DNA of 64,000 bases. Source: Eledone cirrhosa (Eukaryota). Below, piece after piece: positions 1-64,000 of the stretch. The notes beneath the pieces were generated by a model. The model had not been told where the DNA came from. It did not search any database and saw nothing but the letters and a program-made list of their open reading frames with translations. Made by a program: the position numbers and the translations under genes. Each line of letters opens with the position of its first letter. Within the stretch, counting starts at the first letter, position 1. Location: contig OZ024742.1 of the NCBI GenBank assembly GCA_964016885.1, positions 112,592,001 to 112,656,000 on the forward strand, given 5' to 3'.

Positions 1-2007
1 AAAATTCTATCGATTGCTTGGATAGATTATAAAAAGAGCATTCGATAGTTTGCCACACAGTTGGATTGAAAAATGTTTAGAGATTTTCAAAATATCTCTC
101 GTTGTCAGTAGGTTTTTGTCATTCAGTATGAAGACATGGAAAACGACACTCCTTTTTAATAGTGAAACAAAATCACTGGAAGCTGGAGAAGTTAATATTA
201 ATTGTGGAATTTTTCAAGGTGACTCTTTATCACCGCTTTTATTTTGCATCGCACTTATACCATTAAGTAAAATGCTCAATAAAACAAAACATGTATATAG
301 AGTCTATGACAAAACCATTAATCACTTCTTCTACATGGATGACCTGAAACTATTTGCAAAAAATGATGAACAATTGCAAGGGCTATTATCCACTGTGAAG
401 CAGTTCAGTGATGACATTAAAATGGAGTTTGGACTAGATAAATGCGCCAAAGCAACGTTCACCAGAGGAAAGCTGCTTAAGAGTTCAGACATAAATCTTG
501 ATCGGGAGAACGTGATAAGAGAACTTGATCAAGAAAAAAAAATAATAAATATCTAGGTGTTTGTGAAGGAGACGGAATCAAGCACTCGACAATCAGGGAA
601 AGGATAAGGAAGGAATGTTACCGCAGAGTAAGAGCAATCTTAAGAACGGAATTGAATGCAAGGAATAGGATCGATGCCATAAACACGCTTGCCATACCAG
701 TAGTAACCTACAGTTACAATGTCATCAATTGGTCAAGCACAGAGATCCGTAGGCTCGATACAAAAATCCGAAAATTCTTAACCATCCACAGAATGCATCA
801 CCCTAAGGCAGATATAGATAGAATATATCTCCCTAGGAAAGAAGGAGGACATGGGTTAATCCAGTTAGACATTGTGTTGAAAACTGCAACAATTGGATTA
901 TCTACACATCTAAGGGAATCACATGATTGGATGATCAACTCGTTTTGAAACACGAAAGCATTAAAAGATCATATTCCATTACAAAAGATGCACAAAGATA
1001 CAGTAATGGACTACACATTTCAGAAGTCCCATTTACTGCTCAAATGGAAAACACAGAAAAAGCAAAGCAGGTAAAAGTAACTGTAAAGAAAGAACTGTAA
1101 AGAAACTGGCTAAGAAATGGCAAGAAAAGCCTCTGTATGGAAAATACCCAGAGCGAGTTAACAATCCTGATGTTGACAAAATTTAACCCATCAGTGGTTG
1201 GCATCCTCTGGACTGAAATCGGAGACTGAAGGACCGATCATATCAGCCAACAAAAAATTACCAAGCCAACATAATAAAAAATGGATGCAGCCCATTATGC
1301 CGTGTATGCAAAAAACAACCAGAGACCATTGACCATATCATTTCAATGTGCAGTCCTATAGCTCCAACCGAATACCTAAACAGGCATGACAGAGCTGCAC
1401 AATACATACATTGGATAATGTGTAAGCATTTTGACGTGCCCCATCAAAAGAATTGGTGGGAGCATCAACCACCTCCCATACTTGAAAAAGATCACATCTC
1501 AATCTTGTGGAACTTTAGCATCCAAACAGACCGAAAAATAGATGCAAATAGACCTGATATAATATTGAAGGACTTTAAAATGAGGTTATGCCTGCTAATT
1601 GATATGTCTGTTCCAATACACAAGAATGTATCTCTAAAAACATTTGAAAAATTGAGCAAGTATAAGGACCTGGAGATAGAAATTGGAAAAATGTGGAAAT
1701 TGAGAACTAAAACAATACCAGTGGTTGTAGGCGCCCTGGGAATGATACCTAAGGGGTCTAATGATTACTTATCGCAGATCCCAGGAAACTCGCGTATAGG
1801 AGAAATACAAAAGATAGTACTAATGGGAACTGCCCATATACTAAGGAAGATTCTGTCAATATAAGTACATCACAAGTCTAAACACTAAAGATGCATGTGT
1901 GAGTATGTATGTTCTTCCTTGAACATGGCGGACCTTGTTGTCTCTTGAGGTCTATGGTTGAGACTTGGTGATAACTCGTATGAACATAAAGCAAGATAAA
2001 TGCAACT

Positions 2008-2043
<36 letters not shown>

Positions 2044-2055
2044 GTAATAATAATA
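1..2055 (+). mobile_element. R4/Dong-like non-LTR retrotransposon (RT + CCHC + restriction-like endonuclease), frameshifted, runs off the window at the 5' end
   Basis: ORF 50-556 has GIFQGDSLSPLLF and YMDD RT motifs. CRVC...ETIDHIISMC zinc finger near 1297-1350. ORF 1346-1864 has RPDIILKD...LIDMSVP...KLSKYKDL (RLE). 3' UTR and (TAA)n tail at about 2008-2055. Confidence 0.9.
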
Positions 2056-2200
2056 AATTTGAAGACTAAAATCAAAAGAGGGCTCGATAAGGATAAATAT
2101 ATATCAAATATATAAGAATCGTAGTGCAAATATTTATTAAAATAACAGATTAAAGTTTAAGCAAAGAATCGCTGCTTTCAGCCTTAACGGGATCTTCTGA
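2050..2200. repeat. Dispersed repeat fragment (probable PLE terminal repeat), related to 18090-18160, 36913-37020 and 49410-49515
   Basis: Shared sequence aaatttgaagactaaaatc...ggataaatatat...tatttattaaaataacagatt in either orientation; the other copies sit next to (TA)n. Confidence 0.55.
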
Positions 2201-2253
2201 AGATATAGTGACGAAACATTAGTCAATTGTATGAACTCATAATCCTTTATTTA

Positions 2254-2307
2254 CTGCTATATATATTTCGATGATAGCCATTGAATGGCTATGACTTCAT
2301 CAGGCAG
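2254..2307 (-). ncRNA. Type I hammerhead ribozyme motif in a probable decayed PLE 3' fragment (about 2200-2700)
   Basis: Minus strand: CUGC-CUGAUGA-AGUC AUAGCCA UUCAA UGGCUAU CAUC-GAAA-UAUAUA-UA|GCAG. Stem I CUGC/GCAG, palindromic stem III, imperfect base of stem II. Confidence 0.7.
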
Positions 2308-2696
2308 CTAGTCAGTTCTTAAATATGCCAGCTCTGTGTTTATGGTGTTGATGGTTTCAGAGCCTTGGAACATATGAGCTTGTTATGGATAATTTAATGT
2401 AGTCAGCAGGAATAATCTTAATTCTCATTGAACAGTTTGAAGATGCTAGTAGGGTTGGTATTTGACCTCAAAGATGCAGGTGGTGTTGTAAAGTTCACAC
2501 CGTCAGGCAAGATGACAATAGATCCATATAACTGATTTTCACAAATAGCATTCCTGGTCAGATATATATTCAATTGAGGTTTAGAGTATGAAATTCGATA
2601 CTACAGGTCATTGTTAAATTGAGGAATTTATGTGGGGTGATACTACTGAAAATTATGGTTAGAGTCAAATACTAGAATGTTTACATATAAAAATGT

Positions 2697-2743
<47 letters not shown>

Positions 2744-2745
<2 letters not shown>

Positions 2746-2935
2746 CGAAGGAAATGTGGTAAGGAACCCGGTGGACCATAACGCACCAAAGTACTCAATA
2801 CTTAGGGTAGTAGAGTGGGTAATAGGGACGAGTAGGACCCCGACGGCTGAGCTCAAGCCGTTTCGACGGCTAATTCCGTCCAGAATTAGCCGTCGAAACG
2901 GCTTGAGCTCATCCGTCGAGGTCCTACCTGTTCGT
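2744..2935 (-). mobile_element. (TA)n-inserted PLE-like terminal-repeat fragment with inverted head (family A)
   Basis: Flanked by (TA)n on both sides. Internal fold-back gagctcaagccgtttcgacggctaatt / aattagccgtcgaaacggcttgagctc. Homologous copies at 3566, 25138, 25358, 48538 and 49068. Confidence 0.6.
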
Positions 2936-3284
2936 ATATATATATATATATATACAATGTGTATGTGTGTGTGTGTGTCTGAGGGAGAGAGAGGGACAAG
3001 GGGGATTATTTTTATATTACTTATTGGACTCCACGGTCTGAGGACATGCTGAACCACCATTTGTGTTAATACTCTTTCTATATATACAATTACTTACTTA
3101 TGCATTGATGAATACATGAAATTAATGCTGTTGACCTCATTTATATAACTTTCTCTGTAGACAGCACATATGTGATCATACTTAACAAAATATAAATGTT
3201 TTAAAATCAGCTACATTTGCTCTTACATATTACCTACTAGTCCTGTTGGCGCCCGGCTACCATTGGCGTGTTGTACGGCATCCA

Positions 3285-3316
<32 letters not shown>

Positions 3317-3404
3317 GCTGACGTAGCTAGCTTCGCTTGGATAAACAGACGATAAGCCGTCTGTGTAGAATAGTATGACAGTGAAAATTATATATTATAG
3401 AATG

Positions 3405-3500
3405 TATAGAATTACTGTTGAAAATATATAGTTCAGTACAGTATTACTGTTGAAAATATATAGTATAGTTTAGTAATACCGTTGAAAATATATAGTATAG
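3405..3500. repeat. About 32-bp minisatellite, about 3 copies
   Basis: ta(c/t)(t/c)gttgaaaatatatagt-like motif repeated at about 3413, 3445 and 3477. Confidence 0.7.
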
Positions 3501-3565
3501 TATCCTGCATGTGTTTTTATTGGCAGCATGACGCTTCCAAATTATAACTATATATATATATATAT

Positions 3566-3851
<286 letters not shown>

Positions 3852-3887
3852 GGGAGAGATGAAAGTATATGAGAGTGAAATCTTAAT

Positions 3888-4055
3888 AATTGTTTCTACT
3901 GTTGGCACAATGCCAGCAATTACGCAGTGTATTACTGGTACTTTATTTTATCGACCTGTAAGGATGAAAGGCAAAGTTAACCTCGACTGGATTTGAACTT
4001 AGAATGGAAAGGGCCGTAACTCTTTACGTGAAAGCATGGCGTCCGACCCTCTACC
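3888..4055 (-). mobile_element. tRNA-derived SINE (family S) with 15-bp TSD
   Basis: B-box (gttcaaatcc on minus) and core tttgcctttcatccttac.ggtcgataaaataaagtaccag. TSD gagtgaaatcttaat at 3873-3887 and 4056-4070. Confidence 0.85.
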
Positions 4056-4913
4056 GAGTGAAATCTTAATTATGAGAAATAGATAGAATAAGAACGAGAT
4101 ACAAATTTATTCTCAAGCCGAGTTAAGATGACAAAATATCTGAAAACCTGGATTTTTGATTTGTAGGTAGTTTCCAACAGACACCCACCAAATCTCCTTC
4201 TACCCGATTTACAAGGCTTGGATATATCCGAGGTTATGTTAATGACACTTGCCCATGACTCCACGGAATTATATTAATACCGGGCTTCGGATTTTGATAC
4301 GGAACGTCAGAACCACTAACACACCACTATGAACATGTAATTATATAGAAAATCACATCGAATTACTAAATTTCAAATTATATCTGCTGAAGATTTTAAT
4401 TAACAATTAGCTACGAATGATTTTGTATCGAATATATTTGTAGGATATACAGAATTGAACGAGATGTTATATATGTTATTACTTAACCCCAGAGTTACCT
4501 AAAAAAACAAAATTAAGTAACCAGCATGAATTCTTATAATTCAGCTTTGATAAGGAGACAATGAACCCGAATAATTCCACAAGCCTTTAAAAAAACAAAC
4601 AAAAAAAAACACGAACCTTACGCGTGATCGAGTATCATTAGATGGTATGTACTATGATTTCGCTAACTGTTTTAGGTACAAATACAGTAGCTGGTGGACA
4701 TATTATATATTCATCCTCTTTCTCTCTAGCCAGCAGGACATTTAACATATGACAGTTGGCAAGGTCATGGTCTGCACCAGCTCTGATTTGTAGCATTTTC
4801 ATGAACACCGACTGGATAAAAGATGAATTGAACCTCAGTGGGATTTAAATACACAGTGCTGAATGCTTTAACACGTAACCGAAGCTTTTACGGTCACGTG
4901 GGTTGTAGTTGTC

Positions 4914-5070
4914 ATGATGGTGAGTATGATGATGGTGATGATGGTGTTGTTGATGATGATAGGGATAATGGTGACGAATATGACGATGATAATTATGATG
5001 ATGATAATTATGATGATGATGATGATGATGATGATGATGCTGATGATGGTTATGATAATGATGATAACAT
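4914..5070. repeat. (GAT)n-like simple repeat
   Basis: Directly visible; it produces spurious poly-D/M/I ORFs. Confidence 0.9.
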
Positions 5071-5314
5071 GTAATTTAATACTCATGAGTACTCATTAGA
5101 TTTATTCAGTCAATAATATCATTGATAAATGTGGTCAACCATCGATTGCATGAACTACAACATAACATCATTACAATTATCATCATCATTAACAGCATAA
5201 CAATATGTTTATGGAGAATACTCTTTCTCATAAATCACTCCGCAAAAACATTACCATCAACAACTCGATCTTAGCCACAGAATCAACATAACAAGCACTA
5301 CATTTAATAACATC

Positions 5315-5590
<276 letters not shown>

Positions 5591-6906
5591 TTGACTCTGA
5601 GGAAGGATACAAGTATTCGGGCGTTCTGGAGGCTGATGGCATAAAGAACAAAAAAATGAAGGAATTGTTAAGAACTGAATACATTCGTAGAGTAAGGAGC
5701 GTATTGAAGTCACATCTGAACAGCAGAAATGCCATAAGCGCAGTAAATTCCCGAGCTGTGTCTATTATTAGGTACAGTGCGGGAATTCTGAGATGGAATG
5801 TTGCTGAACAAAAAGAAATGGATAGGAAGACTAGGAAGCTATTGACTATCTACAACATGTTCCACAAGAGGAGTGATGTCGATAGACTCTACCTAAGGAG
5901 ATCTGAGAGTGGAAGAGGTCTTATCAGCATAGAGGACTGTGTTCAGATGGAGAAAAACAACCTACACAAATACGTGACTGATAGTAAGGAGCCAATGCGC
6001 AGAACTGTACTGAAGGAGGGGACAATAGGCCAGGGGATGTCCAAGGAGCAAATAACATCAAGGAGAAAGAGCAGCCTTCAGGAAAAATCCCTTCATAGTA
6101 CCTTCTTTGAGAAAACTGAATTTAGAGATCCACAGACATGGAACTGGTTGAGAAGAGGAGACCTCAAAAAGGCTACAGAAGGAATGTTAATGGCTGCGCA
6201 GGAGCAGGCCCTCAAAACGAAGTGGTTGAAACACCACATTTACAAGGAGGAGGCTAGCCCACTGTGCAGCATCTGTGGAGAGAGAGAGGAAGCTGTGGCT
6301 CACATTGTATCCGAGTGTAAACATCTAGCCCAGACCCACTATAAGGGCTGGAGACGTGATGGGCAGGGTGATCCACTGGCACCTGTGCAAAGTAAACAGT
6401 TTACCACATTCTGAGAAATGGTATGATCATAAGCCAGAGACGGTGATGGAGAACGATCAGGTGAAGGTGCTGTGGGATTTTAGGATACAGACGGACAAGA
6501 AACTGGAACACAATAGACCTGACCGGGTGGTTGTGGACACAGATAAAAGATCGTGTCTGATTGTGGATGTGGCCTGCCCATTCGACACGAGAGTGCAAGA
6601 GAAGGAGAGGGAGAAAATTAACCGATACCAGGACTTAACGTGGGAGTTAAAAAGGATTTGGAACTGCCATGAAGTCAAAGTGATCCCGATTATCATAGGC
6701 GCACTGGGGACTATCTCCAAAAGTTTCAGGGATGGTTAAAGAAAATTGGCCCCTTCACGCTTTTTGGAACGCTTCAAAAGGCATGCTTGCTGGGAACAGC
6801 AAGAACCCTCCGATACGTCCTGAATATCTGAGGCTGCAGGTAGTGGCTTGATATTCATTCCAACGGACTTTCCAGTTAACTAACATCAATGACTGAGATT
6901 CAAGGA

Positions 6907-6973
<67 letters not shown>
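5591..6973 (+). mobile_element. Second R4/Dong-like LINE family, 5'-truncated (RT C-terminus, CCHC, RLE) with (TAA)n tail
   Basis: CSICGEREEAVAHIVSEC zinc finger; NRPDRVVVD...IVDVACP...EKINRYQDL RLE motif; frameshift near 6356; (TAA)n at 6909-6973. Confidence 0.9.
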
Positions 6974-6974
<1 letters not shown>

Positions 6975-7158
6975 TGTTTCTACTTTAGGCACAATGCCAG
7001 CAATAACCAGTGCATTACTGGTACTTTATTTTATCGACCCCGTAAGGATGTAAGGCAAAGTCAACCTCGGCTGGATTTGAACTCAGATCGTAAACGGACG
7101 TAACTATGCTGGCAAGCATGGCGTCCGACCCTCTACCGATACTGCCAATCCACCGCCC

Positions 7159-7160
<2 letters not shown>
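6972..7160 (-). mobile_element. Family S SINE, full length, inside a (TAA)n tract
   Basis: A-box (tggcagtatcgg) and B-box (gagttcaaatcc) on the minus strand, with the family core. Confidence 0.85.
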
Positions 7161-7202
<42 letters not shown>

Positions 7203-8180
7203 CTTTCTTTATTAACCACAAGGGTCTACACAAAGTAAAATATTAAGGACAGTAAAGGAGAATACAGGACAATACAGGACGGTACAAATGGGTATTTCTT
7301 CGTGTAAAAAAAGAAGAAAAACAAAGGATGTAACAAAAAAGGAATAATGAAAAATTCCCCAATAGGGGGGAAACTTCCGAGGACCATCGTAGGGTAAGCC
7401 CATTAAAAAAAGCCTCGGTGACCCTGACTACCAGGACAAGTGCCCTCTCCCAGTTCTCCACTTTCAATTTACATGCACATACTCAACGTATGCCCATTCA
7501 CTCGGGCCATTCTTGCCTCTCTCACCCATCTTTCAACAAAATGCTGGGAAGAGAGCACTTCCCTATCTACCCTGATTTTCCTTTTCAAATGAAATTAAAA
7601 AAGGTAATCAGGTCATCACCGAAGTGGTTATTCCTCGTCTCCAGCCCTTTCAGGCGCGTCCACCATACAATCTTTTTCGACATGGCCACCAGACAGATAA
7701 AATTAGCCTGCCCTTCCCGGCTAAAGGATGAGGTCAGGGAAATCCCCACGATGGACTGAGCTGATAGCCGGATCCGTTCTACAGGTGACAGCAGGTGTTC
7801 GACATAAACCTACAAGTCAGCAATGCTCCGACACTGGACGAGTGCGTTCAGAACGGTTTCGTAGCCCTGCGCGCATCTCGGACATGCCCGGCTGACGGTA
7901 CTTCCATGCCTGTAGAGTTTATACCGAACTGGCAAAGCTCCTCAGTAGAACTGCCAAGCCAGGGATTTCTGGAAATTGTCCATAGGCTCGGCCCGAAAGT
8001 TCTTCCAAAGAGATTGGCTAGGTGATTTTCGTCGACGGCTAGAGTTTTCCCAACTACGTCGTCGCTCTTCCCCTCCACTAATCCTCTATAGAACGCCAAG
8101 TTGGAGTTTGCACCGATCACATTGCCCGACTAGTCGATGGCTGCGAGCGTCTGAAGACATTCCAGTTTCCAAGCGCTAAT
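7160..8180 (-). mobile_element. L1/Tx1-like LINE 3' fragment (zf-RVT region) with (ATT)n tail
   Basis: Minus-strand reading LAWQFY*GALPVRYKLYRHG...CPRCAQGYETVLNALVQC, typical of the L1/Tx1 ORF2 C-terminus. The 3' end reads aataaagaaagc(att)n. Confidence 0.75.
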
Positions 8181-9469
8181 TTACTTTCCAAGGCCAATAA
8201 CGTCTTCATCAACAATCCTACCATCAACTTATTATGATCTCCATCATCACCAACATCTTCATTATCATCATCATCAGGGATATCACAGGATTGTCATCAT
8301 CATCTCGATAAGCATTTTCATAATATTATCTTCGTCATCGACATCGAGATCAACATTTTCAATAAAATTAATGATCTATTCATTATGCTCATCATATGAA
8401 ATTAGCATCGTCAACATATTTCCTTTCAAATAAAGTGTGTTCTTTTAATTAATTATTATATATCTCTCTGGAAAATGTACATCTCTCAAACGTACCGCCT
8501 AATGATTTTACAGGTTACATTGTTTGAAACATTTAAAAAGTATTATTGCATAAGTGACTACGCTTCTCCAACTATCGGAATTTCCAACTATCATGTCACA
8601 ACCTTTTAGCGTATGTTATAGACACAATGCTCAACCCATCTATATGTATACTATCTTTGCCGGATTTTTATTTCAAAACAGTTATCTCATTATCAATGAC
8701 TTTGCTTAATATTAGCAGAGAAAATAAAATATATCAACAACCTCAATGCGTGCAATTAACACAGACCGGACATTTCGGTTCCTTAGCACGAATTATTTCA
8801 TTACTTTTTCGATCGGACGTTTGATTAAATGCCACAGGTATTGTGCCAGGTCTCTACGTTCTCAGTTCAATTTCTACCACTCTCACATTTACGAGGTCGA
8901 TAAATATATTACAAATAATACGGGGATACTTGATTTGCAGAATTGATAAATATTGACCAATTGAGTCAATTTCACTGATTAGATGGGACGATAGGCTTAT
9001 TTCATTCCTTAATTTCATTTCATTTAATGTTTAGATGTAATGAATTTTCAACAGTAGTGTCGATATAATTCGAATGCAACATTGATAGTTTCAACATATG
9101 TTCATTTGTTAGTGTATGACTGAGCAACTCGAACTGAATAAATACTACGATGGGATTGTTCTAATATGCATTGATATGTAGGCAAGCTCACAGGGATATG
9201 AACATATTTCTGAGACACACACAGAAAATCATACCATCTATATGAATTAATATTGAATATATTTACATTCAAACATACATATAACTGGCAGTTGAAACGG
9301 CAACAGCTGAGTTTTTGCGGTCCCGTCTTTTGATAATATATGTAAGTATATGTGTGTTTGTCCTGTCAATACACATATGTATGAAATGAACTGTATCAAA
9401 ATATGAAGCAAAAATATAAATGAAACAAATGATTAGGGGACAGGGAATTAAATGAAAAGGATAAGAAAT

Positions 9470-10075
9470 GTCTTCTTCTTCTTCTTCTTCTTCTTCGCCT
9501 ACTTATTCCTGAGAGGGTCTTGGATTCAGAGTCCTCAAACACTCCTTCCAGCGGGTCCTGTCAGAAGTAACTGTATCCAACTAATTCGGCTGGAGCGCTA
9601 GGCGTGACCAGCCCCATTCATAGATGTTGTCGAACAATGTAGCTCAGATTCTACCCCTGGGTCTCTTGTCTGTTGCTTTTGTCCGTAAAATCTCTTCTGC
9701 GATTATTTGCTTGGGCATTCTAAGCGCATGCCCATAGTATCGAAGCTGTGATGTCTCAATTCTGAGAATTAGCGGCCCTACCTGGAGTGAGTCTCTGAGC
9801 TCCGAGCTACTCACTTTATTGAGTAACGTTACTCCAAAGACACTTCGGAATACCATTTCTCCCGCTTGTATTCGCGATCGTATTCTTTCAGTCATTACTG
9901 AAGTTTCATAACCATAGGTGATGGTTGGCACGAAAATCAAGTTGAAAATAGTGTGTGTGGGCTACCTTTCTTCTTCTGATTACTGAATGCTGAAGCAGGC
10001 ACATTACTGCACCATCTTTTGCAATTTATGCACTTAATTCTGACTCCTGCCTTCTATAACTCAAGAACTCCATCC
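9470..10075 (-). mobile_element. RTE-clade LINE 3' fragment with (GAA)n tail
   Basis: ORF 9644-9940 IFVPTITYGYETSVMT...QLRYYGHALRM...KRPRGR; (TTC)n at 9470-9496. Confidence 0.8.
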
Positions 10076-10329
10076 ATATGTAGAGTGCACTGCGAAGGCT
10101 TCGAAAATTACAACACAGATTAAAAGACTTGAAAATAAGCTGCTTGATACCTGTCTACAGGATGTCAAATGCAGTTTCATTTACTAAATAAAGCATTCTC
10201 CATAACCTACTAATAGCTTAAAAGGAAAAAGAGCTACTTGACACAAAATCACTGAAATAGTTCCGAATATGTAAAATGTCTCAATTTTGAGAATTGGCGG
10301 CTCTACCTGGAGTGACTCTCTGATCTCCA

Positions 10330-13300
10330 TGCTACCAAAATCCAAAGGTGTCTGCTCCTATAACCGGCGGCTTCGGGTCGTTTCTGTCTCTGCGTCTTTG
10401 GAGAATCTGGGCAAACAGGACGTTTTTTTCCCGTCGTTGGGTAGGGTTTTTGGGGACCGCTTGTAAATTCACTACTCCCATGACACTTCTTCCACGAATC
10501 GTACAAATACGAACTATGAATACGATTGCCTTCCCTCTACGAAAGCAATGCAAAGCAACAGCGCTCCTACCGCTATGGCTCTACAGACTGCTCCCGCAGT
10601 AGTCCCACTCTTCAGACGAAGGAAGGAATTGAGGGTGGCGTGCTGGAAAGTCCGAACACTTCGTGATGACGGTGTCCAGGCACTTACAATGAAGGCTCTG
10701 CACAGGAACTGCGTTAGTGTCGCTTGCTTTTCTGAAGTTCGACTTTCCGATGTTGGTCATCTTCCGATCAAAGTTCCTGGTGAGAACATCTCCTAACACG
10801 TATACCATAGTGGGGTGACTGACAACAGGGCCTTCACGGGGTTGCTGTAGCGCTCAGCCCCGACGCGCAAGCGGCTCTGCCGGCGTGTCAGCCGATCTCA
10901 CACCGACTCGCACTGGTTCGATTGAAGGGTCAAATCTCCAACGTCAGCGTAATTTCCGTTTACGCTCCCACACTCAGAGCGGACGAGGCGGACAAGATGC
11001 AGTTTTATGCCGACCTCCGAACAACCGTGGATGGCGTTCCCTCCAGTGATGTTCTCAATGTCGCTGCGGACTGGAATGCGCGGACGGCCGGCTGATGATA
11101 CAACACGGCATATTCTAGGACATTTCGCCATAGGCGTACGCTGTGACAATGGTGAACGGCTCGTGTCCTTCGCGGATGCCAATCGTCTTATCGTCCCCAA
11201 CACCCGGTTTCAACATTCTCGGTGTCACGTCGTCACGTAGCGATCCAATGACGGAAGAACGGCCAATCAGATTGACTACATCCTGGTCACATGTCGGTGA
11301 GCCAGCTCAGTAATGGACTCGCGTGCGTATCGGGGGGGGGTTACAAATACGGGCAGTGAGCATGGTACCGACCATACTCTTGTTCGACCAACCCTTCGTC
11401 TGCGGCTGCGGGCGAAACCTCCTCCCATGCGCCAGAAAAGGATCGATATCTCGCGATTCAAGCTCGATGTTGGAAATGCTTTCCGGCTAGAGCTGCGAAA
11501 CTGATTCCAAATGCTGAGTAACGAAGTGGAGCAGCAACCGGAGCAGGAGTGGAACGCGCTCAGGGTGGCGACGGTTGAGGTGGCCAGGGAGCATCTCGGG
11601 CGATCCAAATACGCCATCGGGACTGGATCTCCGGCGGCACTCTTGAACTTGCGGAGAGGGCGAGTGTAGCCTGACTCGAGCGTGCACCCAATATTCGAGA
11701 TATCCGACGTCGCACATCTCGGGCTATTCGGGCCGATCGGAATGCAGACTGGCGCGAGTTTGCGGAGCAGACACAGAGGGCAGCAGGCTGTGGTGACTCG
11801 CGCAAGCTCTACCAACTGGGGAAACGGGCCAGCCGAAGCAGTACGGGTATCAGCGAGACGATTTGTGATCGGAACGTTCATTACGAATCTTAATGACCTA
11901 CTAGTCCGGTGGCGGAGCCATTTCTGCGAACTCCTCAAACACCCGCCACCATCCACGCCAACCTACGTGCAGCCTTCCGGAGAAGAATACGGGCGCAGCA
12001 CTGCCATCCAACGGTTAGGAGGTATGTGGTGTTCTGACTCATCTCCGGAACAACAAGGTGCCGGGTGAGGATGGCGTTCCATCTGAGGTCTACAAGGCAG
12101 AGCCTGATGTCTTCGCAGCTTGGCTCCACCGAGTCTTCTCCTCTGTGTGGGCGACGGAGCGGGTCCCTGGTGACTGGAGCGAGGCAACTCTCCTACCCTT
12201 CTTCAAAAAGAGCGACAGGTAACTGTGTTCCAACTACACGGGTATCAGGTTAATTGATGTTGCTGCAAAGACCTTTGCAATTATTCTGCTGAAGAGGTTC
12301 CAGCCCATCCCTGATGTCCGTACCCGTCCTTCTCAGGGCGGCTTCCGTCCGGGGAAGGGGTGCTTTGATAAAATATTCATTCTCCGCCGTGTCTTGGAAG
12401 AACGGTGGGCACATCAACACACCTACCGTCCTCTGCTTCATCGAATTTGCAGCTGCCTTCGACTCGGTAGCTCGGGAAGCACTATAGCGTATAATGCAGG
12501 CGGACGGCATCCCAGTGAAGCTGCTTCGTCTCATACAAGGCTACTTCCGGTCGACTCGGGCTCAAGTGAGGGTCTATGGTGGGGAGACGGGGTTGTTCGA
12601 TGTTGGGATCCGTGTTCGGCAGGGGTGTGCGCTATCGCCAAACCTCTTTAACGACGCCATTGACTACACTCTCAACACAGCGCTCCGGGATTACCCGGGT
12701 ATAGAGGTCAGAAGTGGGGTCGTGGTGACGGACCTGGCCTACGCGGATGACATCGTGCTGATGGGCGCTAACGGGACAGATGTACAACGTGCTCCCGAAA
12801 AGGCGCACACTGCAGCCACCGCTGTTGATCTACGAATCAATGCCGCCAAGTCGAAGATCATGAAGTCACTGGTCTCGCCTGATGCCTGGCAGCCAATATC
12901 TCACGAGAGCGGGGACATAGAGGGTGTGGAGTCCTTCGTTTACCTGGGCTCAACAGAGGTTCCAACGGGACTAGGCGCAGCCGAGGTCAAGCGTCGCATA
13001 GGTGCTGCCAGATCCGCGTTTGAGCGCCTCCAGCATTGTCTGTGGGAGAGAAGAGAGATCACCTTGGCGACCAAAGGGCGAATCTACCAGGCCGGCGTTA
13101 GCACTATCCTCCCCAATGGCTGTGAAACATGGCCTATGAGGGTAATCGATCAACGTGGGCTGGAGGTCTTCGACAATGACTGTCTCCGCCGCATTCTTCG
13201 CTGCCAACGCGCAGATCGGGTGCCTACCACCGGTCTTCGTCTTCGCCTGGATCTTCGACCTCTTCCTTCAGTGCTTCTGCAACGGCGCTTGAGATGGTTT

Positions 13301-13618
13301 GGTCATGCTGCCTGGTGCCCTGAGGGTGAGCTGATCCGCGATGTTCTCTTCCCACCTCCACTCCTTAACTGGCGCAGGCGCGTTGGCGGGCAGCTGAAGA
13401 CCTGGGCAACGACGATCAAAGAGGACCTCTCCGAACTCTCAGGTGCGCAGGAGATCAGCCTGCGCCGATGGAACCGTGACTGGCTCGCTATCTCCAGTGA
13501 CCTAAACCCGGGACCGTCGTGCGTGGGCTGCCGTGTTTCGGGATGCCGTCAGGACAAAGGAAGAAGCCTGCTCAATCCGTCCAGGGTGAATGTCGACACA
13601 AGTACAAGTACAAGTACT
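10330..13618 (+). mobile_element. Near-full-length RTE-clade LINE (APE endonuclease + RT), multiply frameshifted, (ACAAGT)n tail
   Basis: LRVACWKVRTL...CFSEVR APE start, NQIDYILV, GIRVRQGCALSPNLF, DLAYADDIV, RLRWFGHA. Tail acaagtacaagtacaagtac at about 13598-13618. GC-rich relative to its flanks. Confidence 0.9.
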
Positions 13619-15190
13619 TCGTGCTACGCAATTTATCGAGCAAATTTACTCCCTTATGCCTATTACCGATCCATGATCCTTAGGGACATAATTGAAAAGC
13701 AATTTATCCGTACCAAAAATGTATAACCATATGGCATCTCGCTGCCTTCGTTCAATTTTTTTATTATTATTATAATTTTTTTTTTTTTTACAATTTGCAG
13801 ATCAACATATGTTTTTCTATAGTATATTCGGAGAAATTAAGCGAAAGAGAGCGAACGTCAGAAATTGAAGGACAACACATTTGACGCAATTTCTTGGCAC
13901 CGAACATATGGTACATAAATTCCCTTCGGTGAGATGTCAGTTCAGAGTTCATAGAGCTGGTGTATATTTTGCAAAGATTTTGATCTCATGCCCGAAATTG
14001 TCTTACATTTCTCAGATTATATGCATGCTCCCAGAATTTTAAGATATATAGATATTTTTTTTAGCAGTCATTAAGATTAACATTTGCGGATGACGCTGGT
14101 TAGTGTTAAATGAGTCATTTCATTTACAAGCTAATTATGTATGTACAGAGGAATTACTGTGAAGAGATAGTCAAATCATAGTATGAACAAATAACTTTTC
14201 TTGTTTTTTTTTTTTTACGAGATCTCCTTTCAGATGGATCTATGATCGAACTTTTTCACATTATTATTACCTTGATTCACTTTTCGAAACTTATTTCTTC
14301 TATATCTCTATTACCTAATATATCATCCCTTTTAAAACGAGGGAATGTGAGGAATCAAACAAGTTAAATTATATATTTCTAGTGGCATATGTATATTCGC
14401 AAAGACCCTGTATTTCGCAATACCTAAGTACGAGATAAATTAATCTACTATATTACTGAAAATCCTACTATAGTTTTAAACTCAGATGAAATTCGAATTA
14501 AATCTGGAAGAATTAATGGAGCTGTTAATATATATTCCATGGAAAGAATCTTTACTACTTTCATCATACAGAACATTTTTGAAAATTGCCCAACGTAGAT
14601 CATAAATCCATTCGGTTATTCGTAAACAGATATAAAAGAAACGCGCGCTAATTATACAGTCTAGAATATAATATAGAGAAATTACTGCATTTGTAACAAT
14701 GGCCAAAATAATTTACTTCTAATGTGATTTATGATAACATTATCAAAGAATAAATATAACGGAAACTATTTCATTATTTATTATAATAAAGACTATATTG
14801 TGATCTTTTGTTGAAATATCAAGCAGAATGATACATTATTTTCTGAGGGCAAGAGGATTTCTATTCATATGAAAACAATTTCAATCAATATAAGAAATTC
14901 AAATGAATATTTTGTGGTTTTTATTCTATATTATTATTTTCATATTTGATTGCAAACAACATAGTATTGTATAATATATATATATCGTATTACTACAATT
15001 TTATATTAGTATATGGATGAAGCGAGCACGTGTGTGTTTTGTATCTGAGTGTGTTTCCATATATTAAGGGTTAATCATAAACTAAGCTTTCCTTCTTATA
15101 TAAATGTATATGAAACATTGAATAACACACGCACATAAGCTTACATACATACATGCGTACATACATTCATGCATACATACATACACACAC

Positions 15191-15259
<69 letters not shown>

Positions 15260-15370
15260 TAAAGGAATTCCAACTTTGTCTGATTTACACGTTTTATTTA
15301 CAATCCTTTAACATTTATAATGGTATTAGAATGAAATAGTATGGTAGAATATTAAATGTTAAGTGTTAAT

Positions 15371-15408
15371 TGAACAAGTACTTTCATCCTTTCGCAATCT
15401 TCAGGTTT
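15371..15408 (-). ncRNA. Partly degenerate minimal hammerhead motif in a (TA)n-adjacent PLE-like fragment (about 15256-15660)
   Basis: Minus strand: AAC-CUGAAGA-UUGCGAAAGGAU-GAAA-GUAC-UU|GUU. Palindromic stem III; stem II damaged. Confidence 0.45.
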
Positions 15409-16419
15409 TATATCCTGTGGTGACAGTCAAGTTTGCAATTTTCAACTGTAATTTTGTGCCTTATATCCAGTGAAAAGCGGCTACAGAATTCTTGACTCTG
15501 GAAACTGTATTTCGACCAATCGGTGTGTAGTTTCACTGGATTACTAAAGCTGATTTGTTTAGGTGTCATGGTTGGTTGAGCATGTCTAACGACTAATATT
15601 TGACTCTATCCAAAGAATCAATTGTTTTTCTATTTTTAGAAATGATGAAAATAGCATTTTCTAATAATAATCATCATCAACATCACTTTTATTATTATTA
15701 TTATTGTTGTTGTTGTTGTGAGTGGTAGTAGTCGACATGGTCGTAGTCATAGTAGGAGTAATACCCCATTAGTATTGTTCATTTAGCTTGGGTTGGAATT
15801 TATCAATAACATTATTTTCTTTGATTTTTCTCTTGATATCTCTTGGGCTGTGTAATTTGTAGAATGGAAATATAAATAAATATTCTCTGACCATATGTTG
15901 CTAGATGGTTACTCAGGGGTATCTGATGGACATTGTGGGTCCCTAATTTGCTGTCGGTGCACTCGTATATATACATATATTTCTACGTGTGCGTTTATTT
16001 TTTCATAATCACGCATGATGGTGAACTAGCCTGCTATTAATTCCTTTTTTGGCATATTAATCAGTGAGAAATTTTGGTTATCGAGTTGAGCTCTGCTGAG
16101 GATCGAATTCCAACCGTAACCATCTCCACTGAAAGTTTTCGTGAAATAGTCTTCAAGACTATACAGAGCATTTGAAGTTTTTTCCAAATTGAAGGATGAG
16201 TATTTTAAATTTTATTTTATCATGACTTAAGCTCTATTGATTTTTCCCAGAATTTCAATAAATTATCTTGGATGAATCTATATCGTGAATCTTTTTGAGT
16301 TGAGTTTGAATTATTTTTCCCACATCTTACGTTAACTATTTTTCCTATTTTGACGCTATAGTCACTTATATATTATGGAATACTCTTGGCTTTTTGCTAC
16401 AATACTTTCTATACCTTTC

Positions 16420-16514
<95 letters not shown>

Positions 16515-16581
16515 CATATATATATATACGTATATATACATATATATACATATATATATATATACATATATATATATACAC

Positions 16582-16653
<72 letters not shown>

Positions 16654-16665
16654 ATGTATATATGT
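16420..16665. repeat. (TA)n/(TG)n microsatellite, one of more than 30 similar tracts in the window
   Basis: Directly visible. Other long tracts at 3738-3846, 15192-15256, 34941-35028, 43333-43600, 49705-50003, 53024-53115 and 58912-58973. Confidence 0.95.
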
Positions 16666-16876
16666 CCTGGGCTCGATTCCTGGGTTGCAAAACACTTCAT
16701 TTTACGTTGCTCCAGTATACTCAACTGAAAATGAGTACCAACAATACCTGGAGGTTTAACCCTGCGATGGACTGGCGTTCTGTCCAGGGGGATGTCTTGT
16801 ACTCTCAGTCGCTTCACGCGATAAAACCGCGATAAGCAGCGGCCAAATGAGCCTTCTGGATTATGACAGACTTTAG
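16665..16876 (+). mobile_element. Second tRNA-type SINE family, 5'-truncated, with a V-SINE-like central motif
   Basis: B-box-like gggctcgattcc, then aaccctgcgatggactggcgttctgtccagggg, which resembles the V-SINE conserved motif. Confidence 0.6.
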
Positions 16877-16978
16877 ATCGTTGGGTGTATGTGTGTGTGC
16901 GTATGTATGTATGTACGTATGTATGTAAGCTTATCTGAGTGTGTGATTCAATGTTTCATATGCATAATCGATACACAT

Positions 16979-17018
<40 letters not shown>

Positions 17019-17039
17019 TCCCCTGTGACCAAGGGAGCT

Positions 17040-17330
17040 CAAGGGAGGGGGACAGAGCTCATTATAAATCATAGCAATGCGAGAAGCCACATAATAAATT
17101 ATGTCAGATAATAGGGGATATCAATTATACTGGGAGATCCTTGCTAGGGCTAGATCGTATAACGGAAATAAAAAGACCATGTGACCTCTGCGCCGCTGAG
17201 GCCCTGGAAATAGTCTACGCCAAGGACCACATCTTAAACCAAAAATCTGAGGCAATTTCGGCTTGTAAGCATAAATTGCACAAAACATTCCTGTATTACA
17301 GCCCCACATTATACCCTAACGGATAGAACT
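17040..17330 (+). mobile_element. PLE (Neptune-type) GIY-YIG endonuclease C-terminal fragment
   Basis: CDLCAAEALEIVYAKDHILNQKSEAISACKH matches the Neptune-type CxLCxxE...LNxxSE...CxH motif. Begins just after a (TA)n tract. Confidence 0.75.
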
Positions 17331-17869
17331 AACTATACGCGGATATTTTACGTCTTGATGTGGAAGCTAAGTATATGTTATGTTTATACCATTACTTGTT
17401 TGCATAGGTAAGTATATAATAACTGTATGTTTTGTGAAGGTACGTATACTTTCTCGTACGTATACTTGATTGTATATGTTATGGCGTATATATTATATAT
17501 TCTGGTGCATATGCTTTTGGTTATGTGTATACGTGAGTTTTCCGTCGGTGTGAGTATGCGGGTACATACGTATGTAAGGTGTGTGTATATGTGTATTCTT
17601 AAATCTGAAGCAGAGAATCATTCGGTTTGCTAGTTAGAATTCTTGTCTACGACTTCCGTTATACCATTTTCGTGGTTTTGTCTTGGCGTGCAATTTTTCT
17701 CTACGCTCCACATATGATGTATTATTTTCGTTTTTGTTCGTTCATTGCCAGAGAACGTCTCAATGAACCACCTAATATAATATCAGTGTACGACTTCTTT
17801 TATATCATAAACGTGGTTTTGTATTTGCGTGTAATTGTTTTTCACCGCTCCAAATAATGTCGTATTATA

Positions 17870-17962
17870 ACTTTGCCTTTCATCCTTATGGAGTCGATAA
17901 AAAAAAGTACCAGTAATACACAGGTTAATTGCTGGCCTTGTGTCAAAAAGGTAGAAACAATT
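17870..17962 (+). mobile_element. Family S SINE 3' half
   Basis: ctttgcctttcatccttatggagtcgataaaa...gtagaaacaatta. Confidence 0.75.
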
Positions 17963-18154
17963 ATATTCGTTTTTTCCCGTTCTTTGCCAAGGAACGTTTC
18001 CACGAACCAAAGTATCGTCTTCATGCCTTCCTACGGTTGCAACGTGTTTTGAAATATTCACTTCTGCGTACACAGATTGACTTTGTTAGTTTGAGAAGAT
18101 CCCGTTAAGGGTGAAAGCAGCGATTCTTTGCTTAAACTGTAATCTGTTATTTTA

Positions 18155-18211
<57 letters not shown>

Positions 18212-18412
18212 TAAATGTTGAAGGGAGAAGCACACTTCTGACACATATTGCCATGGGATTTGACCCTCCTTCAGAGGTACAATTCCGGGCAAGATTGTTT
18301 GTGCAATACATGCAGTCATCTATGCATACCGGTCTCCCATCTCCACACCACCGACGTTGTCCACGTGGAAAGCAATAGCTGATATAGCTTGACACCAGGA
18401 ATGTTGCAACTC

Positions 18413-18543
18413 ATTTGCATAGAGCGTGAGTACGTACCGGTTCAACGGAGACGATAAAAACAAATAACGAAACGAAATTAAATTTCGTTTCGTTTGTAAC
18501 TCACTTTTGTATGACTGACGCTTAAACAATTGAGTTAAAAATG
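18413..18543 (-). repeat. Inverted partial monomer at the 5' end of the 466-bp array
   Basis: Reverse complement of the monomer segment catttttaactc...ctctatgcaaat. Joins the direct array through a TG microhomology at 18542-18543. Confidence 0.9.
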
Positions 18544-21500
18544 AGTTACAAACGAAACGAAATTTAATTTCGTTTCGTTATTTGTTTTTATCGTCTCCGT
18601 TGAACCGGTACGTACTCACGCTCTATGCAAATTAGTCTGCCAACTACTAATTTTCATAGAAAAAGCATATAACGATATGTGCTTTTACGATTCTCTAGAA
18701 AGGCCGGAAGATGGGTAAATATTGCTGATGAGATGTAACAACATCGAAACTAGTCCAATATTCCTTGTCTGGCTTTCTGGAGAATAGAGGAAAGGTGTTT
18801 CCTCAAAAACCAGTATGACTCTAAAAACCGGTTTGTCTGTGTGTTTACATACAGAATAGCTGGACACTCACAGTAAAGTGACCAGTGAAAAACTCGGTAC
18901 ATCTACATATGTACACGTGTGTGTATTCATATGCATACTAGTATTTCAGTATACATATGTGGATGTACATTTTTAACTCAATTGTTTAAGCGTCAGTCAT
19001 ACAAAAGTGAGTTACAAACGAAACGAAATTTAATTTCGTTTCGTTATTTGTTTTTATCGTCTCCGTTGAACCGGTACGTACTCACGCTCTATGCAAATTA
19101 GTCTGCCTACTACTAATTTTCATAGAAAAAGCATATAACGATATGTGCTTTTACGATTCTCTAGAAAGGCCGGAAGATGGGTAAATATTGCTGATGAGAT
19201 GTAACAACATCGAAACTAGTCCAATATTCCTTGTCTGGCTTTCTGGAGAATAGAGGAAAGGTGTTTCCTCAAAAACCAGTATGACTCTAAAAACCGGTTT
19301 GTCTGTGTGTTTACATACAGAATAGCTGGACACTCACAGTAAAGTGACCAGTGAAAAACTCGGTACATCTACATATGTACACGTGTGTGTATTCATATGC
19401 ATACTAGTATTTCAGTATACATATGTGGATGTACATTTTTAACTCAATTGTTTAAGCGTCAGTCATGCAAAAGTGAGTTACAAACGAAACGAAATTTAAT
19501 TTCGTTTCGTTATTTGTTTTTATCGTCTCCGTTGAACCGGTACGTACTCACGCTCTATGCAAATTAGTCTGCCCACTACTAATTTTCATAGAAAAAGCAT
19601 ATAACGATATGTGCTTTTACGATTCTCTAGAAAGGCCGGAAGATGGGTAAATATTGCTGATGAGATGTAACAACATCGAAACTAGTCCAATATTCCTTGT
19701 CTGGCTTTCTGGAGAATAGAGGAAAGGTGTTTCCTCAAAAACCAGTATGACTCTAAAAACCGGTTTGTCTGTGTGTTTACATACAGAATAGCTGGACACT
19801 CACAGTAAAGTGACCAGTGAAAAACTCGGTACATCTACATATGTACACGTGTGTGTATTCATATGCATACTAGTATTTCAGTATACATATGTGGATGTAC
19901 ATTTTTAACTCAATTGTTTAAGCGTCAGTCATACAAAAGTGAGTTACAAACGAAACGAAATTTAATTTCGTTTCGTTATTTGTTTTTATCGTCTCCGTTG
20001 AACCGGTACGTACTCACGCTCTATGCAAATTAGTCTGCCTATTACTAATTTTCATAGAAAAAGCATATAACGATATGTGCTTTTACGATTCTCTAGAAAG
20101 GCCGGAAGATGGGTAAATATTGCTGATGAGATGTAACAACATCGAAACTAGTCCAATATTCCTTGTCTGGCTTTCTGGAGAATAGAGGAAAGGTGTTTCC
20201 TCAAAAACCAGTATGACTCTAAAAACCGGTTTGTCTGTGTGTTTACATACAGAATAGCTGGACACTCACAGTAAAGTGACCAGTGAAAAACTCGGTACAT
20301 CTACATATGTACACGTGTGTGTATTCATATGCATACTAGTATTTCAGTATACATATGTGGATGTACATTTTTAACTCAATTGTTTAAGCGTCAGTCATAC
20401 AAAAGTGAGTTACAAACGAAACGAAATTTAATTTCGTTTCGTTATTTGTTTTTATCGTCTCCGTTGAACCGGTACGTGCTCACGCTCTATGCAAATTAGT
20501 CTGCCTACTACTAATTTTCATAGAAAAAGCATATAACGATATGTGCTTTTACGATTCTCTAGAAAGGCCGGAAGATGGGTAAATATTGCTGATGAGATGT
20601 AACAACATCGAAACTAGTCCAATATTCCTTGTCTGGCTTTCTGGAGAATAGAGGAAAGGTGTTTCCTCAAAAACCAGTATGACTCTAAAAACCGGTTTGT
20701 CTGTGTGTTTACATACAGAATAGCTGGACACTCACAGTAAAGTGACCAGTGAAAAACTCGGTACATCTACATATGTACACGTGTGTGTATTCATATGCAT
20801 ACTAGTATTTCAGTATACATATGTGGATGTACATTTTAAACTCAATTGTTTAAGCGTCAGTCATACAAAAGTGAGTTACAAACGAAACGAAAATTTAATT
20901 TCGTTTCGTTATTTGTTTTTATCGTCTCCGTTGAACCGGTACGTACTCACGCTCTATGCAAATTAGTCTGCCCACTACTAATTTTCATAGAAAAAGCATA
21001 TAACGATATGTGCTTTTACGATTCTCTAGAAAGGCCGGAAGATGGGTAAATATTGCTGATGAGATGTAACAACATCGAAACTAGTCCAATATTCCTTGTC
21101 TGGCTTTCTGGAGAATAGAGGAAAGGTGTTTCCTAAAAAACCAGTATGACTCTAAAAACCGGTTTGTCTGTGTGTTTACATACAGAATAGCTGGACACTC
21201 ACAGTAAAGTGACCAGTGAAAAACTCGGTACATCTACATATGTACACGTGTGTGTATTCATATGCATACTAGTATTTCAGTATACATATGTGGATGTACA
21301 TTTTTAACTCAATTCTTTAAGCGTCAGTCATACAAAAGTGAGTTACAAACGAAACGAAATTTAATTTCGTTTCGTTATTTGTTTTTATCGTCTCCGTTGA
21401 ACCGGTACGTACTCACGCTCTATGCAAATTAGTCTGCCCACTACTAATTTTCATAGAAAAAGCATATAACGATATGTGCTTTTACGATTCTCTAGAAAGG

Positions 21501-24500
21501 CCGGAAGATGGGTAAATATTGCTGATGAGATGTAACAACATCGAAACTAGTCCAATATTCCTTGTCTGGCTTTCTGGAGAATAGAGGAAAGGTGTTTCCT
21601 CAAAAACCAGTATGACTCTAAAAACCGGTTTGTCTGTGTGTTTACATACAGAATAGCTGGACATTCACAGTAAAGTGACCAGTGAAAAACTCGGTACATC
21701 TACATATGTACACGTGTGTGTATTCATATGCATACTAGTATTTCAGTATACATATGTGGATGTACATTTTTAACTCAATTGTTTAAGCGTCAGTCATACA
21801 AAAGTGAGTTACAAACGAAACGAAATTTAATTTCGTTTCGTTATTTGTTTTTATCGTCTCCGTTGAACCGGTACGTACTCACGCTCTATGCAAATTAGTC
21901 TGCCCACTACTAATTTTCATAGAAAAAGCATATAACAATATGTGCTTTTACGATTCTCTAGAAAGGCCGGAAGATGGGTAAATATTGCTGATGAGATGTA
22001 ACAACATCGAAACTAGTCCAATATTCCTTGTCTGGCTTTCTGGAGAATAGAGGAAAGGTGTTTCCTCAAAAACCAGTATGACTCTAAAAACCGGTTTGTC
22101 TGTGTGTTTACATACAGAATAGCTGGACACTCACAGTAAAGTGACCAGTGAAAAACTCGGTACATCTACATATGTACACGTGTGTGTATTCATATGCATA
22201 CTAGTATTTCAGTATACATATGTGGATGTACATTTTTAACTCAATTGTTTAAGCGTCAGTCATACAAAAGTGAGTTACAAACGAAACGAAATTTAATTTC
22301 GTTTCGTTATTTGTTTTTATCGTCTCCGTTGAACCGGTACGTACTCACGCTCTATGCAAATTAGTCTGCCTACTACTAATTTTCATAGAAAAAGCATATA
22401 ACGATATGTGCTTTTACGATTCTCTAGAAAGGCCGGAAGATGGGTAAATATTGCTGATGAGATGTAACAACATCGAAACTAGTCCAATATTCCTTGTCTG
22501 GCTTTCTGGAGAATAGAGGAAAGGTGTTTCCTCAAAAACCAGTATGACTCTAAAAACCGGTTTGTCTGTGTGTTTACATACAGAATAGCTGGACACTCAC
22601 AGTAAAGTGACCAGTGAAAAACTCGGTACATCTACATATGTACACGTGTGTGTATTCATATGCATACTAGTATTTCAGTATACATATGTGGATGTACATT
22701 TTTAACTCAATTGTTTAAGCGTCAGTCATACAAAAGTGAGTTACAAACGAAACGAAATTTAATTTCGTTTCGTTATTTGTTTTTATCGTCTCCGTTGAAC
22801 CGGTACGTACTCACGCTCTATGCAAATTAGTCTGCCCACTACTAATTTTCATAGAAAAAGCATATAACGATATGTGCTTTTACGATTCTCTAGAAAGGCC
22901 GGAAGATGGGTAAATATTGCTGATGAGATGTAACAACATCGAAACTAGTCCAATATTCCTTGTCTGGCTTTCTGGAGAATAGAGGAAAGGTGTTTCCTCA
23001 AAAACCAGTATGACTCTAAAAACCGGTTTGTCTGTGTGTTTACATACAGAATAGCTGGACACTCACAGTAAAGTGACCAGTGAAAAACTCGGTACATCTA
23101 CATATGTACACGTGTGTGTATTCATATGCATACTAGTATTTCAGTATACATATGTGGATGTACATTTTTAACTCAATTCTTTAAGCGTCAGTCATACAAA
23201 AGTGAGTTACAAACGAAACGAAATTTAATTTCGTTTCGTTATTTGTTTTTATCGTCTCCGTTGAACCGGTACGTACTCACGCTCTATGCAAATTAGTCTG
23301 CCCACTACTAATTTTCATAGAAAAAGCATATAACGATATGTGCTTTTACGATTCTCTAGAAAGGCCGGAAGATGGGTAAATATTGCTGATGAGATGTAAC
23401 AACATCGAAACTAGTCCAATATTCCTTGTCTGGCTTTCTGGAGAATAGAGGAAAGGTGTTTCCTCAAAAACCAGTATGACTCTAAAAACCGGTTTGTCTG
23501 TGTGTTTACATACAGAATAGCTGGACATTCACAGTAAAGTGACCAGTGAAAAACTCGGTACATCTACATATGTACACGTGTGTGTATTCATATGCATACT
23601 AGTATTTCAGTATACATATGTGGATGTACATTTTTAACTCAATTGTTTAAGCGTCAGTCATACAAAAGTGAGTTACAAACGAAACGAAATTTAATTTCGT
23701 TTCGTTATTTGTTTTTATCGTCTCCGTTGAACCGGTACGTACTCACGCTCTATGCAAATTAGTCTGCCCACTACTAATTTTCATAGAAAAAGCATATAAC
23801 AATATGTGCTTTTACGATTCTCTAGAAAGGCCGGAAGATGGGTAAATATTGCTGATGAGATGTAACAACATCGAAACTAGTCCAATATTCCTTGTCTGGC
23901 TTTCTGGAGAATAGAGGAAAGGTGTTTCCTCAAAAACCAGTATGACTCTAAAAACCGGTTTGTCTGTGTGTTTACATACAGAATAGCTGGACACTCACAG
24001 TAAAGTGACCAGTGAAAAACTCGGTACATCTACATATGTACACGTGTGTGTATTCATATGCATACTAGTATTTCAGTATACATATGTGGATGTACATTTT
24101 TAACTCAATTGTTTAAGCGTCAGTCATACAAAAGTGAGTTACAAACGAAACGAAATTTAATTTCGTTTCGTTATTTGTTTTTATCGTCTCCGTTGAACCG
24201 GTACGTACTCACGCTCTATGCAAATTAGTCTGCCTACTACTAATTTTCATAGAAAAAGCATATAACGATATGTGCTTTTACGATTCTCTAGAAAGGCCGG
24301 AAGATGGGTAAATATTGCTGATGAGATGTAACAACATCGAAACTAGTCCAATATTCCTTGTCTGGCTTTCTGGAGAATAGAGGAAAGGTGTTTCCTCAAA
24401 CACCAGTATGACTCTAAAAACCGGTTTGTCTGTGTGTTTACATACAGAATAGCTGGACACTCACAGTAAAGTGACCAGTGAAAAACTCGGTACATCTACA

Positions 24501-25116
24501 TATGTACACGTGTGTGTATTCATATGCATACTAGTATTTCAGTATACATATGTGGATGTACATTTTTAACTCAATTGTTTAAGCGTCAGTCATACAAAAG
24601 TGAGTTACAAACGAAACGAAATTTAATTTCGTTTCGTTATTTGTTTTTATCGTCTCCGTTGAACCGGTACGTACTCACGCTCTATGCAAATTAGTCTGCC
24701 CACTACTAATTTTCATAGAAAAAGCATATAACGATATGTGCTTTTACGATTCTCTAGAAAGGCCGGAAGATGGGTAAATATTGCTGATGAGATGTAACAA
24801 CATCGAAACTAGTCCAATATTCCTTGTCTGGCTTTCTGGAGAATAGAGGAAAGGTGTTTCCTCAAAAACCAGTATGACTCTAAAAACCGGTTTGTCTGTG
24901 TGTTTACATACAGAATAGCTGGACACTCACAGTAAAGTGACCAGTGAAAAACTCGGTACATCTACATATGTACACGTGTGTGTATTCATATGCATACTAG
25001 TATTTCAGTATACATATGTGGATGTACATTTTTAACTCAATTGTTTAAACGTCAGTCATACAAAAGTGAGTTACAAACGAAACGAAATTTAATTTCGTTT
25101 CGTTATTTGTTTTTAT
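18542..25116 (+). repeat. Tandem array of about 14.1 x 466-bp monomers, each with a hammerhead ribozyme (non-LTR retrozyme-like)
   Basis: Period 466 (ORF track repeats every 466 bp, with one +1 indel near 20891). Only scattered substitutions. Ends in (TA)n at 25116-25137. Confidence 0.95.
18718..18762 (+). ncRNA. Type I hammerhead ribozyme, first of 14 copies (CUGAUGA at 18725, 19191, 19657, 20123, 20589, 21056, 21522, 21988, 22454, 22920, 23386, 23852, 24318, 24784)
   Basis: AAUAUUG-CUGAUGA-GAUGU AACA ACAUC-GAAA-CUAG-UC|CAAUAUU. 7-bp stem I, 5-bp stem II, palindromic minimal stem III, GUC cleavage after 18755. Stem I can be extended by attctctagaaaggccgga / tctggctttctggagaat. Confidence 0.9.
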
Positions 25117-25137
25117 ATATATATATATATATATATA

Positions 25138-25283
25138 GGAACCAGTAAGACCCCGACAGCTGAGCTCAAGCCGTTTCGACGGCTAATTCGGTCTTACTGG
25201 TTCCTATTACCCACTCTACTACCCCAAGTATTGAGTACTTTGGTGCGTTATGGTCCACCAGGTTCCTTACCACATTTCGTTCG

Positions 25284-25285
<2 letters not shown>
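25138..25285 (+). mobile_element. Family A PLE-like fragment with inverted head
   Basis: Opposite orientation to 2744-2935, with (TA)n on both sides. Confidence 0.6.
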
Positions 25286-25357
<72 letters not shown>

Positions 25358-25360
<3 letters not shown>

Positions 25361-25515
25361 AACCAGTAAGACCCCGACAGCTGAGCTCAAGCCGTCGAAA
25401 CGGCTTGAGCTCAGCTGTCGGGGTCTTACTGGTTCCTATTACCCACTCTACTACCTCAAGTATTGAGTACTTTGGTGCGTTATGGTCCACCTGGTTCCTT
25501 ACCACATTTCCTTCG

Positions 25516-25518
<3 letters not shown>
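25358..25518 (+). mobile_element. Family A PLE-like fragment with inverted head
   Basis: Fold-back aggaaccagtaagaccccgacagctgagctcaagccgt / acggcttgagctcagctgtcggggtcttactggttcct, with (TA)n on both sides. Confidence 0.6.
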
Positions 25519-25552
<34 letters not shown>

Positions 25553-25800
25553 AAAGAATAGAGGTGTAACACACAAGTTATATATTGAAAATGGAATAGA
25601 AAATGCTGACAAATTGTTCACAGTTGAAAAATGGTTTAATTAGGAATAAAAGAGTATTAGTGATTGTATGGGTTAGTATCCAGTTGTGGTTTTAAGTTTT
25701 TAACTATTTACCGGTTGCGCATTTCTAAATGCTTTTCAAAAATAATTTTGAGATAGAGTGTCCGTGCTGTTTGCTCTGATCAGCATTTTCTATTCCGTTT

Positions 25801-25855
<55 letters not shown>

Positions 25856-25867
25856 TATATGTATATA

Positions 25868-26940
25868 TCAACATCCCTGATCAGCAAAACCTGCCCTTTT
25901 CAGAAAACGCACTGTACTAATAGGAAATGTATCATATGTAAGGTAAGCCCCCGGATAAACAGTAAAACTAGAAACGTAGTCTATAGCATAAGATGTACAG
26001 AGGGTACTTGCAGAAACATGACAACAACATACATAGGCGAGACAGCTCGTAGCATAAGTGAAAGGATAGACCAACACTGGGGGGAACTAAAAGGACGAAT
26101 AAAACGGGTCAGTACTATACTAAAATGCCAGACAACAACACGACGGTAACATAGACAACATGGAAATTAGAATAATATCTAAACATAGAAATGAGCCAGC
26201 AGATAGGCAAATCAGAGAGGCCAGTGAAATAGAACTTAGAAGGCCAAGACTAAACAGAAAGAATGAATAGAATAACAACAACACCCAAACAAACAACACT
26301 GACCTAAGAGAAGTATAAATAAATAAATATATAAATAAATAATTAAATACATACACAAGCACACTAACAACAAACACATATAAACACACACTAGTAAAGA
26401 TAGAATATGTTAACCGATACACAGTCACCCAATCACCAACACACATCAAACAAAACACTATACACACACGCAAACGCATGCGCAAAGAAGACAACATAAA
26501 ATAAAAAAACAAACAAATAAATAAATAAATATATAGACAGACTAAATAAAAATGGCGTAGACATACAATGTAACGGGAGGAAACAATAGCACCGCCGACG
26601 ATGTTGCAGATTTGCAACGAAAGAACTTTGATAAACTATATATATGTGTTTGTGTCTATATTGTATCTGTATTATTACCAAATCCCGCCGAGGTTGACTT
26701 TGCCTTTCATCCTTACGGGGTCGATAAAATAAAGTACCAGTAATGCACTGGGTAATTGCTGGCCTTGTGCCTAAAGTAGCAACAAGTATATTGTATCTGT
26801 ATTATTTTTGACCGTTGGTCAGTCAATGGCAACATTAAGGACCGAATAAATGAGATTACCGATATAAAAGACACAGAAGCGAAAAGCGAAAACCAATCAA
26901 ACAGTGAGTGTGTTCTGTTATTAATTCTGGCAATATTACA
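25868..26940 (+). mobile_element. PLE 3' fragment: GIY-YIG endonuclease (frameshifted) plus 3' repeat with decayed HHR (family C)
   Basis: CIIC...NVVYSIRC...YIGETARSISERIDQH, continuing in another frame as RQIREASEIELRRPRLNRKNE* (stop near 26270). The 3' region is homologous to 51475-52045 and 59025-59280. Confidence 0.85.
26677..26786 (+). mobile_element. Family S SINE, 5'-truncated, with 20-bp TSD
   Basis: TSD tatattgtatctgtattatt at 26657-26676 and 26787-26806. The paralogous PLE copy near 51868 lacks the insertion. Confidence 0.9.
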
Positions 26941-27261
26941 CAAACATGAGCTTTGTAAAACACCAGAAATCCAATGGATTTCTAATGGAAAATCATAGTT
27001 CATCAGAGAAGCATTTTCCTTTCCTAGGGCTAAAGACCCAGGAACGATAAAATATATTGTTATCCGTCAGCAAGCACGGATCTAAAAGGTCGAAAAATGA
27101 CCCGTACGTGAACTGCCCGAGGTGAAAGCGGGAAAACCATAGACGTGTTGTCTATCGCGTTACTAAAAATAGCAGCTAAATAGAAACAACAGATTTGTTC
27201 TCAACATAACGGAGATTGATAAAAGAAGTTAATATGCCCAAGGGCATATTAACTTCTTTTA

Positions 27262-28220
27262 TATGAATGTATATATAGGATAGTTGGCAATATGCCTTAT
27301 GCTTAATCAAAACAATTTGGAAGAACATACGCTATCAGTTTAAAAGTAGTGACTATGTCAGTTACTTCTTTTCGACGAAAGAACGGAGAGAAGCTGACAG
27401 TCTGTTTCCGCTGGTTGGCGTTCATCGGAGCGACGTACTGCCCTGCTTTCGCCGAACATTATATAAGCTAGATTCTTATAGAATTCCAGTAATAATGAGG
27501 AGCTGATTATATAGAGCGATTGCCGGTCCAGCAAAAACTAGGTATTACGTTTGGTGCTCTGAAATAACGATGTATACCTGTATGTATAGCATAGTTGCCA
27601 ATATACCGTATACTTAATTGAAAACATTTAGAAGACCATACGCTATCAGTTTTAAAATAGTGACTATGTCATTTACTTCTTTTTCGGCGAAAGAAGGGAG
27701 AGAAGCTGACAGTCTGTTTCGCGCATGTTGGCGTTCATCAGAGCCACGTACACGGCTGCTCTCGCCGAACATTTTAGTAGCTGGATTCTTATAGAATTCC
27801 AGTAATAACCAGGATCTTATTATAAAGAGCGATTGCCGGTTTCGCCAAAATTAGGTATAACGTTTGGTGCTCTGAAATAGTGATGTATACATGAATGAAT
27901 GTATAGTATATTTGGCAATATACCGTAAGCTTGATTAAAAACATTTAGAAGACTATACGCTATGATTGTTCCGGGAATCGCTCTGTATAATCAGCTCCTG
28001 ATCATTTTTGTAATTCTATAAGTATCCGGCTTCTATAATTTTCGCCAACCAGCGTGAAACAGATTCTCAGCTTATCTCCTTTCCTTCGCCGAAAAAGAAG
28101 TAAGTGAAATACTTTAAAACTGATAGAGTATGGTCTTCTAAATGTTTTTAATTAAGCACAAGGTATATTGCCAATTATACTATACATGCATTGATGTATA
28201 TATCGGTATTTTAGACATCA

Positions 28221-28222
<2 letters not shown>
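27262..28222 (-). repeat. Diverged tandem array of about 311-bp HHR-containing monomers (about 2.2 copies) plus an inverted partial copy (27970-28222) abutting (TA)n
   Basis: tagttg.caatat repeats at 27281, 27592 and about 27909. 27970-28222 is a reverse complement of the unit. Confidence 0.8.
27704..27745 (-). ncRNA. Type I hammerhead ribozyme
   Basis: Minus strand: GGCU-CUGAUGA-ACGC CAACAU GCGC-GAAA-CAGACUG-UC|AGCU. The paralogue at about 27392-27431 has CCGAUGA. Confidence 0.8.
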
Positions 28223-28250
<28 letters not shown>

Positions 28251-28258
<8 letters not shown>

Positions 28259-28645
28259 GTTTACATATACATGCATTTATATATGTTACAACGGGTCACT
28301 TTTTAGCTCTATGAAGAATTAATAAATTAAATACTCAGAGCAATATATTATTATAAATCATGTCTACAGAATTATTAGATAAACAAAATATATACTCCAT
28401 TTTCTCTGCCAAACAGCACAATCAACCATATAAAATCGTTATGGCTTAGTATAATTGATTTTTTATATGGTTGATTGTGCTGTTTGGCAGAGGAAATAGA
28501 GTATATATTTTGTTTATCTAATAATTCTGTAGACATTATTTATAATAATATATTGCTCTGAGTATTTAATTTATTAATTCTTCATAGAGCTAAAAAGTGA
28601 CCGGTTGTAACATATATAAATTTATGTATATGCAAACCTTTATAT
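28251..28645. repeat. Fold-back with about 185-bp arms next to (TA)n
   Basis: 28251-28435 is the reverse complement of about 28461-28645, with a spacer of about 25 bp. Confidence 0.9.
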
Positions 28646-29619
28646 TTAATATTCTCCCGTAAGGTTGAGATTAAATTTGGCGATATTTGGCTACGTTCTC
28701 ATCAGATAACATATTTTATCTGATGAGCACGTTCTGTTGAAAATAGCTCAGTACCTCTGAAATATGTATAATAAAATATACTTGATCACACGAATGTCTA
28801 TTTTTGTTAATATTTTGAATTAATATATATATATATATATATTTATATATGTGCACACTAATATATATATATATATATATGGGTACTGTGCGTGCGTGTG
28901 TTTGTGAACGCAAATGCAATTAATTGAAGAGTACATTATCAATCAAGTTTGGAGGCGAGAGCAGGTTCCAAAAGATTTGATACTAGGAAAATTAAAATGA
29001 AAAAAATAAAAACAAATGCTGTCTTGGTAGGAATACCGCCCCTTTTCCCTAATATAGCTGGAATTCTAATTCTGGGAATACAAATAATTACTCAAGGAAT
29101 TTAACCTATTTCTCATCTGCCAGTGTATTTTCAGATTCTAAACAAGTGCACATATATAGACACGGTATCCATCTATTGAGCACCAATGTATATTTTCTAA
29201 ATATATATTGATATAAACAAACCAGTAGATAATGCCCTGTAGTCATTTTATATAATGAATAGTTAAATATTTTACTTGTTTCTAATCTTGTTACTATTGA
29301 TCTTGTAACGGACCATATTTGTAATTTGTAAGGCGAAACATACTGGAATACGATTACTAAACATTTTCCACAGTGACAATAATTGAGAGTTGATATATTT
29401 GTTTTTATATACTATATAGATTTTGAAAATAAATATAGCAATAACATTGTAAAATATAAAAAAGGAGATCAAATCATCCACATCATTTTCATTCGACTAA
29501 ACATGGCAATTACAAAGTTTATCAGCTGTATATGATGTATTTTCTGTAGCAATAATGTCCTTATTTTATCATCAGCCCCTTCAGTATTCTCCACCGACAA
29601 CCCCCCTATTGTAGACTTC

Positions 29620-30150
29620 TAGTTATTGAACTAGGTCAGATGCTAAATATATCTTGCTACTACTTTATTTGCTATATGAGAGATATAAGTTCATCAAGAA
29701 ATGGTCTGTATTCGAAAATCTTTTTTTAGTGCATAATCTTGCACCACACTCAGCGACCTATCTTTCAACCAAAGGACCAAGAGGCACATCCACCCTCTTA
29801 ATGGGATCCTGTCCATAACATATTCTGACAGCTGGAGACGTGTCAGAATCCCAATTCCCGCCAGCGCAGTTAATCTGGCGACACATCTAACATTGAGGTG
29901 GTTTCATCCTCCATAGAAATCTACAGTAACAGATCCATGGAACTTTGTTGAGGACACCATGACTATATGTAGCCGATAGCATATAGCCTCCTCCACTAGT
30001 TCCTGCTCCTTATCTGTAAGGGTTGTGATATTCCAGGTTCCAATTGTAAGGTTTGATGCCTTCCGATCCTTCTTTGGGGGCTAGGGATACGTAATCTTTG
30101 TACGTACATCCCACGCCTCCCAAGATCACAGGCCCCTCGTTATTGCTGGC
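29620..30150 (-). mobile_element. RTE-like LINE APE endonuclease 5' fragment
   Basis: Minus-strand reading NLTIGTWNITTLTDKEQELVEEAICYRLHIVMVSSTK, an APE N-terminal motif. Confidence 0.7.
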
Positions 30151-30449
30151 GGCATGAAATGGAGACTGCAATATATTTCTCGATCACGCCCTTATCCCGA
30201 AAGCATAGGCGTGTCTCTTGTATACCCGTCCGAATGATTATGCTGTATGGTTCTTTTTCGTTCCTTTCACTATATTACAATTTGCTGGACTTATTCACGC
30301 TAATCACCAATCTGATAGATTTCTCAAACCCGCGAGCTAACGAAGTCAGGATCAGGTATACAGATCCTATTGCATACACATTCAGAGAACTCTCTGAGCA
30401 AACTGAAGACGTGGATACAGAGTAGTTTCTTCTTCAGTTGTTAAATAAT

Positions 30450-30628
30450 TGTTTCTACGTTTGGTACACGACCAGCAATTATCCCAGTGCATTACTGGTG
30501 CTTTATTTTATCGACCCCAACAAGGCAAAGTTGACCTCGGCGGGATTTGAACTCAGACCATAAAGGGACGTAACTCTTTGCTGCAAAGCATGGCATCCGA
30601 TCCTCTACCAATACTGCCAATTCACCGC
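30450..30628 (-). mobile_element. Family S SINE with TSD
   Basis: A/B boxes on the minus strand. TSD tgttaaataat at 30439-30449 and 30629-30639. Confidence 0.85.
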
Positions 30629-30639
30629 TGTTAAATAAT

Positions 30640-32876
30640 GTGGGCGAAAGAGGTTTGATGTGTCAGCGGATGGTAATAGGACACCTTCATTCAATAATGA
30701 GGTCAAAAGTGTCATCCGAGCAAAGAATGAGGCTTACATCGTTTAATTTGGAAATAGGTGCTCCTTCATGCACTTGCGGTACGAGTTGTCACAAAGAATG
30801 GCTGCATAGACAGTAAATGCTTGCGAAGTTAAGACATGGAAGGACTTTGGGGTTAAGCTGCAATCCGACTTCAGATAACCAAATAAAATGTTCTGGCTGA
30901 CCATACACCGTCATTGTAATAAGAATGCCCCATCTGCTCTCAGGAACGAGTTTTTGTTTCTTCGCTGTACAGAGAGGTGCCTTCTCGCAAAGTTGAGAGG
31001 ATACTTCTCGGTGGTCGACATCAGAAGAGCAGTTAGAGAGCTGAAAGAGGGCAAGGCCGCTGGGGACAACGAAATTAGGCACGCATTTAAAAAAGCTTAA
31101 ATATAGAAAATATTCTCTCGTGATTTCCGAGTGGGCTGCAGTTCTATAATGGAAACCAAGAATGGCAATCGTGAGTGATAATCCCAATTTCTAAATAGAG
31201 AAACGAGAGAGAATGTTCCAATTACAGAGGGAAGTATTTGTTAATCCTTCACTCTCAAGTCTATGATAAGTGTCTGTCAATGAGATGCATGTAGGTCATG
31301 CTAGAGGTCATGCTAACTGATGAGCAGTGCAGTTTTCGCTTCGAATGCAGCAGAGCCAACCCAATATATTCTTGTTTTGTAGAACTCGAAGAGATATATG
31401 ACCACATCCTTGGGAACTGCTGTGGAAGGTTCTGGTGGAGTATGCGGTCGATGTTAAAATTGTTGATGCCCTGATGACTCTATAAGAATGCCTGAGTATT
31501 TGTGTTCTGATATATGGTGCTAAATCGAAACCCTTCATTGTGGGAGTCGAAACCCTTCATATGCGTATTGTCATCTGTCCTCACCAATATTCTATTAAAC
31601 GGGATTGACATGTGCTGTCGGATTGGTAGTAGTATCATTACAGGCGGGTGTAGAATCAGTCGGTTGGGGTTTCCTGACGACATTGTGTAACGCAACTCGA
31701 CAGACGGTGATCTCTGAGTTGCACATCATAGGTTTAATGCCGAGTTCTGCATGACTGGAATGAGAATCTGTACTGCGAAATATGAGACACATGTCCTCTC
31801 ACGGACGCATACACAACCTCTCGACATATAACTGCTGTTCTACTGAAGCAGATGGATATGTTGAAGTATCTCGAGGCCGTACTCACGAGTGGTGGAAGGC
31901 AAGGGGCTGAATTAAGCGCAACAATTGTAGGAGCTCGTGTAATAATTGTTTCTACGTTAGGCACAAGGCCAGCAATTATCAGTGTATTACTGGTACTTCA
32001 TTTTATCGACCCCGTAAGGATGAAAGGAAAAGTTAACCTCGGCGGGATTTGAACTCAGAATGGCAAGGGCCGTAACTGTATGCGCCAAAGCATGTCATCC
32101 GACACTCTACCAATACTGCTAATCCACCGCAGGAGCTCGTGTAATAATACACCAACTTTAGCTTTCGGTAATCAGAAGAAGGGAGGTAGTTGTAAAAGCA
32201 AAACTCTCTATCTTCAATCCGGTATTCGTGCGAAACTTTACCTGTGATTATGAATCGTAACTAATAGCTAAGATAATACGATCGTGATTACAAACAGCTG
32301 AAATGGGGTTCTTCCGAAGGGTCTATGGAATAATGTTGCTCGATAGAATGTGTAGCTCGGTGGGTAGTAATTCACTCGAGATAAAATCGTTATTTCTCCG
32401 AATTGAGAGATCACAGCTCCGGTCCTATGAGAATGAAGTTAAAATGTCTGAGGAAAGAATCGCTGGAGAGATTTTAAAGGCAGCCAACCGACAGGAGACC
32501 CAGGGATTATCCCCCCAAAAAGATGGTTGGGCAACATCCGTATGATAGCCTGGTCTCTCTTGGGATTCCAGATGGATTAGTTGAAGAGGGTTGCTTTTGA
32601 TGGGACCTAATGGAAGGTTTACCCCAACGACTATCTCAATAATAATTACACAAAAAGGAAGCAGGAGAAGAAGAAGAAGAAGAAGAAGAAGAAGAAGAAG
32701 AAGAAGAAGAAGAAGAAGAAGAAGAAGAAGAATAAGAAGGAGTAGGAGGAGTAGGAAGAGGAGAATGAGGAGGAGTAGGAGGAGGGGGATGAGGAGGAGG
32801 AGGAGAAGGAGAAGAAGAAGAAGAAGAAGAAGAAGAAGAAGAAGAAGAAGAAGAAGAAGAAGAAGAAGAAGAAGAA
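30640..32876 (+). mobile_element. Heavily decayed RTE-clade LINE with (GAA)n tail, related to 9470-10075
   Basis: ELKEGKAAGDNEI, ...NYRG..., MLKYLEAVL and MGFFRRVYGIMLLDR...LRIERSQLR fragments. (GAA)n/(GGA)n at 32660-32876. Confidence 0.75.
31947..32130 (-). mobile_element. Family S SINE inserted into the RTE LINE, 18-bp TSD
   Basis: TSD aggagctcgtgtaataat at 31929-31946 and 32131-32148. Confidence 0.9.
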
Positions 32877-33023
32877 ACGCCACATAATGCCTTATATCTC
32901 TCTGTCACTGACGGATACACAAATATCCAAATCAAACAGCCATGTATTTATTGCATATATTACGTATTAATTTAACAATGAAAATAATAACAACAAACTG
33001 AAGTTAGTTTACTTACTCATAAC

Positions 33024-33223
33024 NNNNNNNNNNNNNNNNNNNNNNNNNNNNNNNNNNNNNNNNNNNNNNNNNNNNNNNNNNNNNNNNNNNNNNNNNNNNN
33101 NNNNNNNNNNNNNNNNNNNNNNNNNNNNNNNNNNNNNNNNNNNNNNNNNNNNNNNNNNNNNNNNNNNNNNNNNNNNNNNNNNNNNNNNNNNNNNNNNNNN
33201 NNNNNNNNNNNNNNNNNNNNNNN
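33024..33223. other. Assembly gap (200 N)
   Basis: Run of N. Confidence 1.
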
Positions 33224-34252
33224 ACGAATGCATATTGTTAGTACGCATAACTTAGAAGAAGCGCTGTTGTATTATTCAGGTATATAATAGAATAATTTGT
33301 CGCAAATATCCAATATATATTATATTCATATAACCCATTCCTACTAATACTATGTCTGTAATAGGTGTGTGAATGACTCAGTCGAATACATATTTTACAG
33401 CTGGCTGTCAGCTGGAAATGTATATTAAACATGTAAACTCCTTTACAATATTGTCTAGTGATTTCACGGCGAAAGAAAAATAGTTGTTTACCTTTCCACC
33501 GTCAAAGCTGCAAGAGAGAGATATTTTGAGCTGGCGCGGGAAATGTTCCTGCAGGGCGTGTAGAGATACATTCTCCTCCGCTGGTGGCGATTGGTTGCAG
33601 TGAGCAAAACAACTCAAGGAGAATGAATCATTGCGACCAAGGAACGTAGGTCATTACAAGTTTATTTTAAAAACTAGACAGTTGAGTGCTTATTCATTTG
33701 TGCTATTTATGCAATCTTGTGCATGATTTACACATACTGAATACATTTGCCAAAATCTGGGGTTTTTCCCCTTGTGAGTTACACATGTGCTTTTACAAAA
33801 CATTACGTCATTCACAACACTGACGCAGAACAAAATACCTGTTGATAACGTGATATTACTTGTTCGATAATTATACAAAAAGCTTATGGTTTTAAGCAGA
33901 CAGTTTTATTCATTTAGGTGTCATAGAAAGCCTGTATTTGGATTGTACCATCAATTCCACAGGGTTCAGGTTTGTTATATATATGTGTATACGTATATGT
34001 ATATATATATATATATATATATGTATGATTTCGTCATTTATTTTGTCTGACCTGTTTAGCTTGACTTGTTTTTTGGCCTAGGTGGTTAATGCCTTCTTGA
34101 CCACCTTCTCAGTTTATACGGCGTTTATAAAATATGTTTATAGCCCTGGTTGTTTAAAACTTGGAGCTCTTGCCAGTATGACTCTGAATTTGCATTACGT
34201 TTCGCTTTTTCTACCCGCCGAAATGCGATTCTCGGTGAATTTATATATATAT

Positions 34253-34937
34253 ATAATAATGAAATGACAGGAGGCTGGAATTGTGTAAATCCTTGAAAGG
34301 TTTATTATACTATGATCATTTCAATGACAGGGTTCCGTATAAATCCGGTGATATCATCAGGTATTCGAAATATAATACACGAATGTAATAGATAAAATCC
34401 ATGGGGCTGAAAATCGAGGACCCTGGCTTCACTTCTTCTTCCTTCCTCCTTCTTCTCTATTCTACGTTTCTTTCTTTCTTCTTTCTTGTGGCATGAGATT
34501 AACGCTAACTTATGTCCCCATCCCTTTCTGTTTTCCTTTATCTGACCGGCAGTAGCACACTGTAAGCTTTAGCCACGTCACTCGAGGGCGACCGGCAAAG
34601 GTAGAAGGTGCTGGAGAGCGGTCGCCCTCGGGTCCTCGATTTTCAGCCCCATGGATGTTATCTATTACATTCACGTATTATATTTCGAATACCTGATGAT
34701 ATCACCGGATTCATACGGAACCCGGTCATTGAAATGATCATAGTATAATAAACCTTTCAAGGATTTACACAAATCCAGCCTCCTGTCATTTCATTATAAT
34801 ATTTAACTCCGTAATAGCACCACTAACTACAAAAACAACGACGATTGAACTGCTTTACGTTGAGTACTCTCTATATTATTACATTGCGATTGACCATACG
34901 GAATTGACCAGCTCTGTCCAGTGGTGAACCTCAAACC

Positions 34938-34940
<3 letters not shown>
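34253..34940 (+). mobile_element. (TA)n-flanked PLE-like fold-back with about 170-bp arms (34253-34423 / 34631-34800) and an HHR in each arm
   Basis: The arms are reverse complements. The sequence continues past the right arm to (TA)n at 34941. Confidence 0.75.
34689..34746 (+). ncRNA. Type I hammerhead ribozyme (mirror copy on minus at about 34307-34364)
   Basis: AUAC-CUGAUGA-UAUCACCGG...CCGGUCAUU-GAAA-UGAUCA-UA|GUAU, with palindromic stem III. Confidence 0.75.
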
Positions 34941-35031
<91 letters not shown>

Positions 35032-35066
35032 GAAAACGAAAAATTGGTGATGCATCTGGACTTAGT

Positions 35067-35283
35067 TTATTTCGTGTTACAAATGTTTCGCCGACATGTA
35101 GCTCGAATCATGGTCCTTGTATGGATCTGGCTGATTCTACTTCTGCGGCTTCTTTCAGTGATAACATTTGCTCCGGACATAACACCCGTGTCTGAAAGAA
35201 CCCGCAGAAGTAGAACCAGCCAGATCCATACAAGGACCATGACTCGAGCTAAATGCCGCCGAAACATTTGTAACGCGAAATAA
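35067..35283. repeat. Fold-back with about 92-bp arms containing a variant HHR
   Basis: 35067-35159 is the reverse complement of 35192-35283. Plus strand: CGUGU-CUGAAAGA-(about 60 nt)-GAAA-CAUUUG-UA|ACGCG. Confidence 0.7.
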
Positions 35284-35361
35284 ATTCACTTGCACAAATA
35301 TACTACGCATAAACATTAACCGAAGCACCTTCAAAGGCATACATTCACTCACACACAGACA

Positions 35362-35432
<71 letters not shown>

Positions 35433-35528
35433 GTGTGTATATATATATATGTGTATATATATATTCATAAACAGCCACGCGCATATCGCATAACACACAC
35501 ACACACACACATAGACACACACAGACAG

Positions 35529-35585
<57 letters not shown>

Positions 35586-35712
35586 TATAGTAATAAGAAT
35601 ATTTATATTTATATATGTTTGATATAACTATAAAGTACTAAGTACTATCCGGTTACTGGTATGACAAAACGCTCAATGCAAAATGTACAAGTGTTTTACA
35701 GAGCCGAGTTAC

Positions 35713-36790
35713 AAAGTGTTAAAACGATCAAATTTTAGTTTAGAACATTTATTTGCTGACACATGTTTCCTCCGGAGGGAGGTCTGGATTTCATCGGATC
35801 ATAAGGAATGTCGAAATATGCAATTGAAATCCTTGTCATTTAGAACATTTAGGGTGTACATAATTGTTATTAGTGTCAAAGGCAGCATGTGGAGAGTCAG
35901 GAGATAAAAAGATGTTCTGCTTGAAAGAACACAATTACAAGCAGCACTGGCTGGAAGTGTAATAGGTACAAGCAAAAAAATCATAAGCAAAACAAACACA
36001 GACAAAAACGTTATAAGCAAGGACAATTGGTGTACAATGCGGGGGTCAATACAGTCAATAAGGCATGTATGAGGAAAGAGTCATAATGCAGTTGAAATAA
36101 ACATATTTTGTGTGGGGTGTTAAGGCATGTTATAATTGTTATAAGTGTTTAAGATAGTGTGCAATTTGTTAGAGAGGCATGTGGTGATAACGTAGGTATT
36201 TGTTATGTAAGGTGTAATGCAAAGCACTTGATATAGTTTGGTATGTGATTTTCATTTAAGTGTTTCTGTGTTGTAGTTCGTATTTATGTGTATGTGTTGT
36301 TTGTTTCTCACAGCTATTAACCATGGGATTATTTAAAGTCGTTTATAGTCAATAGGTGTTTGTTTGTTAAATCTAAATTCCGCCTAATTAGTAGCCATGT
36401 TGTTAGTTTAGGTATATTATTTTTTGCATTTGTTTTATTTACAAATTATATTTTCTAGGGTTTGTATTAACCGTTATTAATCTGTTGATGAACCGCTGTG
36501 TTGCTTAATTTTATGAGTTTACACAGGAAGTTGTAAAGCGGGTTAATAACAAAGGGAGGTAATTAATGTTATTGATAAATTAAGGGTTTTTAAATATTGT
36601 GGTAGTGTTATAAATTAATCTATATAGAGTATATAAAATATAAAATATAATTGGTTATATAATTGTTATCCTTTAAACTTGAGTGGATGGTGGTTAAAAC
36701 ATTTTTTTATTTAGTTTATCATAACTAGATAATTTTTACATAGTTATTATATGTATGTATAATATAAGGTATACATATATGTGTGCCAAT
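35713..36790 (-). mobile_element. Decayed element of about 1.1 kb (probable PLE relic), inverted paralogue of 40810-41893
   Basis: Colinear reverse-complement similarity along its length. Decayed HHR (CCGAUGA...GAAA CAUGUG UC) at about 35752-35800 on minus. Confidence 0.6.
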
Positions 36791-36801
36791 GCATATATAT
36801 A

Positions 36802-36854
<53 letters not shown>

Positions 36855-36855
36855 G

Positions 36856-36897
<42 letters not shown>

Positions 36898-37453
36898 CAT
36901 ATATATATATATAGTAATAATGATAAATTTGAAGACTAAAATCCAAAGTGGGCTCGATATGGATTAATATATATACAAAATTTAAGAACCGTATAGAAAA
37001 TATTATTTTAAATAAATATATAAATTATATATATACATTCATACTGATTGTGTAGAGATCGTCCACACGTGTCCACCTTACCACATTACCACTACTTCAA
37101 ACCTTGTCACTAATAATAATAATAATAATAAAAATAACCATAAAAATAAAGACCAATGACGGAGATAACTCTACATCACGACCTTGTTATTTATCCAACT
37201 AGACCTTCATGAATATAAGACTACACCTTAATTAAAAGACCACACTGACCTACATACAATCAATAAACCTCTGTTTGATCTCTTACCTTATACAATTAAA
37301 AGATTTAAATAATATAGACACTAAAAAACTCTCAATATTCATCTCCAACTAAATAGCAGACATCTGTATATATAACACAATTACTCCAGTATATATTATG
37401 CAACACACTATCCTGTCATAAAAAAACTTCAACTATCTCTACACAATCAGAAT

Positions 37454-37531
<78 letters not shown>

Positions 37532-37799
37532 GGGGTAACAAATTATTGTTATAGGTAATCCACTTAAGTGTAGTCCAGTTATGGTACTCCGGGCAGTGGA
37601 TGATATCAACGCTTGGCTAAGTTTGACTCAACAAGGCGTTTCCATAGTGATGCTGCGAGTACGCTGTAATTCCTATGTTGTAAACACTTGGAGTAATAAT
37701 AAATCAGGAAAGAAGAGTGACACGGTTTGCTATAAAAAAAAAGTTTTTTAATCTCATTGCTGACAATTGTTTCTCTGAACTGGTAGATCTACCAGTTCA

Positions 37800-40560
37800 A
37801 ATAAATGGAAACTATATTTATAAAACCATATTTAGTTTATCATATATATATGTCAAGGGCACCAAGCCAACCTTGGTGCGCTTTCATCAGATACAATACA
37901 AAATGTGTTCTATAAATAAAGACGTACCCATAAAGATTCAACCTTATCGGAGAGAAATTCACTGCATAGTGGAAACATATTAGGGAATATTCAAAGTTAT
38001 ATATGAATGGATAGATGGGCATATCTTGTTATATATAATTGTTTTAATCAGTTATTGGTTATAAATCTAATAAAAAAATGTACATTAAAAAATATAAAAA
38101 CATTAAAAATTCTGGAAAATTATCGGAAAATATTTTAAAAATACTTTTAAAACATTTAAAAAACATTTTTAAAATATTTAAAAAAGAAACTTAAAAAATA
38201 CTTAAAACATATTTTAAAATATTTAAAAAATCTTTTTAAAAGATTTAAAAAATCTTTTAAAAATCCTTTAAAAAAATCTTTTAAAAAATGTTTTAAAAAA
38301 TTTAAAAAAACCTTAAAAGTTATTAAAAAATATTATATACGAGATAAGTAGATTTTTAAAACAATAAGTAATTGTTTTAACAGTATGTAATTTTTGGAAA
38401 ATAAGTAATTTTTAAATATATGAAATATTTTCGAAGTAAAAATATTTTGGAAGTAGAAAATAATATATAATGAAAAAGAAAGATTTAAGAAGTAAATAAA
38501 ATTAAGAATAAAAAAACATAAAAATTAAAAATAAAGAATTAAAAAAACCTTTAAAAATATTAAAATTGAAGTTAAAATTGAAATTTAAAATTTTAGGATT
38601 CTATATGTATATAATCTAAGAAATTTTACTACGTGAAGTCATCAGAAGTGAACATATAGCAAACAATATATGGAAATAAGTAGAAATATTATAAGTGTAA
38701 TTATAATTTATATATAGTTCTAAATGTTGAATTTAGGCGATGTTTACAAGAACTAAATAAATTCGTACGTATATTAATAGAGGTCTTACATTTCCGTATG
38801 AAGAAAATTTCCTCAACACAAAATTTGCAAAACTAGATAAAGCTGTGTTTAGTAGGCAGGTGCTTATGAAATTATTTTCCAAGTTAAAGAATAGTCCGTA
38901 TTTGGGGATTTTAAGTTCCATATCAGGTTTGATAGAGAAGTCGAAAATTGTTTTACCAATAAAACGTGTTTTAAATCTGTAGAAGTTGAAACTATATAGT
39001 TAAATATATTATCACTGGTTTTGACCGCATTTATAGACCACATCCTTATCGTAGCACTTATGTTTTAAAGGACAGTTTGATTTAATTCTACAAATACATT
39101 TAGCGGAGTTGATGTTATTCGGAACTGTTTTATTATGTTGGATATTGCTAGAAATATTACTGCTATTTTGGTTATGGTTGACATTTCTATTATTGATTCT
39201 ATTCATATTTTGTGCTAGGTACGCAGTAGTTGAGTAAGATAGTTTTATAGTATGTCAATTAAAGATTGAGTGTTATCTATGGGCTTTAGGAAAACATTTA
39301 TCTAGAGATTTAAATAATAGTTTAGCTACAGGTGTGTTAACGCTTAATGAAAATGCAGGTTAATACCAAATTCTAATTCTAATTCTATTTCTTCGGTTAG
39401 TTTTAGAGCTTAAGTTAGGTTTTTTATTGTAATTTTAATTATAATTAATAGTATGCTTATTTCCCTCATCACTGATGTCGATGTATTTATTCTTATTTAT
39501 ATAGCCTGCTCTATTTAAAGCTTCATTATAATATTCTGCCTTATCGTCAAAAATGTTTTTTATTAGCGGAGATTCGAGAAATATTTTGCTGTATATAATT
39601 TACAATAGTGTCCTTAATAGATCTAGGATGATTAGCGTTGGAGCTTACATAGTTTAAATTCTCATTAATTTTATGGATTGGATAGTAGAACCCAGTGTTA
39701 AGGTTTAATGTTACGTCTAAAAAGTTAACAATTGTATAGTTCTTCTCTATTTCTAACTTAAGATTGTAGCTTTTCAATAAAATGTTTTTTAAATGTTTTA
39801 AATGTATTTTTTAAGTATTTTCCGCTAATGTTCAAACATTTTAAATATTTTTAAATATTTTTAATGAACATTTATTTATTAGATGTATAACCAATAACTC
39901 ATTAAAACAATTATATATAACAAGATATGCCCATCTATCCTTTCATATATCTATTTTTCTATCTATCTATTTTCTATCTATTGATTCTTCTATATATCTA
40001 TCTTTCTATCTATTTATTTTTCAACTTATTTTTCACCATAATTTTTTTATAATTGTTTTTATATATCTATTTTTTCTATCTACTTATAATAGTAAATATT
40101 ATATTATATTATATTATATTAGAAATGAATTCTAACAACTTAATAATAATAAATATACGTATCATTAGTAGATGTAGACTTAAAGTTTGTTTGCGTTGCA
40201 TGAATTCTATTCATCCTCTTGTAAATTTCATCTCTCTTTCTATCTCACAATATTAATACTTTTTCCTCTCTCACTTTCTTCCCTATCACTCCCCAGCGTC
40301 ATTTAAATAAACGGTTGTTTTTTCAATTTTTTACACATTCATTTGCATATTCATACATAACTTTGAACATTCCCTAATATGTTTCCACTATCCAGTGAAT
40401 TTCCGACCGATAAGGTTGAATCTTCATGAGTACGTCTTTATTTATAAAACACACTTTGTATTTTATCTGATGAAAGCACACCAAGGTTGGCTTGGTTGCC
40501 CTTGAAATATTTATATAATAAAATAAATATGGTTTTATAAATATAGTTTCCATTTATTTA
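37800..40560 (-). mobile_element. Neptune-type Penelope-like element, 5'-truncated, with direct 3' pLTR (about 37800-38130) and inverted 5' pLTR (about 39780-40560)
   Basis: Minus ORFs VNFLDVTLNL...NHPRSIK (RT thumb) and CICRIKSNCPL...VVYK (Neptune linker), then decayed YIVST..FKTR..LSNLIWNLK..W.II..CKH (GIY-YIG). 37801-38000 is the reverse complement of about 40350-40560. Confidence 0.85.
40459..40525 (+). ncRNA. Type I hammerhead ribozyme in the PLE pLTR (family D)
   Basis: UAUUUUAU-CUGAUGA-AAG..CCAAG GUUGG CUUGG..CUU-GAAA-UAUUUAUA-UA|AUAAAAUA. The copy at about 37830-37897 (minus) has GAAA changed to GACA. Confidence 0.8.
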
Positions 40561-40664
40561 ATATCATGGAATATGTACTCCAGTATCTTGTTGAGTGCTC
40601 TAAATAAGTAATAAACATTTATGTTTGTTGGAATTCCAACAAATTAAATACAACTTTTACATAC

Positions 40665-40713
<49 letters not shown>

Positions 40714-40729
40714 TGTGTGTGTGTGTGTG

Positions 40730-40777
<48 letters not shown>

Positions 40778-40809
40778 TGTGTGTTTGTGTGTGTTTATGC
40801 ACATGCTTG

Positions 40810-41888
40810 TGTGTGTATATATGTATATATTTATATGCATTCTCACACATATATGTATATCTTATATTATACATACATATACTAACTATGTAAAAACTAT
40901 CTAGTTATAATAAACTAAATAAAATCATGTTTTTAACCCTTTCCATACAAGTTTAAAGGATAACAATTATATAACCAATATTTTTTTATATTTTATATAC
41001 TCTATATAGATTAATTGATAAGACTACCACAATATTAAACCAACCCTTAATTTATCAACAACATTAAGTACCTCCCTTTGTTATTAACCACCTTTATAAT
41101 TTCCTGTGTAAACTTATAAAATTAAGCAACACAAGGTTCACCAACAGCTTAATAACGGTTAATGCAAAGCATAGAAAAGATAATTTGTAGATAAAAATGC
41201 ATAAAATAATATACCTAAAATACAACATGGCCAGTAATTCGTCGGAATTTACAATTAACAAACAAACCCCTATTGCCTATAAACGACTTAAAATAATCCC
41301 ATGGTTAATAGCTGTTTGTAACAAACAACACACACATAAATATGAACTACAATACAGAAACACATAAATGAAAATCACATACCCAGCTTAACAAATACCT
41401 ACATTATCAACACATTCCTCTCTAACAAATTGCACACTATCTTAAACATTTATAACAATTATAATATGCCTTTACACTCTACACAAAATATGCTTATTTC
41501 AACTGCATTATAACTCTTTCCTCCTACATGCCTTATTGACTGTATTGACTCCTGCAGCGTACACCAATTGTCCTTGCTTATAACTTTTTCGCCTGTGTTT
41601 TTTATTTGCTTCTGATTTTTTTGCTTGTGCTTTTTACTTATATCTATTACACTTCCAACCAGTGCTGTCTGTAATTGTATTCTTTTAAGCAGAACGTCTT
41701 TTTAAATCCTGAATCTCCACATGATGCCTTTGACACTAATAACAATTATGTATTCAAAATTTTCTAAATACTAGGATTCTAGTTACATGGTTCGACATTC
41801 CTTTATGCTTCGATGATTCCAGACTTCCTCCTGGAAGAAACAATTGTCAGCAAATAAATTTTCTGAACTAAAATTTGATCGTTTTAAC

Positions 41889-41893
<5 letters not shown>
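40810..41893 (+). mobile_element. Decayed probable PLE relic, inverted paralogue of 35713-36790
   Basis: Decayed HHR UGCU-UCGAUGA-UUCCAG..CUGGAA-GAAA-CAAUUG-UC|AGCA at about 41806-41852. Ends in (TA)n. Confidence 0.6.
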
Positions 41894-41946
<53 letters not shown>

Positions 41947-42758
41947 AATATATATGCATGTATGTATGCATTTACTAACTAGAAGGGATAAAATGATTTG
42001 ATCTGCTTGGAACTTCGAATTCATTTCCAATTTTCTGCTAGAAATGTTAAATTTCTTGTTTTGACACCAACATTATAGGGTTAGACAATTAATGTTTAAA
42101 TGTATTAAATCGTATGGTATTTTAAACATATATTCTAATATAATTACATATGTGTGTGTGTGAGTGCGCACCAACCGGTTTTGTATTATCAGTGCTATCG
42201 ATTGAGGTTCATAGGCAAACTGATGAATAAGTATGTAACATTTTCTTTGTTATATGAAGGCATTGAATAACGTGGTGTTTTATAGTACCTTTGGCTATAA
42301 AGTGGGTGAAACCTATTAAAAAAAGAAAAAAAAAGTCTCTTTGAAATATTATTGGAAACTGACATACATCGCAACAACTCGATTTTTGCCTTGATGTGTT
42401 CCTGACAATATGTTTCAAACATTTATATTATTTTGGTGCCATATTAAATGCAGCAGGATTAAAATCAATCAAAACAATAACAATAATATACCATCACATT
42501 AAAGTGTAACGCATTTTTTTTTATTCAAATAATGTGTTTATCACCATTAATATATTTGTTATATAAAGCAATGTTTATATACATATATATGTGTGTGTGT
42601 GTTCAAATGACTGCGTGTATGTGTGTGCGCCCGAGTGTGTTTGTGTGTGCGTGTGTGTATGTATCTGTGTAGAAACAGCAGCGAGTGTGTGTGCATCTAT
42701 CTCTCTAACTATCTTTATGTATACATATCTATACACACACATACAAATACATATATAC

Positions 42759-42812
<54 letters not shown>

Positions 42813-43350
42813 GTGTGTGTATGTGTGTGTGCGTGTGTGTGTGTGTGTGTGTGTGGGTGTGTGTGTGTGTATGTATGTGTGTGTGTGTGTGTGTGTGTTG
42901 GAAGTACGTATTCTTATAGACTTCTTTCCGGGTTCTCTGCATCTGCAATTACGACTGTAATGGTATTGTTTTACCTAACAGCTATTTAAGGAAGTGCTAA
43001 CAGCCATTGTTTTGATCTGCAAAGGAATTTTGTGAATAGGATGAAATATTGTTTCAAAAGGAAAAATTATCCAAAAATTCTATTAAAACATCACAGAAAA
43101 ATGTATTGAACGATTTTTGTGTAATTTAGAAAACAAAGTCTCAAATCTGTAGAAAAGGTTATAAAAGTCTAAATCTTCCTCTCCATTTTTATTCCTCGTA
43201 GTGATTTTAAGCCAGCCATTCAAACATATAATATTTACCCATTTTATACCAGCCTGGTATTAAAATGTCATTGACTATATTGATGCTGAAGAATTATGCG
43301 TTTATGTTGCAAAATACATACATGCATACAAACATATATATATATATATA

Positions 43351-43587
<237 letters not shown>

Positions 43588-45544
43588 TTATATATATAAA
43601 TATGTATACATACATATGTGTGTGTGTGCGCGGTAGGAGATGTAGAGAGAGAGAGAGAATTTCGTAAATATAATATACGATATGTTTAATAAATAAATAT
43701 TTTGAAAACCCACCAATGAATATTGAAAGGTCGAGTGCCAAATATTAATTCTACTTTGATCTCTCTTATTCAGCTGCAAATGTTTCAATTTCCAGCACAG
43801 CGCAGTGGAAGCACTGTTCTGATACATGGCAGAAGCTCTAAATACGCATAGACAGGGGTACCCTGATGCTTCTGTTGGAATCCGTTACACGGTGGTGGCC
43901 GCCAACCTTGCAATATTCATAGCTGGGCTATCAAAATGTTTATTTATAAAACATACCGTATATACAAAATTAACATACACGTATGTATACATATATGCCG
44001 AAATTAACGTTTAATAGTTTTATATGTATATATTTATGTCTATATCATATATCTCGATAACAAAAAAATTCAAGTAACTTTAAAAAAATGTAAGTTGTGA
44101 AGTGTTTGTAATGTTTGAATATTTTCCTTGGATCTGCCTGTTGGTAAATCTGTATTTCTATTTAAGTTATTTCGATCTGTATATATATATATCATTTTCT
44201 CCTGTTATCTGAGTGTGATTTTAACTATCAAATGATGAGACTTCGATGTGTAAACGTAATGATATCTATATTAGTTAATAGCCATTGCATCTGACCATAT
44301 GATTATATTCGTAATCATATCGTCATATTAATGACGAGGTTAGATTAAACTGACAAAAACATATAATCTTCCCGATTCCTGTTTTCATCTGGTTCCAAAT
44401 CACTTTTGTTTTTTAAAAATAATTTTTGGATCTTGTTTGGTTCCGTTTTAAGTACGCATTTTATTTACTTTCGAAAGTACGCATTTTATTTACTTTAAAT
44501 CCTTTCGAATCCTGTTTCACTTTAACACATTATTTACAAGAGTTACCATGTGTTTATGTTTCAGTACTCTTAATTTCACCATCTTGGCCGCAACATTTAA
44601 ACCGAGAAGGTAAAATACAGACTACTTACCAGACTAGTGCTATTGGAGATTTGTTGGTGCGAGATACATCGGTAGTTAGGATTCCTTTAGGAACTCCTTT
44701 AAAAGAGTCGTGTCGTTTATTATGTTAGGTAGTTCAATGTCATGTTGCAATTGGTAACACAACGGGCAAATTCACAGTCTGTAACTGGTGGACTAGTAGT
44801 ATAAATGTGGAAAGATGCGAACATGTGTAACATAAACAAATATTTTTGGATCATATCTCTGCTCAACGATGTGCTTACTATTTTTGGATAAGGTTTTAGC
44901 AAATATGTTGTCGCTTGTCCTGAAGAGTCTGGTATGTTCAACGCAAACATGCACAATTCCGATCACGTCTACACACGAAGACGCATGCAACATACGGTTA
45001 ACATCTAACCTATAACCCTCATGCAAATTAGTCTTAAACCATCATGACCTGGTAGATTGTGTTCCTTTTGGAACCTCTTTAAAATCTTACTCCCACCTTT
45101 TTCATTGGAGGTTCCAAAGTAAGCGAGATGCTCTCCTTACTATAATTGTAGATCTCAATGTATATGCACACCTTCATTAAAATATGAAGAACATTAAAAG
45201 AACTAGAGCCGAAAATCTCCCGTTTTTTCTCAATATATTTACTTACAGCTATATGGGCCATCAGTTCTTCGTAAGTGTTTCTCACTACCACGATGTTTTG
45301 TGTCTCTGTTGTTGGTTGTTTTCGTTGGATCTGTTTTCTTTTTTGTTTTTGTGTGTAGCTGTGGTTGTGGTAATTTTGGTGTGTGCTGGAGTTAGTAGCT
45401 GTGGATACATTGATGAATTTGTTGTATATTTCTCTATATTTGTTGTGGATGTGTATTCTTGGTTATCTGTGTTTCGGTTGGGGTGAGGCAATATATTTTC
45501 TTCGTGATGTTATAGTTTTCATTATTTGGGTTCCCCCTTATATC

Positions 45545-45970
45545 CACTTCGTGATAAGGAAGTCCCGGTGTTTGTGCCTGTTTTTAACCATCTGAAGGTC
45601 CAGTCCAAACCAGACTCAGAGTAATTCCACCGGTCCATCTGTTCAGCGCCCGACGACACTGTCGGACGGCATGGACCGCCCTCTCCATGTGCCGAGATGC
45701 ATGCCCACCGACTTTTACTGGTTTACCTTTGTCCTGTTACCGCTTCGCACAGCTTGAAAATAGTGCCGATCATCTCAATGTGTTTGGTGCTCGACACCAC
45801 CATCGTGATGGTGTCGGCATATGCTGACACGAATCTCCCACATCTTAGTTAGTGTGGGCTGCCCCTCGAAGTCTACAATTGGTGTAGTAACGGTTCAAGT
45901 GTCAATGCATAAAGAAGGGACGAGAGGGGACAAGCCTGGCGAACCGAACGCATGATGTTCAATGGTTGAC
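45545..45970 (-). mobile_element. L1/Tx1-like RT fragment
   Basis: Minus-strand IMRSVRQACPLSSLLYALTLEPLL and VSAYADT. Confidence 0.75.
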
Positions 45971-46040
45971 TCTAACCACAGAGCAGAATATAACTAATAA
46001 TAATTATCATTATTATTGTTATTATTATTATATAACGAGA

Positions 46041-46230
46041 GGGCGGTGAATTGGCAGTATCGGTAGAGGGTCGGACGCCATGCTTTGGAGCATGGTTAGG
46101 TCCCTTTACGATCTGAGTTCAAATCCCGTCGAGGTTAACTTCGCCTTTCATCCTTACCGGGTCGATAAAATAAATTACCAGTAATGCACTGGGATAATTA
46201 CTGCCCTCGTGCTAAAAGTAGAAACAATTA
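46041..46230 (+). mobile_element. Family S SINE, full length
   Basis: ggcggtgaattggcagtatcgg (A box), gagttcaaatcc (B box), core and (ATT) tail. TSD attattattatataac. Confidence 0.9.
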
Positions 46231-46401
46231 TTATTATATAACCCCGCAACTTACACATAATTGCACTATACAGAATATAACACTACTGGATAAATCCTAC
46301 ACATTAGGAAAATATACTTAATACGATTGAAATGATATCGGCATGTATCTAAGGTACAGAGAGCTATGCTTAGGAAGGCAGTAACGCGCTCCGACAATAA
46401 G

Positions 46402-46443
<42 letters not shown>

Positions 46444-47944
46444 GATGGTGATGATCATGATCATGATCATGATAATAATATTAATACAGCCAATGGCATT
46501 TGGTTTACATTGATTATGTTAACATTTATACTCGCTCTGCTAAATATGATCATGATGATGTTTATAATATTGATTTTGTATTTTCCGCTGTACAAAGCTT
46601 CAATTTCATTTACTCATTAAAAATGTGATATTGTTTTATTATTATTTTAAAATATTAAAAACATATATATATATTTTAACTAAACCAATGAAATGAGCGT
46701 TACAAATAAAACAAAATTTCAGTCATTGATTACATTTTTGCTTCACTGAATTACTTCAAGAAATTAATTTTCTTCAACAGCGATTCCCCTGCTTTCCTAG
46801 CAGAAATCATCAGACTCTGAATATTCTCATCAAACGCAACTCCACCGCAGCAAGCATGTTCCATAGCGGAAATTACAAAGGAGATCATAAGAGACAAATC
46901 ACAAGAGCTAACCCAGCTCTAATCAGAATGAGGGTTAAGGTGCAGGACATGAAACTCAGAGTTCATGAATTAAAAATCTCCTAGTGCCAAAAGTCGTAAA
47001 TTTGTTTGAAGCACATTATTCTATTTGTCATATTAACAGAAAGAAATATGCTGATCGTTCAAATATTCATAGGAGAGTGCAACCAGCTGTTAAGTAATTT
47101 ATGAAATAATGCATGTAAATTTGCAAAATAATATTACAACTGTGAAACTCATAATTGACAAAAGTAAAGTTACTAGTATTGTTCCTAAAAGTAAGTTAAT
47201 TTAGATTTGATATATAAATATCTCTCAAATATTAAACAACAAATTGTTAATTTCAATCTTAAGGATATTAGCATTTTTACCCTATATGCATGATAATTTG
47301 ATTATTAATCTGGTTTGAACTGTGTAAAATTAAATCCGCTAAACGTATTAGTTCATTTGCCTCGGCTTTATATATTAAAACGGAAACTGTTTGGAATGTA
47401 AATTAAGAGGAAAGTTGCATAAATACATAAATTATGTGACTATTCCTTATGTTTGTCTTGGGGAAATCTTCAATACATAATCACGATATTCTGAGCTATA
47501 AAATATAACTAGACCACCCGTGACCCGTTTTAAATAATTAAAATATACACAAAATGTATATAATGTAAAATTGGAAAGCCAATATATATATACGTGTATT
47601 TGTGTGTGTATATGTACGTGTATATATATGTATATGTGTGTTTGTGTGCGTGGGTGTATGTGACCTATATACACTGGTCACACACACACACATACACCGT
47701 GTCCAACACAAGTTATAAGATACATATAACATAATATTCATTCACCAAATTCAAGCTAGATACAGTAACATTGTATACGATTCTTTGAAGTCACCTGTCA
47801 TAATTTCATTCAACAACACCACCAGCTCTCTCCCTCTCTCTCACTCTCTCTTTTTCACAACCACTATCTGCGCTTGTATTCACATTTCAATGGTACCTTA
47901 CTTTCAAGGTATTTTCCCATTATGCGCTGATTTGGCTATTTATA

Positions 47945-48232
47945 AAGGTACCCGAAAAAACCCCGCGTATCTCGGGAACCGGTTGTCTGATTTGCGCGAA
48001 ACTTGTCTTTTCACGCAGATTGAGGTCAACAGCTTCGAAGCTTTCCCCACGAATCATAGGACACTCGTTCCAAACAATTTGCCTTGTATGCTTGAAGAGG
48101 TTTGCCGTGTTTGATTTTTTATCAATGTTGCACGCCCTTCCTGTTCCGTATAACCATGTCCATTATGAGCTGAGGATCCGCTAAGGTGAAACAATTGCTC
48201 TCGGTATGGTGAACTAACTGTTGTGTAACCAC

Positions 48233-48235
<3 letters not shown>
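47945..48235 (-). mobile_element. Possible Tc1/mariner-like relic
   Basis: Weak HHTESNCFTLAD (similar to HPPYSPDLAP.D) and a terminal aatcagacaaccggttcccgagat motif. Heavily decayed. Confidence 0.3.
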
Positions 48236-48280
<45 letters not shown>

Positions 48281-48335
48281 GTAGAGGTTAATAAATATAT
48301 ATGGTTTTATAAATATAGTTTCCATTTATAATAAT

Positions 48336-48455
48336 TGTTTCTACTTTAGGCAAAAGGCCAGCAAATACCCAGTACCTTACTGGTACTTTATTTTATCGAC
48401 CCCGTAAGGATGAAAGGCAAAGTTAACCTCGGCGGGATTTGAACTCAGACTGCAA
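48336..48455 (-). mobile_element. Family S SINE, 5'-truncated, with TSD
   Basis: TSD agtttccatttataataat at about 48317 and 48457. Confidence 0.85.
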
Positions 48456-48537
48456 AGTTTCCATTTATAATAATAAAATAAATATGGTTCTATAAATATA
48501 GTTTCCATTTATTAAAATATTGTATATATATATATAT

Positions 48538-49217
48538 AACGAAGAAATTTTGGTAAGGAACCAGATGGACCATAACGCACCAGAGACCTCAATACTTTGG
48601 GTAGTAGAGTGGGTAATAGGAAAAATTATGACCGCGACAGCAGAGTTCAAGACGTTTCGACGGCTATTTCTGGACCTTTTAGTTGTTATAGGAATCTGTT
48701 GTGTCTAGGTTTGAATTTAATGCTCTTAACCAGGTGGAAAAGGTCGTTCTCGAAGGGTGAGAGCATAGGTTTCAGAGGGGGAGATTTGTAGGTATTGAAT
48801 CCTAATCTTTCCTTGGTGTCGAAGTCCTGATTTTCGCGGTATCAATCGTAGAAAAAAGTTATACATCTTAGACTTTTCGCAAAAAGGTCGATTTTTTGCG
48901 TGAGCACCCGGAGGTAAAGAGTTCTCGGTGGAACTGGGATGTTCTTGGTGGAGAAGTCGATGTTGTGTTTTCGCATGGTGCGGGTGAAGAGACTTGAGCT
49001 GGGTGGAAAAGTCGGAATATTGCATGGTAGGGTCGGAAAGTGTTCTACTACGGAGATAGGTGCTAAATAACGAAGGAATTGTGGTAAGGATCCAGAGGGA
49101 CCATAACGCACCAGAGTACTCAATACTCAGGGTAATAGAGTGGGTAATAGGAAAAAGTATTGGTCCAGAAATAGCCGTCGAAACTGCTTGAGCTCTACCG
49201 TCGGGGTTATACTTTTT

Positions 49218-49220
<3 letters not shown>
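48538..49220 (-). mobile_element. Family A element with two direct terminal repeats (48538-48675, 49068-49160), an internal segment and an inverted head (49160-49220)
   Basis: Both repeats match 2744-2870. Internal minus reading DLFAKSLRCITFF / ISPSETYAL weakly resembles a PLE ORF N-terminus. (TA)n on both sides. Confidence 0.55.
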
Positions 49221-49251
<31 letters not shown>

Positions 49252-49696
49252 TATATATACGTACATACATACATAATATGTACTAGTTTCAAGCTTAATA
49301 TCTATCGTCGGCTTCGTATACCTTTATGTCAGATGATTGAACGTTTGAAAGTATATAAACTTTCCTTATGCACGTTAACGGCTATCTGACAGAAAGATGC
49401 TGACGAATGTGTTATTTTAATAAATATTTCCTCTACGGTTTTTATATTTTTGATATATATTTATCCTTGTCAAGCCCTCTTTGGATTTTAGTCTTCTAAT
49501 TTATTATTATTACTATATATATATATATATATATATTTATAATTTGAGTCCGGAATTTAAAGACACGCTTCTTACTATGTAAATCGTTAGATTAATATAT
49601 TTCTTCATTATGCTCTTTTGTATTCTATCTTTTTCCTGTTTAACAGTTTTATATATGCATATATATACACACACACACAAGCAAATATATGTATAA

Positions 49697-50003
<307 letters not shown>

Positions 50004-51474
50004 ATTGCTGTTGGATGCTTAAAGCGTCCGTATGCGGTAGGCCGTATGACTACTCGATGCCTTCCTGGAGCAGAGTATGATATTACAGTAAAAAGAGAAT
50101 CAGTTTGGCGACGATATGAATTTATAGGAGATATTACAAATGTTGCTCGGGCGGCCAGCCCGAGGTACGATCGATATGGTGATCTTACCTGACTCTGAAA
50201 ACTCTCGGTCGTCGGATACGTCTCGATTCTACGAAGCAGATTTTTCCTTTAACATCGAATTTCTTCGTTTGTCGATTTAGTTCCTGTTGTTGTCATTCCA
50301 TCAGTGGTCAATAATTGTACACGTCACCGGTATTTCTAGCCACTCGTGGTTGCCTACTTCTTGCTTCCTCTCGTTCTCCACCTGTCAATCAACATGTCTT
50401 CATTATCATAATTACTACTACAGTGGGAGACGGGTTGTATTCTTAAACGGACGGCATCACTCCGACGTCCTCATGGCCCCTAGGCGTCTTAGTCTACAGC
50501 GGTCAAGTACACACCAGCAAATATGCTGTATGCGGCATTCATCATAAACAATGCTTCGTGGTAATTTTTTTTTCTTTTTTTTTAAACAAATCATATGGAT
50601 ATTTAGCATAACATTTGTAGGACACATCCTTAGGATACACTCCGCCATACATATTTCAAAAAGAAAAAAGAAAAAGGAAAAAACCTATATCAAGAACGTG
50701 TTTTAAAAAAAAAATTTTGAAAAGAAAGCTATGAACAGCCATTCAAACGGAAGGGCAATATCAAAGGTGTTTACAACAAATAGAACGCATTCTACTCTCA
50801 CACACTGGACTCTCACACATCTGCCTATATATGTGCGGCCAAGACGCCGCACATATATAGGCAGATGAGAGAAAAAAAATCCATGGAAAGTCATCCGTAC
50901 CCCCACGCATACGTGGTCGGACTAATACAACGACCCATGCATGCGCTCACCCGTGTTCATGGATGTCTGTGTGGGCACACATACATTCATACATGCACCC
51001 GCTTGCTCCCACACCGGATGCATATACTCGATGAGTAAACCCCCTCCCCCCCCGCAGCACCACCACCACCCGCAGATGGTGCACACAGTATTGTATGAGA
51101 CCACGCATTTAAGGCCTCGACTCAACCTGATCACATGGCGGTGTGAGTCCGAGGGTGGTGCACAATATGCCAAAATGTTACGGCAGCACAATATTCATGC
51201 ACTACTCGCATATAACGTGGATGGCACATATATAAAAACAAAACAGTATCTACATAACGTAAAATAATGAAACAATATACGATAATAAAATAAAATAAAA
51301 TAAGATAACATACAATAAAATAAGATGCTGGAAAAAGAAAATGCATACATGAGAAGGATGCAGAGAGGGACCGGGCATTATCGAGGTGTACGTAAAGTTA
51401 TATACAATAGTTGGTGCTGTGGTGCAAATGTTCTTTCGTTGCACATATGCAACATCGTCAGTGGTGATATTATG

Positions 51475-51712
51475 CCAAAGCTAAACAGAAACAAATAATG
51501 GAATAACAATAACACTCAAACAAACAATACTGACCTAAGAGAAATATAAATAAATAAATATATAAATACACAAGCACAATAACAACAAACACATAAACAC
51601 ACACTAAAAAACTAAGATAGAATACAGTAACCAAAACACAGTCACCAAAACACGAACACACACAGAACACTATACACACACGCAAACGCATGCGCAGAGA
51701 AGAAAACAAAAA

Positions 51713-51747
<35 letters not shown>

Positions 51748-52045
51748 AGAGATTAAATAAAATGGCGTAGATATACAATACAACAGGAGGAACATAATAG
51801 CAGCACTGACGATGTTGCAGATGTGCAACGAAATAACTTTGTTAGACTATATATATGTGTTTGTGTCTATATTATATTTGTATTTTTGACCGTTGGTCAG
51901 TCAATGATAAACATTGGGGACCGAATAAATTAAATTAACCTATATAAAATACACAGAAGCGATAGCCAACCAAACTTTGAGCGTGTTATGTTATTAATTC
52001 TGGCAATATTATTACAACAATATGACCCTCCTCAAGTATAACAAT
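51475..52045 (+). mobile_element. Family C PLE 3' repeat with variant HHR (51797-51850)
   Basis: Homologous to 26240-26940. CUGACGA-U-GUUGCA GAUG UGCAAC-GAAA-UAAC UUU GUUA. Confidence 0.75.
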
Positions 52046-52259
52046 ATTTGTTTCGACAAAAGATTTCATATCAAAAACCTCGTAAAACAAATTCATCGCT
52101 GTCATGTATATATATATATATGTATATATATCTACACATATATATCCACACACATACATACAACCATTTGTATACATACACGCACGTAAACACAGGAATA
52201 CATATGTTCACACACACTCGCAAGCTTACACTTAAGTGGTCACATAGACATAATCGTAA

Positions 52260-52322
<63 letters not shown>

Positions 52323-52427
52323 GACATACAAACATGCATCCGGATACATAACCGCACACACACGTATAGGCATTAAACCACATACGTACATATACAAAAC
52401 ATGGCACACACACATGCATAAAATCTA

Positions 52428-52760
52428 ACCTCAAAAGGCCAGATGGCATGACCATCTTCCAGTTCCGCGGTGACAAACCGCTCGTCTGGGATGCAACTTG
52501 CACCAACACTTTCTGCAGTCACAACCCGGTGGAGTCTGCGACTGGCCCAGGTTCTGCTGCACGTCGGGCTGAGGGGATCAAACTCCTCAAATACCGGTCG
52601 CTCTCCGACATGTTTGCGGTCGTACCCCTGGCAGTGGAGACATCTGGTGTGAGTCCCGCGAGTTGGAATGGCTTTTCCAGCACGTCTCCCTCTGTCCGCT
52701 GAGGCTGTGGGTGGGCCACATCGCGTACCGTTGTAGTTGTTGTAGAAGAAACAGGAAGAC
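52428..52760 (+). mobile_element. CRE-like non-LTR retrotransposon RLE endonuclease fragment
   Basis: KRPDGMTIFQFRGDKPLVWDATCTNT...AARRAEGIKLLKYRSL...VPLAVETSG. Confidence 0.7.
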
Positions 52761-53017
52761 AACACTTTCAATAAATTACTGCTGAGTTCACACATCCACG
52801 CATACACACCGGTATGGGAAAGTAACTAGGGGAACAGATATGGAAATAAATAAAATCGCAAAAAGAAAAATATAAAAAAAAAATAAAGGTTGACGTACCC
52901 ACATACGCTTGTATATATATATATATATATATATATGAACACGAAGACAAATATATATACATACATACAATTTTATAATATAAACATTACCATAATTATA
53001 ATTATGTACACATATAG

Positions 53018-53109
<92 letters not shown>

Positions 53110-53890
53110 ATATATACAATCATACACATGCATATACACACGCGTTACATGGACATAAATATATATGCGTTCACACATTACATATAGATATATGTAAATT
53201 GAAAAGTAAATTGACAATATCTTCTTCTTCACCCACTTATTTCTGAGAGGGTCGAGGGGGCAGTTTCCCTTTCCTTTGTATATATTATATTTGTTAGTGT
53301 TTTCGTTCTGTAACCTTTATATTAAATGAATTTAAAACAAAAAATAGTTAATAAATAATTAAAATGCTAATAAATAAATAAAGAGTTAATAAATAAAAGG
53401 TTATACTTGTTTTACCCTCCTATTTCCACTTCACCGAACGCTATCATGACTGTATGAGTGTGTTTGTGTAAATGCATTGTATGTTTGTGTGAAAGTATGT
53501 GTGAATGTATGTATGTTTGTGTGAACGTATGTATATTTGTGTGAATGTATGTATATTTGTTTGAAAGTATGTGTGATTATATGTGTATTTGTGTGAATTA
53601 TCTCCGTGAGCGTCTATTTTTATAAGTTTGTGTTTGCGCGATTATAGTTATATACTCATAATACTTATATACTCATACGCGTCAGCGTGTAGAAAATCAT
53701 AATCTCTCTAACTCTCTCATCACACACACTCTCTTTCTATATATATGGTAGTTGAGTGTTGGTGGTGGCGACGATATACCGGAAGTGCAACATTGAAAAG
53801 AAGTCAATTTTAAATTATTTTTACGAAATTATTTGTTTACGAAATTTAGTACATAAGTTATGTAATATTCATTCATTATTTATTCAAAGT

Positions 53891-53998
53891 AATCCCGCCG
53901 AGATTAACTTTGCCTCTCATCCTTACGGGGTCGATAAAATAAAGTACCAGTAATGCACTGGTTAATTTGCTGGCCTTGTGCCAAAAAGTAAAAACAAT
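53891..53998 (+). mobile_element. Family S SINE, 5'-truncated, with TSD
   Basis: TSD attatttattcaaagtaat on both sides. Confidence 0.85.
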
Positions 53999-54817
53999 TA
54001 TTTATTCAAAGTAATCCAACTTATTTTAATAACTGGATTAAAAGAAATACACCATACGCAGTCCCGCAGACCTCCCTTTATTATAGTTTAGATAAAGGTT
54101 ATCGGAGAATTCCATGATAATATCGATACCACGCTCTTCACAATACCTTATATGCCTATTGAATGCCTTGTTAGCCAGAATGCTACGTGCCAAAGAATTA
54201 ACAAAGTATTAATATGTTGTAAAAAGGCAGAAATAGAGGATGGTCAAAAATGTATTTTAACAAATATTAGACAATAAGTAGGAAACTATGCCCTGCTACG
54301 AACATCCTACATATCGACTACTGGGTATTAATTAGTAAAACGTTTCATATAATTAATTAATAAACACAGTATCTGTTTTAGTTTGACTATGCTGAGCTGA
54401 ATGTTCTTACATATTAATCTTTTTAGAAACGCAATGAAAGTTGCAACAACAAAATAAATCATTAAATTATGAATATTTGTAATTATAATTTAAAACTGAC
54501 TTAAAGTAGCTAACAGGAACAGTGTGTGTTTTATTTTAAGATGTAATTGCATATTAGTTTTCAGGTGTAATGTTTTTGGTTGTGAGCTGAAGGATTTTAT
54601 ATTCTTGTTTTCCATTTTATATTTATTTTTGTGCGAAAGAAATTTAAGACAGTTACTATTAAACGGTATGGGATTTTTGCATATATTTGGTCTTAATTAG
54701 TTAATGCAGTTTTCCAACCAATAGATTTGGTCATTTCTCTGTACAAAGCAATACTTTCAATAATTATTGTTCACAGTGTGGTAGGCCATACATCACGTAT
54801 TTAACCAGTGCCCATTC

Positions 54818-54868
54818 AGTAATGCACTGGGTAATTGCTGGCCTTGTGTCTAAAGTAGAAACAATTAT
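54818..54868 (+). mobile_element. Family S SINE 3' end
   Basis: cagtaatgcactgggtaattgctggccttgtgtctaaagtagaaacaattatt. Confidence 0.7.
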
Positions 54869-55505
54869 TAAAAATTATAATTTTAGAATTAAAAACTAAT
54901 AATTGCATATAGTTCTTTCCCTGTCCATGTCGACGAGAAGTCTGAGTGTTGTGAAACTGGGTATAACTAAATGACTGTTTAGGAGACGAAAGATTGTGTA
55001 TAAATTTACTATTTGTAATATGCGGCCAGTGTCAAATAAATTAAAACAAACATTGCTCTGCACATTTTAACATACGAGATACGCTGAACGTATAAACCTA
55101 ATCAGTAATTTAGCTAAATCTAAACAAGAAACTCTCTGCTCACTTCAAGCTATGCATTATACTTCTCATAAGATTACACAAGCTAAGAATCTGAGTAAAT
55201 ATATATGTAATATGTATATGTATATATATATATATGTGCGTGTGTGTATGTATATACGTGATAACGTCACACACACATATACACACACACACATACATAC
55301 TTACATACAAACATACACATACATATTTATATATATAGAAGGAAAGAGAGAGAGAACTTAATGTGTTGTAAAATTATGTTAATGTTGACTCACCTACATG
55401 AGTACACGATGCGTACACCATTTAAGTAAAGTACGTGGAGTCATGCATTTAGTTTTATACTATGGTCGCTTTAACTTATAAGCAGAGTGTAATATTAATA
55501 ATAAA

Positions 55506-55640
55506 GAGTTACGGCCCTTGCCATTCTGAGTTCAAATCACGCCGAGGTTAATTTTGCCATTCATCCTTACGGGGTCGATAAAATATAGTACCAGTAATGC
55601 ACTGGGATAATTGCTGGCCTTGCGTCAAAAGTAGAAAAAA
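55506..55640 (+). mobile_element. Family S SINE, 5'-truncated, with TSD
   Basis: B-box and core; TSD atattaataataaa. Confidence 0.85.
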
Positions 55641-57589
55641 ATATTAATAATAAATAGGAACATCGTTTCAGAGTATCATCATTCATTTTATACATGTGAG
55701 ACTGGTGTTTCACTGTTGATTAGCTCATGGTTCAATCCCTACCGATCGGGCCTGATATAAACGTGGTTATCTGTTATATATTTACTTTCTTTCTGACTAG
55801 AATATATTTGTAAACAATACATTAAATCTATAAACTTCCAAACGGTACACATATGAAGTCAGAATTAACGAACGCTGAAGTAAAGTTCAGTTAGTATTCA
55901 CCAGAAATAATGAAACGCACTCTATTGTAAGTCAAAAACTAATTTCCAACATAATGTGTCATAAATCATTAAACACATTTTTAGTTAACCTAGCGTTTGC
56001 ATGGTCTGCTTCGTCACGAAATAATCGGGAAATATGAGGCGAGTCTGTATATCTGTATACCTTTGGGAATATATTAAAGTGTTGTTAACTGTTATGCCAT
56101 CATATGTGGAAGCAAGAAAACTTTATTCTCATTTTCATGTTCTCATTCTAGAAACCATAACGTAGCCCTCACCATTAAATGCCCTCAGTACAAAATACCA
56201 GTGTTCATTAACAACAAGAACAAGAGAGCAGATTTGTTATAGTTACAGAAAACGTAATAGCACTGCATAACAATGCAGAACCATATGCATTCATTTGAAC
56301 CTATATTATAATATAATGGTGGAGAATCTACCTTGTGTAACATTATAGTAAGAATGTATAGTTGTCATCTCACAAATTTCCATTAGATTGGCTCGTAATC
56401 ATGTTTCTTGAAATTAATTTCATTCATATAGCTTTTATTGGTCAAAGTTAAGGTAAAGCCAATTGGCCAAATTACCACATATTAAGATCGAACTCAGATC
56501 ATCATAATTAAAAGAAAAAACACTTTTTCTTTTGAAACATGGTTGTTCTTGCAAAATGTTCTACAATTTACGACGGTTGGATCGAATCTGAGTCATTGAA
56601 AATGGAACGTTGCATTATTATCATTTACATCACAATCAGTAACACTCGGTATCTGAAAAAAATAACTCATATTTGTCGAGGCCACACGTCATATAAATGT
56701 AAACAATTTCGAATTAATATTTAACAGAAACAGAAATTAATTTGCTCTAATACAACTTTTAATAAAGAATTTCATATAATATTTTCAGACTTTAAATGTA
56801 CGGAGAACAAATATTAGACGACAATTCAATATGGGAGAAGAATCATAGAAAGCTTAGGTCACGAGGGTGTAATGGTTGTCGCTGGTTTAAAATATATACG
56901 TACCTAAATTACACACTAATTGGTAAACATTGTTACGTCTGCATAGATGCCTGTAAATGATATAAAGGAGGTGGGGAGTAAACACTACGAAATTATTCAG
57001 AAATTTCTTATGTAACTCAATAAATCTTAAGCAGATGAAGTGTGTATGTCTTATAAACCAGTGAAATAAAATGAAAATTATATTTAAAAAAAAAATGTCT
57101 TCACTTTTCTCAATATGCACTCAAATTAATCGCATTTAAAATAAACTTTTACTACTGCCGCGTTACGTTATAAGTTAACACAAACATAGAGATACGTCGA
57201 AATTTATTTTCACTCGCACAAAATGAAAACATTTTGAGATGCGAGTGCGTGTTATCCATCAGAAGATGATTTCAAAAAGACTCATCTTGGTATTCAAATG
57301 TAGTAACAGGTAAGGTAGGAATAAGTGAAGTGACGATGTACTTAATTATACATAAAATTATTCTAAATTATTTGATATTTTTTTAGCTCAAAAAAAAAAA
57401 AGGATGTATCTACAATTGTTAAAGAATCAAAAATAAAAGGCAACTTCAATAAATAAGTTAAGAACTTGTCAAATAAATACAGTGTGGGAAATAAAAGGAT
57501 ACATTATACGTTTTATAGAGCAGGGTTCGGTGATATGGCTGGATTCAAGTGAAATGTGGGCTTTGTATGACCGGCACATTCACCCATTA

Positions 57590-57673
57590 ACACAATGAAT
57601 ACAAGCTCTAGTATGAGCATGCACTAGTACATCTGCCCTAATTAAGTTGAATATACATGTAGAGAGACACCCA

Positions 57674-57729
<56 letters not shown>

Positions 57730-57808
57730 TGGGTGTCTCTCTACATGTATATTCAACTTAATTAGGGCAGATGTACTAGTGCATGCTCATACTAGAGCTT
57801 GTATTCAT

Positions 57809-57813
<5 letters not shown>
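57590..57813. repeat. Perfect palindrome with about 86-bp arms centred on (TA)n
   Basis: 57590-57676 is the reverse complement of 57727-57813 (no mismatch seen), followed by another (TA)n. Confidence 0.95.
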
Positions 57814-57845
<32 letters not shown>

Positions 57846-58910
57846 TCAGTACACCGGCGGTTGGGCTCCGGCCGTTTCAACAGCTACATCCGAACTAAAG
57901 GATCGGTATTCGAACGGTGGGAATCTAGCTGGTCTCCTCAGTGAGTATAGTCCATATATGAGCAGACCGCCTATGTAAAAAAAGATAATCTTTAAAGTTC
58001 TCTTGTTTCTTTTTTGTCTTTTTTTCCGTGATTTGAGGGAGGGGGGGTTATTTGTTCAAATGTACCTTTTAAAGATATATTTTAGTAGAGCTTATATAGT
58101 TGAAAGATGTTGGCTGCTATTTCTATCGATAAATATATCTTTCACGTCACCCAGACAACGACTAGATTTGTTTCTCAGTTCCGGATTTAGCGATTGCGAG
58201 TCTATAGATGAATTATCTTGCTCTAATGATCGATTTATCGATTTATTGACTATTGAACTCGGCCATTTAATTTCGTAAAACATATTCTTAAGCAATAATA
58301 GTATATATATCCAAGGATATTGATATTTAAGTATTTACATTTTACTTGTCACATTTTGGAATTAGATATATGTTCTTACATCACTGTACTTACTATGTGT
58401 GTCTTTACCGCGGTTTAATGCTCCAGTTTAAACGGAAAATCCAAATGGATTTCCATCGAGAAGGGAGCAATCTTCAGGAGTCTCTTCTCCCTCGGAGAAT
58501 ATAAAATTGCCGGGTTCAAATCACAAACAGACGCCATACAAAACCATTCCCAAATGAGAGCGGATGGTGAAAGAAATAATTCTGCCTGGTGCCGTGTGCA
58601 AACACAAAAAGCAGGGTGTACAGGTCAATGTCCTGCCACTAGAAATAGCAGCAGTCAAAACGGCCACAATTTTATCTCTACATTTTATGACATTATGTGC
58701 GTCATGTATTGCGTCTTTTTCTATATAGTGCTGGCCTTGGGACCCCCTCGTGTTCCTTTAACCTTGTTCTGGTGACTGAGCTTGATGGAACCTGCAACTT
58801 TTGATATACTTTTGTTTATAGACTCTGGTGTTTGCTGCCATAGCGTATCGATGAATCACTGTTAGCTAATAAAACAATGTATTTCTAAGCACTCTTTGGT
58901 TATTCCTAAA

Positions 58911-58974
<64 letters not shown>

Positions 58975-58975
<1 letters not shown>

Positions 58976-59280
58976 TGTTATATTTGAGAAGGGTCATGTT
59001 GTTATAACAGGTCTTAAGTAATCATTACAATACAACGAGAGGAAACATAATAGTATCACTGGTGATGTCACAGATGTGTGACGAAATAACTCTGAGAGAT
59101 AATCCATATTTCTATTTTCAACTGTTGGTCAGTCAATGATAAGCATTCAATGCCAGCTAAATTAACTGTAGAAATATAAAATGTAAGGCAGCGAAAACCA
59201 AACCACACCAACCAAAACAGTGGTGGTTTTTTGTATTATATATTTCTGGCAATATTATAACAACATGGCCCTCGCTAACT
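58975..59280 (+). mobile_element. Family C PLE 3' repeat with short inverted head
   Basis: Homologous to 51770-52040. 58975-59008 is an inverted copy of the family tail. Decayed HHR at 59059-59090. Confidence 0.6.
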
Positions 59281-59304
59281 ATATATATATCTATATATAT
59301 ATAA

Positions 59305-61134
59305 AACCGTATAACATATTTTTCGTTCCCCGTTTCTAAGTGTCATTTCATAGTTTCTTATATCCCATTATTATTTAAAAAAACACTATTATTTAATCAG
59401 AAGTCTGGGTTTGTGGTCAGGAGTTTCGAAATGTTCATATTTTTCGAAATGTTCATATTTTTCAAGAAAAAACACATTTTAAAAAAATTAATCAGTTCAT
59501 ATAATTAAATCAACAGAGTATACATTTATTGTATTACACAAGCTTATCAAAAGCAAACAAGAAAAAAACAAATAACACTTATAAAGCAACTTATACACGT
59601 CAGAAATGACTGGATTCCTGGATTTGTGCTTGTAGTCCAGGTCGCATTCGCGCACTAGCCCCCAGATATATTATCCCCCATCATTTTATCATTGTAATGG
59701 CCCTGGTACCTCCGCTCTATCTATTTCACATCTTGGTGGAATCGCTCGCCTTGTTCTTCTGAGTAGGCGCCCATATTGTCCTTGAACATTTCCAGGTGAG
59801 CGTCCATCATATGGAGTTTAAGCGACACCCTGCATCCCATGGCGCCAAAAGCCTTTATAAGATTCTGCACCAGTTGCTGGTAGTTTTAAGCTCTGTAGTT
59901 GCCCAGGAAGCCCTTAACAACTGCCTTGAAACAGTTCCATGGTGTTCTCTCAATCCTATTGAGCTTATTGTAGGACTCGGTAGACACAAACATCTTCTTT
60001 ATCTGAGGTTCAACAAAAACTCCACCTTTGATTTTGGCCTCAGATAACTTGCGCAAGAACTCAAGAATGTACTTAAAAGCGGCTGATTCTTGGTTGAGAT
60101 CCTTCACAAACTGCTTCATCAACCCCACCTTAATGTGCAGTGGAGGCATGAGCACAATCCTAGGACCAACCAGTTGATCCCACATGATGATCCGGGTCCC
60201 AACTACAAATTGCGTTCGCTGGGGTCCAGTTCTTTCTTTTATAGTGGTCAGAGGTTGCTCTGCTGTCCCCAAGGCAGAGAAAGTATTGGAATTTTATAAA
60301 GCGTACTTGGAGTCCAAGCAGGAAAGCCACCACCATCTTGAAGTCTCCAATGATTTCCCAATTGTACTGGTTGTATTGCAGAGCTTCCAAGAGGACATTC
60401 ACACTGTAGTAATCTTCCTTCAGACAGACTGAATGAGCTAGGGGAAGTGTCGGGAACTTGTTTCCACTGTGGAGGAGGAGGACAGCCTTCAAACTTGTGG
60501 TGGAGCTGTCTATAAATAGCCGCCCCTCCTTGGACGCAAACGGCACCCAATAACGTCAAACAGTCCAGACACGTCAGGGCATAAGCAAAGGTCATACCTA
60601 AGAGTGTAAAAGCCTGAGAAAGTTTCGTGTCGATTTCTCGCACTTTACTCCTGCACTTCCTCCTTGACCAAGTTCCACTGCTTCATCCTGGAGATGAATA
60701 GCTCTTCATTGGACTTGGTCAGACCAATATTCCTGACAAAGTCATTGACTTCTGGTTGGCTTCAGAAGTGAGGAACTTTTTCTGGTACCTCAGGCAGGTA
60801 ATTCAAGTCCTCAGCATCCATCTCCTCCTCTTCATCAGAATATTTGTCTTGGAAAATAAATTTGATATGCAATACAAAATAAATATTGGAAAGGGAAATA
60901 CATATTTAAATAATATAAAAGAACACTAATCATACTAATGAAAATTCGTGCTTAAAACACAACTTACCCTTTATTCAGGGTGCGAAAATCCAGTATCAAT
61001 AAATCTCTTTAATCAACTTTTTAACAATTTTATACTTTATTGCACTTATTTAATTTTATGTTGGTATTAACCTTTATTTTATGAATTTAATTTAACCTGA
61101 AACATAGAGACAAAAATGTTTTTGTTACACGGTG
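59305..61134 (-). mobile_element. Chapaev3-like (CMC superfamily) DNA transposon relic with frameshifted transposase
   Basis: LFIDSSTTSLKAVLL.HSGN, GDFKM, PPLHIKVGLMKQFVK, LSEAKIKGGVF and SEEQGERFHQD motifs. Imperfect TIRs (a/c)accgt(a/g)taaca; TAA on both sides as putative TSD. Family assignment is from recollection of these motifs. Confidence 0.75.
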
Positions 61135-61155
61135 TAATTAGCGAGGGTATTGTTG

Positions 61156-61213
<58 letters not shown>

Positions 61214-61216
<3 letters not shown>

Positions 61217-61380
61217 CATACTTACAAAGAACAATTATTTCACCCTATTCGAATCATCAGCTCGGTTTAAATGAGGTTGTACGGAAAATAAAAGAGAAGC
61301 TGTACGAATACGCAGGTGCAGAACCAAACCAGTCACCTACCCGGGGGAGGTGAACCAACGATAGATCGAATAAGGTGAGA
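61214..61380. repeat. (TA)n-adjacent diverged fold-back with decayed HHR on minus (about 61230-61263)
   Basis: acaattatttcaccctattcga versus tcgaataaggtgagacaattgt. Minus strand GAG-CUGAUGA-UUCGAAUAGGGU-GAAA-UAAUUG-UU. Confidence 0.5.
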
Positions 61381-61510
61381 CAATTGTTAATGATGAACTA
61401 ATTGCTGTAGAACTACTTCTACCAAAACCGTCCCATGCGCTGATATAAACCGCAAGTGTTCTATTATATATATATATATATATATGTGTACATATATATA
61501 TATATATATA

Positions 61511-62500
61511 TTTCAGTTTAGTAGTCAGTTACAAATATTAAGCTCTAAGAAAATACTTCTGAGCATTACATTATAATTTTAAAAAATATATGATCAACAC
61601 TACTGTGTTTTTTTTTGCAAAATGACAATAATTGTTTAGCCAGATAGAAATACCTTAATTCAAGTACATATAGTCCGTCTGTATCGATCTAGAGAATATT
61701 AAATATTAAATCTATACTTACAGACGTAAAATGGCAACTGCCTGGCACCGGGCAGTTGCCCTTTTACGTCTGTAAGTATAGATTTAATATTTAATATTCT
61801 CTAGATCGATACAGAACGACTATATGTACTTGAATTAAGGTATTTCTATCTGGCTAAACAATTATTGTCATTTTGCAAAAAAAACACAGTAGTGTTGATC
61901 ATATATTTTTTAAAATTATAATATAATGCTCAGAAGTATTTTCTTAGAGCTTAATATTTGTAACTGACTACTAAACTGAAATTAATCTGCTCCTACGGTG
62001 AGCTGAATTCATAATCACATGTTCGCGGCTGCTATTTCTAGCGCCATGGATATGAGCCAGAATACTGAGAAGGTCGTGTGCAAAAGCACATGTATTAGGC
62101 TTGCAACAGATCAGTCTTAAGATATTATCTTAGGAGAAGTGATTTTAATTTCTGGGTGCCTACCGAAGATCACAGAAAATGTATTGCTTTACTAATAATT
62201 ATTTTATAAATAGTTGTTCCGTAATTAATTAATTATTTCATTAGTATAACATCCCTTGTGAAACAGGTTTATGTTTTGAAGTTCCGCCCGATCTGCAGAA
62301 AAGGTTTGAATTTTGAAATTTAAACTTGTCTAGGCACCAGGCAGTTGCCATTTTACGTCTGTTAGTATAGATTTAATATTTAATATTCTCGAGATCGATA
62401 CAGACGGACTATATGTACTTGAATTAAGGTATTTCTATCTGGCTAAAAAATTATTGTCATTTTGCAAAAAAAACACAGTAGTGTTGATCATATATTTTTT

Positions 62501-62510
<10 letters not shown>
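61511..62510 (+). repeat. (TA)n-flanked element: inverted 233-bp head + 589-bp unit + 0.3 unit
   Basis: 61511-61743 is the reverse complement of about 61750-61981. ggcacc.ggcagttgcc recurs at 61744 and 62333. Confidence 0.9.
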
Positions 62511-62572
<62 letters not shown>

Positions 62573-62689
62573 ATAAGCAAAAGGGATATTTAATTTGTTG
62601 GTAATTCAACAAATATAAATTTTTATAACTGATTTGAAGGACTCGACAAGTTTCCTGGAGTATAATTTTCAATGATATTAAATAAATGG

Positions 62690-62945
62690 AAACTATATTT
62701 ATGAAACCCTATTTATACTATTATATATATTTCAAGGGTGCCAACAATTTGGTACGCTCTCATCAGATAAAATACAAAGTTTGTTTTATAAATATTGACA
62801 TATCCTGGAAAAACTCGAACCGTTTAGATCTTCTTCCTGGTTATGTCAATATTTATAAAACAAACTTTATATTTTATTTGATGAGAGCGTATCAAAGTTT
62901 TGGTACCCTTGAAATATATATAATAGAATAAATATAGTTTTATCA
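62690..62945. repeat. Fold-back of the family D pLTR, with an HHR in each arm
   Basis: Minus 62714-62774: UAUUUUAU-CUGAUGA-GAGCGUACCAA..UUGGCACCCUU-GAAA-UAUAUA-UA|AUAGUAUA. The plus copy at about 62870-62930 has UUGAUGA. Homologous to 40440-40560. Confidence 0.75.
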
Positions 62946-64000
62946 TTGCATATATATACATATGTATAGGTAAATGGTCTCCCCTCTGGATGGTCTGTAG
63001 AAGGCATCGTTTAACAACTTACACAAAATAAATTGCAAATATTTGTTAATTGCCTGGCATTGTGTCATTTAATTAACAGTCTTCAATAGACTGTTTTATT
63101 AGGTGCTGATATTTGCAACTAGAATGAATTTGTTTTTCAGAAACGGCTTATTGATTAATGTCGCATGAATTACGTCGTTATCGAGTCGCTGTTGTTATTC
63201 TTTAGCTCTAAATGATCTTATCTAATTAGATGCCGTTTTCAAAGACCATCCTATTTTCTTGGAGTTGTTTATATTATTTAGAAATGATTCAGACTGGTTA
63301 ATAGAGACTATCCTAGTTTTGTGTAATTAAGCACGTTACTGTGAAATATGTTTCCGTTTGGAAACCTTAGATAAGTACATGAAATATTATGTATCTTTGA
63401 AATCTTGGACATTAGGCTTCCCAAATAATGACGTATTAATATTCAATTATAGTGAGTACAAGAATTTCGAATGGATCTCGAAACCATCGATGTCTCCTTG
63501 ATGCATCAGAGAATAGTTTTAATGTTTATGTTTATAACAAAACAAAATCTGCTCCAAATTGATATGAATATATTTGTTATGTTATGTTTAACACATCATT
63601 TCGATAAGGAAAACTGGCTATTAATTACACACTGCAATTTTATAATTGTTTTCAGACTTATTGGAAAATTGTCGGCAGTGTTTTGATTAGATGTGGCAAG
63701 AAAATAGTAGTATAAACATTTTCCATCGTAATTACATTTCCAGTGGACATTTTCTGATCTACTTTACATACAATAAATCGCAAATATCACACGATAGGTT
63801 AATATCAGGAATGGAATGTTTAATATGCCATGTAGACTATATTTCAGTAATCTTCAGCCTTATTAAAGTCACATTACTCAAGAAAATTCATATTTATTTT
63901 ATGATATGTTAACTGACAGCGCTTATCCATCATTATGGTAGCCGGTGCATGCAGCTAAGTAGCCATCAAATCATGCTGTACTGCCTGTAAAAAAGATGAC

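Follow-up and report, generated by a model that had tools for sequence, protein, structure and literature searches.

The window, a stretch of 64,000 nt of contig OZ024742.1 of Eledone cirrhosa (positions 112,592,001 to 112,656,000, forward strand), contains a tandem array of 466-bp units, each with a hammerhead ribozyme motif, and the inverted remnant of a second arm (Table 1). A first-pass annotation had described a satellite of 14 units of 466 bp, and TRF reports 14.1 copies with a period of 466 and 99% matches. The same annotation placed the start of the element at 18542; the element continues to the left as the inverted arm, which overlaps the direct arm by 7 nt (18537-18543). Units are numbered from q1, the base immediately 3' of the predicted cut. 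The inverted arm is a 135-bp remnant. Its outer end, at q343-347, is not at the short end of the family (see below) and abuts an old repeat via a short microhomology. Because this stop abuts a truncated old repeat with which it has a short motif in common, most of the left arm was likely lost here by a later deletion. The long end of the locus is canonical, with q302 running into TA at 25116. Rfam miRNA matches at 18413-18633 were rejected, as they merely reflect the hairpin formed with the inverted arm.

The unit has a GC content of 0.36, and its coding capacity is limited to a longest ATG ORF of only 56 aa; no ORF with RT and GIY-YIG was found in it. Outside the hammerhead the units of the array vary, with 11 variable columns among 13 full units, and the whole unit folds better than shuffled sequences (z=-9.3). 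A lag of 1864 gives 1401 identical bases; no other lag tested exceeds 467. As this 1864-bp block is duplicated inside the array, some of the 14 units were made at the DNA level. The missing short end, with the likely loss of most of the left arm, and the four-unit duplication make this locus a less pristine example of its family than, for example, L044. The octamer-like motif ATGCAAAT at q336-343 may be a promoter octamer, or it may be no more than one side of a hairpin conserved in the RNA.

Table 1. Features of the array and its flanks (positions in the window; q, position in the unit).
Feature	Position	Strand	Basis
Old dispersed repeat in the flank, outside the retrozyme, truncated at the inverted-arm junction	18210..18412	+	74-83% identity to other copies
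Inverted second arm, q213 to q343-347	18409/18413..18543	-	Remapping
Direct arm, 14.1 units of 466 bp, q248 to the fixed long end q302	18537..25116	+	TRF, remapping
ATGCAAAT motif, q336-343, also in the sister family	18625..18632	+	Sequence; intact in 158/191 units
First type I hammerhead, predicted cut after 18755	18718..18762	+	45-nt motif
Identical hammerhead copies (starts)	19184, 19650, 20116, 20582, 21049, 21515, 21981, 22447, 22913, 23379, 23845, 24311, 24777	+	45-nt motif
'Tail' of unit 1, bounded by the two 3' ends that are fixed throughout the family (q228/233, q302); conserved helix strand and hairpin	18983..19057	+	End mapping, fold
Predicted extended stem I round the second hammerhead, same in every unit	19157..19250	+	Fold, z=-5.0
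Four-unit (1864-bp) internal duplication	21136..24400	+	Identity at lag 1864
(TA)n run next to the long end; the family usually targets such runs	25117..25137	.	Sequence
Two neighbouring short two-arm insertions of another family, same short/long end rule (context)	25135-25288, 25356-25520	.	Sequence
Piece of an abundant PLE protein, from its C-terminal region; array not joined to it (context)	25874..26315	+	89-95% identity to the intact ORF of L143

The hammerhead ribozyme

The 45-nt motif consists of stem I, CUGAUGA, a 5-bp stem II with an AACA loop, GAAA, CUAG, UC and stem I'. As the first-pass annotation had it, the motif is complete and invariant: it is letter-identical in 14/14 units, with the core CUGANGA / GAAA / UH complete, and shuffled sequence gave 0 matches versus the 14 observed. 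The position of the first predicted cut and the 466-nt spacing of the others also stand, with the exception of one 467 step from 20619 to 21086. Stem I had been called extendable, and an extended stem I is predicted round the motif. In the Rfam scan that had been suggested as a check, nothing reaches the gathering score, and Hammerhead_HH9 lies below it with 37.3 bits (cut-off 52) and E=1.7e-7.

Units from other loci also carry the motif. The core is intact in 190 of 191 sampled full units, a count to be read with the fact that the unit finder itself needs part of the core. In these units one stem II pair occurs in two forms, always with both bases changed together (135 A-U, 56 U-A), and the cut triplet is GUC in 106, GUU in 84 and GUA in 1. 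Ten variants chosen from this family and a sister family have 95% of their stem cells paired and two-sided changes in 6/14 hammerhead pairs (slid controls 0-1), the ten being related sequences, so that the covariation counts a few events and not ten. Helix III is invariant across the variants and therefore uninformative in this respect. The fold of the whole unit is common to the sister family, with a two-sided change in 25/94 pairs (8 units). Judged by this pattern of substitution, the hammerhead is genuine and its structure is constrained.

Helix III consists of a single base pair closed by a palindromic tetraloop, like that of the dimer-dependent HHR_Amex1 of the axolotl (available text of PMC7229834). 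The motif had been read as a minimal hammerhead with a palindromic stem III that can act as a dimer. By the definition in PMC4209133 it is not of the 'minimal' type and belongs with the canonical animal hammerheads, its palindromic helix III being weak; the dimer part of the reading agrees with folding. The dimer fold is favoured in silico: for two neighbours, the predicted double-hammerhead fold beats two singles by 11.8 kcal/mol. The unconstrained fold, in which the core is mispaired, is lower still by 3.0 kcal/mol.

A dispersed family with two arms and two fixed ends

A genome-wide pattern search for the hammerhead gave 9,494 matches (control 0), and the dispersed arrays that had been anticipated were found as many insertions. 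A sister family met in the flanks has 24,602 motif matches, with units of 420-516 bp, different stems and the same core. The two families, with about 34,000 motif matches, make up a repeat class of considerable size in this genome; the word ribozyme is absent from the one octopus repeat annotation checked. By the sequence-level definition, the repeat is a dispersed, non-coding, non-LTR retrozyme-type family, which bears out the earlier description of a retrozyme-like non-coding tandem repeat. Cervera and de la Pena (2020, available text of PMC7229834) have reported retrozyme units of 150-450 bp, and a 2026 preprint gives consensus lengths of 51-972 bp. The monomer of 466 bp, earlier thought unusually long, falls inside the latter range.

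Insertion anatomy was examined in 72 events, namely this locus and 71 insertions from three sets: best matches, contig C1 in positional order (first 100 of the 9,494 matches) and partial-query matches. Single BLAST pieces with <85% identity and one extra internal piece of L027 were left out before the ends were counted, and three split loci were merged as one event each. Two arms were present in 53/72 events and were divergent, that is outward-pointing, in 53/53. The outer 3' ends of 125 arms lie at q301-303 in 65 (long end), at q222-235 in 55 (short end) and at atypical positions in 5; an atypical end occurs in five events, this locus among them. One long end was paired with one short end in 47 of 48 classifiable two-arm events (p=1.7e-13 against 0.5), and in 15/15 of the positional set alone. 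The exception, L031, has two short ends and arms of different haplotype. Fixed ends run into TA repeats in 107/120 cases. The median arm length is 1.33 units, and arms reach about 31 units. Nineteen of the 72 events appear one-armed, and 4 of these hide a second arm of 9-17 nt. Among 50 pairs of flanks examined, target duplications of about 11-17 nt were seen at five loci with informative flanks (L035, L038, L043, L090 and L117), such duplications being undefined within pure TA runs; none was found at this locus. The sister family behaves in the same way. In 20 fetched loci the homologous two end sites recur, and seven two-arm loci, inspected by eye, pair the two sites one each. At the same three end positions, loose ends that run into TA also occur in an outside data set, possibly derived from the very sample that was assembled. 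This two-arm anatomy with fixed ends is the most informative feature of the array.

Units are uniform within loci and different between them, with median differences of 1.07 bases within loci versus 16 between loci. There are 31 haplotypes in 37 loci, and 6/100 within-locus variants recur in a second locus, the unit finder behind these haplotype counts requiring a clean junction and being blind to junction errors. Full units are present in both arms at 13 loci; the two arms agree completely at 8 of these and are 1-6 bases apart at 5. Private haplotypes are common to both identical arms at some loci (L044, L037 and L113). L044, for example, has 6+7 full units with 0 inter-arm differences and 10 to the nearest sampled locus. 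In two of the 13 loci, L040 and L048, the arms differ more from each other than from the nearest other locus; at L024 the inter-arm difference exceeds that to the nearest other locus by one base.

Priming, template and alternative explanations

Penelope-like elements (PLEs) are known to leave insertions in which a truncated copy lies inverted and one end alone bears a tail, with a preference for (TA)n (excerpt of PMC8557442). In the anole, the PLE protein cleaves both strands of the target and extends them, and reverse transcription starts at two internal sites that bound the tail (accessible part of PMC11167929). Two coding PLEs of the present genome, L143 and L145, with long PLE-like ORFs, likewise have divergent arms, one short and one long end, in TA, and two further families in this genome obey the one-short/one-long rule. 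The PLE label of L143 and L145 comes from Atlas neighbours with HTH_animal, GIY-YIG and RVT_1 and from motifs that we take to be those of PLEs; Pfam gave no relevant family for three long ORFs, and PDB gave one weak RT match (E=0.18). The array resembles EN+ PLEs in its divergent arms, two fixed 3' ends, AT-rich targets and type I hammerhead upstream of the ends. It differs from them in having no ORF, in a tail of about 70 nt as against the 30-40-nt PLE tail (PMC8557442, same excerpt), and in that both retrozyme arms can be multi-unit. By analogy, a PLE enzyme very probably carries out the two-site priming step, because the two-arm, fixed-end anatomy in TA matches that of described PLEs and of the coding PLEs here. 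The tail-bounding ends q228/233 and q302 are inferred to be the start sites of reverse transcription.

The search for a partner element gave no candidate. A same-strand PLE protein match within 1.5 kb upstream was found in 0/129 arm records, and in the PLE loci sampled, which represent few families, the unit matches only in its AT-rich stretch. The neighbouring PLE family and other hammerhead-bearing families were also rejected as partners; the anatomy is common to them and the sequence is not.

The arms also carry information on the template. The cut site is crossed in 102/120 arms, with 307 crossings in total and both arms crossing in 32 events, counts that are inflated by the choice of loci through hammerhead or near-full-length matches. 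Inner ends are scattered over q9-464, and 1/123 lies within 3 nt of the cut (1.8 expected). Cleaved linear monomers cannot have been the main template, because arms cross the cut site and inner ends do not pile up there. Nine inner ends fall within q9-21, against an expectation of 6.6 for q1-25, and room is left for some run-off at cleaved ends followed by trimming. An apparent excess of long-arm inner ends at q213-235 comes partly from the choice of loci and was set aside. The apparent start of some arms right at the cut site proved to be an artefact of the BLAST query edge, gone on remapping, and is no evidence of cleavage in vivo.

Taken together with the priming sites, the array is probably a non-coding retrozyme insertion made by a PLE enzyme, with both target strands primed at two fixed sites of an RNA that was probably circular. 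Uniform loci and private haplotypes common to both arms point to a one-unit bottleneck followed by amplification, and this fits the circle proposed in PMC7229834 (in its available text). The circle step by itself is slightly favoured. Four outside runs yielded contigs alone, of unspecified kind, and two of these runs each contain a single self-closing contig of 495/496 nt; a tandem repeat gives the same result. In the proposed cycle, arrays would be transcribed, and adjacent hammerheads would pair via the palindromic helix III and excise monomers. A host ligase would close these into circles, and a lone circle would resist re-cutting because a single hammerhead has a 1-bp helix III. The RT-endonuclease of a PLE would then make a staggered cut in an AT-rich target, where each 3' end would prime at one of the two sites and be extended for a variable number of rounds. 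The two cDNAs would be joined at the centre to give back-to-back arrays, which may later grow or shrink at the DNA level.

The alternative that survives best is that PLEs mobilise an uncleaved, linear read-through multimer, with a slow or dormant hammerhead and with long arrays arising via unequal crossing over. In favour of it, unprocessed RNA is the main substrate of anole Poseidon PAc, for which the accessible part of PMC11167929 records no reads ending at the cut site, and only 1/9 frog retrozyme dimers was cleaved in vitro, the other eight showing no cleavage (2026 preprint). In addition, coding PLEs here form partial tandems, the median arm is short, and this array itself contains a four-unit duplication. 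Loci that are uniform inside and different from one another speak against a read-through multimer, as do the multi-unit arms with the same private haplotype on both sides at L044, L113 and L037, which suggest the bottleneck described above. The continued constraint on the ribozyme also suggests that cutting matters. We regard the linear multimer as possible but rather unlikely.

A second alternative, discussed in the 2026 preprint, is that the unit is the pseudo-LTR (pLTR) of a coding PLE, derived from 5'-truncated insertions and amplified as satellite DNA without an RNA cycle of its own. Homology between pLTRs and retrozymes exists in Xenopus (2026 preprint), and truncated two-arm pLTR insertions are common in the genome studied here. 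A truncated arm, however, cannot run from q1 back into q466 of the same unit, as most arms here do, on both sides in many events. Moreover, no ORF adjoins any arm, and the many haplotypes have spread as whole units. As an account of the present insertions the pseudo-LTR is improbable; it may account for the origin of the family.

Some retrotransposon RTs jump end to end between templates, and a third alternative is that cleaved linear monomers were copied in this way into multimers without a circle. Such jumping would equally lead to a bottleneck of one unit and carry the copies past the cut site. It is distinctly improbable here; all 14 unit junctions of the array are letter-perfect, and inner ends are not enriched at q1. 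Finally, tandem structure and TA targets occur also with DNA-level mobile elements, yet a mobile satellite of this kind (a rolling-circle DNA transposon or extrachromosomal DNA circles, with the hammerhead as a passenger) is very improbable, given that the divergent arms, the two different fixed 3' ends and the target duplications reproduce the anatomy of RT-encoding PLEs here and that RNA-level covariation spans the whole unit.

Relation to known elements

The hammerhead array alone is of a known kind, and for PLEs the anatomy of two arms and a tail has been described before. Metazoan non-LTR retrozymes have the same tandem non-coding units with GC <50% and one type I hammerhead per unit, the same thousands of dispersed copies, highly paired fold and co-occurrence with PLEs, and target duplications of >4 bp (available text of PMC7229834). 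Expression, cleavage and circles have been demonstrated there and are predictions for the family here; the divergent two-arm structure and fixed paired ends, in turn, are not described in that text. Searches by title and start of abstract found no account of a two-arm structure in retrozyme arrays and none of cephalopod retrozymes.

The link of retrozymes to PLEs was proposed in 2020 (PMC7229834, available text) and has received support from homology in the 2026 preprint. The retrozymes of that preprint are similar to the present ones in the PLE link, in variable array length and in a range of unit lengths that includes 466 bp. The evidence there consists of co-occurrence and pLTR homology in vertebrates, and here of the insertion footprint; a homologous pLTR is present there, whereas none was found here among the few PLE families sampled. 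The preprint covers 35 species, none of them a mollusc, and leans to local amplification of the satellite type. The enzyme that moves animal retrozymes and the origin of their multimers are stated as open in the preprint and in the accessible portions of PMC7229834 and PMC7761336, and the latter, a 2020 review, states in the portion available that conserved motifs pointing to the helper element are lacking. The fixed paired ends would supply a nucleotide-level footprint of the PLE machinery and two candidate start sites of reverse transcription on a small non-coding RNA. The unit would also lend itself, as a compact substrate, to the in vitro assay that exists for PLEs. A broader proposal is that animal retrozyme arrays are direct fossils of twin-primed, PLE-driven rolling-circle reverse transcription, with two obligatory different start sites on a circular RNA, one per strand, and several rounds per cDNA; that the one-long/one-short rule is general to PLE integration; and that the tail is the missing signal for recognition by the helper. 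We consider the prospects of this generalisation to be evenly balanced.

In L1 twin priming, too, both target strands prime, and an inverted and a direct part result. The second priming site of L1 is variable and used occasionally; in the present family the two sites are fixed and most insertions have two arms. Satellites that bear hammerheads and show compensatory changes, as seen here, have also been described as newt satellite 2, the Schistosoma repeats and cricket pDo500 (excerpts of PMC2837043 and PMC2220036). Of these, newt satellite 2 has an snRNA-type promoter (PMC2837043, excerpt), and the octamer-like motif of the present unit is a putative promoter.

Sister and further hammerhead families

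The retrozyme-type repeat of the window (family A) has a sister family at other loci of the genome (L151–L170), with units of 420–516 bp, a GUA cut triplet and a stem II that has U-U at its base. A genome-wide pattern search returned 24,602 matches to this sister family. Its insertions at L151–L170 include two-armed ones, and its dual ends are homologous to those of family A. Several other hammerhead families have a palindromic helix III (TGCGCA, TATATA, TATGTA), and a 500-aa open frame lies downstream of the hammerhead at locus L094.

Repeat and coding features of the window and of other loci (L) of the same genome
Feature	Location	Remarks
Sister retrozyme-type family	L151–L170, e.g. L155:845–5000	Also searched genome-wide
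Several other hammerhead families	L094:5343, L038:3567, L100:1350, L024:6566, window 40467	
PLE-like family	L141–L150; window 25874–26315	Very abundant
Short two-arm element	Window 25135–25288, 25356–25520, 2741–2937, 49067–49222	Abundant
Broken non-LTR retrotransposon RT frames	Window 26–1864, 5557–6739, 12223–13726	
313-bp repeat	Window 27267–27963	2.2 copies, 84% identity

Penelope-like and other elements

A first look at the PLE-like family gave 24,106 candidates. Its ORFs are 950–1300 aa long, and it occurs in partial tandems and with full-length arms that diverge; it was not recognised in a Pfam search. The short two-arm element has two fixed end sites, 81 nt apart. Downstream of one copy lies a reading frame (window 48976–48710, minus strand) with 39% identity to a PLE-like N-terminus, so the element is likely the truncated end of another PLE family.

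Among the broken RT frames, RVT_1 matches were obtained at 26–553 and 12488–13723 and a weak zf-RVT match at 5557–6411. Broken frames at 59886–60682 presumably resemble a DNA-transposon-like protein; the single frame scanned from this region had no Pfam match. A pattern search of the 313-bp repeat did not find the family A hammerhead.

Unusual insertions and flanks

Among the insertions examined, L031:2486–4945 is the sole event with short ends on both sides. Its inner piece and right arm share a subfamily haplotype that differs from that of the left array, and two templates or a nested event are possible. The TA flanks at L032, L036, L045, L047, and L103 are imperfect and resemble a short target unit repeated on both sides, as if the target ends had been re-copied several times. 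At L043:4506, at L094 and in the right flank of L042, retrozyme arms adjoin other PLE-like elements in the region of their tail or start codon, with a clean target duplication at the L043 junction.
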